Origin: Malacoraja senta
Taxonomy: Eukaryota
Direction of reading: 5' to 3'
Length of the DNA: 64,000 nt
NCBI GenBank assembly: GCA_038087875.1
Contig: CM075988.1
Location: 23,996,001 to 24,060,000, forward strand
Shown: positions 1-64,000 of the stretch, in pieces
Numbering within the stretch: position 1 is the stretch's first letter
How the letters are laid out: each line of letters begins with the position of its first letter
Notes under the pieces: generated by a model
What the model was told of the DNA's origin: nothing
What the model saw: the letters and a program-made list of their open reading frames with translations, nothing else
Database searches by the model: none
Made by a program: the position numbers and the translations under genes

Positions 1-201
1 TTCTCTGCCACAGAAAGCAGTGGAAGCTAATTCATTGGATGTTTTCAAGAGAGAGTTAGATTTAGCTCTTGGGGCTGACGGAATCAAGGGATATGGAGAG
101 AAAGCTGGAACGGGGTACTAATTTGGATGATCAGCCATGATCATATTGAATGGCGGTGCTGGCTCGAAGGGCCTACTCCTGCACCTGTTTTCTATGTTTC
201 T
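1..201 (+). mobile_element. CR1/HER1-type LINE 3' end fragment
   Basis: Encodes ...SLPQKAVEA...FKRELD...GYGEKAG followed by the 3' UTR and (tctatgtt) tail shared with many copies in the window. Confidence 0.85.
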
Positions 202-458
202 AGTCAATGGTTTGCCTGGGTTTGTTCCCCTTTACGACAGTGTGTCATGGCTTTGGGTAGTTTGTTGCAACAGGCACCACAGTGAGTTACGTGCTCATTG
301 TCTTCAATAAAGAATGATTAGATGGTAGCTCTGGCCTTGAGACATATTTAGTGAACAGCCAACACCAGTGTCTGCTGACTGGGTAACAGCAATCTCCACA
401 GCAAGATGCTCTTGGTCACGTTCTTAGAAACATTGTGATAATGAACCTTTAAGAGTTA

Positions 459-742
459 AGGGCCTGCCCCACTATACGAGTTTACCCAAGATCTCTCCTG
501 AGTTGAAAAAAAATCAAACTCGTGGTAAGCACGTAGAATGTACGTCGGAGCTTGGGGACGTCTCTTAGCTAACGGCAGGTACTCGGGAAACGCGGTAAGC
601 TCGTGAAGTTTTTTCAACATGTTGAAAAATGTCCACGAGAGCCCCGAGTACCTACGAGTGGCCATTACCGTAAATCTCCGAGTTCGAATCAGGGGAAACT
701 TGGGAGAACTCTTGAATTACCTCGTACAGTGGGACAGGCCCA
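459..742. mobile_element. MITE with GGGCCTGTCCCAC-type TIRs (PIF/Harbinger-like), subfamily A
   Basis: TIRs gggcctgccccactatacgag / ctcgtacagtgggacaggccc, with TTA on the left flank. Highly similar copy at 55659-55982. Confidence 0.75.
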
Positions 743-945
743 GTTTTGTAAATGTTGGAGAGTACCTGATTACCTTTTGGCGCTAAAACTCTGCGCTGAT
801 AAAAGTAAAGAGATAACGGCAAAATCCAATTTTTAGGAAACAGTTATGTTTGGTGGATGTAACTGCAAAAGAGACTTGTGCACCCTATGTGTTTGACTCA
901 CTGATTGTGGGCGAGACAGAGTCCCAAGCATAACGGTGATAACGG

Positions 946-1072
946 TGTTTAAGAAAGAACTGCAGATGCTGGGAAAATCGAAGGTAGATAAAAACGCTGG
1001 AGAAACTCAGCGGGTGAGGCAGCATCTATGGAGCGAAGGAAATAGGTGACGTTTCGGGTCGAGACCCTTCTT
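946..1072 (-). mobile_element. Penelope-like element terminal-repeat remnant
   Basis: aagaactgcagatgctgg...gacgtttcgggtcgagacccttctt. The same repeat is physically joined to Penelope ORF ends at 29930-30520 and 51793-52465. Confidence 0.7.
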
Positions 1073-1284
1073 GGTAACGGTGAGCTCGTTCAATGTGTAA
1101 CATGCTTCTTCTCTAAGAGCATCCTCGACTCAAATACCACACGAGCAAAGTCCATAGGAGATGTGCGGGATGGTGAGTGCCTGAACGATGGCTGGCGGTG
1201 GTATCTGAAGCAGATAAAATACTTTTGTATAGATATATTACTGTGCTGGGAATGGAAGGATGTGGGCTATGTGCAGATCCAGTT

Positions 1285-1710
1285 CAGTCCAGTTCAGTTT
1301 GAGTTTAGTTTATGGTCACGTGTACCGAGGTACAGTGAAAAGCTTTTTGTTGAGTGCTATCCAGTCAGCAGAAAGACAATACATGATTACAATCGAACCA
1401 TTTAGATAAGGGAATAACGTTTAGTGCAAAGTAAAGCCAGCAAAATCTGACCAGGATAGACCGAGGGTCTCCAAAGAGGGAGATAGTAGTTCAGCACTGC
1501 TCTCTGACTGTGGTAGGATGATTCAGTTGCCTGATAACAGCTGGGAAGAAACTGTCCCTGAATCTGAAGGTGTGCGTTTTCACACTCTGTACCTTTTGAA
1601 TGTGAATGGCTCAATTGTAAATCATGTATTTGTCTCTCCACTGACTGGTTAGCACGCAGCAAAAGCTTTTCACTGTACCACGGTACACGTGACAATACAC
1701 TAAACCGAAC
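1285..1710. mobile_element. Rex1/Babar-like LINE 3' end (minus, ~1285-1595) plus an inverted 3' tail copy (plus, ~1600-1710)
   Basis: Minus strand reads ...KTHTFRFRDSFFPAVIRQLNHP. The tail aaagcttttcactgtacc-cggtacacgtgac is present in both orientations. Same family at 42885-43170. Confidence 0.6.
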
Positions 1711-1929
1711 TGCACCAGCAGCAGAGGATTGCTGCGTTAACATTGCTCTCTGGATTGTTGCGTTAACATTGAGTTGTCCAGCAGGGCCATTTCACAGTTG
1801 TTCATGCAACCAGGGAATAGGTTTCTAACATGGGTATGAAATTGCGCAGATACAGGGCCAGAGGAGGGTTCATGTTTGGGGACAGATTTTCCAACAATTT
1901 GTTTCTCATTTGAACAATGATCACTCTAA

Positions 1930-2085
1930 AGGGCCTGTCCCACTTACGCAATTTTTTCTGCCACTTGCCGGCACCCGTCATAGGTGGCCGAAAATGTTCA
2001 ACATGTTGAAAATCCAGCGGGGACCAGACAAAGGTACGACTCTTTGGGCGACGACTCACGACCTTACAGGCGACACCCCGGGTGT
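1930..2085. mobile_element. Truncated Harbinger-like MITE, subfamily B
   Basis: Left TIR taa|agggcctgtcccacttacg and internal ttcaacatgttgaaaa. Related to 28184-28343 and 54127-54300. Confidence 0.65.
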
Positions 2086-2717
2086 GTATTAAAGGTTCAT
2101 TAATTAGAACCTTGTACTCTTTGGATTTTTGTACTCTGCTTTGAAACTGGTTCAAAGATAGCTTGTGGAGCTGCAGAGAAAAACTGTTCCCCTTCCAACT
2201 ACCGGCAGTAGGGAGAGTAACAATAGTGTTCTCGATCCAGTTCTCGATCTCCATATTGCTGGCTCTACATGGAGGCCAGTGGGAGGAAGGTGGTGAGAAT
2301 GGAAGTGCTTTGCTGGCACAGAACAGCCTGTTGCCGCAGTGTGGTTGCATTTTGTTGAGTGTGTCGGATGTATTCAGTGCTGGACCTCACTAATGGAAAA
2401 ATAAATGTAAGATAGACACAAAAAGCTGGAGTAACTCAGCGGGACAGGCAGCGTCTCTGGAGAGAAGGAATGGGTGACGTTTCGGGTCGAGACCCTTCTT
2501 CAGAAGAATAAATGTAATTGCCAAAGACCTTTGGACAGGTACTTGGAGAGGACAGGTTTAGAAGGATACGGGCCAAACGCATGCAGGTGAGACTAGTGTA
2601 GATGGGACATGTTGGACGGCGTGGGCAAGTTGGGCCGAAGGGCCTGTTTCCACACTGTGTGACTCTATGACATTTGGAATGAGAATAGGGATGAATTGGA
2701 CGAATAAACACATGTTT

Positions 2718-3014
2718 AATTTAGTTTAGAGATACAGCGCGGAAACAGGCCCTTCGGCCCACCGAGTCCACGCCAACCCGTGATCTCCGCACATTAACAC
2801 TATCCTACACACACTTGGAACAATTTACAATTTTACCAAGCCAATTAACCTACAAACCCGCACGTCTCTGGAGTGTGGGAGGAAACCGGAGCACCCGGAG
2901 AAAACCCACGTGGGCACGGGGAGAACGTACAGACTGCGCACAGACAGCACCCATAGTCGGGATCGAACCCGGGTCTCTGCCGCCGTATAGCAGCAACTCT
3001 ACCGCTGCGCCACC
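2718..3014 (-). mobile_element. HE1-type tRNA-derived V-SINE
   Basis: Minus strand has A-box (gtggcgcagcgg), B-box (ggttcgatccc), V-domain (gtgggttttctccgggtgctccggtttcctcccacactcc) and a CR1-like tail ending in (ctaaa) repeats. Confidence 0.85.
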
Positions 3015-4161
3015 TGTCCTGAAATCTTTGTCCCCCTTTCCATGGTGATTGAATGTTGATCGGTAAAAAAAGAACCGGGCGCTTTCACAATGCAGGCGTC
3101 AATTTCCATGCGTGATGACATCATCAACGTGTACAATACCGATTTAGCATTTACTGGCATAAACTGGATCAGAAGTACATAGTCTATGACCTTTGAATTT
3201 AAATCTCGGTGAAATATTAAACGCCGTGAATCAAGCCGTGCTTGAAAACCTCCCCTGCTGGGCAGTGTTTTTTTACATGTCATAAATCCTCTACTCAGTC
3301 ATTGTAATGTATTAAATGTATCTCATTGCCAGCAATGGTGAGGCTACAGTGGGCTGTTATCTTCAGTCTGTGTCCCCAAGGCTGTGGGTTCCAAGGAGAG
3401 CACTTTGGAAGCATTGACTTGCTTCCTGTGGGTCACCCCATAAATAAGCCTCGGTTGGCTGGTTTACCCCCGATGCTTGGGTTTCTTAACGGGTCTAGTT
3501 TTAACGGAAACATGTCCCGATGTTGCTATTTATTTGACGCCTCTTAATTTTGCATTTAAGCGAAACCGTGCCTGATTAATGTGTTAAAATAGGTGGAAAT
3601 CCAATTTCCAGGCACTCGTCCTTGAATTATAGGAAATATGTCAGAGCATCACACACTCTTGTGAATATCTCATTGTCTTTCCCACCGTTTCTGCGACTTG
3701 GTTCCTAATTCCTGCTCTAGGTTTGTGTGCAATTGAAAAGCAAAGAAGTGCAGATGCTAGAAATCTGCCTTAAAATTGCTCAGCGCAGTGACTGTGGAGA
3801 TGGAAACGGAGTTAATACTTCAGGTTGATGACCTTCCATTAACCTGAGACTTTGCTTGTCTTCCTCTCCAACGGAGCAGGTCTGATCTGCTCAATATTTG
3901 CGGCATCTACTGCTTTTATTGTCCATTTATCTGCCCTGGTCCACTATAGTTAATTGCACTTTCAGGATTGAGTCTTATAAAGTGAAAGGTGCCTGCGGAA
4001 TATACCTCCAGCACAATGTTTTTTATGGCTAAGTATTTGGTTTGTTTTAAGAGTGAATGTGAGTACGCTATCTTTTAATCGATCTTTATGTTTTAACGGT
4101 GTGTCTGAACGCAAGATTGAAAACCAGCCCCTGCAAATAGGAAAAGCTGCAAGAATCTATC

Positions 4162-4194
<33 letters not shown>

Positions 4195-4215
4195 TGTGAG
4201 AGAGAGAGAGAGAGA
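4162..4215. repeat. (GA)n microsatellite
   Basis: Read directly from the sequence. Confidence 0.95.
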
Positions 4216-6899
4216 TTATGCATTCTGTGCGAAGACACTTGGCATGTTGCCTATTCATAAAGCCTACATTTGACATAGTGCGTAGATCTGAAAACTGCAT
4301 TTCAGAGCAAGGTGGCAGTTCAGGGGTTTGACATCAAAGTGCAATAATAGAAAATTGGATTTCTATTCAAGGGAAAGGGAGGATATTTGGTCCATTAGAA
4401 TTCTATCCAAAGAGAGTCCTTGTGATGATGGATCCTGCAAAATGCAGAAGTAAGGGGCTGGGTCCATTGCATTTTACCCGAAGGGAGGATTTGGGAAGGG
4501 TTTAGTTTGATGAAATTCAATTCTAGTGTACTGACTAGGATGGCATTTGAAAAAAGGATGGCTTTGAATTATTGACTTTCCATGCAGTATAAGTGAACAG
4601 GATAGGGATTTGATCATTTTTGATTATATCATAGGATAGTCAGAGCAGATTTGAAATATATTTAGATTCTGTATAATAGAAGTGACTGAGAAAGAGTTTG
4701 GGATATTGTGATTCTATAATTACGGAAAGCTATTTAAGAGGCAAGACTTCTATTCTACGAATAGCCTGTTTTCTCATTTTCTTTGTATCCAAGATGCAAA
4801 AAAATAATTTAAAAAAGTACAATTGTTACGTAGTTAAAGGAGGGGGGGGGGGGGGGGGTGACCTTAGTCTCCAGACTGTTACACTGTACATTAACCAGTC
4901 AATATCAGATAAAACTAGCAAACCGTCTCATCACCAGACTGGTTAAAAACAATCCAGAATTTGCCTCAAATCTCTCTATAACAAGTGACATTTCTAAACC
5001 AAACCTTTGTTTAAGTGTTTGAGTAAAATCTGGAGTCATTAAACTATAAACTGACATAATATGCACGACTCTAGATAGAGAATATTTTCATCATTAACGT
5101 AACTCTTGACAAAGTGCTTCTACATTAGCTAGTGCACTACTGAGCCACATGGTCCAGAAGGACTAATGTCTCAATCTCAGGTCTATCTTCATGGACCTCA
5201 TCTGGGGCAATAGTTATAACGCATCGATTCCCTGAAGAGGGAGGGAGGGAGGGAGGGAGGGAGGGAGGGGAGGGGACCAGGCTGAACAAAGAGTCTCCGT
5301 GCCCACCAACGGTCTGGATGGCGAGGGCGAGGGGGACAGGACCGGCGCCCCTGGGTGGAACAACCTGGTAGAACCTCCTGAGTTGGCTCTGCAAATGCGG
5401 GAGGGTTAGGGGCTTAGGAGAGGTGCTGGAGGCCCTTGGAACCTGTGTCGGAGCTCTCAGGCGAGGTGGGCAGAGAAGGCTGCTGACGAAAAGCAGAATG
5501 TGTTAACCAGCAGGGAAAGAAAATGACCATCCTTGCGGGACCCGGGCCCGGATGTGACTCCCACGCTCGCCAACAAGGTCGATTTTTAACTGCCCTCTGA
5601 AAATGACCAAGCGAGAGCTGGGTGGTAAACACGAGAGTAAAGTCACCGCATGTGGTGAACGAGTTAAAACATTTCATCACTGGCCCCTTTCTTTACCCCC
5701 GACTGGTTAAACGTTACTCTCCTGGGCCATGTCCTGTAAACATTCAGGAAATTATACAGCAAATTGTTTTGTCTCCTTGTGGTTTTCTCTCGTTCTCCTG
5801 TTCTCTTCATCAGTACTTTCCGTTCTACTTCCCTCTGCGGGTCCCACCTATATCTGCAACACCGCATAGCCTGCCACCAGTAAACACACTCATGTCAGGC
5901 CTCAGGCAAATGGCAAATGGCCATTTTCTTTCCTGCTTTTTTTCTTCCTGTAGAAGGTTTTGGTTTCCAGATAGAGCACGATATTGAGACATTACAGGGT
6001 CCGTTTTCGCATCCAGCCTTAGCACCGTCCCCCCGTCCCCTGCCCCCCACCACCGATTGTCTTTTCAGACTGCAATGTGAACGTCTTAGCATCAGGGCTG
6101 CTGTGTGAAGGGCGGAGGGGAGGGGGGGTTCCTGCAGACTCTCCCCGGTGTGGTCAATGGCCTTCCAGCCCAGAGGAAGCCACCTTCACAAGCTCCCCCC
6201 GCTCCCCGCATGGTACGAAATAAAATGATGGTTCACGGCTCACGTACAGAAGCAGCAGATAAGCACGAGGGGACGCAGGGTCAGTCATGATCATTAGGAT
6301 GGGCCAACCATCGGCACAATACTGGGGGGGGGGGGGTCACAACCGAGCTACTGGGAGAGGAGGTTAACAGTGGACTCGGACAGATATCCATTACAACCCA
6401 GCCCTCCACTAGACGAGAGTTCACCATCGGCCAGGGATCATTGGCCGGCCAGTGTTCAATGGGGGGCAGCGGTGAGACCCAACAAAACAAGAATACCTTG
6501 GCTTTCCAGCAGATATTTCTGCCTGTGATGTTAGATCCACTGCATCAAAGACAGCAGCCGCAGCATTGTATACCCACCGTCACTTGCACAAGAACAATAT
6601 CAAACGGCACGAACAACTTTCAACATTTCCCCCCTCCCCCCCACCCCCCGCCCCACTGACCAAAGCCCTAACTTGCTCCCCACCCCCCCTCCCCCCCCAC
6701 CCCATGCCTGTGCCAACCAACATCCCCCGTCAGTGGGCCTTGAGGCCAATCACAAGTGGACACTGGCTGTAGAAGCGCTTTAAGGGCAGGAGAGATCTGC
6801 ATGTGTTTGTGATGTTGACATTAATACCACAACCGTGAAGGGCGAATCACAGCGTTAACCCTTTTAAAACCAGCGCGGCGGATCTGTTCCCCCTTCGGC

Positions 6900-6966
6900 G
6901 GGGGGGTGGGGGTGGGGGTGGGGGTGGGGGTGGGGGTGGGGGTGGGGGTGGGGGTCGGGGGGGGTG
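6900..6966 (+). repeat. (GGGGGT)n hexamer array, G-quadruplex prone
   Basis: About 9 tandem units of gggggt. Confidence 0.9.
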
Positions 6967-7067
6967 AAACAAAGCGTGGGTATTGCCAAAGTCTGAGAGA
7001 GGGGGGTTGTTGCTGCTGGACAGTGGGATCGGTGCTGTACCCCCGCGGCTGGGACAGTGAAAGTCAT

Positions 7068-7283
7068 TTACACATACTGTTCTTTAGGGTAGATGTAGGG
7101 TGCACGGGAGCCAGGCGTGGGGCCTCTGTGAGCGGCACCAGGGTGGCGGGGAGGGTCCGGGGCTCTATACGATAACTTATTATAAATAGGGTGGAGTTGC
7201 TCCAAGTAGTCGTCATGGTAACCGTGCCGGCTGCTCACGTATTCATCCTCAGCTGATAGTTCTTCGTAGCGATTCCCATTGTA
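7068..7283 (-). CDS. NECTIN1: Terminal cytoplasmic exon (phase 0): YNGNRYEELSAEDEYVSSRHGYHDDYLEQLHPIYNKLSYRAPDPPRHPGAAHRGPTPGSRAPYIYPKEQYV*
   Basis: Acceptor tgtctttacttccacag|. There are 71 open codons ending in EQYV*, matching the nectin E/A-x-Y-V afadin PDZ-binding consensus. Confidence 0.8.
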   Translation of the reverse strand, partial: YNGNRYEELSAEDEYVSSRHGYHDDYLEQLHPIYNKLSYRAPDPPRHPGAAHRGPTPGSRAPYIYPKEQYV

Positions 7284-7420
7284 CTGTGGAAGTAAAGACA
7301 AGGCCACAATTCAGAAGCTGCCCTCGGCTGCTGCGCTCAGCTTCAACGAGTTGAGCAACATTCCTCAACAGAGATCCATTTACAAAACAGACAGATGATC
7401 CTGACCAAGGAGATCACTAA

Positions 7421-9288
7421 AGGGGCTGTCCCACTTGGGCGACATAATTTAGGTTGCCCAAGTTTAGGCGGGTTTAGAAGAGTTTAGGAGAGTTTGAAAA
7501 AATGACATGTTGAAGACCAGCTTCGACTATGTAGAAGACCAGCTACAACTAACTTCAGGAAAATTGGACACTGAATAGTGGAGAGAGATGACGACCTCCC
7601 TTCGACTATGATGAAGACTGTCTACGACTACCTTCGACTACCCTCGATTACCTACGACTAACATTGGTACGACTACGACTTTGGAAAGTGGTGAAATCAT
7701 TGGACAAAGTCAGCATGGATTTATGAAAGGTAAATCATGTCTGACGAATCTTATAGAATTTTTCGAGGATGTAACTAGTAGAGTGGATAGGGGAGAACCA
7801 GTGGATGTGTTGTATCTGGACTTTCAGAAGGCTTTCGACAAGGTACTACATAAGAGATTAGTATGCAAACTTAAATCACACGGTATTGGGGGTTCAGTAT
7901 TGATGTGGATAGAGAACTGGCTGGCAAACAGGAAGCAAAGAGTAGGAGTAAACGGGTCCTTTTTACAATGGCAGGCAGTGACTAGTGGGGTACCGCAAGG
8001 CTCAGTGCTGGGACCCCAGCTATTTACAATTTATATTAATGATCTGGACGAGGGAATTGAAAGCAACATCTCCAAGTTTGCGGATGACACTAAGCTGGGG
8101 GGCAGTGTTAGCTGTGAGGAGGATGCTAGGAGACTGCAAGGTGACTTGGATAGGCTGGGTGAGTGGGCAAATGTTTGGCAGATGCAGTATAATGTGGATA
8201 AATGTGAGGTTATCCACTTTGGTGGCAAAAACGGGAAGGCAGACTATTATCTGAATGGTGGCCGATTAGGAAATGGGGAGATGCAGCGAGACCTGGGTGT
8301 CATGGTACACCAGTCATTGAAAGTAGGCATGCAGGTGCAGCAGGCAGTGAAGAAAGCGAATGGTATGTTGGCCTTCATAGCAAGAGGATTTGAGTATAGG
8401 AGCAGGGAGGTTCTACTGCAGTTGTACAGGGTCTTGGTGAGACCACACCTGGAGTATTGCGTACAGTTTTGGTCTCCAAATGTGAGGAAGGACATTATAG
8501 CCATAGAGGGAGTGCAGAGAAGGTTCACCAGACTGATTCCTGGGATGTCAGGACTTTCATATGAAGAAAGACTGGATAGACTTGGCTTATACTCGCTAGA
8601 ATTTAGGAGATTGAGAGGGGATCTTATAGAAACGTACAAAATTCTTATGGGGTTGGACAGGCTAGATGCAGGAAGATTGTTCCCGATGTTGGGGAAGTCC
8701 AGGACAAGGGGTCACAGCTTAAGGATAAGGGGGAAATCCTTTAAGACCGAGATGAGGAAAAACTTTTTCACACAGAGAGTGGTGAATCTCTGGAACTCTC
8801 TGCCACAGAGGGTAGTTGAGGCCAGTTCATTGGCTATATTTAAGAGGGAGTTAGATGTGGCCCTTGTGGCTAAAGGGATCAGGGGGTATGGAGAGAAGGC
8901 AGGTAGGTACGGGATACTGAGTTGGATGATCAGCCATGATCATATTGAATGGCGGTGCAGGCTCGAAGGGCCGAATGGCCTACTCCTGCACCTATTTTCT
9001 ATGTATCCATGTATCTATGTAACATGCCGACCCACTACGACTAAACCTACAAGTAAAAAAATATCGGTTTTTTTCCATGGCGACCTTTTTTTACTCGCGG
9101 GCATTTTTTAACAGATTGAAAAATACGCCGCGACCTAGCTGAGGCCTCGAGTACGCGGAGACCACTCTCGAGCATGAAGGAGAGTTACGAAGACCTCCTA
9201 CGACCTCGTGTCGACCGTGCTGCGAGTATGAGTCAGGGGCAAACTCGCCAGAACTCGCGGATTAGGTCGCCCATGTGGGACAGCCCCT
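7421..9288. mobile_element. Harbinger-like MITE subfamily C, split by a CR1 LINE insertion
   Basis: TIRs aggggctgtcccacttgggcgac / gtcgcccatgtgggacagcccct with flanks TAA / TTA. Internal tacgac-rich repeats continue on both sides of the LINE. Confidence 0.8.
7681..9020 (+). mobile_element. 5'-truncated CR1/HER1 LINE with an uninterrupted reverse-transcriptase domain
   Basis: ORF contains QHGFMKGKSCLTNL, YLDFQKAFDKV, GVPQGSVLGP, FADDTKL, RPHLEYCVQFWSP and NLWNSLP, then a 3' tail of tctatgt-like repeats. No endonuclease domain or ORF1 is present. Confidence 0.95.
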
Positions 9289-9412
9289 TTAATCTGGTTG
9301 GGGTCCAACCTCACAGGGTGACAGCTCTGCTCCACAGGAGAGGCTGATACCAACCCCGCTCACTATTCTGCCATGTGACCACTCGCTTGTGCTTGGCTGG
9401 GGCTGCACACAT

Positions 9413-11278
9413 GCACTCACACTCACTCGCTCTCACACTCACTCGCTCTCACACTCACTCCCTGTCACTCATTCACTCACTCACTCACTCACTCACTCAC
9501 TCTCACTCTCTGTCACACACTCACTCACTCTCTCACACTCACTCACTCTCACACTCACTCTCACACACTCACTCACACTCACTCACTCACACTCACTCTC
9601 ACTCTCTGTCACACACTCTCTCACACTCACCCACTCACTCTCTCACACTCACTCACTCACACTCACTCACTCTCACACTCACTCTCTCACACTCACTCTG
9701 TCACACACTCACTCACACTCACTCACTCACTCACTCACTCTCACACTCACTCACTCACTCACACTCACTCACTCACTCTCACACTCACTCACTCACTCTC
9801 ACACTCACTCACTCTCACACTCACTCACACTCACTCACTCACTCACACTCACTCACTCACTCACTCACTCACTCACTCTCACACTCACTCACTCTCACAC
9901 TCACTCACACTCACTCACTCACTCTCACACTCACTCACTCTCACACTCACTCACACTCACTCACTCACTCACACTCACTCACTCTCACACTCACTCACTC
10001 TCACACTCACTCACACTCACTCACTCTCACACTCACTCACTCACTCACACTCACTCACTCTCACACTCACACACTCACTCACTCACTCACTCACACTCAC
10101 TCACACACTCACTCACTCTCACACACTCTCACACTCACTCACTCTCACACTCACTCACACTCACTCACACTCACTCACTCACTCTCACACTCACTCACTC
10201 TCACACTCACTCACACTCACTCACTCTCACACTCACACACTCACACACTCACTCACTCTCACACTCACTCACACTCACTCACTCTCACACTCACACACTC
10301 ACTCTCACACTCACTCTCACACTCACTCACTCACTCACTCACTCACTCACTCACACTCACTCACTCTCACACTCACTCACTCTCACACTCACTCACTCAC
10401 TCACTCACTCACTCACACTCACTCACACACTCACTCACTCTCACACTCACTCACTCACTCACTCACTCATTCTCACACTCACTCACTCTCACACTCACTC
10501 ACTCACTCTCACACTCACTCACTCACTCACTCTCACACTCACTCACTCTCACACTCACTCACTCACTCACTCTCACACTCACTCACTCACTCACTCTCAC
10601 ACTCACTCACTCTCACACTCACTCACTCTCACACTCACTCACTCACACTCACTCACTCACACTCACTCACTCACTCACACACTCACTCACTCACTCACTC
10701 ACTCTCACACTCACTCACTCACTCTCACACTCACTCACTCACTCTCACACTCACTCACTCACTCACACTCACTCACTCACTCACACACTCACTCACTCAC
10801 TCTCACACTCACTCACTCACTCTCACACTCACTCACTCACACTCACTCACTCACTCACACACTCACTCACTCACTCTCACACTCACTCACTCACTCTCAC
10901 ACTCACTCACTCTCACACTCACTCACACTCACTCACTCTCACACTCACTCTCTCACACCCACTCTCACACTCACTCACTCACACTCACTCACTCACTCTC
11001 ACACTCACTCACTCACACTCACTCACTCTCACACTCACTCACTCTCACACTCACTCACTCACACTCACTCATGCACACTCTCACACTCACTCACACTCAC
11101 TCACTCTCACTCTGTCACTCTCACTCACTCACTCTCTCACTCATTCATGCATGCACGCACGCACACCACCCCCACACACACTCACTCACACTCTACTCAC
11201 TCTCCCACACACTCTCACACACTCACACACTCACACACACTCTACTCACTCTCCCACACACTCTCACACACTCACACA
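9413..11278. repeat. About 1.9-kb complex (CACT)/(CA)/(CT) simple-repeat array
   Basis: Read directly. It explains the spurious 739-aa and 631-aa His/Ser/Leu/Thr ORFs. Confidence 0.97.
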
Positions 11279-11699
11279 TTGTAAGAGCCGTATATTTGCT
11301 CACTCACCAGTGAATGCAACCAGGGAGATGGTTTGCAGAGTAAATGTTCAGTTCTTCATTGCTAAATGCACAGACAGATTTGCTTGGATGGTGACACAGG
11401 TGAACATTTGGGGCGGGCTGCGTTTTGCCAGCGAGCTGCTGTACATTGGGATTCCGTTGAATAACAACTCACCAGGGACTCCCCAGCCTCACCTTGCCCT
11501 CGCTCTCTCACACCCTCTGGCTCTAATCCTTTCTGTGTCTCCGCCACAATTTCTGGCCCCTGTGTATCTAGAGTTGGTCTCACTCCTCAGCTAGATGCCA
11601 AGCTCCCAGGCTCTGGAATCTCCTCTCTAAAGCTCTTCACCTCCCTCTCCCCCTTCAAAATCACCCTTAACATCTACCTGTTTGATCACTCCCACGTCC

Positions 11700-12057
11700 C
11701 ACAAATGTTCTTGATTACTGCAGGTGTCAATTTATGGGGAGAAGGCAGGAGAATGGGGTTAGGAGGGGGAGATAGATCAGCCATGATTGAATGGTGGAGT
11801 AGACTTGATGGGCCGAATGGCCTAATTCTTCTCCTAGAACCTATGAACTCTTTTCTCTGCCTCAGAGGGCGGTGGAGGCAGGTTCTCTGGATGCTTTCAA
11901 GAGAGAGCTAGATAGGGCTCTTAAAAATAGCGGAGTCAGGGATATGGGAAGAAGGCAGGAACGGGGTACTGATTGGGGATGATCAGCCATGATCACATTG
12001 AATGGCGGTGCTGGCTCGAAGGGCCAAATGGCCTACTCCTGCACCTATTGTCTATTG
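11700..12057 (+). mobile_element. Two adjacent CR1/HER1 3' end fragments
   Basis: Two successive gatcagccatgat...gaatggc 3' UTR blocks from different subfamilies. Confidence 0.8.
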
Positions 12058-12417
12058 AACTCATGAACTCTAAACCAAACAAGAAGTATAACTCTGTGAT
12101 ATTATGAATTCAGGTAGCTGTCTTTCCATGAGAAAAGGAATAGGTGACCTTACGGGTTGAGGCCCTTCTTCTTCTGAAATGTCTGAAGAAGGGACTCGAC
12201 CCGAAATAAAACGTCACCTATTCCTTTTCTCCAGAGATGCTGTCTGACCCGCTGAGTTACTCCAGCATTTTGTGTCTTATCTTCAGTTTAATTCTGCTCC
12301 TATCTCTTATGATCTTATGATCTCATATGATCTTATGAAAGTTGCTCACGATCAGGTTAAGAATCTCCTGTGGAGTGCCTCAGTATATTTTACCATCCTA
12401 CCATTTATGACTATAGG

Positions 12418-13148
12418 TTTTCACAGAAAGGGTGTATGGAACAAGCTGTCAGAGGAGGTCGTTGAGGCAGGGACTATCCCAACGGTTAAGAAACAGCTAT
12501 ACAAGTACATGGATAGGACAAGTTTGGAGGGATATGGACCAGACGCAGGCAGGTGGGACTAGTGTGTGCAGTTTTGGTCCCCTAATTTGAGGAAGGACAT
12601 TCTTGCTATTGAGGGAGTGCAGCGTAGGTTTACAAGGTTAATTCCAGGGATGGCGGGACTGTCATATGCTGAGAGAATGGAGCAGCTGGGCTTGTACACT
12701 CTGGAGTTTAGAAGGATAGAAGGGGATCTCATTGAAACATATAAGATTGTGAAGGGTTTGGACACGCTAGAGGCAGGAAACATGTTCCCGATGTTGGGGG
12801 AGTCCAGAACCAGGGGCCACAGTTTAAGAATAAGGAGTAAGCCATTTAGAACGGAGACGAGGAAACACTTTTTCTCACAGAGAGTGGTGAGTCTGTGGAA
12901 TTCTCTGCCTCAGAGGGCGGTGGAGGCAGGTTCTCTGGATGCTTTCAAGAGAGAGCTAGATAGGGCTCTTAAAGATAGCGGAGTCAGGGGATATGGGGAG
13001 AAGGCAGGAGAATGACAGTGCTGGCTCGAAGGGCCGAATGGCCTACTCCTGCACCTATTGTCTAATGTCCATAGAGTAGCTGGGACATGTTAGCAGGAGT
13101 GGGCAAGTTGGGCCGAAGGGCCTGTTTCCACGCTGTATCACTCTATGA
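12418..13148 (+). mobile_element. CR1 3' fragment (12563-13070) nested inside another CR1 3' end
   Basis: Insert encodes [10 protein letters not shown]...GYGEKAG. The host text ggactagtgt...agctgggacatg resumes after it. Confidence 0.8.
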
Positions 13149-14627
13149 CCAAGTTGTTTATGTTTTATGGAGATGGACAGAGAGGGAATGTTGCCACAAT
13201 GGAACTGAGACTGACATTTTTTTTTCGTGTGTTGCTGTTGGATGAAATTCAGTTAATATCCGGGATGAACTGAACGCACGGGCATAATTCCCCTTTAATT
13301 ATTCTTCAGGAAAGATTGATTTGTGTAGATGCACCAGAAAGAATATTTCTCTTTGCTGCATGCATTTCAGAGAAGATTATGATCATTGTCCCATCATCTC
13401 CGAACGGATACAAAAGATTCATTTCCTCCAAAGACATCCACATATTCGCTGAGTGCTTTTCCCCATCACTGTTACACGCGAGTTGGCTTTCGAATTACAA
13501 TAAGAATATACAAACACTTTGAAAATAACATGAGCTAAAACATGAGCTGTTCGAGCCCCCAACACTCTTTGCCTCCATATTCCTGCAATATTCACATATC
13601 TTTTTTCATCCTTGGTCACAGAACCATTGAGAGACACAGGCCCTTCAGCCCATCCAGCCCATGCCGACCATTAAGCACCCATCCAGCATCCATTTTGTCC
13701 TAATTCAGCAGTAACCCATCCAGTTTCCAGCAAACTATTGATCTGTTTTGAATATCCTCAAGAAAACCATAGAAAACCTCTGAAGAGAATTCCAAATAAA
13801 CACCATCCCATGTTCAGATGGTGTCGTCCAATTCAAGCAGGAATAGATTCTCGGCAATCGTACGATCAAAGCCCTCGAGAATTTTCCATAAGGGTTTCTG
13901 GTTCACTTTAGGCTGGATCTGAAGGTGCTGGCCAAGGTGTGTGCTTTGGCTCCAGGGGTGAGAGATTCCAACTTCAAGATTAGATTGGAAACGGTGGGGG
14001 TTCCCATTGAGAGGAGACTTGGTAGAGATGCACAAGAACGTGAAGATAGACACAAAATGCTGGAGTAACTCAGCGAGACAGGCAGCTTCTCTGGAGAGAA
14101 GGAATGGGTGACGTTTCGGGTCGAGATCCTTCTTCAGGGTTATTGACCTAGATTGCAAAAAGTGGCCTTAAATCACTGCCTCTTGCCACACTTAGCTTTA
14201 CAACCCACCAACCAGAATGTGGACCATTAACCAATTCTCAAAGAGCCAGAATCCTACATCCTAACCTTGTGTGTTGCACCTTGGTGGATGCCTTGTGAGA
14301 ATCCACATGCACTGCCAGTCTTGGTCTCCTTTCATTTATTGCTACTAACAAAGCCAACATCTTTAACATCTTTGTCAACTATGATCTCGCTTACAACACA
14401 CACTTCAAAGGCTTCCTCTTTGTCCTGAAGGCTGTACAGAATTCCCTTCTACATATTCAACACTGCACCCAATGTGTCACACTGGGCTTTGATGTACCCT
14501 TTGTGGCTCTCTAGTCTGGTGGAGTCCAGTCTCTGTTCCTCTGTGTCCAGCCGGTTCCCGAGCAAGCCTTCTTTGTGTTTCATTCATCACGAACCTCCCT
14601 CCTCACCGTATATTATGGACACAGAGA

Positions 14628-14872
14628 TGTTTAAGAAGGAACTGCAGATGCTGGAAAATCGAAGGTAGACAAAAGTGCTGGAGAAACTCAGCGGGTGCAG
14701 CAGCATCTATGGAGCGAAGGAAATAGGCAACGTTTCGGCCCGAAACCCTTCCGGGTTTCGTCCCGAAACGTTGCCTATTTCCTTCAGGGTTTCGTCCCGA
14801 AACGTTGCCTATTTCCTTCGCTCCATAGATGCTGCTGCACCCGCTGATTTTCTCCAGCACTTTTGTCTACCT
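14628..14872. mobile_element. Penelope terminal-repeat remnant in inverted (hairpin) arrangement
   Basis: Arms ggtagacaaaagtgctggagaaa.../...tttctccagcacttttgtctacc, flanked by the direct repeat atgga(c/t)acagagat. Confidence 0.75.
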
Positions 14873-15564
14873 ATGGATACAGAGATACTGCGCAGAAACA
14901 GGCCCTTCGGCCCACCGAATCCGCACCGGCCAGTGATCCACACACACTAACACTATCCTGCACACTGGGGACAATGTACAATCTTTATAGGAGCCAATGA
15001 ACCTCTTTGGAGTGTAGAAGGAAACCGGAGCACCTGGAGAAAACCCACGCGGTCCCGGAGAGAATGTACAAAGCCCATACAGACAGCGCCCGTAATCAGG
15101 ATCGAACTGTGTCACTGTGCTACCTTTTCTTATCAATATCCAGCAGTTCCCTTATACCCGCTGATTAGATAGTTTAAAATTGCCATCCTCAGAATAAAAG
15201 GACGTACCTTTAGAAAGGAGATGAGGAGGAATTTCTTTAGTCAGAGGGTGGTGAATCTGTGGGATTCATTGCCATAGACAGCTGTGGAGGCCAACAGATA
15301 TTTTTAAGGCAGAGATAGATAGATTCTTGATTAGTACGGGTGTCGGGGGTTATGGGGAGAAGGTAGAAGAATGGGGTTGAGAAGGAAAGATAGATCAGCC
15401 ATGATTGAATGGCGGAGTAGACTTGATGGGGGCAAATGGCCTAATTCTGCTCCTAGAACATGGAGTTAGGAGCAAGCGACCATCCAATGGTGAATGACCA
15501 AGAAGCGCTGCCACAACTTGTGAGCAAGGTGATTGTACAACTCGCTGCCTTCATAAATTCAGAA

Positions 15565-16025
15565 GTGACCCGCGTGGGTTTTCTCTGGGTGCTCAGGTTT
15601 CCTCCCACACTCCAAAGACGTGCGGGTTTGTACCTTTACACAGAGAGTGGTGAATCTGTGGAATTCTCTGCCACAGAATGTAGTTGAGGCCAGTTCATTG
15701 GCTATATTTAAGAGGGAGTTGGATGTGGCCCTTGTGGCTAAAGGGATCAGGGGGTATGGAGAGAAGGCAGGTACAGGATACTGAGTTGGATGATCAGCCA
15801 TGATCATATTGAATGGCGGTGCAGGCTCGAAGGGCCAAATGGCCTACTCCTGCACCTATTTTCTATGTTTCTATGTTTCTATGTTATTTGGCTCCTGTAT
15901 AATTGTAAACGGTCCCCAGTGTGTTGTAGAATAGCGTGAGTGCGCGGGGGTCGCTGGTCGGCGTGGATTCGGTGCGTTGAAGCGCCCGTTTCCGCGCCGT
16001 ATCTGTAAACTAAACCGAACTAAAC
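15565..16025 (+). mobile_element. V-SINE fragment interrupted by a CR1/HER1 3' fragment (~15634-15883)
   Basis: The SINE V-domain stops at gtttgta and its 3' half resumes after the LINE (tctatgtt)3 tail. Confidence 0.75.
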
Positions 16026-16629
16026 CCCAAAGCTGCGAATCTAAAAAAAGAAGAGTTAAGTGGATACGGGAGTTTGATAATGATCCAGCAACATGTCATC
16101 CAGGCCCGGCAGCTGTTCTTGCTGCCAGTTAACAACTCCACCATGTATATTTTATGAGACATTTCCTTGTAGGCTGAACAGATGGGAGGTCAAAGATCGG
16201 GCAGTATTCAGATGAGCTCTGAAGTTAAGAACACTGAGTTTCCCGTTAGACGTCTTTGCAGATAATACTTGGAAAGGATTTTTTTTTTTTAAAGCATTCA
16301 TCATGTGGTTGAAGTCAACATGGAGCAGCTTTCCACTGCTGTTGGCTTGCCCTGATTTTGAAATAAAAAGCAGAACATTTTCCATAGGCAAGACAGTTAT
16401 TTTCCATGTGGACTGTACTTCTTCAGTGGTACATCTCCGCAGATCATCCAACTTGCAACGAGGAAGCTGACCACTCTGTTGTACTAACCCACGTTGATTA
16501 TTAACTAGCCACGTGAGTTTTCTGCTAGCCACCTTCATCTAATCCATTTGCATATTCTTCCGTTCCACCCTCCCATTGAGTATTCAACGCCCTTCGTCCA
16601 CTCGTGGAATTCGCTCTGCATGTACATCA

Positions 16630-17062
16630 GTTCTCGGAGCAGAATTAGGCCATTCAGCCCATCAAGTCTACTTCGCCATTCAATCATGGATGATCTATCT
16701 TTCCCTGTCAACAACATTCTCCTGCCTTCTCCCCATAAACCCTGACACTTCCCAATCAAGAATCCATCGATCTCCGCCTTAAAAATATCCACTGACTTGG
16801 CCTCCACAGCCATCTGTGGCAATGAATTCCACAGATTCACCACCCTCTGACTGATGAAATTCCACCTCATCTCCTTTCTGAAGGTACGTCCATTTAATCT
16901 GAGGCTATGACCTCTAGTCTGAGACGCTCCCACTAGTGGAAACATCCTCTCCACATCCACTCTCTATCCAGGCCTTTAACTATTCAGTAAGTTTCAAAGA
17001 GGTCCCACCTCATCCTTCTAAATCCCAGCGAGTACAGGCCCAATGCCGTCAAACACTCATCT
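16630..17062 (-). mobile_element. CR1/HER1 3' fragment
   Basis: ORF MDVERMFPLVG...QRVVNLWNSLPQ. Confidence 0.85.
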
Positions 17063-17186
17063 TAATGAATTCCATGCTCTCACTACTCTGGGGAAAAATA
17101 ATCTCCTCACTGTCCACCCTACCAAGACCATCTGAAACGCCACAACCAGGATACACTCAGACATCCCATTTTCTAGAGCAATGGAA

Positions 17187-17497
17187 CCCAGGAGTCCAGA
17201 ACCAGGGGCCACAGTTTAAGAATAAGGGGTAAGCCATTTAGAACGGAGATATGAAACTTTTTCTCACAGAGAGTTGTGAGTCTGTGGAATTCTCTGCCTC
17301 AGAGGACGGTGGAGGCAGGTTCTCTGGATACTTTCAAGAGAGAGCTAGATAGGGCTCTTAAAAATAGCGGAGTCAGGGGATATGGGGAGAAGGCAGGAAC
17401 GGGGTACTGATTGGGGATGATCAGCCATGATCACATTGAATGGCGGTGATGGCTCGAAGGGCCAAATGGCCTACTCCTGCACCTATTGTCTATTGTC
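17187..17497 (+). mobile_element. CR1/HER1 3' fragment
   Basis: ESRTRGHSLRI... with a (tctattg) tail. Confidence 0.85.
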
Positions 17498-18005
17498 CAG
17501 ATTTTCCTGACTGTTCCAAACTCTCGATTCTGATATCATCTTTGTCGGTAACGATGACTTGATGAAGAGAGAGAGAGAGACAGAGAGATCAGAGAGAGAT
17601 CAGAGACTAAACAGGTTGAAGGTAGACAAAAGTGCTGGAGAAACTCAGCGGGTGCAGCAGCATCTATGGAGCGAAGGAAATAGGCAACGTTTCGGGCCGA
17701 AACCCTTCTTCAGACACGTTTCGGGCCGAAACCCTTCTTCAGACAGGTTGAAGTGATCCTCTAATGTTTCAATCATCTGCTCACTCTCTGTCCCCTGATC
17801 CTGATGCTGTTTTTCAGCGAGTAATTGCCAGACTCCTCCACTGACATGTAACAGTAAACCACAAGGAGATCTCCTCATGATTCGGAGCACCAGTGATGGG
17901 TTGGAACAGGACCATTCCATCTAATGGCCATGCAACTTGGAAACAGGCGCTTCGGCCCAACTTGCCCACAACGGCCAACTTGTCTCAGCTACACTAGTCC
18001 CACCT

Positions 18006-18305
18006 TTAGTTTAGTTGAGTTTAGTGTTACCGCGTGGAAACTGGCCCTTCGGCCCACCACGCCCGCACCGACCAGCGATCCCCGTTCACCAGCACTGCCC
18101 TACACACACCGGGGACCATTTATAATTTTACTGAAGCCAATTGACCTACAAACCTGCACGTCTTTGGAGTGTGGGAGGAAACCGGAGCACCTGGAGAAAA
18201 CCCACACGGTCACAGGGAGAACGTACAAACTCCGTACAGACAGGATCGATCATGGGTCTCTGGGGCTGTAAGGCAGCAACTCTACCGCTGCGCCACCGTG
18301 CCACC
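18006..18305 (-). mobile_element. HE1-type V-SINE
   Basis: Same head, V-domain and tail as 2718-3014. Confidence 0.85.
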
Positions 18306-18384
18306 CACGGACTTCTTTAACCTTACTGTGATGCACTCCTTTCATGTCCTCAACCACTTAAGTTCAGATTTGCTATAATTCTTT

Positions 18385-18645
18385 CAATAGACAATAGGCA
18401 ATAGGTGCAGGAGTAGGCCATTCGGCCCTTCGAGCCAGCACCGCCATTCAATGTGATCATGGCTGATCATCCCCAATCAGTACCCCGTTCCTGCCTTCTC
18501 CCCATATCCCCTGACTCCGCTATTTTTAAGAGCCCTATCTAGCTCTCTCTTGAAAGCATCCAGAGAACCTGCCTCCACCGCCCTCTGAGGCAGAGAATTC
18601 CACAGACTCACCACTCTCTGTGAGAAAAAGCGTTTCCTCGTCTCC
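18385..18645 (-). mobile_element. CR1/HER1 3' fragment
   Basis: Reverse complement of the 17187-17497 type. Confidence 0.85.
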
Positions 18646-19319
18646 CTGGACTCGTCCTAACCTACCCTTAAAGGTTGCTCAAGGTGGAGTATAAAGAGTC
18701 CACATCCATTTTAGTGCACGAAATCTACCAATAGGCAGTGGACTAAATCACGCTGAATGAGAACAAGAAACCTCGAGGGCAAATGTCCTTTGGGGAATAA
18801 AGGTCACCTTTGCCTCTGTATGAATAAATCCAGCCGGGCCTTGCTGAGAATGCAATGATATTTCAAAATAGATCAAAATAAATCTTATCTTTCTCTGCTG
18901 TGACTCATCTCCGTGATTTGGACTCGAGGCTAGTCAACTAGGTATATGGATTGTTGGGCAATTTGGCAGCAGACAATTTGAAGATGTCATTGATTCACTT
19001 TGCAGTAAGCCATGCACAATGCAGCTTGGTTGGATCAGCAACAATGGAGAACGTTGAACATTCATTACCGACAGACACACAGACACAGAATCAACGGATG
19101 CATAAAGGGTGTGAATTATCAATTATTGGAACTGCTTTGTCTGATAAAATGGGAACATGCGCTACAAAGTCAGTTAGTGACGGAGCCATTCCACTGATGT
19201 GCGTTGCATGCATATTACATCAGTGATCATCAGATTACGTAGAGGAACGACGGAGGTGGGGGGGGGGGGGGTGGGGGGTGCAGAAGTGTACCTGGAGGTC
19301 AAAGGTCTGAGGGAAAGGC

Positions 19320-19478
19320 CTAGAGAGGCATGCTTAAACGTAAGTTAGGCTGGATAGTTGCGTACTCGACCAGGTCTCCTCCAGCGTGAATGGAGGTCCG
19401 AGGACTGGGATGTGAGGAGGCCAGAGCAGTGGTGTCGAGCTCGGCATATTGGATGTCATAGTCCTTGGCACCAGGAGG
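19320..19478 (-). CDS. NECTIN1: Alternative terminal cytoplasmic exon (phase 0): PPGAKDYDIQYAELDTTALASSHPSPRTSIHAGGDLVEYATIQPNLRLSMPL*, with two ITIM-like motifs
   Basis: Acceptor gccactctctag| at 19479-19480 follows a very long pyrimidine tract. There are 52 open codons to TAG, with IQYAEL and VEYATI motifs. Same strand as, and downstream of, the TM exon. Not in the supplied ORF track. Confidence 0.75.
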   Translation of the reverse strand, partial: PPGAKDYDIQYAELDTTALASSHPSPRTSIHAGGDLVEYATIQPNLRLSMPL

Positions 19479-19494
19479 CTAGAGAGTGGCGGGG

Positions 19495-19653
19495 GATGGG
19501 GAGAGAACGGGAGGGAGAGGGAGAGAGACAGAGGAGAGGGAGATAGAGAGGGAGATAGATAGTAGATAGATAGATAGAGGGAGAGAGAGGGAGAGGGAGA
19601 GAGGGAGAAGAGAGAGAGAGAGGGAGAGGGGAGGAGAGGGAGGAGAGAGAGGC

Positions 19654-19712
<59 letters not shown>

Positions 19713-19713
19713 T

Positions 19714-19746
<33 letters not shown>

Positions 19747-19762
19747 GGGAGAGGGAGAAATG

Positions 19763-19794
<32 letters not shown>

Positions 19795-19818
19795 GAGAGA
19801 GAGAGGGGGGGAGAGAGA

Positions 19819-19862
<44 letters not shown>

Positions 19863-19950
19863 GAGGGGGGAGAGAGAGAGGGAGAGAGAGTGAGAGGAGG
19901 GAACGAGAGAGAGAGAGAGTCAAGGCAAGAAACACGAGGAGGGAGGAGAC
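19495..19950. repeat. GA-rich purine tract (CT-rich on the gene strand)
   Basis: Read directly. It abuts the acceptor of the ITIM exon. Confidence 0.95.
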
Positions 19951-20510
19951 AGTAATAGAGAAAAAATATTAAAGAATAGAATTGATGCAGAATTTTTAAA
20001 AAGATTTCTGAAACAGTAAACTAATTAAATTACTACAACCAGAACTGGCAGAAGATAAGGTAAACAATATCCTCAGCTGAGAGTCACTGTCTCTGTAAAA
20101 CCCGTAAGATGATGACATTTATTGGTGACCATTTGGAAATGGGAAAGGACATCTGCAGCCGTTGCTGCTCAGCCCATCCTACACATGGACCAACCGCACC
20201 ATGCTTCGGTGCATCAAGCCCGCGGGGCCGACCCAATCTGGACTTTGAATAATGGCAGCAATAATGTGGCGGTACAAAACAAATTTCACTGCGCAGTTGT
20301 GTACGTGACAAAAACAATGCACTGCTGAACTGCTGAACTATTGAAAAACGCTTGGTTGTAATTCTTGTTATGGAAAGAAAATACTTAACCTGGTGAACTT
20401 CTCAACTTCAGATTATTCTGAGAACCTCTGCAAATAAAGATAGGCACTCGTAGAATAGTGGCCACACAGAACGTTCCCACGGGCGGCAGACAAATAAAGG
20501 ACTACATTAT

Positions 20511-20600
20511 ATGTTGTATACCTTCCACCAATGTGAAGCACTTTGGCCAACGAGAGTTGTTTTTGAAATGTGCTATAGAAATAAAGTGACTTGACTTGAT
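20511..20600 (+). mobile_element. L2-like LINE 3' tail
   Basis: tgtgaagcactttgg...tgtgctatagaaataaag(tgact)n. Longer inverted copy at 24589-24920. Confidence 0.65.
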
Positions 20601-20946
20601 TTCTGTTTAGTGCAAGGATTAATATTGAGGAGGAGGTGAGGAGGTTTACATATTCTGTTCTTCTGTGAGTGAGAATCTCATTGTTCTATCTGGGCCACAT
20701 ATGACAATAAAACACTCTTGGCTCTCTTGATCTCATACATCTCCAGCTAGCGTGTAGGCCCAACCAGTTGTTTAGAAGGCCGACAGCATTTTGTCCGATG
20801 TTACCAAGGGATTGGAGCTGGAAATTAGGGAGGCTTTGTTAACATTGGAGAAGATTTTTGTCGCAGGCTCACCAAAGCACTGCCTGCAGTTCTGGCCCAC
20901 TTACCTGAAAAAGGGGATCTTGTCATATTGGAGGCATCCAAATAGA

Positions 20947-21252
20947 TTTAGTTTGGTTCAGTTGAGAGATACAGCGCGGAAACAGGCCCTTCGGCCCACT
21001 GAGTCCGTGCCGACCGTCGATCACCTCCACTAAACACTACCCTACCCTGCACACATGAGGGACAATTTTACATTCATGCCAAGCCAATTAACCTACAAAC
21101 CTGTACGTCTTTGGAGTGTAGGAGGAAACCAAAGATCTCGCAAGTCACGGGGAGAACGTGCAACTCCGTACAGACAGCACCCGCGGTCAGGATTGAACCC
21201 GGGTCTCTGGCGCTGTGAGGCAGCAACTCTGCCGCTGCGCCACCGTGCCACC
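20947..21252 (-). mobile_element. HE1-type V-SINE inserted in an old CR1 fragment
   Basis: SINE consensus match, with degenerate CR1 coding text on both sides (CLQFWP..., EFRSMR...). Confidence 0.8.
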
Positions 21253-21479
21253 CTGAGTGACTCGGCTAATTCCTGGGGTGAGTGGGATGTCCTATCAAGA
21301 GAGGCCGGGCAGTTTGATCCATATTCCGTAGAGTTCAGAAGTATGAGGGTGACCTTATTCAAACATGTAAGATTCTATGTGTAGGAAGGAACTGCAGATG
21401 CTGGTTTACACCGAAGATAGACACAAAATGCTGGATTAACTCAGCTGATAGCTAATATTTCTGTGGTTATGTTATCGAG

Positions 21480-23766
21480 TCGTAGTCATACAGCGTGGAA
21501 ACAGTCCCTTCGGCCCACTTGCCCACCCGACCAACCAACATGTCCCATCCACACTAGTCGCACCTGCTTGCGTTTGGCCCATATCCCTCTAAACCTGTCC
21601 GATCCATGTACCTGTCCAAATGTTTCTTAAACTTTGCGATAGTTCCTGCCTCAACTACCTCCTCTGGCAACTCGTTCCTTACACCCACCACCCCTTTGTG
21701 TGAAAAAACGTTACCCCTCAGATTCCCATTAAATCTTTTCCCCCATGTCCTCTGGTTCTCGATTCCCCTACTCTGGGCAAGAAACTCTGTGTATTTACCT
21801 GATCTATTCCTCTCATGATTTTGTACAAAGGCTGTACGATCACCCCTCATCCCCCTGCGCTCCACGGAATGGAGTTCCTTGCCCAACCATTTCCTGTAGC
21901 TCAGACCCTCGAGTCCTGGCAACATCCTCGTAAATCTTCTCTGCACCCCTTTCCAGCTTGACAACATCATTCTTATAACACGGTGCCCAAAACTGACCAC
22001 AATATTCTAATGTGCCTCGCCAACTAATTAAACAACTGCAACATGACCACCCAACTTCTATACTCAATACTCTGACTGATGAAGGCCAAAGTGCCCAAAT
22101 CCTTTTTGACCACTGCATCCACCTGCAATGCCATTTTCAAGGAAAATTATTGTTGATAACTAATATTTCTGTCGTTATGTTGGACATCATTTTACTGTGC
22201 TCAGGACTGACAGCCCGATTTAAGGCTCAGAAACACAGAAACATAGAAACACAGGTGCAGGAGTTGGCCATTCGGCCCTTCGAGCCTGCACCGCCATTCA
22301 AGATGATTATGCTGATCATCCAAATTCACTACCCCGTTCCTGCCTTCTCCCCCATATCCCTTGATTCCGTTGGCCCTAAGAGCTAAATCTGACTCTCTCT
22401 TGAAAACATCCAGTGAATTGGCCCCACTGCCTTCTGTGGCAGAGAATTCCACAGATTCACAACTCTCTGGGTAAAGAAGTTTTTCCTCATCTCAGTCCTA
22501 AATGGCCTACCCCTTATTCTTAAACTGTGTGACCCTGGTTCTGGACTCCCCAGACATCGGAAACATTTTTCCTGCATCTAGCCCTGTCCAATCCTTTAAG
22601 AATGTTATATTTTGATGTCTCTCTTTTTCCTAACACTGTGACAGTACATAGTTTGACACCTCCTTCAGCATCCAGTGAGCACTTAGTAACATCAATAATT
22701 GATCAACTTCCAACCCAATAACCATTCGAGCGTGAACCTGTCAACATATTTTTGTTAAGATGTTTAGAGCAGCACCTGCAAATCAACATAGAAACATATA
22801 AAACTATAACAGGACTGGACAAGCTAGATGCAGGAAAAATGTTCTCAATGTTGGGGCGAGTCCAGAACCAGAGGCCACGGTCTTAGAATAAAGGGGAGGC
22901 CATTTAAGACTGAGGTAAGAAAAAAACGTTTTCACCCAGAGAGTTGTGAATTTGTGGAATTCCCTGCCACAGAGGGCAGTGGAGGCCAAATCACTGGATG
23001 GATTTAAGAGAGAGTTAGATAGAGCTCTAGGGGCTAGTGGAGTCAAGGGATATGGGGAGAAGGCAGGCACGGGTTATTGATTGGGGACGATCAGCCATGA
23101 TCACAATGAATGGCAGTGCTGGCTCGAAGGGCCGAATGGCCACCTCTTGCACCTATTTTCTATGTTTCTACGTTTCTATGAATTGAGTTGTCTAAATAAG
23201 CAGCAAACGTGGCCACTTGGCCAACACAATCTTTGTACTCTCGTCTCCCTTCCATTTCTCCATTGCCCCACAACCCCTCCCTCTTGGAGCATCTACCCAG
23301 CTCTCTTTTGGAAGTTAGCGTTGATCCTATTCCAACCTCCCTTACAGGCTGTCAATAGACAATAGGCAATAGGTGCAGGAGTAGGCCATTTGGCCCTTCG
23401 AGCCAGCACCGCCATTCAATGTGATCATGGCTGATCATCCCCAATCAGTACCCCGTTCCTGCCTTCTCCCCCATATCCCCTGATTCCGCTATTTTTTTAA
23501 GAGCCCTATCTAGCTCTCTCTTGAAAGCATCCAGAGAACCTGCCTCCACCGCCCTCTGAGGCAGAGAATTCCACAGACTCACCACTCTCTGTGAGAAAAA
23601 GGTGTTTCCTCGTCTCCGTTCCGAATGGCTTACTCCTTATTCTTAAACTGTGGCCCCTGGTTCTGGACTCCCCCAACATCGGGAACATGTTTCCTGCCTC
23701 TAGTGTGTCCAAGCCCTTAACAATCTTATATGTTTCAATGAGATGCCCTCTCATCCTTCTAAACTC
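21480..23766. mobile_element. Cluster of CR1/HER1 3' fragments (21480-22145 -, 22229-22610 -, 22809-23180 +, 23353-23766 -)
   Basis: Each carries the RT C-terminal motifs (QRRFTR, ESRTRGH, NSLP) and a subfamily-specific tail. Confidence 0.85.
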
Positions 23767-23992
23767 CTGTTAAAAAAATCCGCATCTCCATTAAACTTTC
23801 CCCCTCTCACCTATGTCCCCCCTCTGGGTCGGACTTTTTTCTACCCTGGGAAAAAGGTTCTGACTGTCAACCCTGTCTATGTCTCTCTTAATTTTTGTAT
23901 AGAAACATAGAAATACATAGATGGCACTTCCATCAAATCTCCCCTCACCTCTGACACTGCAGAGATACGTTAAGCATGTCCGACCTCTCAAG

Positions 23993-24192
23993 NNNNNNNN
24001 NNNNNNNNNNNNNNNNNNNNNNNNNNNNNNNNNNNNNNNNNNNNNNNNNNNNNNNNNNNNNNNNNNNNNNNNNNNNNNNNNNNNNNNNNNNNNNNNNNNN
24101 NNNNNNNNNNNNNNNNNNNNNNNNNNNNNNNNNNNNNNNNNNNNNNNNNNNNNNNNNNNNNNNNNNNNNNNNNNNNNNNNNNNNNNNNNNNN
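23993..24192. other. Assembly gap (200 N)
   Basis: Run of N. Confidence 1.
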
Positions 24193-24588
24193 CTTTAACT
24201 CTATCTAACTGAGTTACGGAAAAAAAAACAAAAACGCCTCCGTGCGTGTGGTCACACACGTGACCAATCCTATTTGACCTCCGACCCGAACAAACATTGT
24301 CGGCGTAATGTAAAAATTTCACTTGATAAACTTCGAAAAAAATATGAATCATATATTCAGTACAATATACCTGTAATGCTTTCAGAATTAGAAGAGTTGT
24401 ATTCCACAATTTTCCATATTTTTGGGGGGCCACACACGTGACTAAGAATGTGCCTGCCCCGCGCATGGACTCCTTTTGTACCGAACATGATGCCAAGTTA
24501 AACTGATCTGATCTGCCTGTACATGATCCATATCCCCCTATTCCCCGCACTTCCATGCGCCTATTTAAAAGCCTCTTAGTCACTTTTG

Positions 24589-24920
24589 TCAAGTCAAGTC
24601 ACTTTTATTTCTATAGCACATTTAAAAAACAACTCTCGTTGACCAAAGTGCTTCACATTGGTGGAGGTAGTAACGTTATACAACAGTGGTTCATAGATTA
24701 AGTACATACATAAATACATACATATAGCCCTCCCTCAGAGGACGTCAAGAAAGGCTTGAGAGTAAAGATGAGTTTTAAGTCTCGGCTTAAAAGAGTCGAT
24801 GGAGGGGCAGTTCTGATGGGAAGAGGGATGCTGTTCCACAGTCTAGGAGCTGCAACCGCAAGGCGCGGTCGCCCCTGAGCTCATGCCTAGACCGCGGGAT
24901 GTTCAGTAACCCCAAGTCGG
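24589..24920 (-). mobile_element. L2-like LINE 3' fragment
   Basis: Starts with (tcaag)n cacttttatttctatagcacattt. Minus strand reads GDRAL..AAPRLWNSIPLPIRTAPS-like. Confidence 0.7.
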
Positions 24921-25117
24921 GGTTAAACATCACTTAAACATCACTATAGTATCTGCCTCCACCACCAACCCTGGCAATACTTTCCTGGCCCCCACCCGAC
25001 CCGAAACGTCGCCCATTCCTTCTCTCCAGAGATGCTGCCTCACCCGCTGAGTTACTCCGGCATTTAATGAATTTCACTGTACCTCGGAACATGTGACATC
25101 AAAATACGTTTTGAACA

Positions 25118-25545
25118 GGCTTGTCTTGGCCGAAAAACCAGACCAATTTTTCAAGACATGGACACCCTTCACCGAATTCTTACAAGGGATAGTATGGCGC
25201 AACCCAAATCTACATTTAAATCCGATCCGGGCTGGGTGAGGTGGGCGGGTGGGGGGGGGGGGGGGACGAGGGCAGGTATATCTCCACTTTCCTTTTTTAT
25301 TTTTTTATTTTATCTCTACTTTCTTTTCGGCCCCGCTGCTTTGGTAGTCCAGGGGTCTTTTCTATGTGCTTTTTCGAGCTATCTTATCACCTCTCACTTT
25401 TTCCCTCTCTTTCTTCTTTTCTTTCATTTTCAGGTTATAAAGTTAAAAATGAGGCTGTACAATAATTGTATAATTTTAGATGCCGAATGTTTTGTCTTTG
25501 TACAATTGCTTCTAATAAAAATTTTTTTTTTAAATTAAAAAAAAT
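25118..25545 (+). mobile_element. L1-clade LINE 3' end
   Basis: KPDQFFKTWTPFTEFLQ resembles the fish L1 ORF2 C-terminal F-x-K-x-W-x-P-F motif, followed by a G-rich then T-rich UTR, AATAAA and an A-rich tail. Confidence 0.55.
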
Positions 25546-26411
25546 ACCATTGAACCATTAAATCCCCTAACCATCTCAGGCTGCTCCTTGGGATTACTTA
25601 TTGCGCTAAAGCTGCAAAGCGCGTACGGTACTACGTTCCCGTGAAGTGCTGCGCTTTGGCGGGGAACCCTATGCCGCTGTATTTGTTTAGAGAACGTCCC
25701 CATTCTTCCCGTGGGCTGCTCAATATTTCTGCACAAAGATAGTGTTGGAGCAGCCAAGTGGGGCTGGCTCAACAAACAAGGTGTCGGGAGGCCGCATGCA
25801 CTCACTGAATCACGCCCAATGTGTTGAACTCAGCAGAAAACAGCAAACTCACAAAGCAGTTCAATGAAAAAAAACCTTTGAACTGAAAGTTCTGCATGAG
25901 GAGGAAAAATAAGCAGAGGGACTCAGGGATATTGCAATAAGATTTTAACGGCGTTAATTTAATGTGCCAACTTCATCATAAGGAGGAAGAGACCCAAGTC
26001 TGGTGGCAGAGGGATTAAGATGCAGAGATATTTCAAGGCAGATTGAGAAAGATAGGTAGAATAATTAATAGATTTTAAGAGATATAAAAATAGAGGCAAG
26101 GAAAGAAAGATAGCATCTGAAAGAGATGGATATATAATCACAGGGAACTTGACAGGGTGATAGATGGGATAGATAAATGGATATTAAAAGATAGGAAGTG
26201 AGAACTCATTAACTTTGTAAACACTGAGCCTTTGGGAGTCGTAACAGTTTTCATGCTGATATCAAGACCAAAGTAGTCCTTGGTCCCTTGGGTAGAGCCA
26301 GGAGCAGCATGGACTCGGTGCAGAAAGGGGGTCCGAGCATGGTGTTCTGCGTTCAGCCAGCAACCAGCCGGTATCCTGAAGCCCACTGATGCTCAAACAT
26401 TGCCTAAATCA

Positions 26412-26695
26412 TAGTTTAGTTTAGTTTAGAGAAACAGCGTGGAAACAGGCCCTTTCAGGCCACCAGGTCTGCGCCGACCAGCGATCCCCGTCTATACCCA
26501 CCCAGGGACAATGTTTACATTTACCAAAGCCAATTAACCTACATACCTGTACGTCTCGGAGAAAACCCACCCGGTCACGGGGAGAACGCGCAAACTCCGT
26601 ACAGACAGCGCCCGTAGTCAGGATCGAACCCGGGTCTCTGGCGCTGCATTCGCTGTAAGGCAGCAGCGACTCTACCGCTGCGTCACCGTGCCGCC
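26412..26695 (-). mobile_element. HE1-type V-SINE
   Basis: Consensus match with an internal deletion. Confidence 0.85.
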
Positions 26696-27487
26696 TGGAC
26701 TTCAGAATGGACTTCAGCTGGGTTGCTGAGAAAATGAGCCAACCTCTGCCTTCTAGCGTTACACTCCCCTTCCCTGGGGTACAGACTCTGACAACTCTTC
26801 TGATTTATGCCCCTCATTGTTTTATAAATCCCTCAGCCTCATCAGTTCCAGGGAAGAAAAGACTCAACCTATAGCAGTCTCTCCTTGTAACTCAACCCTC
26901 CCAGAGCTGGGAACCTCCTGATAATTTTTTCTCTCCACTGCTTCCAGTTTAATGACATCCTTTCTACAACCGGTGTACGTCAACTGTCCACGACACCCCA
27001 AGCTTGGCCGCACCAACGCTTTGTACAATGGGAAGAGGATTCCCAACTCCTGCATTCACTTCACTACAAGTGTGCCAAACACCTTCTCCACCACCCTGTC
27101 TACCTGTGTTGGCACTTCCAAAAAGTTCATGTTGTCGGGGCTGAATTAGGCCATTCGGCCCACAAGTCTATTCTACCATTCAATCATGGCTGATCTATCT
27201 TTCCCTCTCAAACCCATTCTCCTGCCTTTTCCCCCTAACCCCTGACAGCCGCACTAATACAAGAATCTATCTGTTTCTGCCTTAAAAAACATCCATTGAC
27301 TTAACCTCCACAGCCGTCAATGAATTCTACAGATTCACCACACTAAAGAAATTCCCCCTTTCTAAAGGTATGTCCTTTCATTCTGAGGCTATGGTATTAG
27401 TCCCACTAGTACCACTTTCAAGGAAGGAGGGACCTGCACTCCTAGATCTCTCTGTTCGACAAAGGAGGCCCAAAGCCCTACCATTTA

Positions 27488-27851
27488 GATTGTTAAGGGT
27501 TTGGACACGCTAGAGGCAGGAAACATGTTCCCGATGTTGGGGGAGTCCAGAACCAGGGGCCACGGTTTAAGAATAAGGAGTAAGCCATTTAGAATGGAGA
27601 CGAGGAAACATTTTTTTCTCACTGAGAGTGGTGAGTCTGTGGAATTCTCTGCCTCAGAGGGCGGTGGAGGCAGGTTCTCTGGATGCTTTCAAGAGAGAGC
27701 TAGATAGGGCTCTTAAAAAATAGCGGAGTCAGGGGATATGGGGAGAAGGCAGGAACGGGGTACTGATTGGGGATGATCAGCCATGATCACATTGAATGGC
27801 GGTGCTGGCTCGAAGGGCCGAATGGCCTACTCCTGCGTCTATTGTCTATTG
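27488..27851 (+). mobile_element. CR1/HER1 3' fragment within older CR1 debris (26765-28170)
   Basis: KGLDTLEAGNMFPMLGESRTRGH... plus tail. Confidence 0.85.
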
Positions 27852-28183
27852 CCATTTACTGCATAAACAAAACACAAATTGCTTGAGGAACCCAGCGGGC
27901 CAGGCAACATCTGGGGAGGGAAAGGACACACGATGTTTTGGGTCAGGACCCTTCTTGTAAGTCCTGCCCTGGGCTGTCTTACCAAAATTCAGCAGAGTGC
28001 ATTAATCAGAATTAAACACCACTGACAACTTCTCAGTACAACGGCCCAGTTGATCAAGATACCATTGTAATCGCTGTCCATTTTACTACCAATTATATCG
28101 CCATCATCAAACTGATGCACCATGCCACCTATGTTTACATCCAAATCATTAAGCCGGCACTGGTCCCTGGGCACAATACGTTA

Positions 28184-28343
28184 AGGGCCTGTCCTGCCAT
28201 GTTGCGGGGTGACCTCCTCTATGGTGGTGAGTAGTCGCCCAAAGAGTCGGATTTTCAACATGTTGAACATTTTCGGCGACCTGCTGCGACTATGACGGGT
28301 GCCGGCAAGTCGCCGAAAAAGTCGCGTAAGTAGGACAGGCCCT
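28184..28343. mobile_element. Harbinger-like MITE subfamily B
   Basis: TIRs agggcctgtcct / aggacaggccct and internal ttttcaacatgttgaa. Confidence 0.7.
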
Positions 28344-28597
28344 TCACATGCCTCAGGTCCGGAAACCAACACTCCTGCAACATCCTCAGTCTCCCACTTT
28401 AAACAAGGGTCTCGATCCGAGACGTCGCCTATCCGTGTTCTCCTGAGATGCTGCCCGGCCAACTGGGCTACTCCAGCACTTGTGTCCTCCGTGATTCGGT
28501 AGCTTGTGTCAGGCTGGAGTAACTCAGCAGGTCAGGCAGCATCTCTGGAGAAAAAAGGATGGGTGATATGTCGGGTCGGGATCCTTCTTCAGACTAA

Positions 28598-29061
28598 AGG
28601 GCCTGTCCCACGGGCATGCGACTCCATGCGGCAAGCGCGACCTAACCGCAATCGGGGGCCGCGCGGAGGTCGTGTGATCCCCGTACAGGGCCGGTCCCAC
28701 CAGCATGCGGCTGCATGCGGCAAGCGCTACCAAATCGGAAGCGGGGGCCGCGCGGAGGTCGAGTGCCGTCAAGACGTTGCGTACGGCGACGAGGCGGTGC
28801 GCACGGCCTCGATGGGGCTACGTCCGGCGGCAAGGCGGTGCGCATGGCCTCGATGTGGCTGCGGGCCGGCAGGCCGTTGCCGCAGGGAATTTTTGAACGG
28901 TGTCAGTTTTTCGGAGCCAGGCGCGATGTCGGGACCAGCTCCGCACAACTCCATGCGGCTCCCGCGATCGAAGTGGGACCGGCCCCGCGACCTCCGCGCG
29001 GCCCCCGCTTGGGGTTAGGTGTGCTTGCCGCATGGAGTCGCATGCCCGTGGGACAGGCCCT
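28598..29061. mobile_element. GC-rich Harbinger-like MITE subfamily D with long TIRs
   Basis: agggcctgtcccacgggcatgcgactccatgcggcaagc / gcttgccgcatggagtcgcatgcccgtgggacaggccct, flanks TAA / TTA. Confidence 0.85.
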
Positions 29062-29276
29062 TTAGTACTCAGCTGTATTTGGCCAGTTCTTGGTCGATGC
29101 TGAGTCAATAGTCGACGTGAAGTTTAGTTAATACTCTGCATGCAGTCACGAAAACAGCTTCTCACTGTACACAATAAACGGAACTGAACAACACTGTACA
29201 GTGTGTGGTTAGTACTTGGTCAGACGATGGTGGGCTCTGGTCGAGTGCTCTTGACCGCTGCCCAGCCAGTACTCAC

Positions 29277-29424
29277 AGGTCATTGTCCGTGTCCGCCCGA
29301 TTCTTCTGCTGGCGCCGGTAGATGAAGAAAATGGTCACTATGGCGCTGATGATGATCACTGCGGCAATAATTCCACCCAGAATTCCTATCACACTTCCAG
29401 GGGCTCCCCGGGGCAGTGGCTTAT
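29277..29424 (-). CDS. NECTIN1: Nectin-1 beta-type transmembrane exon (148 nt, phase 1 to phase 2): (D)KPLPRGAPGSVIGILGGIIAAVIIISAIVTIFFIYRRQQKNRADTDND(L)
   Basis: Minus strand has acceptor tttgctttctttttgcag| and donor |gtgagt. The frame is open, with a ~24-aa hydrophobic helix followed by basic stop-transfer residues. It resembles human nectin-1beta KPRPQ...TVFFLYNRQQKSPPETD (from memory). The phase-1 start is as expected after an Ig-domain exon. Confidence 0.88.
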
Positions 29425-29929
29425 CTGCAAAAAGAAAGCAAAGCAAATGCGCATTTATTTAATTGCTTGACTCCAAAAGAGTTCCAAAAAACAACTAGAG
29501 ATTGTGCCCTCGAACATCCAGGAGGCAAAGGAGGGCAAGAGGAATAGAAGACGGTGTCTATGGGTGATCTGATGTAGGAGGGACAGCATAGGTCCATTGG
29601 GCTGAATGGCCTCTGGGCTGTGGATTTGAGCTGAATCTATGTTTAAGTTGGAACTGCAGATGCTGGAAAAGTCGAAGGTAGACAAAAATGCTGGAGAAAC
29701 TCAGTGGGTGAGGCTCCATAGATGCTGCCTCACCCGCTGAGTTTCTCCAGCATTTTTGTCCACCTTTGAGCTGAATCTATGTATTGCCACTTTCTGGAGC
29801 ATTCACTTCCTTGAATCTCCATTGAATGGTCTGGAGCAGTCTTTGACTGAACGCTCCTTTCTTATCTCCTCCTCATCTCAAGCTGTTAACTCCTTGAGAG
29901 AACTTCAGACACAATGGTCTATCACCCAA

Positions 29930-30520
29930 GGACACAAAGTGCTGGAGTAACTCGGCAGCTCAGGCATCATCTCCGTGTCAGGGCACTCCCTCCCCCGCCT
30001 CCAATAATCAGTCTGAAGAAAGGTCCCGACCCGCCACTGTAAGCTGTTTGTTGGGTGAAAACGAGAAGCTGGTGCGACTTGGGTGGGGAAGGGATGGAGA
30101 GAGAGGGAATGCCGGGGTTACCTGAAGTGAGAGCAATCAACATCATATCACTGGGCTGTAAGCTGACCAAGCAAAATATGAGATGCTGTTCCTCCAATTT
30201 ACATTTAGCCTCATTCTGACAATGGAGGAGATCGAGGACAGAAAGGTCTGTGTGGGAATGGGAAGGAGAATTGAAGTGTCCAGCAACCGGGAGATCAGAT
30301 AGGTTTAGGCGGACTGAGCGAAGTGAGGCTAATGTTATCTCTCTACATCATTGTCTATATCTCTCGTTTTCCTTATTCCCCAACCAGTCTGAAGAAGGGT
30401 CTCGACCCGAAACGTCACCCATTCCTTCTCTCCAGTGACGCTGCCTGTCCCGCTGAGTTACTCCAGCTTTTTGTGTCAATCTTCGGTTTAAACCAGATTC
30501 TGCAGTTCCTTCCGACATAC
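29930..30520. mobile_element. Penelope-like element 3' ORF end (minus) plus terminal repeats in both orientations
   Basis: Minus strand KLEEQHLIFCLVSLQPSD resembles the Penelope GIY-YIG C-terminus. Hammerhead-like motif at 30387-30418. Confidence 0.8.
30387..30418 (+). ncRNA. Minimal type-I hammerhead ribozyme motif in a Penelope terminal repeat (representative copy)
   Basis: GU-CUGAAGA-A-GGGUC-UC-GACCC-GAAAC-GUC-AC has the CUGAnGA and GAAA core, stem II, a loop-less stem III and a GUC cleavage triplet. Stem I is only about 2 bp. Confidence 0.6.
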
Positions 30521-30824
30521 TTTCAATGCTACACATAAACCTCATCAATTATAAACACTATTACATTCCTCTCTCCCCAACCTAACAAATATATTCAGAT
30601 TCACTGGAGATCACTTGTTGTCTAAAGTCCACTTGAGGCAGGAGAGGAATTTCTGATGTGCCCAAATAACCCTGCATCAGCAGTTGGCCCTGTGTTCCTT
30701 CATCAGCAGGTGTGTCAAGCAACAGAGGATGATTGAGAGCATCTGTTTTCCAAGGTGTTCTCCAGCTTTGAGAGCAAAGGTATATTCAAACGCTGTCATG
30801 GTCAAAGCCCATCTTTCAACTCCT

Positions 30825-31110
30825 TTAGACTTCAGAGGTACAGCGTGGAAACAGGCCCCTCGGCTGACCGAGTCCGGGCAGAACAGCGATCAACTCTTAC
30901 ACCAGCACTATCCCACACACACTAGGGACAATTTACAATTTTAGCGAAGCCAATTAACCTACAAACCTGTACGTCTTTGGAGTGTGGGAGGAATCCGGAG
31001 ATCCCGGAGAAAAGCCAGGGAGAGCGTACAGAGAGCACCGGTAGTCAGGATCGAACCCGGGTCTCTGGTGCTGTGAGGTAGCAACACTACCGCTGCGCCA
31101 CCGTGCCGCA
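30825..31110 (-). mobile_element. HE1-type V-SINE
   Basis: Consensus match. Confidence 0.8.
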
Positions 31111-31975
31111 CTGTAAGCTCAGTAGACTATTGCTGTACCATTGCTAATCGGGGCTGTCGTGGCGATACTCTACTGGACAGCTTGTAAAGAAAGGATTCCA
31201 GTGTGCGTTTGCACGTGGGGATAAAGCGCCATGGAAGCGTTGATTTAAGTTCCACAGTTCAGCTGCATTCTGAGCCGTTCATGATGTTAATTATTCTTGT
31301 CCATAACTTAAACCTTTGCACGATCTCTCTTAGCTTTCCGTTTAAGTGCTTCTTCAACAAATCCACCAATTGCTTATTTTTTTATTACTGCGTTTACCAA
31401 GGCTCATCAGCTTTCTCATTAAATTATGTCGGGCTCCCAACACCAATTAGGAAAGAACTCGGTCTCTTTTCAACACTGGTGTAATTTGCAGCACAGAAAT
31501 GTGACAATGGCTTGCCCTACTCCTTCCCGACCTGGGTTCCGGGAATCAGATGCCGCAGTTGAGTCTATTTTAGTGCACATTTTCTTTTCTTACATATTTT
31601 GAAAACAGCCAACAATGGACCATTGTGGGCTCCACCTTTCCATGGTCATCGGTGCCGGCTCTGATTTGTCCTGAACCCTTTCAAACCTCTAGTCTCTCTA
31701 TCTCTCTCTCCCCTGACTCTCCGTCTGAAGAAGGGTCTCGACCCGAAACATCAGCCATTCCTTCTCTCCAGGGTTGCTGCCTGTCCCGCTGAGTTACTCC
31801 AGCACTTTGTGTCTATCTTTGATGTAGACCAGCATCTGCAGTTCTTCCAAACACATTAGAATCTCCTTCTATTCCCATATGTTTGTTAAAGTGAGATTAT
31901 CTTTGGTCCTACCTAATTTTGAGAATAATTCCAAGGTGTTATATCTTAAAATACAAACAATAATGACCAAAGAAG

Positions 31976-32490
31976 GGCGGCGCGGTGACGCAGCGGTAGA
32001 GTTGCTGCCTCACAGCGCCAGACACCCGGGTTCCATCCTGTCTACGGGCGCTGTCTGTACGGAGTTTGTACGTTCTCCCCGTGACCTGCGTGGGTTTTCC
32101 CCGAGATCTTCGGTTTCCTCCCACACTCCAAAGACGTGCAGGGTTGTAGGTGAATTGGCTTGGTATAAATTGTATATTGTCCCCACTGTGTGTAGGATAG
32201 TGTTAATGTGAGGTGATCGCTGGTCGGCACGGGCTTGATGGGCTGAAGGGCCTGGTGCTGCGTTGTAGCTCTAAACTAAACTAAACTATCCCACACACAC
32301 TAGGGACAATTTTACAATGATACCAAGCCAATTAGCCTGCAAACCTCTACGTCTTTGGGGTGTGAGAGGAAACCGGAGCACCCAGAGAAAACCCACGCAG
32401 GTCACGGGGAGAACTGCACCCATACTGGATCGAACCCGGATCTCTGGCGCTGTGAGGCAGCAACTCTACCGCTGCGCCACTGTGCCACCC
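31976..32490. mobile_element. Tail-to-tail pair of V-SINEs (31976-32287 +, 32288-32490 -)
   Basis: A full plus-strand copy with (ctaaa)n tail directly abuts a minus-strand copy. Confidence 0.85.
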
Positions 32491-33098
32491 TAGGACTTCA
32501 GAAACCAGAAAGTCTGCTCATGTCTATCAAAACATCCTTACGGGATGGCATCTGCCAAAGAGTAACGAAAGGCACAAGCTAAGCCTCTGAAAGCACTCTG
32601 ACCCCTCCCCCTCCCCTCCCCCCACTATCTTGGAGGAGAGTATCTATGTCCATTCCCCAATGTGTACGCGTTTTTTCTGATTATGACTGTGATTACATGC
32701 GCCTGTGTGGTTCTTTGTCCAGGTGTCACGGCACGCGCCAGTCATTCATGCGCATGCAGCTGCATGTGTGGGAAGTAGTTGCAACTGCATGTGTGTAGAG
32801 CATTACTGCACTGTGTCTGTATGCATGAAGACGTGTTTATGCACATGGTGTAAATGTGCATCAGTGTTTGTGTGTAAATTATGTGTGCAGGCATATGTGC
32901 AGTGCAAACGGCTACATTTATACATGAGAGTATATGAGTGTATGGATTCAAGTGTTTACATGAGATATGTGTACATGTGACATTTCACATACGTGTGTAA
33001 GTATGTGTACATGTTTGTGTTGGCAGTGTATTTATATATGAGTGTATGTACATCCATTTGCATGTGCATATGTTCTTTGGTTCTAGGAAAAGAATGAG

Positions 33099-33620
33099 GA
33101 CAATAGACAATAGGTGCAGGAGTAGGCCATTCGGCCCTTCGAGCCAGCACCGCCATTCAATGTGATCATGGCTGATCATCCCCAATCAGTACCCCGTTCC
33201 TGCCTCCTCCCCATATCCCCTGACTCTGCTGTTTTTAAGAGCCCTATCCAGCTCTCTCTTGAAAGTATCCAGAGAACCTGCCTCCACCCCCCTCTGAGGC
33301 AGAGAATTCCACAGACATTCAACCCATCAAGTCTACCCCACCATTCAATCATGGCTGATCTATCTTTCCCTCAACACCATTCTCCTGCCTTCTCCCCATT
33401 ACCCCTGACACCTGTACTGATCAAGAATCCATCTATCTCTGCCTTAAAGATAACCATTGACTTGGCTTCCACAGCCTTCTGTGGCGATGAATTCCACAGA
33501 TTCACCACCCTCTTAGACTAAAGAAATTATTCCTCATCTCCTTCCTAAAGGAACGTCCTTTTATTTTGAGGCTATGACCTCTGGTCCTGGACGCTCCCAC
33601 TAGTGGAAGCATCCTCTCCA
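33099..33620 (-). mobile_element. Two CR1/HER1 3' fragments inserted in a degenerate TG-rich tract
   Basis: Tail and NSLP motifs on the minus strand. Confidence 0.8.
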
Positions 33621-33795
33621 TGTGCATGTTTTATTGTGTAGCTTTGTTTGTGTACACAAGTACGTGTCAGTTTCCCCTTGTGTGCATATCCGCAGTGTGC
33701 ATCAGTGTTCAAGTTTGGAATAAGGGTGATCTCTGGGAAGTACAGTACATGATGAACCGACATGGTGGCTTGCCGTGTGGGACTGCCCGCCCCCT

Positions 33796-35090
33796 GTTTA
33801 GTTTAGTTTAGTTTAGTTCAGAGATACAGCACAGAAACAGGCCCTTCGGCCCACCGAGTCCATGCCGACCAGCGACCCCCACACCTTAACACTACCCTAT
33901 ACACACTGGGGACAATTTACCATTATACCAAACCAATTAACCTACCAACCTGGAGTGTGGGAGGAAACCGAAGATCTCAGAGAAAACCCACGCAGGTCAC
34001 GGAGAGAGCGTACAAACTCCGTACAGACAAGCCCCCGTGGTCAGGATCGATCCCGGGTCTCTGGCGCTGTGAGGCAGCAAACTCTACCGCTGCGCCAACG
34101 TGCCGGCCCTTTTGTACCGATCACAGTGTGGGCCATGAGAGAGGTGAGGACACTCGGAAGTTGCATCACGAGCTCCAAGAACTCGATTTCACGGGTCAGT
34201 GAAAGAAATCATCGTTTTAATAGCCACACAGCTGAGCTCTTTTTTAATTGGAACAAGTCAGAGACAAGGACGGTCAGCGTCTGGATGAAACTTATTTCTT
34301 TTGTAAAGACCATTAAGGTACTGTAATCTAATTCAATTAATGTCAGGCTGTGGCCAGTGCCAAGTCTAAAATGTAACGTGTAATTGAATCGGTTAAACTC
34401 CGCTGTGACCAGGTGGAGTCTTGATACTCCTGGCATCTTCCTTGTGATCTGACCGCCACCGTTCCCTGTGGTGAAGATCCACACAGCTCCATCACAATAC
34501 ACACGTGCGCACAGGGCGGTCACGGTGGCGCAGCGGTAGAGTTGCTGCCTTACAGCGCTTGCAGCTCCAGACACCAGGGTTTGATCCCGACCACAGGTGC
34601 TGTCTGTACGGAGTTTGTCCGTTCGTCCCGTGACCTGCGTGGGTTTTCTCCGAGATCTTCGATTTCCTCCCACACTCCAAAGACGTGCAGATTTGTAGGG
34701 TTAATTGGCTTGGGTTTGTATACTTGGTATAAGTGTAAATTGTCTCCAGTGTGTGTAGGCTTGTGTTAGTGTGCGGGGATCGCTGGTCGGTGCGGACTCG
34801 GTGGGCCAAAGGCCTGTTTCCGTGCTGTATCTCGAAAACTAAACTGAAACAAACATTGAACTTCACCTTAACTCCATCCACGCAATTTACCACTCGTTTT
34901 ATGGTGTATGAAACAGGCCCTTCAGCCCACCGAGTCCATGCCGACCACCAATCATGCTAGTTCCACATCCTACTCACCAGGGGCAATTTACAGAAGCCAA
35001 TTGACCCACAAACCCGCACGTCTTTAGGATGTGGGTGGAAACCGGAGCACCCGGAGGAAACCCACGCGGTCACTGAGAGAACATGCAACT
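33796..35090. mobile_element. Three V-SINEs (33796-34105 -, 34514-34850 +, 34905-35090 - partial)
   Basis: Consensus matches. Confidence 0.85.
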
Positions 35091-35243
35091 TTTCACTCAA
35101 TTCCTTCTAAGTATTTACAAATATTTTTTCTGATACTTGACACCTGTGTGATACTCAGCACTTGCCCGCAAATGTTGCACATTCCCATCCACAGTGACCC
35201 TGGAGCGCTACTTTTCACATTGACCGACCGGTTAGGGCGTATA

Positions 35244-35650
35244 TTCACTGGAATTTAGAAGGATAAGAGGCAACCTTTTAGAAACATATAAAATTCTTAA
35301 GTGAATGGACAGGCTAGATGCAAGAAAAACGTTCCCGATGTTGGGAGAGTCCAGAACCAGGGGCCACAGTTTAAGAATAAAGGGTGGGCCATTTAGGACT
35401 GAGATGAGGAAAAACGTTTCCACCCAGAGAGTTGTGAATCTGCGGAATTCTCTGCCACAGAAGGCAGTGGAGGCCAATTCACTGGATGTTTTCAAGAGAG
35501 AGTTAGATTTAGCTCTTAGGGCAAACGGAATCAAGGGATATGGGGAGAAGGCAGGAACGGAGTACTGATTTTGGATGATCAGCCATGATCATATTGAATG
35601 GCGGTGCTGGCTCGAAGGGCCGAATGGCCTACTCCTGCACCTATTGTCTC
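35244..35650 (+). mobile_element. CR1/HER1 3' fragment
   Basis: DRLDARKTFPMLGESRTRGHSLRI...GYGEKAGTEY*. Confidence 0.85.
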
Positions 35651-37166
35651 TGTTAGTGCTGATTGTGCATCAGTGTGATTCTCAGCCAGGAGTTCCATGA
35701 TAAACACCAGCAGAGTGAATGTGCATCTCCACTGCACTAACCCACTTCCAGAATCTGCGTGGGGCCTAGTGAAGTTGATATTGTGCCAACTCGTAGATAG
35801 ACCTCTGCTCAGCATTGCCCAAACATTGTACAGCACTGTTGAAGCACGGTGGGAGGTAGATGTTTAATGCACTGTCCTCCTGTTCACTTTCACTGCCTGT
35901 ACAACTCGTTATCACCTTTCCCCCACAGCCAACAATGGACCATTGTGGGCTCCATCTTTCCATGATCATCGTTGCTTTTTGCACATCTTTCATTCATTTG
36001 TTCTCTGCACCTTCCACATCTCTCGTTCCCCTCTCCACTGACTCTCAGTCTGAAGAAGGGTCTCGACCCGAAACGTCACCTATTCCTTTTCGCCAGAGAT
36101 GGTGCCTGATCCAGCTTTTTTGTGTCTATTTTAGATGTTTAATCCATTAATCTAGATTTCCCTGGCTGATAAAAGGTGTAGGGGGGTGGGGTCAGTATGT
36201 GGATCACACTGTGTGACTAACTCATCCATTCAAGGTCTTAATTATGCTCAGACACACATATGCATGTGCATAAACGAGTTGCAATCACTCACATACATAA
36301 GTTCTAGGAGCTGAAATAGGCCATTTGGCCCATCAGATCTACTCCACCATTCAATCATGGCTGATCTATCGTTCCCTCCCAGCCCCAGTCTGCCTTCTCC
36401 CCACAACCCCCGACACCCTTACTAATCAAGAATCTGTCAATCTCCGCATTAAACATATCCACAGCCTTCTGTGGCAATGAATTCCACACATTTACCACCC
36501 ACTGACTAAAGACATTCCTCCTTCTTAAAGGAATGTTCCATTATTCTGAGTTTATGGCGTCTGGTCCAAGACTCTCCCACTAGTAGAAACATCCCCTCCA
36601 CATCCACTCTATCCAGGTCTTTCACTATTCAGTGAATTTCAACGAGGTCCCCCCTCATCCCTCTAAACTCCAGTGAGGAGAGGCCCAGTGCCTTCAAATG
36701 CTCATCATACATTAACCCAATCATTCCTCGGATCATTCTCGTAAACCTCCCAACGCCAGCACATCCTTCCTCAGATACTATATGGGGCCCAAAACTGCTC
36801 ACAATCGAAAAAGACCAAAAAAGCTGGAGTAACTCAGCGGGTCAGGCAGCATCTCTGGAGAGAAGGAATGGGTGACGTTTCGGGTCGAGCCATTTCTTCA
36901 GACCCGAAACGTCTCCCATTCTTGACCCGAAACGTCGTCCATTCCTTCTCTCCAGAGATGCTGCCTGTCCCGCTGAGTTACTGCAGCATTTTGTGTCTAT
37001 CTTCGGAGTAAACCAGTGTCCGCAGTTCCTTCCTACACTGCTCACAATCCACATGCAGCAACTTGTGAACGGAAGGCCTTGCACATGGAGTGGTGCCCTT
37101 GACCATACTACACACCTGCTCATGTACGCACAACCCAAGATGGAAATTATATGGGACCTTATGTGT

Positions 37167-39240
37167 CAATAGACAATAGACAATAGGGGCAGGAGTAGGC
37201 CATTCGGCCCTTCGAGCCAGCACCGCCATTCAATGTGATCATGGCTGATCATCCCCAACCAGTACCCCATTCCTGCCTTCTCCCAATATCCCCTGACTCT
37301 GCTATCTTTAAGAGCCCTATCTAGCTCTCTCTTGAAAGCATCCAGAGAACCCGCCTCCACCGCCCTCTGAGGCAGAGAATTCCACAGACTCACCACTCTC
37401 TCTCTGTGAGAAAAAGTGTTTCCTCGTCACCGTTCTAAATGGCTTACTCCTTATTCTTAAACTGTGGCCCCTGGTTCTGGACTCCCCCAACATCGGGAAC
37501 ATGTTTCCTGCCTCTAGCGTGTCCAAACCCGTAACAATCTTATATATTTCAATGAGATTCCCTCTTATCCTTCTAAACTCCAGAGTGTACAAGCCCAGCT
37601 GCTCCATTCTCTCAGCATATGACAGTCCCGCCATCCCGGGAATTAACTTTGTAAACCTACGCTGCACTCCCTCAATAGCAAAAATGTCCTTCCTCAAATT
37701 AGGGGACCAAAACTGCTCACAATACTCCAGATGTGGTCTCACTAGGGCTCCTATTTGCTCCTATATTCGATTCCTCTTGTTATAAAGGCCAACATGCCAT
37801 CCCGGGAATTAACTTTGTAAACCTACGCTGCACTCCCTCAATAGCAAAAATGTCCTTCCTCAAATTAGGGGACCAAAACTGCTCACAATACTCCAGATGT
37901 GGTCTCACTAGGGCTCCTCTTTGCTCCTATATTCGATTCCTCTTGTTATAAAGGCCAACATGCCATTCGCTTTCTTCACTGCCTGCTGTACCTGCATGCT
38001 TACTTTCATAGACTGATGAACAAGGACTCCCCAGATCCCGTTGTACTTCCCCTTTTCCCAACTTGATGCCATTTAGATAGTAATCTGAAGGTACACAAAA
38101 ATGCTGGAGAAACTCAGCGGGTGCAGCAGCATCTATGGAGCGGAGGAAATAGGCAACGTTTCGGGCCGAAACCCTTCTTCAGACCCTTATCCATAGATGC
38201 TGCTGCACCCGCTGAGTTTCTCCAGCATTTTTGTGTACCTTCAATTTCCCAGCATCTGCAGTTCCTTCTTTAACACATAGATAGTAATCTGCCTTCCTGT
38301 TTTTGCTACCAAAGTGGATAACCTCACATTTATCCGCATTAAACTTCATCTGCCATGCATCTGCCCACTCCCCCAACCTGTCCAAGTCACCCTGCATTCT
38401 CATAGCATCCTCCTCACAGTTCACACTGCCACCCAACTTTGTGTCATCTGCAAATTTGCTAATGTTACTTTGAATCCCTTCAGCCAAATCATTGGTGTAT
38501 ATTGTAAATTGCTGCGGTCCCAGCACCGAGCCTTGCGGTACCCCACTAGTCACTGCCTGCCATTCTGAAAGGGACCCGTTAATCCCTACTCTTTGTTTCC
38601 TGTCTGCCAACCACTTCTCTATCCATGTCAGCACTCTACCCCCAATACCATGTGCCCTAATTTTGCCCACTAATCTCCTATGTGGGACCTTATCAAATGC
38701 TTTCTGAAAGTCCAGGTACACTACATCCACTGGCTCTCCTTTGTCCATTTTCCTAGTTACATCTTCAAAAAATTCCAGAAGATTAGTCCAGCATGATTTC
38801 CCCTTCGTAAATCCACGCTGACTCGGACCGATCCTGTTACTGTTATCCAAATGTTCGGCTATCTCATCATTCATAATTGACTCCAGCATCTTCCCCACCA
38901 CCGATGTCAGGCTAACTGGTCTATAATTCCCTGTTTTCACTCTCCCGCCTTTTTTTTAAAAGTGGGATAACATTAGCTACCCTCCAATCCACAGGAACTG
39001 ATCCTGAGTCTATAGGACATTGGAAAATGATCACCAATGCATCCACGATTTCTAGAGCCACTTCCTTAAGTACCCTGGGATGCAGACTATCAGGCCCTGT
39101 GGATATATCAGCCTTCAGTCCCATCAGTCTATCCAACACCATTTCCTGCCTAATGTGGATTTCCTTCAGTTCCTCCGTCACCCCAGATCCTCTGGCCACT
39201 ACTATATCAGGAAGATTGTTTGTGCCTCCTCAGTGAAGAC
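37167..39240 (-). mobile_element. About 2-kb disrupted CR1/HER1 LINE (RT region) with an internal 166-bp tandem duplication and a Penelope remnant insertion
   Basis: Minus-strand ORF pieces GPDSLHPRVLKE, GNYRPVSLTSVVGK, YLDFQKAFDKVPH, GVPQGSVLGP, FADDTKL and RPHLEYC, with a (caataga)n tail at 37167. Confidence 0.95.
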
Positions 39241-40024
39241 TGTCGTGGGAGTATTGTTTGTGAACACCTTTTTGACTATCATTTCCATTTGGATCAAATA
39301 GCAAACAACATTCACTTTCTAATGATATAATGGTTCCGAAAATAATATGGTTTTCACAGTAGGGGAAAAAATGCTGGAAATGGGAGATCTAAAAGATGGC
39401 ATTCTGCTTTAAAGAATGCATCCATTGGATACCATTATCAACAGGGGTTTATGAGGTGGTGTTGAAATATATATATTTACAGCAATGGGACATGAAACAC
39501 AAGTTGCATTCTCAAACAATCATTAAATTCCATCTGAATAATGCATATTAGTGCTGAGTTCTCCCCAGTATGACAACCTCTCTCAAACAAGTTAACTTTG
39601 AAAAAGGATAGACACAAAAAGCCAGAGTAACTCAGTGGGTTAGGCATCATATCTGGAGAAAAGGAATAGGTGACGTTTCGGGTCGAGACCCTTCTTCAGA
39701 CTGAAGAAGGGTCTCGACCCAAAACGTCACCTATTCCTTCGCTCCATAGATGCTGCCTCGCCCGCTGAGTTTCTCCAGCATTTTTGTCTACCTTATGGTC
39801 TGAAGAAGGTTCTTCAGAAGAAGGGTCTCGACCCCAAATATCACCTATTCCTTATCTCCAGAGATACTGTCTGACCCGCTGAGTTACTAAAGCATTTTGT
39901 GTCTATCTTCGGTGTAAACCCGCATCTGCAGTTCTTTGCTACACATATTTTTAATACCCGGCATACATATTGAACATGTTGGTCCGAACTCCATCTGGTT
40001 GCCAGAGATCAGTGTACGACTTAG

Positions 40025-40300
40025 TGTGGCACAGTGGCACAGCCTTACAGTGCCAGAGACCCGGGTTCGATCCTGACTACGGGTGCTCACTATACGGGGT
40101 ATGTACGTTCTCCCTGTGACCGCGTGGGATTTCTCCGAGTACTCCAGTTTCCTCCCACATTCTAAAGACGTGCAGGATTGTAGGTTAATTGGCTTCTGTA
40201 AATTGTCTCTAGTGTGTAGGATAGTGCGTGCGTGCGGGGATTGCTGGTCGGCGCCGATACGTTGGGTTGGAAGGCCCTGGTTTCACGCTGTATCTCTAAA
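40025..40300 (+). mobile_element. HE1-type V-SINE
   Basis: B-box ggttcgatcc, V-domain and tail. Confidence 0.8.
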
Positions 40301-40447
40301 GTATGAAGTTTGTGGATTCAAGCCCTAGTCCGGGTCAGTGTTTGTAAAGGTAGACACAAAATGCTGGAGTAACTCAGCGGGACAGGCAGCATCTCTCTGG
40401 AGAAAGAAGGAATGGGCGACGTTTAGGGTCGAGACCCTTCTTCAGAC

Positions 40448-40861
40448 CAAAGATCCTATAGTGGAGCAAGATAGACCACTCCTGCTAAATGCAATGGGCT
40501 GACGTGTAGTACGCAACGGAGCGGAACGTGGGCCTTTTTTTCATCCATTTCCGTAACCAGATGTGACCTGACCCGACCCGACTCGCCGTGTAATCAACGT
40601 TGCGGGGGAACAGTTTGTGTTAATAAATTATAATTCTGAAAATGAGGAGAAGATTTTTACCAAAGAACTTTTATTTTTACGAGGGTGTTTCCGTAACCGG
40701 CTTCCGTCTCCGCACTAGTATCTTTGCTCCGCTATGGGATCTTTGGTGCGGAGACGGAAGCCGGTTACGGAAATGGGGCCGAAAATTACCCATGAATCTG
40801 CCCATGACCGTACTACGTCTTTTTCATCGAGTGGTCTATCTTGCTCGCTATAGGATCTTTG
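40448..40861. mobile_element. Non-autonomous DNA transposon with CAAAG...CTTTG ends and an 8-bp TSD (P-element-like), composite form
   Basis: TSD cttcagac at 40440-40447 and 40862-40869. ~34-bp TIRs caaagatcctatag..gagcaagatagaccactc. Confidence 0.8.
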
Positions 40862-40921
40862 CTTCAGACTGATGTCAGGGGGGTGGGCGGGACAGAGACA
40901 AAATGTAGTCGGAGGCAGTTA

Positions 40922-41423
40922 AGGCTCTGTCTCACGGTGTTGCGGTCATTGGCGGTGAAGCGCGGCGTCGCCGGAAGAGGGGACCGCACGTCAACCGCGA
41001 GAGCGCCGAGCCTATGCCGCGGGAGCGCTGCACGGATGCTGCGCGGGGGCCGAGTGATCTCAGTACGGCCGGTCCCACGAGCTTGCGGTGTTATAGAAAT
41101 TTGTTTTCTAAAAGACAAGCGGGGCTGTGGCGGCGGTAGTGCTGATCGCGGAGGCTGTGGCGGTGACCGTGCCGCACTCATGCCTCGCTGGCGGCGGCTG
41201 TGGCGGTGACCGTGCCGCACTCGTGCCTCACTGGCGGCAGCTGTGCGGTAAGAAATTATTTTAAAACATTGCTGACTTTTTGTGAGCACCGTGCGGTGTT
41301 GGGACCAACGCCGCACGGCCTCGGCGGTGGGCGTTTGACCGAACCCGCGGTCTCTGGCGGTCCACGAGCAGTAGATACTTCCTGTATCACTGCCAATGAC
41401 TGCAGACTCGTGAGACAGGCCTT
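40922..41423. mobile_element. GC-rich Harbinger-like MITE subfamily E inserted in a Penelope remnant
   Basis: tta|aggctctgtctcacg ... cgtgagacaggcctt|taa. The host Penelope text cagt...aagactgg resumes after it. Confidence 0.7.
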
Positions 41424-42281
41424 TAAGACTGGCGGGAGAACTGGGAGGGGAGGGAGGGGATGGAGAGAGAGGGGGAGCAAGGGTTACTTGAAGTTAGAGA
41501 AGTCAGTGTTGATACCGCTGGGGTGTAAGCGACCCTGTTTGTAATCCAGACCCACACTGCTGTCGGCCACTGATGGGCTGTCATGCTTTGACGGTGACAT
41601 TAAAGAGAGGCTCCACCTACTAGTTCTGTTGTTCGAGGTCAAAAGATCTCATTGTATTGACATGCAACACCCTCTTGACTATCAGCTAACTAATTATCTA
41701 TCCATCTACCACAGTACTGACTGTTGCGTGTAAATCGCCACCCACATAGGCAGCCAAAACACCAGGCCCTGCAATGGAAAGTGTTTCGTTATCTGTGCAA
41801 TGCCATGGGATGCCTTCAGTTTAGCAGAATTCTTCCTTTTCATTCATGCTGTTGGACACCCACAAAAAACACTTTTCCAAATACAGAACCATACACCTGA
41901 TTAAAGGTCACCAATCGCACTTAAAAAGCCATTAGTTAAATTGGTATTGAGATGCAAACATTTGTCCCACACACACACACACACACACACTGCCATCGAG
42001 ACAAAGCAAGCAGCAGGCAAATAGAAGAATCACAAGATGTGGTTGTTATGGCAACTGCAGAAGTTATGGAACATGAAGGAAGTTTTTTCCCCCCCCCATC
42101 TCAGGAATAGTTTGCACCCACTGCCCATCTCACACACGTCCCACAAATGTATTACGTTCGTGGACAGTCAGCTCTAACGTGGATTTTTGCAATTTGTTTA
42201 ATTCCCTTCTCTCCTCCCTCTCTGGGTCCCTCACCCCATTTAATCTTCATGTAACCTTTTTTTGTTTCTCTTGATTTGTTT

Positions 42282-42670
42282 TAAGTTTGGTTTGGAGATC
42301 CAGTGCGGAAACAGGCCCTTCGGCCCTCTGAGTCCGCGCCGACCAGCACACTAACACTATCCTACAAACCAGGGGCAATTTACAATCTTTTTTCCAAACC
42401 CAAATAAGCTACAAACCTGGAGGTCTTCAGAGTGTGGGAAGAAACCGGAGCACCTGGAGTAAACCCACGCAGTCACAGGGAGAACGTACAAACTCCTTAC
42501 AGACAGCAGCCATAGTCAGGATTGACCTGGTTCTCTGGTGCTGTAGGGCAGCGAATTTTACGTTGATATGAATGGAAAATTGTCCCTAGTGTGTGTAGGG
42601 TGGTGTTAATGTGCGGGGATCGCTGGTCGGTGGATCGAAGGGCCTGTTTCTGCGCTGTATTTCTAAACAA
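42282..42670. mobile_element. V-SINE (minus, 42282-42560) plus a plus-strand 3' fragment
   Basis: Consensus matches. Confidence 0.8.
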
Positions 42671-42884
42671 AAAAAAAACTTACTGGTACAGTACAATTCA
42701 CTCCCTGTGACCAGTGAGCTACAAAAGCATCTGAAATGTTGTCTGTTCTGGTTGATCCACCATGGCTTCTCAATAACAAGTGTATTCGCCATTGTTTTCG
42801 TTCTGCGTACAAATTACTCGTCCAGAAATCCAGTTACTATGGAACCTTTATTTCTCCAATGATCTACACTCGTCCATGTGTTAT

Positions 42885-43170
42885 GGGACAGTTTCTTCCC
42901 AGCTGCTATCAGGCAATGGAATCATCCTACCACAACCAGAGAGCAGCGCTGAACTACTATCTACCTCATTGGAGACCCTCGGACTATCTTTGATCAGGCT
43001 TTGCTGGCTTTACCTTGCACTAAACATTATTCCCTTATCATGTATCTGTACACTGTAAATGACTCAATTGTAATCGTGTATTATCTTTCCATTGACTGAT
43101 TGGCACGCAACAAAAGCTTTTCACTGTACCTCGGTACACGTGACGTTAAACTTAAACTAAACTAAACTAA
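42885..43170 (+). mobile_element. Rex1/Babar-like LINE 3' end
   Basis: DSFFPAAIRQ-like coding end with a (ctaaa)n tail. Same family as 1285-1710. Confidence 0.6.
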
Positions 43171-43871
43171 ATGTCAGTTGGGAGGGTTATGCTCAACACT
43201 TGCTATTCTCATTCAAACACAATTTCCAAATTAACCAGCGTTTCTGATACCACATCACAGTATCTTTCCTCCTTTACTCTCTATTATACTGGAGTACAAC
43301 TGGTTATTTGAATTATCAAGCAAAAGGTGTTTTATCTGTAAAATAAACTTGTATAGTGCAAAGCAGCATTGCTCTATTGTGAGCTCCGCTCCGCATTAGC
43401 GGGCAGCTTCTCTCCAGAGGCCGATGAAGACATCTCTGCATTAAAACCTTTGCAGCATACCACAGGGAGACAGACGTTGGTCCTATTCCACGATGTTTAA
43501 AGATGTAGCAACCTTACACACGTCACAATGACTCTCTTCAACAAGAGAGAGTCTAACCCAACCATCCTTGATGGACACACAACGCTGGAGTAGCTCGGCA
43601 GGAGTGGCAGCATCTTTGGAGAAAAGAAATGGGTGATGTTTTGGGTCGAGACCCACCCATCTCCAGAGAGTCCCGCCGAGTTACTCCAGCATGTTGTGTC
43701 TATCTTCGGTGTAAACCAGCATCTGCAATGCCTTCCTACACCAACCATCCTTGATATATCATTACCAGCATTGAATATCCTACCCACACCGTTATTGAGT
43801 TTGGGCATTCAACTGCTCGAGCCACAACTGACATCATTGATTGAGCTGGGACAGGTACATGGATAGGAAAG

Positions 43872-44342
43872 TGTAGATTGATGATGCATGTGATCCAATC
43901 ACACTTAGCCAGCATCACTAACTCCACCCCATTATAACACTTATACTAACGCCCATTCCCAGCACCGTAAGTTGAAGCAGCCAGGATGAACTGACAACAC
44001 CTTGTTTTGTAATGCTGCCAAGTTACAGTGCAGATTAAAGATGTGTGTAAATCTTATACAGTCTCAAGTGATTTACATGGTGTCAGAAGTGGGATTAATG
44101 CACAGGCGGACTTCATCCTTTCCCTTCTTAACTGTGGCAATCATGGTTGAGACCCAGTTGGTGGGGTCGCGACTGCTTCAATTACGCCTTTGGAGACCAT
44201 GTCCTTCAGCATAGAATGAACCCTGTCAGTCATGGCAAATGAGTATCGGTGCGGGGAATGGGCATTAGTATAAGTGTTATAATGGGGTGGAGTTAGTGAT
44301 GCTGGCTAAGTGTGATTGATTCACATGCATCATCAATCTACA
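43872..44342. mobile_element. Rearranged Ty3/Gypsy LTR-retrotransposon insertion: LTR (43872-44077), tRNA-Leu PBS (44078-44095), inverted RT fragment (~44091-44254), inverted LTR 5' end (44247-44342)
   Basis: TGT...ACA ends and 5-bp TSD gaaag (43867-43871, 44343-44347). 96-bp inverted arms. PBS TGGTGTCAGAAGTGGGAT. Minus strand encodes PHRYSFAMTDRVHSMLKDMVSKGVIEAV/DPTNWVSTMIATVKKGKDEVRLCINP. Confidence 0.85.
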
Positions 44343-46267
44343 GAAAGGGTTGGTGGGATATAGGGCAAATGGGACCAGCTTAGATGGGGCATCTTGGTTG
44401 GCATGGGGGAGTTGGGCGGAGGGTCCCGTTTCCCAGCTGTGGGACTGTGACTCTATGCTTTACAGACAAAAAACCCCCAGAACATTCTTGAGTGAATGAA
44501 AGCTTTGATTAAATTGTTGGATTTAAGGAAAGAGGGAGAGGTCAGTTTAGAGATAGGGGTCACGGGGAGAACGCACAAACTCCGTATAGACAGCACCCGT
44601 GGTCGGGGATCGGAGCCGGTTCTCTGGCGCTGCAAGCGCCGTGCAATGCAGCAACTCTACCGCTGCACCACCCTGGTTCGACAGGTTGGCGGTCAGGCAG
44701 GCAATTCCAGAGCTGCAGGCTTACCCGCCCGTGGATGCAGGGGTGAAGATGGGACTGGAAACCAGAAATGGAAAGTGCACATCAACCTCAAATGGTGCGA
44801 GGATGGAGAAGGTTGTCTAGAACGGAAGGGTGAGATTGTGGGGGCGTTTGAGTAGAAGAAGGACAGCTTCAAAATGAGGATGCTGGTGAGCCATGTGTCC
44901 ACGTGCGTGGGTAGGGACTTGTGGAATTCATTTTTGGATACAGTTCAGTACAAGTACATTAGCACTTAGATCCATCTTAGATAAGCCTCAGATACAGTAC
45001 AAGTGGAAGGTGTCAAAGGTTACGGGGAGAAGGCAGGAGAATGGGGTTGAGCGGGAAATAGATAGATCAGCCATGATTGAATGGAAGAGTAGACTCGATG
45101 GGCCGAATGGCCCTAAGTCTGCTCCTAGAACTTATGAATAGACGAGACACAAGAGGGGGAAAGATGAAGGAAAAAATCGCTTGAAAAAGCTCAGACATGC
45201 CCTGAGATTTACACTATGTTTTGCCTGACAGTATAAATATCTGCAGGTTTGTGTTTGAAACTCTCACCATGGACACTTGACCAGCTCTGGTTTGCTTTTG
45301 TGCCTCAGTCGGTATAACTTTGTATTCTAATAAGGCTGCGTGAGCCGGAATCAAGCAGTTAAACGTTGCCATGCGGAAGGCAGAGCCTGCCCTCTGAGAG
45401 TGGGTTCGGGTGAAGCCGTCCTATTTATAGAGGAGCCATGTTGTGCACAGTGCTGTCGCATCAGCGATTATCAGAGCTTGAGTGCTCAGGGCCAAGGATC
45501 ACTGAGTCCCTGCCGATATATTACTCACACTTGGGCTCTGATGTCCTTCACATTTATCCTTGAAGAACTTATAAGAGCGACCCACGGTGTGTATATGTCC
45601 AACAGGCACACTTCACTTCAACTATGGGACCATCTTCGCAAACGCACGCGTCCTGTTAATTCTTCCAGTTTTAAGACAAGGCTTGTAGATTCTGTGCCCC
45701 ATCAGACTCCTACTCAAACAACACATGTTAGGATTAAACTCTGACTTAATCCTCAGGCTGTTCACAGTAGATCTTCCCCTCTTTCTGTGAAAGCGTCGAC
45801 GTTTTTGCTTGCGGTTGCTATCTCCAACCAACAATGTTGGCTGCGACACTGGTATTTTGGTCGAGGCAGAATTAAAAATAGCAACTGCAAATATCACAGC
45901 TCTGATTCAGTCCCATAACCTTTCTCACCCAGGTAACAAAACATTCCAACTTTTTTAAGCTCTTGACAGTTTGCTAATTTATTTTTGTGCCCTTCTTTAA
46001 GCAGGGAGCTGTTATGGAACTGAAGCACTGTGTTTGAAACAACAGCTTCCATCTACATTGCAACTTTTAACAAGTAAAACGTCCCAAGGCACTTCTCATC
46101 ATGCAACGTCATCAAATGAAAATGGACGCATGCTGCATTTGCTTACTGCCAGCTGAAACAGTTAACTCCTTCTCACTTAACTTTTACAAAAATTCTTTAT
46201 AAATTTGGGAACCTCTGTAAAATATTTCATCAACCTCCTCTGCACTGAATAATAGGATAGGCACATT

Positions 46268-46710
46268 CTTTTTCACACAGACAGTGGTGAATTTGTGGAA
46301 TTCTCTGCCTCAGAAGGCAATGGAGGCCGATTCACTGGATGCATTCAAAAAAGAGTTAGATAGAGCTCTTAGGGCAAGAGGAAACAAGGGATATGGGGAG
46401 AAGGCAGGAACGGGGGTACTGATTGGGGATGATCAGCCATGATCACATTGATTGGCGGTGCTAGCTCGAAGGGCAGAATGGCCTACTCCTGCACCTATTG
46501 TCTGTATCTGTATCTTTTTAAGCTCATTAGGTTCTAGGAGCAGAAGTAGGCCATTCGGTCCATCGAGTCTACTCCGCCATTCAATCATGGCTGTTCTATC
46601 TTTCCCGCTCAACCCCATTCTCCTGCCTTCTCCCCGTAACCCCCGACACCCGTACTAATCGAGAATCTGTCAATCGCCGGGTGACTTGGCCTCCACAGCC
46701 TTCTGTGGCC
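46268..46710. mobile_element. Tail-to-tail CR1/HER1 3' fragments
   Basis: 46268-46505 plus and 46527-46710 minus. Confidence 0.8.
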
Positions 46711-46972
46711 TCCAGTCTCCCCACAGTACAGAACAGCTTAGTTTTCCACCGTGAGCTTTCTCGGACTCTGAGCACCAGGTCAGGCTTTTACAATGGCTAA
46801 GAAAGTTATGGAATTATGCAAGAGATCAGTTGAACGAGGACAAGAAGAGTAAAGTCTGATTAAAGATAGAGTGTGTGTGAGATTGTGTTTGTGTTCCACT
46901 CTCTCTCTCGAGGTCTCCATCACTTTGTCACCTACTCGTTTTGAATTCATATTTCTCTCCTCTGTGCCCTTA

Positions 46973-47190
46973 TGGGCCTGTCCCACTTCGGCGACTCTTT
47001 AGGCGACTGCCAGGGACTAGTTTTAATGGAATTCACCTGGCGACAACCTACGACAACAACCTACGACAGCAAAAATTGTCACCACTGTCGCCCAAAAATT
47101 GTTAACATGTTCAACACGACTCAACATGTTGAAAATTTTGCGGCAGTCGGCTGTAGTCGCCCAAAAAATCACCTAAGTGGGACAGGTCCT
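46973..47190. mobile_element. Harbinger-like MITE
   Basis: tta|tgggcctgtcccactt ... aagtgggacaggtcct|taa and internal tcaacatgttgaaaa. Confidence 0.75.
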
Positions 47191-47307
47191 TAACGTCTTT
47201 ACCTCCATGTCCTTTTCCTTCTGAATGCTTCACTTTCCAACTGTTTCTTCCCGTTCTGTATATCCCTCTCATTCCCTTCATTTATCTATCTGCCTTTCTG
47301 TTGGAAT

Positions 47308-47587
47308 CAAAGATCCTATAGCGGAGCAAGATAGACCACTCCTGCTAAATGCAATGGGCTGACGTGTAGTACGCAACGGAGCGGAACGTGGGCCTTTTTT
47401 TCGTCCATTTCCGTAACCGGACCCGACCCGACTCGCAGTGTAATCAACGTTGCGGGGGAACAGTTTGTGTTAATAAATTAAAATTCTGAAAATGAGGAGA
47501 AGATTTTTACCAAATAACGTTTTATTTTTATGAGGATGTTTCCGTAACCGGCTTCCGTCTCCGCACTATTATCCTATGGGATCTTTG
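47308..47587. mobile_element. 280-bp non-autonomous DNA transposon with 8-bp TSD (P-element-like MITE)
   Basis: TSD gttggaat at 47300-47307 and 47588-47595. Ends caaagatcctatag / ctatgggatctttg. Near-identical to 40448-40745. Confidence 0.85.
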
Positions 47588-48386
47588 GTTGGAATGACTT
47601 AAATCCTCTCCTTAAATCTCCGCCTCTCTCTCTCTCCCTCTCACTCTCTCTGTCTCTCGTCCTCTGGGAATATTTATATTACAGCTCACACCTGAGCCAA
47701 TCCACTCTTCCCTGTTGGAAGCTCTTTTACACATCCAGCTCTTTTGGTCGACTTGTGGGAATGCGTTACAGCTATAAATACCAAGACCTTGCCGTGGAAT
47801 TGAGTGAAATAACATTACATAGGTTACTGTAATATAATCAAAGATGCAAACACATGCATAATTGAACACAATCTTTTCATAAATGAAGATGTTTTCTTGC
47901 CTCTGCCGTTGGACTGTCTTATTCATCTCAATTTACAAACAATCTGTCCTTACAGCTCTCTACAGATTGGGCTTTGCTGCCTCCAAACAGCTGCTGAGGA
48001 GACCAAGTTCTTCTCTCCTGTTTACTTAACAAATTTTCACTGATCCTTTCAATGCAGGTTCATAGATCTAATGGAGATGTGTCCCCAGGGGTCGAAGGCA
48101 GACGACTATTTACATTTTATTCATGTGCTATCAATAGCTTGTTCACATCGGTACATGGGCTAACACGCACTGACACACACGCTGTCTGAAGAAGGGTCTC
48201 GACCCGAAATGTCACCTATTCCTTTTCTCCAGAGATGCTGCCTGTCCCGCTGAGTTACTCCAGCTTTTTGTGTCTATCTTTGGTTTAAACCAGCATCTGC
48301 AGTTGCTTCCTACACATACACACATGCATAGACATGCAGATGCACACAGATACACACACACACACACACACACACTGACACCCGAT

Positions 48387-48590
48387 GCAGTGGCGCAGCG
48401 GTAGAGTTGCTGCCTCACAGCGCCAGAGACCTGGGTTCGATCCCGACTACGGGTGCTGTCTGTACAGAGTTTGTACATTCTCCCTGTGACTGCGTGGGTT
48501 TTCTCTGGGTGCTCTGGTTTCCTCCCACACTCCAAAGACATACAGGATTTGTAGGTGAATTGGCCCTAGTGTGTAGGATAGTGCTGGTGT
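48387..48590 (+). mobile_element. V-SINE lacking its 3' tail
   Basis: A-box, B-box and V-domain present. Confidence 0.8.
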
Positions 48591-48957
48591 GCTGTGTGGA
48601 TCTGTACTGGTTCTTTTCCACCCTTTCTTGCTGTGTGGTGATTAAAGATTAAACATGTCTGAGGGATTGAATGGCCACTGTAGATCAGACAGTATTGCTG
48701 ATTTGATCCGTGTCTGGTTTTGCTGCTGATGACCTGATCCATAATCCATATCAGGTTTCCCAACACCACCAGCACCTAGTGGCATGCAGGCAGCCATGTT
48801 GGTTAGGCAGTTCAACTTACGATTTCGAGCCTACAGCACTCATTTCGATGGTCTCTGTATATATTCTAATTAAAGTACTTGTTATGATATACAATTACTT
48901 TGTATCAATAGTACTTTGCACATGGTGTCAGAAGTGGGATTCGAACCCACGCCTCCA
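48588..48957 (+). mobile_element. Probable LTR remnant followed by a 35-nt antisense copy of the mature tRNA-Leu 3' end (48923-48957)
   Basis: ATTAAA about 50 nt upstream of ...GCACA|TGGTGTCAGAAGTGGGATTCGAACCCACGCCTCCA, whose reverse complement ends in CCA. The left boundary is uncertain. Confidence 0.55.
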
Positions 48958-49379
48958 GTTGGGAGTTTCTTAGCAGGTGATGACTCAACCAGCACAGGTT
49001 TCGTCGGGGATTTGTCGACAGGCTTTACAGGGGTCTTCAGCCACCTACTGTGGCGACACTTCACTCAGGCTGAGCTATCTTGCCACTTGGGAGTGGAGTA
49101 AAATTGTAATTTGGAGTGGTGAATCCAGTAAATTCAGTATTGAATGTATGTATAGCCTCCGAGAATGTCGGATGAAGATTTTTTGCACGGTTCATGTATT
49201 GTATATATTTATTACTTGAATAAAGTCTATTTTGAAATTTTAAAAAACTTGTGAGTGGTGTGTTTGTAGTTCTCCTGTGCCTGTCTGTCTAAGAGAACAA
49301 TGCTTCTCATCAGCACCCATTCCCCAATTGCAAGGAGCTCATGGGGACAAATTATGTCTTGTCTTTCAATGTCTGCTTT

Positions 49380-49710
49380 AGAGTCATAGAGTGATACAGC
49401 GTGGAAACAGGCCCTTCGGCCCAACTTGCCCACACCGGCCAACATGTCCCATCTACACTAGCCCCACCTGCCTGCGCTTGGTCCATATCCCTCCAAACCT
49501 GTTCTATCCATGTACCTGTCCAACTGTGTCTTAAACGTAGGGATAGTCCCAGCCTCAACTACCTCCTCTGGCAGCTTGTTCCATACACCCACCACCCTTT
49601 GTGTGAAAATGTTACCCCTCAGATTCCTATTAAATCTTTTCCCCTTCACCTTGAACCCATGTTCTCTGGCCCTCGATTCCCCTACTCTGAGCAAGAGACT
49701 CTGTGCATCT
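49380..49710 (-). mobile_element. CR1/HER1 3' fragment
   Basis: ESRAREHGFKVKG...VWNKLPEEVV. Confidence 0.85.
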
Positions 49711-50671
49711 TTCTTGCAGTTTTTCTTGTGATCCACCAGAAGCCCAGTCCACATTCACCTCATTTGGAGCTTAAAGGTTCCCAGCCCATTCTCCCAGTAT
49801 TGAGCCAACCTCCATCGCAATCTGCTTAACCTCCTGCTGCTGTCGGCTGTGACTTGCACCAGGTGAGCTGGTGAAAGCAGTTCCTCTCTTAGTTCTGAAG
49901 ACAGACACAAAAAGCTGGAGTAACTCAGCGGAACAGGCAGCATCTCTGGAGAGAAGGAACAGGTGACGTGTCGGGCCGTGACCCTTCTTCAGACTGAGAG
50001 TCAGGGGGGAGGGAAACGAGAGATATAGAAGGTGCGTAGAACAAATGAATGAAAGCTTTGCAAACAGTCACAATGATCAAGGAAAGGTGGAGCCCACAAT
50101 GGTTTAAAGTTGGCTGTGGGGTAGGTGATAACGAGAGGTCTAGACGGAGATATAGTGAGATATAGAACAAATGAATGTTCCTCCCTGCCCCGGCCACTGT
50201 CACTTTCCCAGTCAGTTTCCGAAAAAAGGAATAGGTGACGTTTCGGGTCGAGACCCTTCGTCAGTCACTGAAAGATCGAGAAGGCCAATTCACTGCCATG
50301 TGGAGTTTCTCCAATGAACAAAACCCAAGCTTGAAGTCAACAGCTTTGTGAATGAGACTGCAGGAGTGATTGTATTTCGACAGTCAGTGAGTTTGTACAT
50401 ATATTTGAGAAAGTGGACAGGTGTGGCATACCATAAATGGTTATGCATATATGTAGTATTGAGTCCAATTGTGTGTGTGTGCATGTATTGTGTACATGTG
50501 TGTGCAATTGTGAATATATACGGTATGACATTAAGGGTCCGCTCACTGTGGATGGGATTCAACAGAATACAGGTGGTGTGTGTGCGTGTTTGTGTGAGAG
50601 AGACACTCATTCTATACCTGGTGTATCTGTAAGTGTGACTGTGTTTCTGTATCTAGTGTGTGTGTGTGAAT

Positions 50672-51197
50672 TTTTAGTTTAGAGATACAGCGCGGAAACA
50701 GGCCCTTCGGCCCACCGTGTCCGCACTGACCAGCGATCCCCGCACATTAACACTGTCCTACACGCTCTAGGGTCAATTTACATTTATACCAAGCCAATTA
50801 ACCTACAAACCTGCACGCCTTTAGAACGTGGGAGGAAACTGGAGCACCCGGAGAAAATCAACACTGGAAACAGGGAGAACGTACAAACTCTGTACAGACG
50901 GATTTGTGGAATTCCCTGCCACAGAGGGCAGTGGAGGCCAAGTCACTGGGTGGATTTAAGAGAGAGTTAGATAGAGCTCTAGGGGCTGGTGGAGTCAGGG
51001 GATATGGGGAGAAGGCAGGCACGGGTTATTGATTGGGGACGATCAGCCATGATCACAATGAATGGCGGTGCTGGCTCGAAGGGCCGAATGGCCTCCTCCT
51101 GCACCTATTTTCTATGTTTCTATGACAGCACCCGTAGTCAGGATCGAACCCGGGTCTCTGGCGCTGTAAGGCAGCAACTCTACCGCTGTGCCGCCCA
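50672..51197 (-). mobile_element. V-SINE hosting a plus-strand CR1 3' fragment (50901-51123)
   Basis: SINE text gtacagac...acagcacccgtagtc is split by the LINE piece. Confidence 0.85.
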
Positions 51198-51792
51198 TGT
51201 TTGTGTGAGAGAGGCACTCTTTCTATACCTGGTGTATCTGTAAGTGTGACTGTGTTTCTGTATCTAGTGTGTGTGTGTGTGTGTGAATGTGACTGTAATT
51301 CTACACGTGGTGTGTCTAAGTGTGACTGTGATGCTACATGTGATGTGCATGAGTGTGAATGTGATCCTGTGCCTTGTGTAAATATGACTGTACGACTATC
51401 TCTGGTGTGAGTGAGTGTGGCTGTGATTCTATTTCTGGTGTGCCAAGGGTGTTGAATTGTCATATGTACCAGGACCGGGAGAATGATTACACTTGCTGTG
51501 GGTTTAGAGGCATATTAAATCAACGTGAGTGCGTAGGTGTGGCTGTAATCTTACAGCTGCTCTCAGTGTCAGCGTGACTGTAATTCTATATCTGGTGTGC
51601 GTGTGTGCGTGATTTTAAGGAACTCTTTCAAAGACTGAACCACAGAAGCAGTTACGATGAATGGTAACAATAGCCCAATGAAAGGGATAGGTGTTGGGGA
51701 GGGTCACGAAGCATACAGAGGGGTTCAGGGTGGGTGTTCCATGGTTTAAGGTCTAGGGGAGTTAATGCATGCTCACCAATGCTGGAGCGAAG

Positions 51793-52465
51793 GAAGATAG
51801 ACACAAAATGCTGGAGAAACTCAGCGGGACAGGCAGCGTCTCTGGAGAGAAGGAACGGGTGACGTTTCGGGTCGTGACCCTTCTTCAGACTGACGTCGGG
51901 GGCGGGGGTGGGGGGTGGGGGGGGGAGGGGAGAGATAGATAGATAAGAAAGGTGAAGGTGTGAAAACAGGGCAAAGGGAATGCAGATCAAGGAAAATGTA
52001 GAATAGATCATTGTTAGCAGGGAGGAGATAACAGCAACAAAGCCAACAGAGATAACATGTAGTTGGAGACAGTAGGATTGGTTGGAGAACTGGGAAAGGG
52101 GGGAGGGATGGAGAGAGAGGGAAAGCAAGGGTTACTTGAAGTTAGAGAAGTCAATGTTGATGCCGCTGGGGTGTAAGTTGCCCAAGCAAACTATGAGGTG
52201 CTGTGGTCAGCGGGTCAGACAGCATGTGTATGCAGGAACTGCAAATGCTGGTTTAAACCAAAGATAGATACAAAAAGCTGGAGTAACTCAGCGGGACAGG
52301 CAGCATCTCCGGAGAGAAGGAATGGGTGACGTTTCAGTCTGAAGAAGGGTCTCAGCCTGAAACGTCACCCATTCCTTCTCTCCAGAGATGCTACCTGACC
52401 TGCTGAGTTATTCCAGCACTTTGTGTCTATCTTCGGTTTAAACCAGCATCTGCAGTTCCTTCCAA
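51793..52465. mobile_element. Penelope-like element 3' end (minus) with additional inverted terminal repeats
   Basis: Minus strand QHLIVCLGNLHPSGINIDFSNFK* followed by the terminal repeat with a hammerhead motif. Confidence 0.8.
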
Positions 52466-53426
52466 AAACAATGAATGAAGTTAATGGATTCATATTATAC
52501 TAGGATGGTTCCACGCCTGTGGTCTGAGTATTAGTGGAATATATCAGCTGGCCTTTATCCACTTGTCACTGAATTATCTCGAGCAGATTTGTGGATGTAT
52601 AAAAGATCAGAGAGCAATAATGTAAGGAAGGGTTTGTTCTGTCTCAGGTCCATCAAGCAATCTCTCAGCAGTGGCCGTTCAATAGTTGCTCCGTTAGTGT
52701 CAATTGTAGCTCGACGCTCACTCCATGTACATGTGTGATGGGAGCAGCTGTGCATGGGCGGCTATTAACCTGTACAGTCAGGGCACAACATTCATTACAT
52801 CCGTTCACTCTGTAGACTGACAGCTCAGCTTTGCTTCTGACAGGCTAAAATCATCCGCTCCTCTCAGGCAGAGTTTTCCCTGGTTTCTATTGAAGGGGAG
52901 TCAGTGAATAGCTCTTTGCAGGAGAGACACAGAGATAGTAAAACCCACACAGAGGCACGCATAGAACTATGTGCACACAGACAGTACACACAAACAGACA
53001 GACACATGCATGCACACATACGCCCAGCCCCACACACACGCACACGCACACACACACGCACGCACACACACACGCACACGCATGCGCACACACACACACA
53101 CACGCTAATACACACCGAGCCATGCCAAACCACAGGACACAGGGCCACAATCACACAGACACAGTGATAAACACTCATGAACAGGAGCCCACACAGACAT
53201 ATGCACTTCACGAGAAACAACCCCATTCACACATTGACACCCAAATACACAGGATACAGGCACACATACAGAACCCACACAGGGACATGATGAAACACAA
53301 AGAGACAAACTCACAAACATGCGTGAGATTATCTCTTTGAAAGACTCAAAGAGATTTGGATTTATCAAAGAGATAAACTCCCTCCTGTATGTGCGGCTGG
53401 ATGTCAAAACACGTATTTAAGCCACG

Positions 53427-53637
53427 ATAGACACAAAAAGCTGGAGTAACTCAGCGGGAGAGGCAGCATCTCCGGAGAGAAGGAATGGGTGACATTTCGG
53501 GTCGAGACCCTTCTTCAGACTGGACCCGAAACATCACCCATTCCTTCTCTCCGGAGATGCTGCCTGTCCCGCTGAGTTACTCCAGCTTTTTGTGTCTATC
53601 TTCTGTTTAAACCAGTATCCGCAGTTCCGTCTTACAC
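53427..53637. mobile_element. Penelope terminal-repeat hairpin
   Basis: Near-perfect inverted arms gatagacacaaaaagctggagtaactcagcggga.../...tcccgctgagttactccagctttttgtgtctatc. Confidence 0.75.
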
Positions 53638-54126
53638 ATAATTAACCCAACGAATTGCGCTGGAGCAGTGTGAGCTGTTAGCAGGGGTAGCTTGCTGTGG
53701 TGATGTAGGGCAGCAGTGAGACTGAGCTGGGGTGGTCTACGCCTGTCACTGCCCCCAAAAACATGGAAGGTCAGGCCCTCGTGTTGGAGCTGGTAATGAG
53801 AACAAAGCTGGGACACAGAGTTGCTGGCAGCAACATCATGGCCAGATCTGTTCACACCGACACACACTGCTCCCTGCTCTGCTCCCCCCCCCCCCCCTAC
53901 TCTCATACATAATTCCATCTTTCAACACTCGCGCGGTGCTCGCCAACAGCTGGGCTGAACAGCAGGAGATTGAGCAGCTGTTCGGCAACATCTGGGCAGA
54001 GCAGAAGCTGACTGTGCACAGGATCGATCTCGTGAATCACTCCACACACACACACACACACACACGCGCAAACACAGACGCAACTCTCCCAGGCAGCCTT
54101 TTATTGTTGTACCTGCCGCGCCATTA

Positions 54127-54300
54127 AGGCCCTGTCCCACTTACGTGATTTTTTATGACGGGTGCAACTTGCCGGCACCCGTCATAGTCGCAGCAGGTCG
54201 CCGAAAATTTTCAACATGTTGAAAATCAAGAGGCGACCAGAAAAAGGTACGACTCTTTGGGCGACTACTCACCACCATACAGGCGTCACCCCGCGACGTT
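54127..54300. mobile_element. Truncated Harbinger-like MITE subfamily B
   Basis: Left TIR, and body similar to 1930-2085. Confidence 0.7.
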
Positions 54301-54963
54301 ACTGCCGTGCTTTTAAACCGCAGCCAAAGCCCAGGTTCCAGCATCTGCTCCGCGCTCCACCTCTGCCAAGTGTTGACATCTCAAGGGCTAAGGGGTGGTG
54401 CGTGTGTGTACCTGTCCGAAAAGTCCCCAGCTTGGGCAACATCCTTGTGTAGGGAGGAACTGCAGACGCTGGTTTAAACCGAGAATAGGCGCACAAAGCT
54501 GGAGTAACTCACTGTCGTCCCGTTGAGTTCCACTGTCTGCATAACTCGTTATCACCTACCCTACAACCAACAATGGACCATTGTGGGCTCCATCTTTCCT
54601 TGATCATCGTTGCCTTTTGCGTATCTTTTATTAATTTGTTCTATATACCGTCTATACATTTCCCCGGACTCTCAGTCTATAGAAGGGCCTCGACCTTTGG
54701 AATTCTCTGCCACAGAAGGCTGTGGAGGCCAATTCACTGGATGTTTTCAAGAGTTAGTTAGATCTAGCTCTCCGGGCTAAAGGAATCGAGGGATTTGGGG
54801 AGAAAGCAGGAACGGGGTGCTGATTTTGGATGATCAGCCGTGATCATATTGAATGATGGTGCTGGCTCGAAGGGCCGAATGGGCTCCTCCTGCAACTATG
54901 TTTCTATGTACATAGTGTTACAGGTCAGAGGCCCTTCATCTAAACAGGAACACATACTTTCTA

Positions 54964-55262
54964 GGTGGCACAGTGGCGCAGCGGTAGAGTTGCTGCCTCA
55001 CAGCGCCGGAGACCCGGGTTCGATCCTGATTACAGGTGCTGTCTGTGTGGAGTTTGCACCTTCACCGCGTAATCGCGTGGGTTTTCTCCGGGTGCTCCGA
55101 TTTCCTCCCACACTCCAAAGACGTGCAGGTTTGTAGGTGAATTGGCTCCTGTAAATTATAAATTGTCCCGGGTCTGTGTGGGATAGTGCTAGCTCGCGGG
55201 GATCGCTGGTCGGCACGGACTCGGTGGGCCGAAGGGCCTGTTTCCGCGCTGTATCTCTAAGT
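54964..55262 (+). mobile_element. HE1-type V-SINE, full length
   Basis: ggtggcacagtggcgcagcggtagag...ggttcgatcc...V-domain...gggcctgtttccgcgctgtatctctaa. Confidence 0.9.
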
Positions 55263-55658
55263 TTCAAAAACATCTAATCTACTGCAAGGGGCTGAGTTAC
55301 TCTTGACACTGACAGCTGCACAGAGAGGCAGCTGCCCACAGCTAATGGCCCCGGTCTACTCCACATTGCCGGTGTCCCCTTGCACGGTAATCTGACCCTG
55401 GTACGAGGGCGGAGGTAAAGTGTTGTTGTGGCTGCTCAGACTGTGTGGGAATGGATGCGGAATCGATCGAAGTGTGGGAGAGTGTGGGAGAGAGCGCGCA
55501 GGTTTCCCTCACTGACAAGAGTGGCATTGTACACTCCGCAGCTGTTTAGTGCTGCTCAAAGCCCCAGTCAAAGTGAAGCTGGGTGAATGTGCGGTTACTG
55601 GGGGCTAGTGTGAAATGGAAACCACCGGGACTCACTCCTGCATCACTGCCGACAGTTA

Positions 55659-55982
55659 AAGCCCTGTCCCACTGTACGAGTTCATTCAAGAGCTCTCCCG
55701 AGTTTTAAAAAAAATCGAACTCGTGGGAAGCACGTAAAATGCGGGTACGTCGGAGCTCGGGGACGTCTCTTAGCGGCTCGTAACGCTAACGGCAGGTACT
55801 CGGGAATACTCGCTAACGCCAGGTAAGCACGGGAAGACTCGTGAAGATTTTTCAACATGTTGAAAAATGTCCACGAGGGCCCCGAGTACCGACGAGTGGC
55901 CATTACCGTAAATCTCCGAGTTCGAATCAGGGCAAACTTGGGAGAACTCGTGGAATGAACTCGTACAGTGGGACAGGGCTTT
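55659..55982. mobile_element. Harbinger-like MITE subfamily A
   Basis: TIRs aagccctgtcccactgtacgagttcattc / gaatgaactcgtacagtgggacagggctt, flanks TTA / TAA. Confidence 0.85.
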
Positions 55983-56962
55983 AAGAGTTGCCTACAGTTT
56001 CCCTGGAGTCCCATCAGGCCCAGTGCTTCTGCAGATACACACAGTGTATCGGGCCACAGACGTACTGTTGTAAACTGGTGAAAGACGGAATCACAGAACA
56101 GTGGACTTAATGTGCGGGCGGGCGGGCGGGCAAGAAGCTAAGTGTGGATAGCTAAGGTGGGTATCAATGTAGAGTAACATCAACAAAGTCAATGGTTGCA
56201 GTAAAAAAACAGAAAATGCTCGATATACCCAGCTGGTCAGCCAGCCATTGTGGACAAAGAAACAGATTTAAACTTAGATTTAAACTTTCAGGTGAATGAT
56301 CTGAATTATCCGGTGAAGATAGACAGAGAGCGCTGGAGTAATTTAGCGGGTCAGGCAGCATCGCTGGAGAAAAGGAACAGGTGATGTTTCGGGTCAAGAC
56401 CCTTCTTTTCAGATTGAGGAAGAGTCTCGACACGAAACGTCACCCATTGCTTCTCTCCAGAGATGCTGCCTGTCACACTGAGTTACTCCAGCTTTGTGTC
56501 CATCTTCAAATGACATCACGCGCTCCAGACGGCTGTGCCTACACATGTAATTGTGCCCGACCTACGCGGGACCGTCGTGGCTCAACGCGACCACGACACG
56601 TAAGTGGGACAGGCCCTTAAGTGGCCTAACCACCGGGTAGCGCCTAAACGGCATACACATGTAATTTGCTGCTCTCTTATGGGCACCAGTCGGGCTTTAA
56701 CTTTCAAGAGTCAAGAGTGTTTGGAGGAAAGAACAGCAGATGCTGGTTTAAACCGAAGGTAGACACAAAGTACTAGAGTAACTCCACGGGACAGGCAGCA
56801 TCTCTGGAGGGAAGGAATGGGTGACGTTTCAGGTTGAGACCCTTCTTCAGAGATGTTACTGTCATATGTCCCAGATAGAACATTGCAGCAACACAACACA
56901 ATATCTGAACATAGCACAGTGTAAACAATGTATTAAAGGAGAAAAAAGTTCAGTGTTTGTAT

Positions 56963-57435
56963 CATACGCACACATATACATGCATACGCACACATATACA
57001 TGCATACACACACATATACATGCATATGCACACATATACATGCATATGCACACATGTACATGCATACGCACACATATACATGCATACGCACACATATACA
57101 TACATATGCACACATATACATGCATACGCACACATATACATACATATGCACACATATACATGCATATGCACACATATACATGCATACGCACACATATACA
57201 TGCATACGCACACATATACATGCATACGCACACATATACATGCATACGCACACATATACATGCATACGCACACATATACATGCATACGCACACATATACA
57301 TGCATACGCACACATATACATGCATACGCACACATATACATGCATACGCACACATATACATGCATACGCACACATATACATACATACGCACACATATACA
57401 TGCATACGCACACATATACATGCATATGCACACAC
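56963..57435. repeat. 20-bp minisatellite (CATACGCACACATATACATG)n, about 23 units
   Basis: Read directly. Strict purine/pyrimidine alternation. Confidence 0.95.
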
Positions 57436-58392
57436 ACTGTACACATACATCAGAACGAACAACAAATAGTGCAAAAAGACAAAATAATTTTTTGAAGGTA
57501 GACAAAAATGCTGAAGAAACTCAGCGGGTGAGGCAGCATCTATGGAGCGAAGGAATAGGTGATGTTTGGGGTCTCGACCTGAAACGTCACCTATTCCTTC
57601 GCTCCATAGATGCTGCCTCACCCGCTGAGTTTCTCCAGCATTTTAGTCTCCCTTCGATTTTTCCAGCATCTGCAGTTCTTTCTTAAATAATTATTTGGAA
57701 GTGCCATTCGCTGCGAATACTAGGCCGAATCAACATCCCTTGTGTTGTCTGTATATTCCGGCCATTGTACAAGTAATCTAACACTGCCACTTTGGTGTTG
57801 TGCTTTGAATGAACGTAATGTAATGCTCTTGTTTCAGGAGATCAGCGTCAAATGACAGAAACCTTGGGTTTTGAAATAAACTTAAATGGTTTTGCAGATT
57901 TCCAGCTAATGGAACCATCAACACCTTTATTGTGTTTTCAGTGCGCTATAAGATTGCTATCAAACATGAATCACCTGCGTAAAATTGTGGTTTTCAGATC
58001 GACTTAATCATAGCATTACACAAGAGAAAACCTCTGTCTTTGACCGAGCTTTTGCTCTCGTATCTCCTTACGTGCTCTGTGCTGTGTCTGCCTGATTGAT
58101 GAACCTTCGAAGGACTTTAGGACGCTTTACTCCATTAGGGCTAATCACTGTATCACAAGGTCTACTGTGATCATTGAATCATATGGTTTAAATCATCTAT
58201 AGAAGGAATGAAGTGCATTCTGGAGTGAAAATATTGAAATGGAGGAGGGCCAATTTTCAGTGGCTTGAAAGCAAATCTAGCCAAGATGAACTGGAGTTGG
58301 GGGTTGGCAGCTACAAGTATAATTGATTGGTGTGTCAACTGGGAGGAACTGCAGATGCTGGTTTAAACCGAAGACAAACACAAAACGCTGGG

Positions 58393-59137
58393 GAATAGAT
58401 CGGGTAGATGCACAGGGTCTCTTGCCCAGAGTTGGGGGAGAATCGAGGACCAGAGGACATCGGTTCAAGATGAAGGGGAAAAGATTTAATAAGAATCTGA
58501 GGGGTAACTTTTTCAAGCAAAGGGTGGTGGGTGTATGGAACAAGCTGCCAGAGGAGGTAGTTGAAGCTGGGACTATCCCGACGTTTAAGAAACAGTTAGA
58601 CAGGTACATGGATAGGATGGGTTTTGAGGGATATGGACCAAATACTGGCAGGTGGGGCTAGTGTAGCTGGGGCATGTTGGCCGGTTTGGGCAAGTTGGGC
58701 CGAAGGGCCTGTTTCCCACACTGTATCACTCTATGAACTATGATCTTATAGAAACGTACAAAATTCTTATGGGGTTGGACAGGCTAGATGCAGGAAGATT
58801 GTTCCCGATGTTGGGGAAGTCCAGGACAAGGGGTTACAGCTTAAGGATAAGGGGGAAATCCTTTAAGACCGAGATGAGGAAAAACTTTTTCACACAGAGA
58901 GTGGTGAATCTCTGGAACTCTCTGCCACAGAGGGTAGTTGAGGCCAGTTCATTGGCTATATTTAAGAGGGAGTTAGATGTGGCCCTTGTGGCTAAAGGGA
59001 TCAGGGGGTATGGAGAGAAGGCAGGTACGGGATACTGAGTTGGATGATCAACCATGATCATATTGAATGGCGGTGCAGGCTCAAAGGGCCGAATGGCCTA
59101 CTCCTGCACCTATTTTCTATGTTTCTATGTTTTTATG
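58393..59137 (+). mobile_element. Two tandem CR1/HER1 3' fragments (58393-58735, 58741-59137)
   Basis: The second fragment is almost identical to ~8620-9020. Confidence 0.9.
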
Positions 59138-59352
59138 ATTCTATTATATTTTACATACGGTTTATAGGTTATGGGGATAACAATTAATCGCCTGAAAAGG
59201 TGGTCGAAGCAGACTCAAACGTGGACTTCAAAAGGGATTTAGCGACTACTTGAAACTAAGTAATTTGCAAAGAAAGAACTGAGAAACAGGACAATCTAGA
59301 TCAATGAAGGACCTTAGGTCTTAGGTATTGTAAAATCTAATAATAGGTCTTA

Positions 59353-59496
59353 ACGGCCTGTCCCACTTATGCGATTTTTTTCAGCGACTTGCCGGCACCC
59401 GTCATGTTCGCAGCAGGTCTCCGATTCTCCGACCGGCTGCGACTATGGCGGGTGCCGGCAGTCCCCGAAAAAAATGGTGTAAGTGGGACAGGTTCA
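59353..59496. mobile_element. Short Harbinger-like MITE (internally deleted subfamily B)
   Basis: tta|acggcctgtcccactta ... taagtgggacaggttca|tta. Confidence 0.7.
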
Positions 59497-59626
59497 TTAG
59501 ATCTACCATATAAGGTCTAATATTGACTCACCTACGATAGGTTGGCATGAGCTCGATGAGCTGAAAGGCTTCCAGTTCAGTTTAGTTTGTCACATGTACC
59601 GAGGTACAGTGAAAAGCTTTTAGACA

Positions 59627-60138
59627 TTAGACAATAGACAGTAGACAATAGGTGCAGGAGTAGGCCATTTGGCCCTTCGAGCCAGCACCGCCATTCAATG
59701 TGATCATGGCTGATCATCCCCAATCAGTACCCCGTTCCTGCCTTCTCCCCATATCCCCTGACTCCGCTATTTTTAAGAGCTCTATCTAGCTCTCTCTTGA
59801 AAGCATCCAGAGAACCTGCCTCCACCGCCCTCTGAGGCAGAGAATTCCACAGACTCACCACTCTCTGTGAGAAAAAAATGTTTCCTTGTCTCCGTTCTAA
59901 ATGGCTTACTCCTTATTCTTAAACTGTGGCCCCTGGTTCTGGACTCCCCCAACATCAGGAACATGTTTCCTGCCTCTAGCGTGTCCAAGCCCTTAACAAT
60001 CTTATATGTTTCAATGAGATCTCCTCTCATCCTTCTAAACTCCAGAGTGTACAAACCCAGCTGCTCCATTCTCTCAGCATATGACAGTCCCGCTATCCCG
60101 GGAATTAACCTTGTAAACCTACGCTGCACTCCCTCAAT
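59627..60138 (-). mobile_element. CR1/HER1 3' fragment
   Basis: QRRFTRLIPGIAGLSYAERMEQLGLYTLEFRR. Confidence 0.9.
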
Positions 60139-61219
60139 TGTTGCATGCTAACCGGTCAGCGGAAAGACAATACATGATGACAATCGAGCCGTTTGCAGCG
60201 TAGAGTTACATGGTCGGGGGGAGTTCCCCCTCCCCCCACCACAGGTACGATGTAATCCCGCGCTACCTGTCGGCAACTAAACCGTCTCCCCACCAGGTTT
60301 GCCAGGTGAGGAGGGGGCTGTGGACCCCCAGCAGGACCAAAAACAAGACCTGTCAAATGGTGGATGAGCTCCTAGCGAGCCAACGGCCGTCCACACTTCA
60401 GTAGAAGTTGCGATTACTGTTGTACATAGCATTGCAAACGTAGCTATGTTGATAAAGAACACACACACCAAAATCCTATACTTCCAGTGGCGGAAATCTG
60501 CAGGAACTGGAGGACAGAGATGTGTGGTGCGTCCGGCACCGTTCCCGTCGGAAACCAGCGCCACTGCGTCGCTAATGTTTTCAACGATGATGAAAGTTAC
60601 ATGGTAAGGTGACGCTTCATTGCACGCTGTAACAATTAAACGCTTTCATGCATCTATATTAATAGAAGTTGTGATGTCTTGGTGAGATCCACACAGTGCC
60701 GGGAAGTGGCTGGATGCCAGGGCAGTGAAGCTGGCACGTTGGAGTACTTGTGTTTCACGTGGCTGGTTGCCGGCTGAAGTTTGAACCACCTCCACGCTTC
60801 TCACTGATGCCACTTACCCACACACCCACACTACGGCTACACACCTTCAGTGGTGGCAGCGAACTCCAAGGCATTTTCACACATCACCTCTGCCAAGCCA
60901 GTCCCTGAACTGGCTTGTTCCCGCTGCAGTCTCCCCCTACCTATTTCTCTATTCAGAGCCATGTAAGCAGGCTACTTTGGAGGAGGCAGAGTGGTTCTGC
61001 TATTTAACTGGAACAATAGGTTGCTGCTCCGAAGCTGCAGTTCAGGAGTTGGTTATTGGTCTGTCCGGGCTGCTGGCGTGCGTGACTGTGAGCTGAACAC
61101 TATGCCCCGAAACAGCAACTAACTCTTGTCCAACCATTCTCATTTCATCGAGGGCCATGAATGGTTCCCCTTGAACGAGTGTCACCCTTCACACAACCCC
61201 ATAGTTTAGAGTTGCTCCA

Positions 61220-61233
61220 CCACCAGGGGGCGC
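61220..61233 (+). promoter_or_regulatory. CTCF core consensus match
   Basis: CCACCAGGGGGCGC read directly. Binding is not demonstrated. Confidence 0.45.
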
Positions 61234-63744
61234 CGGGGCGATGGCTGCCCTGCCGGCAGTATGCTCGTTTTTAAATAATTTAGTTATTTTTTAGTGTGTT
61301 AAAGTTTGTTTTTAATGTTCTTTGGTTTGTTTTATGTGGGGGAGAGGGGAGGGGATCGGGGAAACTTTCTTACAGGTTCTTACCTTGCCGGAGATGTGAT
61401 TAAATTTTCGGATCACAATCTCCGGGCGCTCTGCGGCCAACCATCGATGGAGCTGGAGGCCTCCTCGGACTGACTTTGAGCCCTATCGCGGGGTGTGGAC
61501 TTAACATCAGAGTTGATCCCTTGCCTGGGATCGCTCCCACCGCGACCACTGCGGACATGCCATCAAAAGATCGCAGTCTTCGGGAGAGGCTGAGTCGGGA
61601 GCTCCAACGTTGCAGAAGGTTCGACCAGCCCCGACTCGAGGTTCGATCGCCCGGCGCGGGAGGAGCTGACATCCCCCCGATGCGGGAGCTGATCGCCTCG
61701 ACGCGGAGGGTTCCGAACGCCACCGGCTACAGGAGTCAAGACCGTCCCGTCAACGGGGGGGGGGGCTCGAGGCCCCCGACCGAGGAAGAAATAACGGAAG
61801 TAAATAGCGACCCCACTCCACTGGCTTCGACCAAACGGCAACCTATTTTTAGTCGAGGCCGGTTTTGATTTTGTTGAAATAATCGCAGGAACATAGAAGA
61901 GGGCTCGACTATGCGGAAACCACTTTCGACCATTAGGGAGAGTGACCAAAACCTCCGGGAACCTCCGGGAACCTCATAGTTTTACTGAAGGTTTTACAGA
62001 ATTATTTTGGACAAACAGCCGAGGTGACATTTATCCCTCAGACAGATCACCAGTGATTCGTAACCGAACACAATTCCTGCAATATTGATGACGTTGTCGA
62101 GCACCTTGTAACATGTGAAAAAAGTTGTGGGAAGGGAGACAATATATTTCAAAGGAGGTTTTAAAACTCGAGGAAAATGTTCAACTTCTGCCTGCCAGTA
62201 TATGTCTGGATTGGGTATCTGCTCAGTCTGAGACTATCACGCTCACAGATTCAGGCAACAGCTGTTGGGTCCTTGTATTTTTAGTCGACATTTACAAAAC
62301 ATAAGAGAGAGGCAGCTGGGGTTGAGGAGAGGCCAGATGATTAATTGCGGCTCAGGACGGTCGTTCCTCGCTAAACTTGTGCAATGAGATTGTCACCCAC
62401 ACTTGCCAAGCCAAGTCTGGATGTCATCCAGATCCTGGGTACATGGTGTGCAGGAAGGACCTGCAGATGCTGGTTTAAACCGAAGACAGGCACAGAGAGC
62501 TGGAGTAACACAGCGGGACAGGCAGCATCTCTGGAGTGAAGGAATGGGTGGCGTTCCGGGTCGAGACCCTCCTTACGACTGAGAATCCGGGGAGAGGGAG
62601 ACACAGAGATATGGAAGGGTAAGGTGTGACAATGAGACATCAAAATGGATGAAGTTCAAAGATCGTTGTTGGGTAGGACTCAGTCTGAAGAAGGGCCTCG
62701 ACCCGAAACGTCACCCATTCCTTCTCTGCAGAGATGCTGCCTGTCCCGCTGAGTTGCTCCAGCATTCTGTGTCTATCTTCAGTTGAAACCAGCATCTGCA
62801 GTTCTGTCCTAAACCATTGTTGACTTGTTGTCCTATCTGCATTTCCAGACTTGCAGATCCGTTAACACTGCACCATGTGAGTTGAGCAATAAATCTCACC
62901 CACACGTATTCATTTAAAATGGCCTTAGAACAAGAACAATCAGTTTAAATTGTAAATCGCAGATTAATAGTTTCATTGACGTCCCTTTGTCCCCGTGGGG
63001 GCAAGACCCATGTTACCGCACAAATTAAAAAAAAATGCAAATTGTTGTCTCATTTAATTAATTTAAATGTAATTGAATTAATTTCTTGCTCATTGTGTTG
63101 GCGAACACATTCCCCCCCCCCCCCCCACCCCCCCCATGTGACACAATGGACCTTCAGATATTAAAAGGAAAGATTTTAATCTTAAAACTCTCGACTTTGG
63201 AAGTTTGTTGCTGCCAGGCTGTGGTAAACGTTAGTGGTGTAGTGCAGCAGGTGTAGAGAGGGGGAAGCAGCCAACTCCTCACTGATCCAGCACCCCCACC
63301 CTCCCTATTACCCTTCCCCTGCTGGACGCTCTGCCCCAAATAATGGAGTCTGCTGAGTTTAAGAAAGAACTGCAGATGCTGGAAAAAAAAATCAAAGGTA
63401 GACAAAAGTGCTGGAGGAACTCAGCGGGTGAGGCACATCTATGGAGCGAAGGAATAAGCGACGTTTCGGGTCGAGACCCGGAAGGGTCTCGACCCGAAAC
63501 GTCGCCTATTCCTTCGCTCCATAGATGCTGCCTCAGCTCCATAGATGCTGCCCCACCCGCTGAGAGACTCCCGAGTTGTTGACCGCTTTTGACAGAGGCG
63601 CTCAACTGAGGGGTACGTGTGCCAGTACAAGACTATATAACTCCTCGAGCCTCAAGTTTAGTTTACCTGATGGATACGGCGCGGAAACAGCCCCTTTGGC
63701 CCACCGAGTCCGCACCGGCCAGCTATCTCCGCACAATAAACACT

Positions 63745-64000
63745 ATAGTCATTTCCCTCCCATACCACCCCCTCCCCGGGTACTTTCCCTTGCAACCGCA
63801 AGAGATGCAACACTTGTCCCTTCACCTCCCCCCTCCACTCCATTCAAGGACCCAAGCAGTCGTTCCAGGTGCGACAGAGGTTCACCTGCATCTCCTCCAA
63901 CCTCATCTATTGCATTCGCTGCTCTAGATGCCAGCTGATCAACATCGGTGAGACCAAGCGGAGGCTTGGCGATCGTTTCGCCGAACACCTCCGGTCGGTC
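63745..64000 (+). mobile_element. Penelope-like retroelement ORF fragment, Zn-linker and GIY-YIG endonuclease region (runs off the window)
   Basis: Open frame from 63776: PGTFPCNRKRCNTCPFTSPLHSIQGPKQSFQVRQRFTCISSNLIYCIRCSRCQLINIGETKRRLGDRFAEHLRSV. YIG is altered to NIG. This frame is not in the ORF track. Confidence 0.9.

Follow-up and report, generated by a model that had tools for sequence, protein, structure and literature searches.

The question raised by this locus is whether a single skate gene can, by including or skipping one small exon, exchange a PDZ-type cytoplasmic tail for a tail carrying two ITIM-like tyrosine motifs. The DNA analyzed, here referred to as the window, is a stretch of 64,000 nucleotides from Malacoraja senta. 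Judged by protein comparisons, the gene on its minus strand is a skate-like NECTIN1, of which the window holds the 3' part. The preliminary description had named the gene a nectin, and this assignment holds: the TM exon and the tail match named nectin-1 proteins (the TM exon, 29424-29277, being 100% and exon E, 7283-7071, 93% identical to Amblyraja nectin-1), and an Ig V exon lies on the same strand, ~118 kb upstream of the TM exon. The main elements of the locus are the following.

29277..29424, minus strand: TM exon, beta-type, phase 1 in and phase 2 out, 94-100% identical to shark/ray nectin-1b proteins
23993..24192, no strand: assembly gap, possible home of tail exons B (IDLPP..DDIQ) and C (VVHLD..YYD..SEKS)
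19479..19960, minus strand: CT-rich polypyrimidine tract and TAG acceptor of exon D, with the junction used in the X18 and X19 contigs
19292..19478, minus strand: exon D, a cassette of 187 nt seen in run contigs, with 47 codons, a stop and 43 nt, and the donor CAG/GTACAC; same length in teleost locus L016
7071..7283, minus strand: exon E, encoding the EQYV (PDZ-type) tail if exon D is skipped, serving as 3' UTR if full exon D is included, and read in the frame TMGIATKNYQLRMNT* after the internal donor of exon D

The Ig2 and Ig3 exons, present in the proteins of relatives, were not found in the 154 kb examined, a region with three gaps, and a search of the window's assembly for tail exons B and C gave no match (best E 0.24). 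These two tail exons, both of which are spliced into exon D, may sit in the gap at 23993..24192. An alpha-type EWYV tail had no match in the same gapped 154 kb and occurs in 0 of the 74 shark/ray models listed; with the reservation that the assembly is gapped, nectin-1 may ancestrally have had the multi-exon tail. A tRNA scan yielded no tRNA, a PDB sequence search no match, and the ESM Atlas no usable match. The sole candidate for a second copy of exon D in the assembly (1.94-Gb genome) was exon D itself.

Exon D was described beforehand as a phase-0 minus-strand exon that starts at 19478 and encodes IQYAEL and VEYATI with their tyrosines 28 residues apart, and the sequence agrees with this description in full. 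It agrees less well with the proposed end at 19320, because coding ends at 19335. The parts of the exon are as follows.

19437..19454, minus strand: motif 1, IQYAEL(DT), fitting the ITIM consensus
19353..19370, minus strand: motif 2, VEYATI(Q), fitting the vertebrate PD-1 second-motif consensus (T/V)EYATI
19364..19365, minus strand: internal donor GT within the Glu-Tyr codons of motif 2, used in database models P0017, P0022, P0063, P0076, P0084, P0091 and others
19335..19337, minus strand: true stop codon, TAA in 7/7 runs and TTA in the assembly
19292..19334, minus strand: post-stop exonic segment of 43 nt, 36/44 aligned columns identical to teleost, a score reached by 0/2000 shuffles

All seven runs (X1, X17-X22) differ from the assembly at 19336, giving a TAA stop at 19337-19335 directly after QPNLR, and QPNLR is also the end of all 22 two-tyrosine shark/ray models listed. 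Run X1, which may be the assembly's own source, is otherwise identical to the assembly over exon D. Because all seven runs, X1 included, differ there, base 19336 of the window is likely an assembly error or a private allele. Nearby, at window 19026-19140, X1 and the assembly differ by 4 single-base indels in 275 bases, which hints at assembly base errors or at a different individual. Read-through of the stop, which would add SMPL, was considered and rejected: the second stop is not kept in sharks, with position 19322 differing in X19, X21 and X22.

Both motifs fit the ITIM consensus (S/I/V/L)xYxx(I/V/L) and, in spliced models, lie downstream of the TM exon and thus in the cytoplasmic tail. Motif 2 departs from the strict ITSM, TxYxx(V/I), having V at pY-2 in 70/70 peptides. 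The reading frame is clear. Variable coding sites among the runs fall on third positions in 18 of 19 cases (binomial P 3e-8 against one third) and coding changes in the motif frame are silent in 20 of 21, although the compared runs are related and the changes are not independent events. Exon D is coding and under purifying selection. The +1 frame is also open in the teleost and, base 19336 aside, in the window; dual coding by this frame is unsupported, as variation falls on third positions of the motif frame and the +1 frame is used by none of the tails in the proteins compared. In two protein models, P0031 and P0045, Gln stands where teleost exon D has a TAG stop and the frame runs on, likely owing to a wrong genetic code.

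The exon is not a peculiarity of skates. A search with the exon D peptide gave 22 protein matches from sharks to birds, and a further search gave 32 representatives. Of these, 29 are true relatives, frog and tree shrew among them, and P0028, P0032 and P0053 were dropped as unrelated repeat proteins. With the tree-shrew tail as query, 46 of 48 matches had both motifs (rat, horse, beaver, guinea pig, capuchin, snakes and many teleosts) and 2 of 48 lacked exon D. Models from hamster, deer mouse, grass rat and sloth also contain it. Two-motif orthologues are thus found in teleosts, amphibians, lizards, birds, rat, horse, sloth and capuchin. The preliminary description had looked to non-mammalian loci for conservation of both tyrosine motifs. 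The conservation is there, across jawed vertebrates and, among the runs compared, with all coding differences but one of 21 being silent, and it is not limited to non-mammals, given rat, horse and capuchin. Exon D dates to the jawed-vertebrate ancestor.

Conservation of the encoded peptide is highest next to the tyrosines. In 70 distinct peptides, pY-2 of motif 1 is I or V in all 70, and V, E and Q occupy positions -2, -1 and +4 of motif 2 in all 70, these being positions outside the search pattern, whereas mid-linker positions are conserved at 33-66%. The core motif letters are partly fixed by the search pattern, and because the motifs themselves served as the query for collecting the set, it may lack degenerate copies. 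Moreover, the Glu-Tyr codons of motif 2 also contain a splice donor, so that part of their conservation is explained by splicing. The spacing of the two tyrosines is 25-28 in 103/103 two-motif proteins, from skate to capuchin.

The preliminary description called the tail hidden and left undecided whether the isoform was annotated; RefSeq already predicts it (for example XP_055516547.1, XP_017450937.1). Among the RefSeq predicted nectin-1 "isoform X" proteins are examples of each tail, with two tyrosines, one tyrosine or EQYV, under names that make no mention of a motif. An unrelated annotation error was seen in P0019, a Komodo dragon nectin-1 tail named 4-hydroxy-3-methylbut-2-en-1-yl diphosphate synthase in NCBI.

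How, then, is exon D joined to the rest of the gene? Exons D and E had been proposed to be interchangeable last exons. Exon E (acceptor 7283) is indeed also in phase 0 and lies 12.2 kb downstream of exon D, and the 19478 acceptor is used in the X18 and X19 contigs, which derive from related sharks/skates and from runs only guessed to be RNA; among runs on record as RNA, none contains the window's own sequence. In the X19 contig, the end of exon C (ESSPYSEKS, by hand translation) is joined to exon D. In the X18 contig, the end of exon B (MKTHLTPDDIQ) is followed by exon D and then by exon E: the contig passes the stop and follows the window as far as 19292, after which its next 29 letters match the start of exon E at 28/29, the letters of the D-to-E junction being known from this one run only. 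X17 and X19 contigs likewise diverge from the window at 19292 and have further letters beyond; X17 and X18 are from one study. X20, X21, X22 and one X19 contig extend past 19292 into the intron, and these may be DNA, pre-mRNA or occasional terminal use of exon D. A poly(A) site had been expected behind exon D, but neither AATAAA nor ATTAAA occurs within 2.4 kb after the stop. Exon D is a cassette with an internal stop and not a simple last exon. What stands of the earlier proposal is that the tails exclude each other in the protein, motif and EQYV occurring together in 0 of the 74 shark/ray models listed; what does not stand is the terminal position, as exon D splices on to exon E at 19292 in X18.

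The same architecture is present in L016, a teleost locus by its peptide and the single outside genomic locus obtained (1/134 pattern matches confirmed). Its exon D has the same 187 nt, the donor is kept, and the same 43 nt separate stop and donor. Identity between skate and L016 is 36/44 in post-stop columns, 102/144 in coding columns and 22/47 in the intron beyond. That the conserved 43 nt are a splicing element is a guess. Within the segment (window 19292-19334, minus strand; L016 1488-1530), a YAG/GCC is kept 28 nt ahead of the donor. It may act in regulation or as the acceptor of a micro-exon; none of the models splices there. A stop less than 50-55 nt from the last junction escapes nonsense-mediated decay (NMD), as stated in the consulted part of PMC12668785. 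Because the stop of exon D lies only 43 nt before the junction, the D-E mRNA likely escapes NMD and makes the two-tyrosine protein, exon E being assumed to be last. On the same assumption we discarded the idea of an NMD-inducing poison exon, for which the stop would have to lie >50-55 nt upstream of the last junction; in skate and in teleost the distance is 43 nt. The D-E intron also contains, at window 9293-11594, ~2.3 kb of short tandem repeat with Thr-His-Ser-Leu open frames.

Splicing generates a third state. With use of the internal donor (GA/GT), the second tyrosine is lost and exon E is read in a different frame, as seen in database models from sharks, rays, reedfish, teleosts, lizards and crows; neither a read in the runs examined nor a skate model contained this short D-E junction. 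The 74 shark/ray models listed comprise 27 with EQYV, 22 with two tyrosines, 8 with one tyrosine and 17 with other short forms. Thus, there are three tails in the models: PDZ-type (D skipped), one tyrosine (short D) and two tyrosines (full D). The second frame of exon E (window 7235-7282, minus strand) overlaps the EQYV frame, and its Tyr and short length are kept from sharks to birds. The C-terminus EQYV itself has the form of the afadin-binding pattern E/A-X-Y-V. In the part of PMC2185068 available, tails proven for the afadin PDZ domain have W, V or M at X, neurexin-2alpha, ending in EYYV, did not bind, and Takahashi 1999 suggests that a hydrophobic residue may be needed at X. Afadin binding by EQYV fits the pattern, but X is Q here, and the interaction is putative. 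Teleost nectin-1b exon E ends in EQSV and not EQYV (P0242, P0245, P0252, P0256), so that its PDZ partner may differ.

Based on the motifs and their spacing, we suggest a model in which the ancient exon D swaps the EQYV tail for a two-tyrosine tail that is predicted to dock the tandem SH2 domains of SHP-2/SHP-1 in a PD-1-like manner, and we regard this model as probable. In this model, clustering of the ectodomain would lead a Src-family kinase to phosphorylate both tyrosines, VEpYATI would engage the C-SH2 domain and IQpYAEL the N-SH2 domain, and the phosphatase would be opened at the cell contact. Skipping of exon D would leave the PDZ-type tail, short exon D one tyrosine and full exon D two. 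According to the sections of PMC12151841 consulted, the second motif supplies most of the SHP-2 affinity in PD-1; use of the internal donor would thus cost the tail its stronger site and leave the one-tyrosine form as a weak state.

The preliminary description had considered the motifs suited to SHP-1/SHP-2 docking, and the fit of both to the ITIM consensus together with a spacing compatible with tandem SH2 domains favors this. Compared with its examples, PECAM1, PZR and Siglecs, the ITIM/ITSM consensus of PD-1 is the better match to the pair. The vertebrate PD-1 consensus is given as (I/V)(D/E)Y(A/G)(E/V)L(D/E)F and (T/V)EYATIx(F/Y); at +3, N-SH2 prefers L and C-SH2 prefers I, C-SH2 prefers A at +1, A at +1 of the ITIM favors SHP-1, and an aromatic residue at pY+5, conserved in PD-1, aids SHP-2 binding (all from the same portion of PMC12151841). 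Exon D follows the +1 and +3 preferences, with L at +3 of motif 1 and I at +3 of motif 2; the aromatic pY+5 is absent from both motifs. Its spacing falls between those of PD-1 (Y223/Y248, 25) and GAB1 (Y627/Y659), the latter being described as a proven bivalent SHP-2 ligand in the accessible text of PMC12132298.

The likeness to PD-1 (PDCD1) thus extends to both motifs, IQYAELD and VEYATI, to the order of an ITIM followed by an ITSM-like motif and to the spacing; moreover, the PD-1 of primitive vertebrates is described as also having no ITSM T at pY-2 (PMC12151841, in part). By contrast, nectin-1 is a three-Ig adhesion molecule and not a CD28-family receptor, exon D has no pY+5 aromatic and has Q/H/Y at pY-1 of motif 1, and its tail is optional by splicing. 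Convergence on SHP-2 preferences is the simpler reading of the likeness. In its use of splicing, the system resembles CEACAM1-L/S, an Ig adhesion molecule with an ITIM/ITSM tail switched by a small cassette exon, on whose long form SHP-1 and SHP-2 act; according to PMC11646291, the 53-nt exon of CEACAM1 sets the frame and the short form is without the motifs. In nectin-1, by contrast, the cassette itself encodes both motifs and the stop, skipping yields a PDZ-type tail, and the internal donor yields a one-tyrosine state. The third relative is PVR/CD155, in which, as far as PMC7037299 was available, an ITIM is present in one splice form only (alpha versus delta), is phosphorylated by c-Src and recruits SHP-2. 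PVR has no PDZ motif. Exon D encodes two motifs, and its origin goes back to the ancestor of jawed vertebrates. Because recruitment of SHP-2 to the PVR ITIM leads to FAK dephosphorylation and higher motility (PMC7037299, same part), an inhibitory outcome should not be assumed for nectin-1; the outcome may be inhibitory or pro-migratory.

Other readings of the same motifs have to be weighed. YxxPhi is the sorting consensus of clathrin adaptors. Both YAEL and YATI fit it, and the PVR alpha tail binds the mu1B adaptor subunit besides carrying an ITIM; exon D could thus present sorting signals for AP-1/AP-2 that change the location of nectin-1 and not its signalling. We consider this unlikely as the whole explanation, as sorting alone leaves unexplained the fixed I/V at pY-2, the 25-28 spacing and the L/I split at +3 that mirrors N-SH2/C-SH2, but a sorting role could act alongside SHP docking. 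Recruitment by the phosphotyrosines of other SH2 proteins (Csk, SHIP, SOCS, SAP-type adaptors) in place of SHP-1/SHP-2 would be in line with the missing pY+5 aromatics of PD-1, with the recruitment of SHIP-1 by ITIM-bearing TIGIT and with the similar spacing that all tandem-SH2 families have in common. Against it, the -2, +1 and +3 residues of both motifs lie within the published SHP-2 selection consensus, and we judge it quite unlikely.

The remaining two readings deny the peptide a function. If exon D served chiefly as a regulatory stop exon, to eliminate the PDZ tail or adjust the mRNA level, its own stop would be accounted for, as would the greater likeness of skate and teleost in the post-stop segment (36/44) than in the coding part (102/144), which points to an RNA-level element. 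An incidental peptide is, however, hard to square with 20/21 silent coding differences, with motifs that persist in mammals while the linker diverges and with a stop within the NMD-escape zone, making this reading very improbable. Chance occurrence of the motif pair in intronic DNA deserves mention, given that single ITIM-consensus matches are common in the window (25-33 per frame) and that a six-frame scan found 3 pairs 15-40 aa apart in one open frame, the exon D pair among them. It is refuted by the splicing seen in contigs, by purifying selection and by the occurrence of orthologues throughout jawed vertebrates, and its probability is negligible. SHP-2/SHP-1 docking by exon D is the reading that we retain as probable.

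The primate data bear on the human gene. Human isoform 2 (NP_976030.1), which we take to be nectin-1 beta/HIgR, has the same TM exon and exons B and C, and its sequence stays parallel to the D forms of capuchin, horse and rat until exon C ends. After exon C it ends with VRTTEPRGECP, which contains neither motif. Rat, mouse, donkey and lemur models have the same departure point, always with Val (GT codon) first. Because this shared departure point always begins with Val, the VRTTEPRGECP tail is likely a read-through of the exon C donor, which would place it one exon short of D. The matches listed, which cover about 15 of the 60 members of the cluster holding human isoform 2, include no exon D model from human, apes or Old World monkeys, and exon D occurs in 0/8 lemur models and 0/1 mouse model seen.

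In open-access literature, we found no title or abstract start describing a two-tyrosine tail of nectin-1, and the tail peptides YAELDT, VEYATI and EYATIQP are absent from the open-access main texts searched. Exon D is a real, old and overlooked exon with a probable signalling role, predicted in RefSeq, on which no paper was found. In the consulted part of PMC7286890, PVR is regarded as having branched from nectin-2 in placental mammals and is named as the only nectin with an ITIM, in a survey that took the longest isoform per gene. A two-motif nectin-1 tail from skates to primates would overturn this view of a PVR-only, recent mammalian ITIM. It would also link a protein much studied for adhesion and virus entry directly to SHP-2/SHP-1, would explain the orphan tail of human isoform 2 and may mark a difference between rodents and humans.

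We tentatively raise a wider possibility, about which we are more doubtful than confident: that the ancestral nectin-1 was both an adhesion molecule and a PD-1-like SHP-2 receptor, with a three-position splice dial since the jawed-vertebrate ancestor, and that human nectin-1beta is its stump. If true, the dial would set a nectin-1 contact to afadin anchoring, to weak phosphatase recruitment (one tyrosine) or to full activation (two). The signalling form would still be made by rodents, horses and New World monkeys, and human beta would be what was left after loss or silencing of the exon. As a result, nectin partners, CD96 or herpesvirus gD binding to nectin-1 would signal differently in model animals and in people.

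Two further features of the window lie in its introns. At 28597-29064, just downstream of the TM exon, there is a GC-rich, MITE-like element with long terminal inverted repeats. On the plus strand, 7615-9111 holds a reverse-transcriptase-like frame of 498 aa from a LINE-type repeat, which we take to be CR1/L2, and LINE-type fragments are present throughout the introns.

What the first reader, a model, noticed from the sequence alone, without database searches (positions are those of the whole stretch)
43867..44347. LTR retrotransposon turned into a TIR-like mini-element: a fossil of aberrant plus-strand transfer integrated with two U3 ends
Seen: a 471-bp insert in a CR1 tail with TSD gaaag and TGT...ACA ends. 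In order it holds a 206-bp LTR (TGTAGAT...ATTAAA...ATTTACA), the 18-19 nt tRNA-Leu PBS, about 160 bp of Gypsy RT coding sequence in antisense (one frameshift), and the first 96 bp of the same LTR inverted (4 mismatches by my count). Both junctions overlap in short shared sequence: GGGATT (PBS / codons N-P) and GCACCG (LTR / codons P-H-R). Established: plus-strand strong-stop DNA is LTR plus 18 nt of primer tRNA, and integrase needs only terminal att ends and makes 4-6 bp TSDs. Inference: strong-stop DNA template-switched twice at microhomologies, giving a DNA with U3 att sites at both ends that integrase inserted. If multicopy, this would be a non-autonomous inverted-LTR element class bridging LTR elements and MITE/Ginger-like structures.
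Basis: partly seen in the sequence, partly recalled or inferred. Interest (0 to 1): 0.78.

Follow-up and report, generated by a model that had tools for sequence, protein, structure and literature searches.

The report
Gypsy copying accident with mirrored ends
A 471-base insert holds one end-repeat of a Gypsy-type jumping gene with its primer site, a backwards scrap of its reverse-transcriptase gene and a backwards copy of the repeat's front end; it is likely a dead one-off product of faulty DNA copying that the element's integrase probably still inserted, and its copy number in the genome is untested.

Summary
43872-44342 is a 471-bp insert with GAAAG on both sides, 96-bp inverted arms (4 mismatches), a 206-bp LTR-like block, a tRNA-Leu primer site (PBS) and an antisense Gypsy RT scrap with one frameshift. 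Five of five paralogous LINE tails hold the pentamer slot once, so the duplication is real. Both junction overlaps fall on codons conserved in the nearest RT subclade (N-P, H-R; chance about 0.007 and 0.003), and the nearest RT relatives carry the same PBS type. Best reading (0.7): a plus-strand strong-stop DNA mis-paired at its PBS end with plus-sense sequence, was completed against a second U3-started strand, and was inserted by integrase. It lacks a polypurine tract and a direct second LTR, so it cannot re-enter the LTR cycle; a mobile family (0.08) is unsupported but untested, since no genome or same-species reads were available. New: a second, unrelated LTR-like block 4.3 kb away carries 35 nt of copied tRNA-Leu and a likely 5-bp duplication, so such accidents may be common here. 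A tidy fossil, not a new class.

The parts
43867..43871 (.). left copy of 5-bp target-site duplication (GAAAG)
   Evidence: slot present once in 5 of 5 paralogous LINE tails
43872..44077 (+). LTR-like block, 206 bp, TGTAGAT...ATTTACA, TATAA at position 62, ATTAAA 44 nt before the end; 5' boundary inferred
   Evidence: size within 153-219 bp given for Steamer-type LTRs (PMC8905726)
43872..43967 (+). left arm of the 96-bp inverted repeat (LTR nt 1-96, presumed U3)
44078..44096 (+). primer-binding site, 18-19 nt complementary to the 3' end of tRNA-Leu(CAA)
44091..44096 (.). junction 1 (strand-inverting): PBS end overlaps RT codons N-P
   Evidence: N-P in 20 of 119 relatives, the nearest subclade; chance about 0.007
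44091..44254 (-). Gypsy RT N-terminal fragment, 54 codon positions, one frameshift near 44162-44171
   Evidence: (P0001, 83% identity, E 4e-21)
44247..44256 (.). junction 2 (same polarity): RT codons P-H-R overlap LTR nt 87-96; crossover probably just before the mismatch at 44253
   Evidence: H-R in 19 of 20 proteins of the C-I-N subclade; chance about 0.003
44247..44342 (-). right arm: inverted copy of LTR nt 1-96
44343..44347 (.). right copy of the target-site duplication (GAAAG)
43838..44400 (+). host LINE (CR1-like, name recalled) ORF2 end and tail, interrupted by the insert; boundaries approximate
48679..49039 (+). second, separate insert (likely): 244-bp LTR-like block + 35 nt of tRNA-Leu complement + 82 bp unidentified, ending in CA, GCCAC on both sides

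Best explanation
The insert is an LTR-like block with its tRNA-Leu primer site, an antisense scrap of Gypsy RT and an inverted copy of the block's first 96 bases inside a 5-bp duplication, and it is likely a dead-end reverse-transcription product that the family's integrase probably inserted once. Inferred steps: (1) a plus-strand strong-stop DNA (LTR + 18 nt of primer copy) was released; (2) its 3' end paired through 5-6 bases with plus-sense RT sequence in place of the minus-strand PBS, which inverts polarity; (3) a same-polarity jump at about 9-10 bases of imperfect homology linked the RT stretch to U3 nt ~88-96; (4) a second strand that also began at U3 nt 1 and the first strand were filled in against each other, giving a duplex with two U3 ends; (5) integrase cut and joined both CA ends, host repair made the 5-bp duplication. 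Which of the two strands picked up the RT stretch cannot be told from the sequence. The product has no polypurine tract and no second direct repeat, so it would not retrotranspose again.
For: Shown: anatomy and duplication; RT identity; junction 1 within 1 nt of the PBS end; overlaps on conserved codons; the 4 loci with >=50% full-length RT identity all carry this PBS type with 1-2 mismatches, so LTR/PBS and RT fit one clade; no purine run of 8 or more on the + strand of the insert; single copy in 64 kb. Established: repeated PPT priming displaces plus strong-stop strands and dead-end ones accumulate in Ty3 particles (PMC5371799 passages); integrase makes 4-6 bp duplications, while host-joined ends usually give large duplications or deletions (PMC5041404 passages). 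A second LTR-like block in the window carries 35 nt of tRNA complement where 6 of 6 related loci checked leave the tRNA sequence after 18 nt, which points to strong-stop products reaching this genome.
Against: No parent DNA, genome or same-species reads: overlaps and single-copy status are inferred. Pairing through 5-6 bases is weak and the route needs two rare events. LTR nt 93-139 has no cover in 4 of 4 related runs, so the left block is not shown to be one LTR. Only 15 of 342 joints were listed, so the junctions in relatives were neither seen nor excluded. An earlier unchecked note from another fish genome speaks of several families of such copies (e1-9930421).
Confidence: 0.7

Rival explanations
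1. Two cDNA molecules each gave a U3 end to one integration complex; the inward tails were resected and joined by host microhomology-mediated repair, which also copied in the RT scrap.
For: Explains two U3 ends, the exact 5-bp duplication and microhomologies. Aberrant HIV proviruses show viral ends joined to further viral sequence in either orientation with short homology (PMC5041404 passages). The two arms differ, as two templates might. Two-donor concerted integration in vitro is recalled, from no call.
Against: A host-made break has no reason to fall within 1 nt of the PBS end unless one donor was itself a strong-stop duplex, which merges with the best explanation.
Confidence: 0.11
2. A multicopy non-autonomous element with 96-bp terminal inverted repeats: either an LTR-derived unit moved by an integrase-like transposase, or a Ginger2/Tdd-type MITE that captured an LTR end, PBS and RT scrap.
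For: Ends fit the TGTNR pattern and the arm length lies in the 40-270 bp range of Ginger TIRs; Tdd elements make 5-bp duplications (PMC2836005 passages). Arm and RT bins both lie about 100-700 times above single-copy depth in related species and the bin just inside the left arm has none (the tool warns depth is no copy number). e1-9930421 mentions families of such copies (unchecked).
Against: One copy in the window; 0 look-alikes among earlier windows; junction pattern absent from metagenome contigs and arm start absent from viral contigs (these collections hardly hold this host, so weak). Target is not CCGG/CCGT or RTATAY. The H-R codon overlap at the arm's inner end fits a template jump, not a TIR boundary. 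No transposase.
Confidence: 0.08
3. A normal full-length element inserted first; a later replication-based rearrangement (three template switches, the last at the LTR's own short terminal inverted repeat) left this remnant between the old duplication.
For: The LTR start and end are themselves inverted at 6 of 7 bases, so a last switch there could keep the duplication; microhomology is typical of such events (general knowledge).
Against: Needs three switches, the first by chance at the PBS end; the right end matches the LTR start, not its end, at the one distinguishing base.
Confidence: 0.07
4. Assembly or fold-back artefact.
For: No run of this species was found (best share 0.07 of words); the window has scaffold gaps (200 N).
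Against: Arms differ at 4 places including a CpG transition; a 5-bp duplication in a collinear LINE tail and codon-level overlaps are not what fold-back reads give.
Confidence: 0.03

Closest known systems
Gypsy C-clade (Mag/SURL/Steamer-like, 'K02A2.6-like') LTR retrotransposons
   Same: Leu-tRNA PBS directly after a short TGT...ACA LTR (PMC8905726 passages); RT homologous to single-ORF PR-RT-RH-IN proteins, many named K02A2.6-like, nearest named one from Leucoraja erinacea.
   Different: No gag, no intact pol, no polypurine tract, second repeat partial and inverted; clade placement not tested by a tree with reference elements.
Dead-end plus-strand strong-stop DNA of Ty1/Ty3 and mis-transferred retroviral cDNA
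   Same: LTR plus primer copy as the left module; Ty3 makes and displaces several plus strong-stop strands (PMC5371799 passages). HIV proviruses with inversions and asymmetric LTRs are ascribed to RT misalignment (PMC9278108 passages: two classes of 1 provirus each with inversions). Older retroviral work on PBS-end mis-transfer is recalled only; one search found no paper.
   Different: Here the product is germ-line fixed, has two U3 ends and an exact 5-bp duplication; none of the passages read describes that form.
Ginger1 and Ginger2/Tdd DNA transposons (Bao et al. 2010, PMC2836005)
   Same: TGTNR ends, inverted repeats of similar length; the paper suggests Ginger1 TIRs arose from two LTRs in opposite orientation.
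   Different: No integrase gene between the arms, 5-bp non-specific target instead of 4-bp CCGG/CCGT or RTATAY, no evidence of excision or copies; the route here is a copying error, not two neighbouring insertions.
TRIM/LARD non-autonomous LTR elements and MITEs (definitions recalled)
   Same: Short, non-coding, flanked by a duplication; PBS as in TRIMs, inverted ends as in MITEs.
   Different: No direct LTR pair or polypurine tract (TRIM); no shown copy number or partner transposase (MITE).

Membership tests
Derived from a Gypsy (Ty3/Metaviridae-type) element | RT homologous to pol with PR-RT-RH-IN order | tested here: met
   (P0003: protease, RVT_1, RNase H, integrase in that order)
Derived from a Gypsy (Ty3/Metaviridae-type) element | LTR end CA followed by a tRNA PBS typical of the RT's clade | tested here: met
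   (4 of 4 loci with >=50% full-length RT identity; 8 of 29 RT loci in all, many contigs truncated)
Derived from a Gypsy (Ty3/Metaviridae-type) element | LTR and RT scrap from the same family at DNA level | not testable with these tools
   no genome; related runs give only binned depth
Gypsy C-clade (Mag/SURL/Steamer-like) | phylogenetic placement with reference C-clade RT/RNase H | not tested
   no reference elements in hand; PBS, LTR size and K02A2.6-like names point there
Non-autonomous LTR retrotransposon (TRIM/LARD) | two LTRs in direct orientation | tested here: not met
Non-autonomous LTR retrotransposon (TRIM/LARD) | polypurine tract before the 3' LTR | tested here: not met
   no purine run >=8 on +; the one on - lies inside RT codons
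MITE | terminal inverted repeats and target duplication, short length | tested here: met
MITE | many near-identical copies at different sites | not testable with these tools
   1 copy in the 64-kb window; no genome
MITE | TIRs shared with an autonomous DNA transposon | not testable with these tools
   no genome or repeat library
Ginger1 | TGTNR ends, TIR 40-270 bp | tested here: met
Ginger1 | 4-bp CCGG or CCGT/ACGG duplication | tested here: not met
   GAAAG, 5 bp
Ginger2/Tdd | 4-bp duplication in RTATAY (metazoan) or 5 bp (TDD-4/5) | tested here: inconclusive
   length fits Tdd only; site is not RTATAY
Ginger1 or Ginger2/Tdd | integrase-like transposase gene, or non-autonomous copies sharing its ends | tested here: not met
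   only an RT scrap inside; partner elsewhere not testable

The most novel reading that the evidence does not exclude
Gypsy C-clade elements in this lineage regularly make U3-U3 duplexes from mis-paired strong-stop strands, and some, this one included, have spread as inverted-LTR units cut and pasted by an integrase-like enzyme: a living intermediate on the LTR-to-TIR path proposed for Ginger1.
Probability: 0.08. Interest if true: 0.8.

Novelty: new variant of a known kind. Interest (0 to 1): 0.42.

Why it matters
It is a clean germ-line record that an LTR integrase can apparently accept two U3 ends and that plus-strand transfer can misfire at 5-6 bases of homology. It shows a one-step way to turn an LTR into terminal inverted repeats, which bears on the open origin of Ginger1 TIRs; a product that happened to span the integrase gene would look like a proto-Ginger. 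With the neighbouring 35-nt tRNA read-through insert, it suggests that genome-wide counts of such fossils could map where reverse transcriptase stops on the primer tRNA in vivo. As a single dead copy it has no shown function.

Tried and rejected
Own genome: none held. Sequencing runs: 7 listed, all with 0.05-0.07 of the words, two related organisms; 4 of 7 laid; flanks about 92-93% alike; high-copy repeats in the stretch crowded the tables (15 of 342 joints shown, none inside the insert), so the junction test failed. The uncovered bin 43964-44010 is noted but contigs do not prove absence. Pfam on each frame of the RT scrap alone: no true hit. Rfam over 43000-45500: 0; over 48850-49050 only sub-threshold matches, one on the T-arm. 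ARAGORN: 0 tRNA genes. Junction pattern in metagenome contigs: 0; arm start in viral contigs: 0; P0001 in viral contigs: 0; PBS in viral contigs: 2 loci, not informative. P0001 cluster: 1 unnamed member. The 82-bp piece of the second insert: an open P/K/S/T-rich antisense frame, but 0 hits and none against 121 pol proteins (one search used the wrong frame), so a pol origin is not shown. The two LTR-like blocks do not align beyond their ends and PBS: different families. A 37-nt 81% match of LTR nt 118-154 to four near-identical loci (E 0.07) was taken as chance. Autointegration rejected: its junctions would lie at LTR ends, here they lie at the PBS end and LTR nt ~90. Deletion between two opposed neighbours rejected: the LINE tail is collinear with one duplication. 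DIRS-type inverted repeats rejected (no duplication, tyrosine recombinase; recalled). Paper searches gave 0 papers; others gave none whose listing describes an integrated U3-U3 product; the library lacks most subscription papers, and no supplements were read.

Full report
1. Observation. The window sequence and a script show a 471-bp insert at 43872-44342 with GAAAG on both sides and TGT...ACA ends. The repeat finder gives 96-nt inverted arms, 96% complementary, 279 nt apart; mismatches lie at 43894, 43895, 43950 and 43961. As single-stranded DNA the insert folds at -144.7 kcal/mol, z -19.9, 0 of 100 shuffles as stable. BLASTN finds no second copy in the 64 kb, only a 22-nt match at 48920-41. 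The flanks translate separately as the last codons of a LINE ORF2; in 5 of 5 paralogous tails in the window the pentamer slot occurs once, and the right flank matches them at 9-12 of 15 bases after one pentamer against 5-6 of 15 if it were doubled. The duplication is therefore real. The label CR1 is recalled from motifs; Pfam only confirms RVT_1 in a longer LINE frame of the window. The host is probably a cartilaginous fish (inference: nearest named protein is from Leucoraja erinacea).

2. Parts. 43872-44077 looks like a short LTR: TATAA at position 62, ATTAAA 44 nt before the end, start and end inverted at 6 of 7 bases. The 18-mer at 44078-95 occurs twice in the window against 0.06 expected; its first 12 letters are the Leu-tRNA PBS of Steamer-type Gypsy elements, whose LTRs run 153-219 bp (PMC8905726, passages), and 19 letters match the tRNA-Leu(CAA) probe in PMC7997516 (one passage). 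The antisense segment, read with X at its break, finds P0001 (83% identity, E 4e-21, 1 hit among 4 candidates). 118 of 121 proteins hit 44091-44254 (E<=1) in two frames, one frameshift near 44162-44171, and nothing else in the window better than E 0.09. Relatives have protease, RT, RNase H, integrase in Gypsy order. Of 29 metagenome loci with a related RT, 8 carry this PBS within 3 mismatches, among them all 4 with at least 50% full-length identity (two of them look like one family; many contigs are cut short). LTR/PBS and RT thus fit one clade; same family at DNA level is not shown.

3. Junctions. At junction 1 the last PBS bases read in frame as N-P. After the R-L-C-I motif 91 of 119 proteins have D-P and 20 have N-P, the latter being the nearest subclade. 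The chance that five PBS bases fit these codons is about 0.007. At junction 2, LTR nt 92-96 read as H-R, found in 19 of 20 proteins of that subclade and 20 of 106 overall; chance about 0.003. The arm mismatch at 43961/44253 gives the right arm a Pro codon as in P0001, so it probably comes from RT, which puts the crossover near LTR nt 87-89 in about 9-10 bases of imperfect homology (inference). The other differences are one CpG transition and one tandem change: two events in about 87 bp, a young but not brand-new insert, or two different templates.

4. Related genomes. No genome is held and no run of this species was found. Four of seven runs of two related organisms were laid. Unique flanks are about 92-93% alike. 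Two single-copy-depth contigs of organism A end their match at 43866 and run on 49 letters that do not lie on the insert, which fits an empty site. One RT contig runs on 31 letters past 44242 without entering the arm. RT bins stand about 210-310 and arm bins about 120-720 times above single-copy depth (rough, the tool warns against copy numbers). Against a simple picture: 43964-44010 has no cover in 4 of 4 runs, just inside the left arm, so the 206-bp block is not confirmed as one LTR. Only 15 of 342 joints were printed, none inside the insert; the decisive junction test was not obtained.

5. A second case. At 48923-57 the same PBS runs on to 35 letters of the tRNA-Leu(CAA) probe, through the whole T arm; 6 of 6 related loci checked leave the tRNA sequence after 18 letters. 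Upstream is a 244-bp block starting TGTAGAT with ATTAAA 54 nt before its ACA end; GCCAC precedes it and recurs at 49040-44 after a CA, 82 bp past the tRNA copy. TGTAGAT alone is at chance level in the window (10 seen, 8.2 expected), but CA plus this pentamer within 100 bases is expected about 0.005 times (chosen after the fact). The block is unrelated to the first LTR and the 82 bp are unidentified. It reads best as an over-extended strong-stop DNA inserted with a makeshift CA end; no empty site was checked.

6. Mechanism. Shown: order, polarity, duplication, overlaps on conserved codons, junction at the PBS end. Established: plus-strand synthesis starts at the polypurine tract and stops after copying the primer's 3' end; transfer relies on PBS homology (PMC6894440, passages); in Ty3 and Ty1 the tract primes repeatedly and dead-end plus strong-stop strands accumulate (PMC5371799, passages); integrase makes 4-6 bp duplications, whereas host-joined ends usually leave large duplications or deletions (PMC5041404, passages). 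Inferred: a released strong-stop strand paired with plus-sense RT sequence, a same-polarity jump tied the RT stretch to U3, and two strands that both began at U3 nt 1 were filled in against each other. Confidence 0.7. Rivals: two-donor integration with host joining (0.11), a multicopy inverted-repeat element or Ginger2/Tdd-type MITE with a captured piece (0.08), later replication-based rearrangement of a normal copy using the LTR's own terminal inverted bases (0.07), artefact (0.03).

7. Known kinds. It derives from a Gypsy element, probably C-clade (tree not run), but is not a TRIM/LARD (no direct LTR pair, no polypurine tract). It looks like a MITE or Ginger element in its ends: TGTNR and 40-270 bp TIRs fit, the 4-bp CCGG/CCGT or RTATAY targets and the transposase do not (PMC2836005, passages). 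That paper proposes two opposed LTRs as the source of Ginger1 TIRs and calls the chain of events unclear. HIV proviruses with inversions and asymmetric LTRs are known (PMC9278108, passages). PMC12789967 (passages) added nothing specific. Ten searches gave no listing that describes an integrated two-U3 product; four gave 0 papers; subscription papers are mostly missing and older retroviral work on PBS-end mis-transfer is recalled only. Earlier unchecked notes of this scan describe like cases in fungi and another fish; none matches this sequence and none comes from this genome.

8. Verdict. Real, well-formed fossil of faulty plus-strand transfer; new variant of a known kind; interest 0.42. The bold reading, a spreading inverted-LTR family on the way to a Ginger-like transposon, is not excluded (0.08; interest 0.8) and hangs on one BLASTN of the source genome.

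Noticed in passing
window 48674-49044: Second likely insert: 244-bp LTR-like block, 35 nt of tRNA-Leu complement (past the usual 18), 82 bp unidentified ending in CA, GCCAC on both sides. Looks like an over-extended strong-stop DNA of another family.
   Followed up: partly
window 44046-44077: Perfect 8-bp inverted repeat with a 16-nt loop at the U5 end of the LTR, between the ATTAAA and the PBS (centroid fold).
   Followed up: no
window 43861-43871: The LINE bases just before the insert are 10 of 11 purines and mimic a polypurine tract; paralogues show they are ordinary LINE sequence.
   Followed up: yes
window 43964-44010: No contig of four related-species runs covers this part of the LTR-like block, although both neighbouring parts are deeply covered.
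   Followed up: no
window 43570-43741: Very high-copy repeat with 34-nt inverted arms, many copies in the window and extreme depth in related runs; family not identified.
   Followed up: no
window 7615-9111: 498-codon open LINE RT frame (RVT_1), a fairly intact 3' part of a CR1-like element.
   Followed up: partly
window 9300-11300 and 56900-57500: Long simple tandem repeats that give spurious long ORFs.
   Followed up: no
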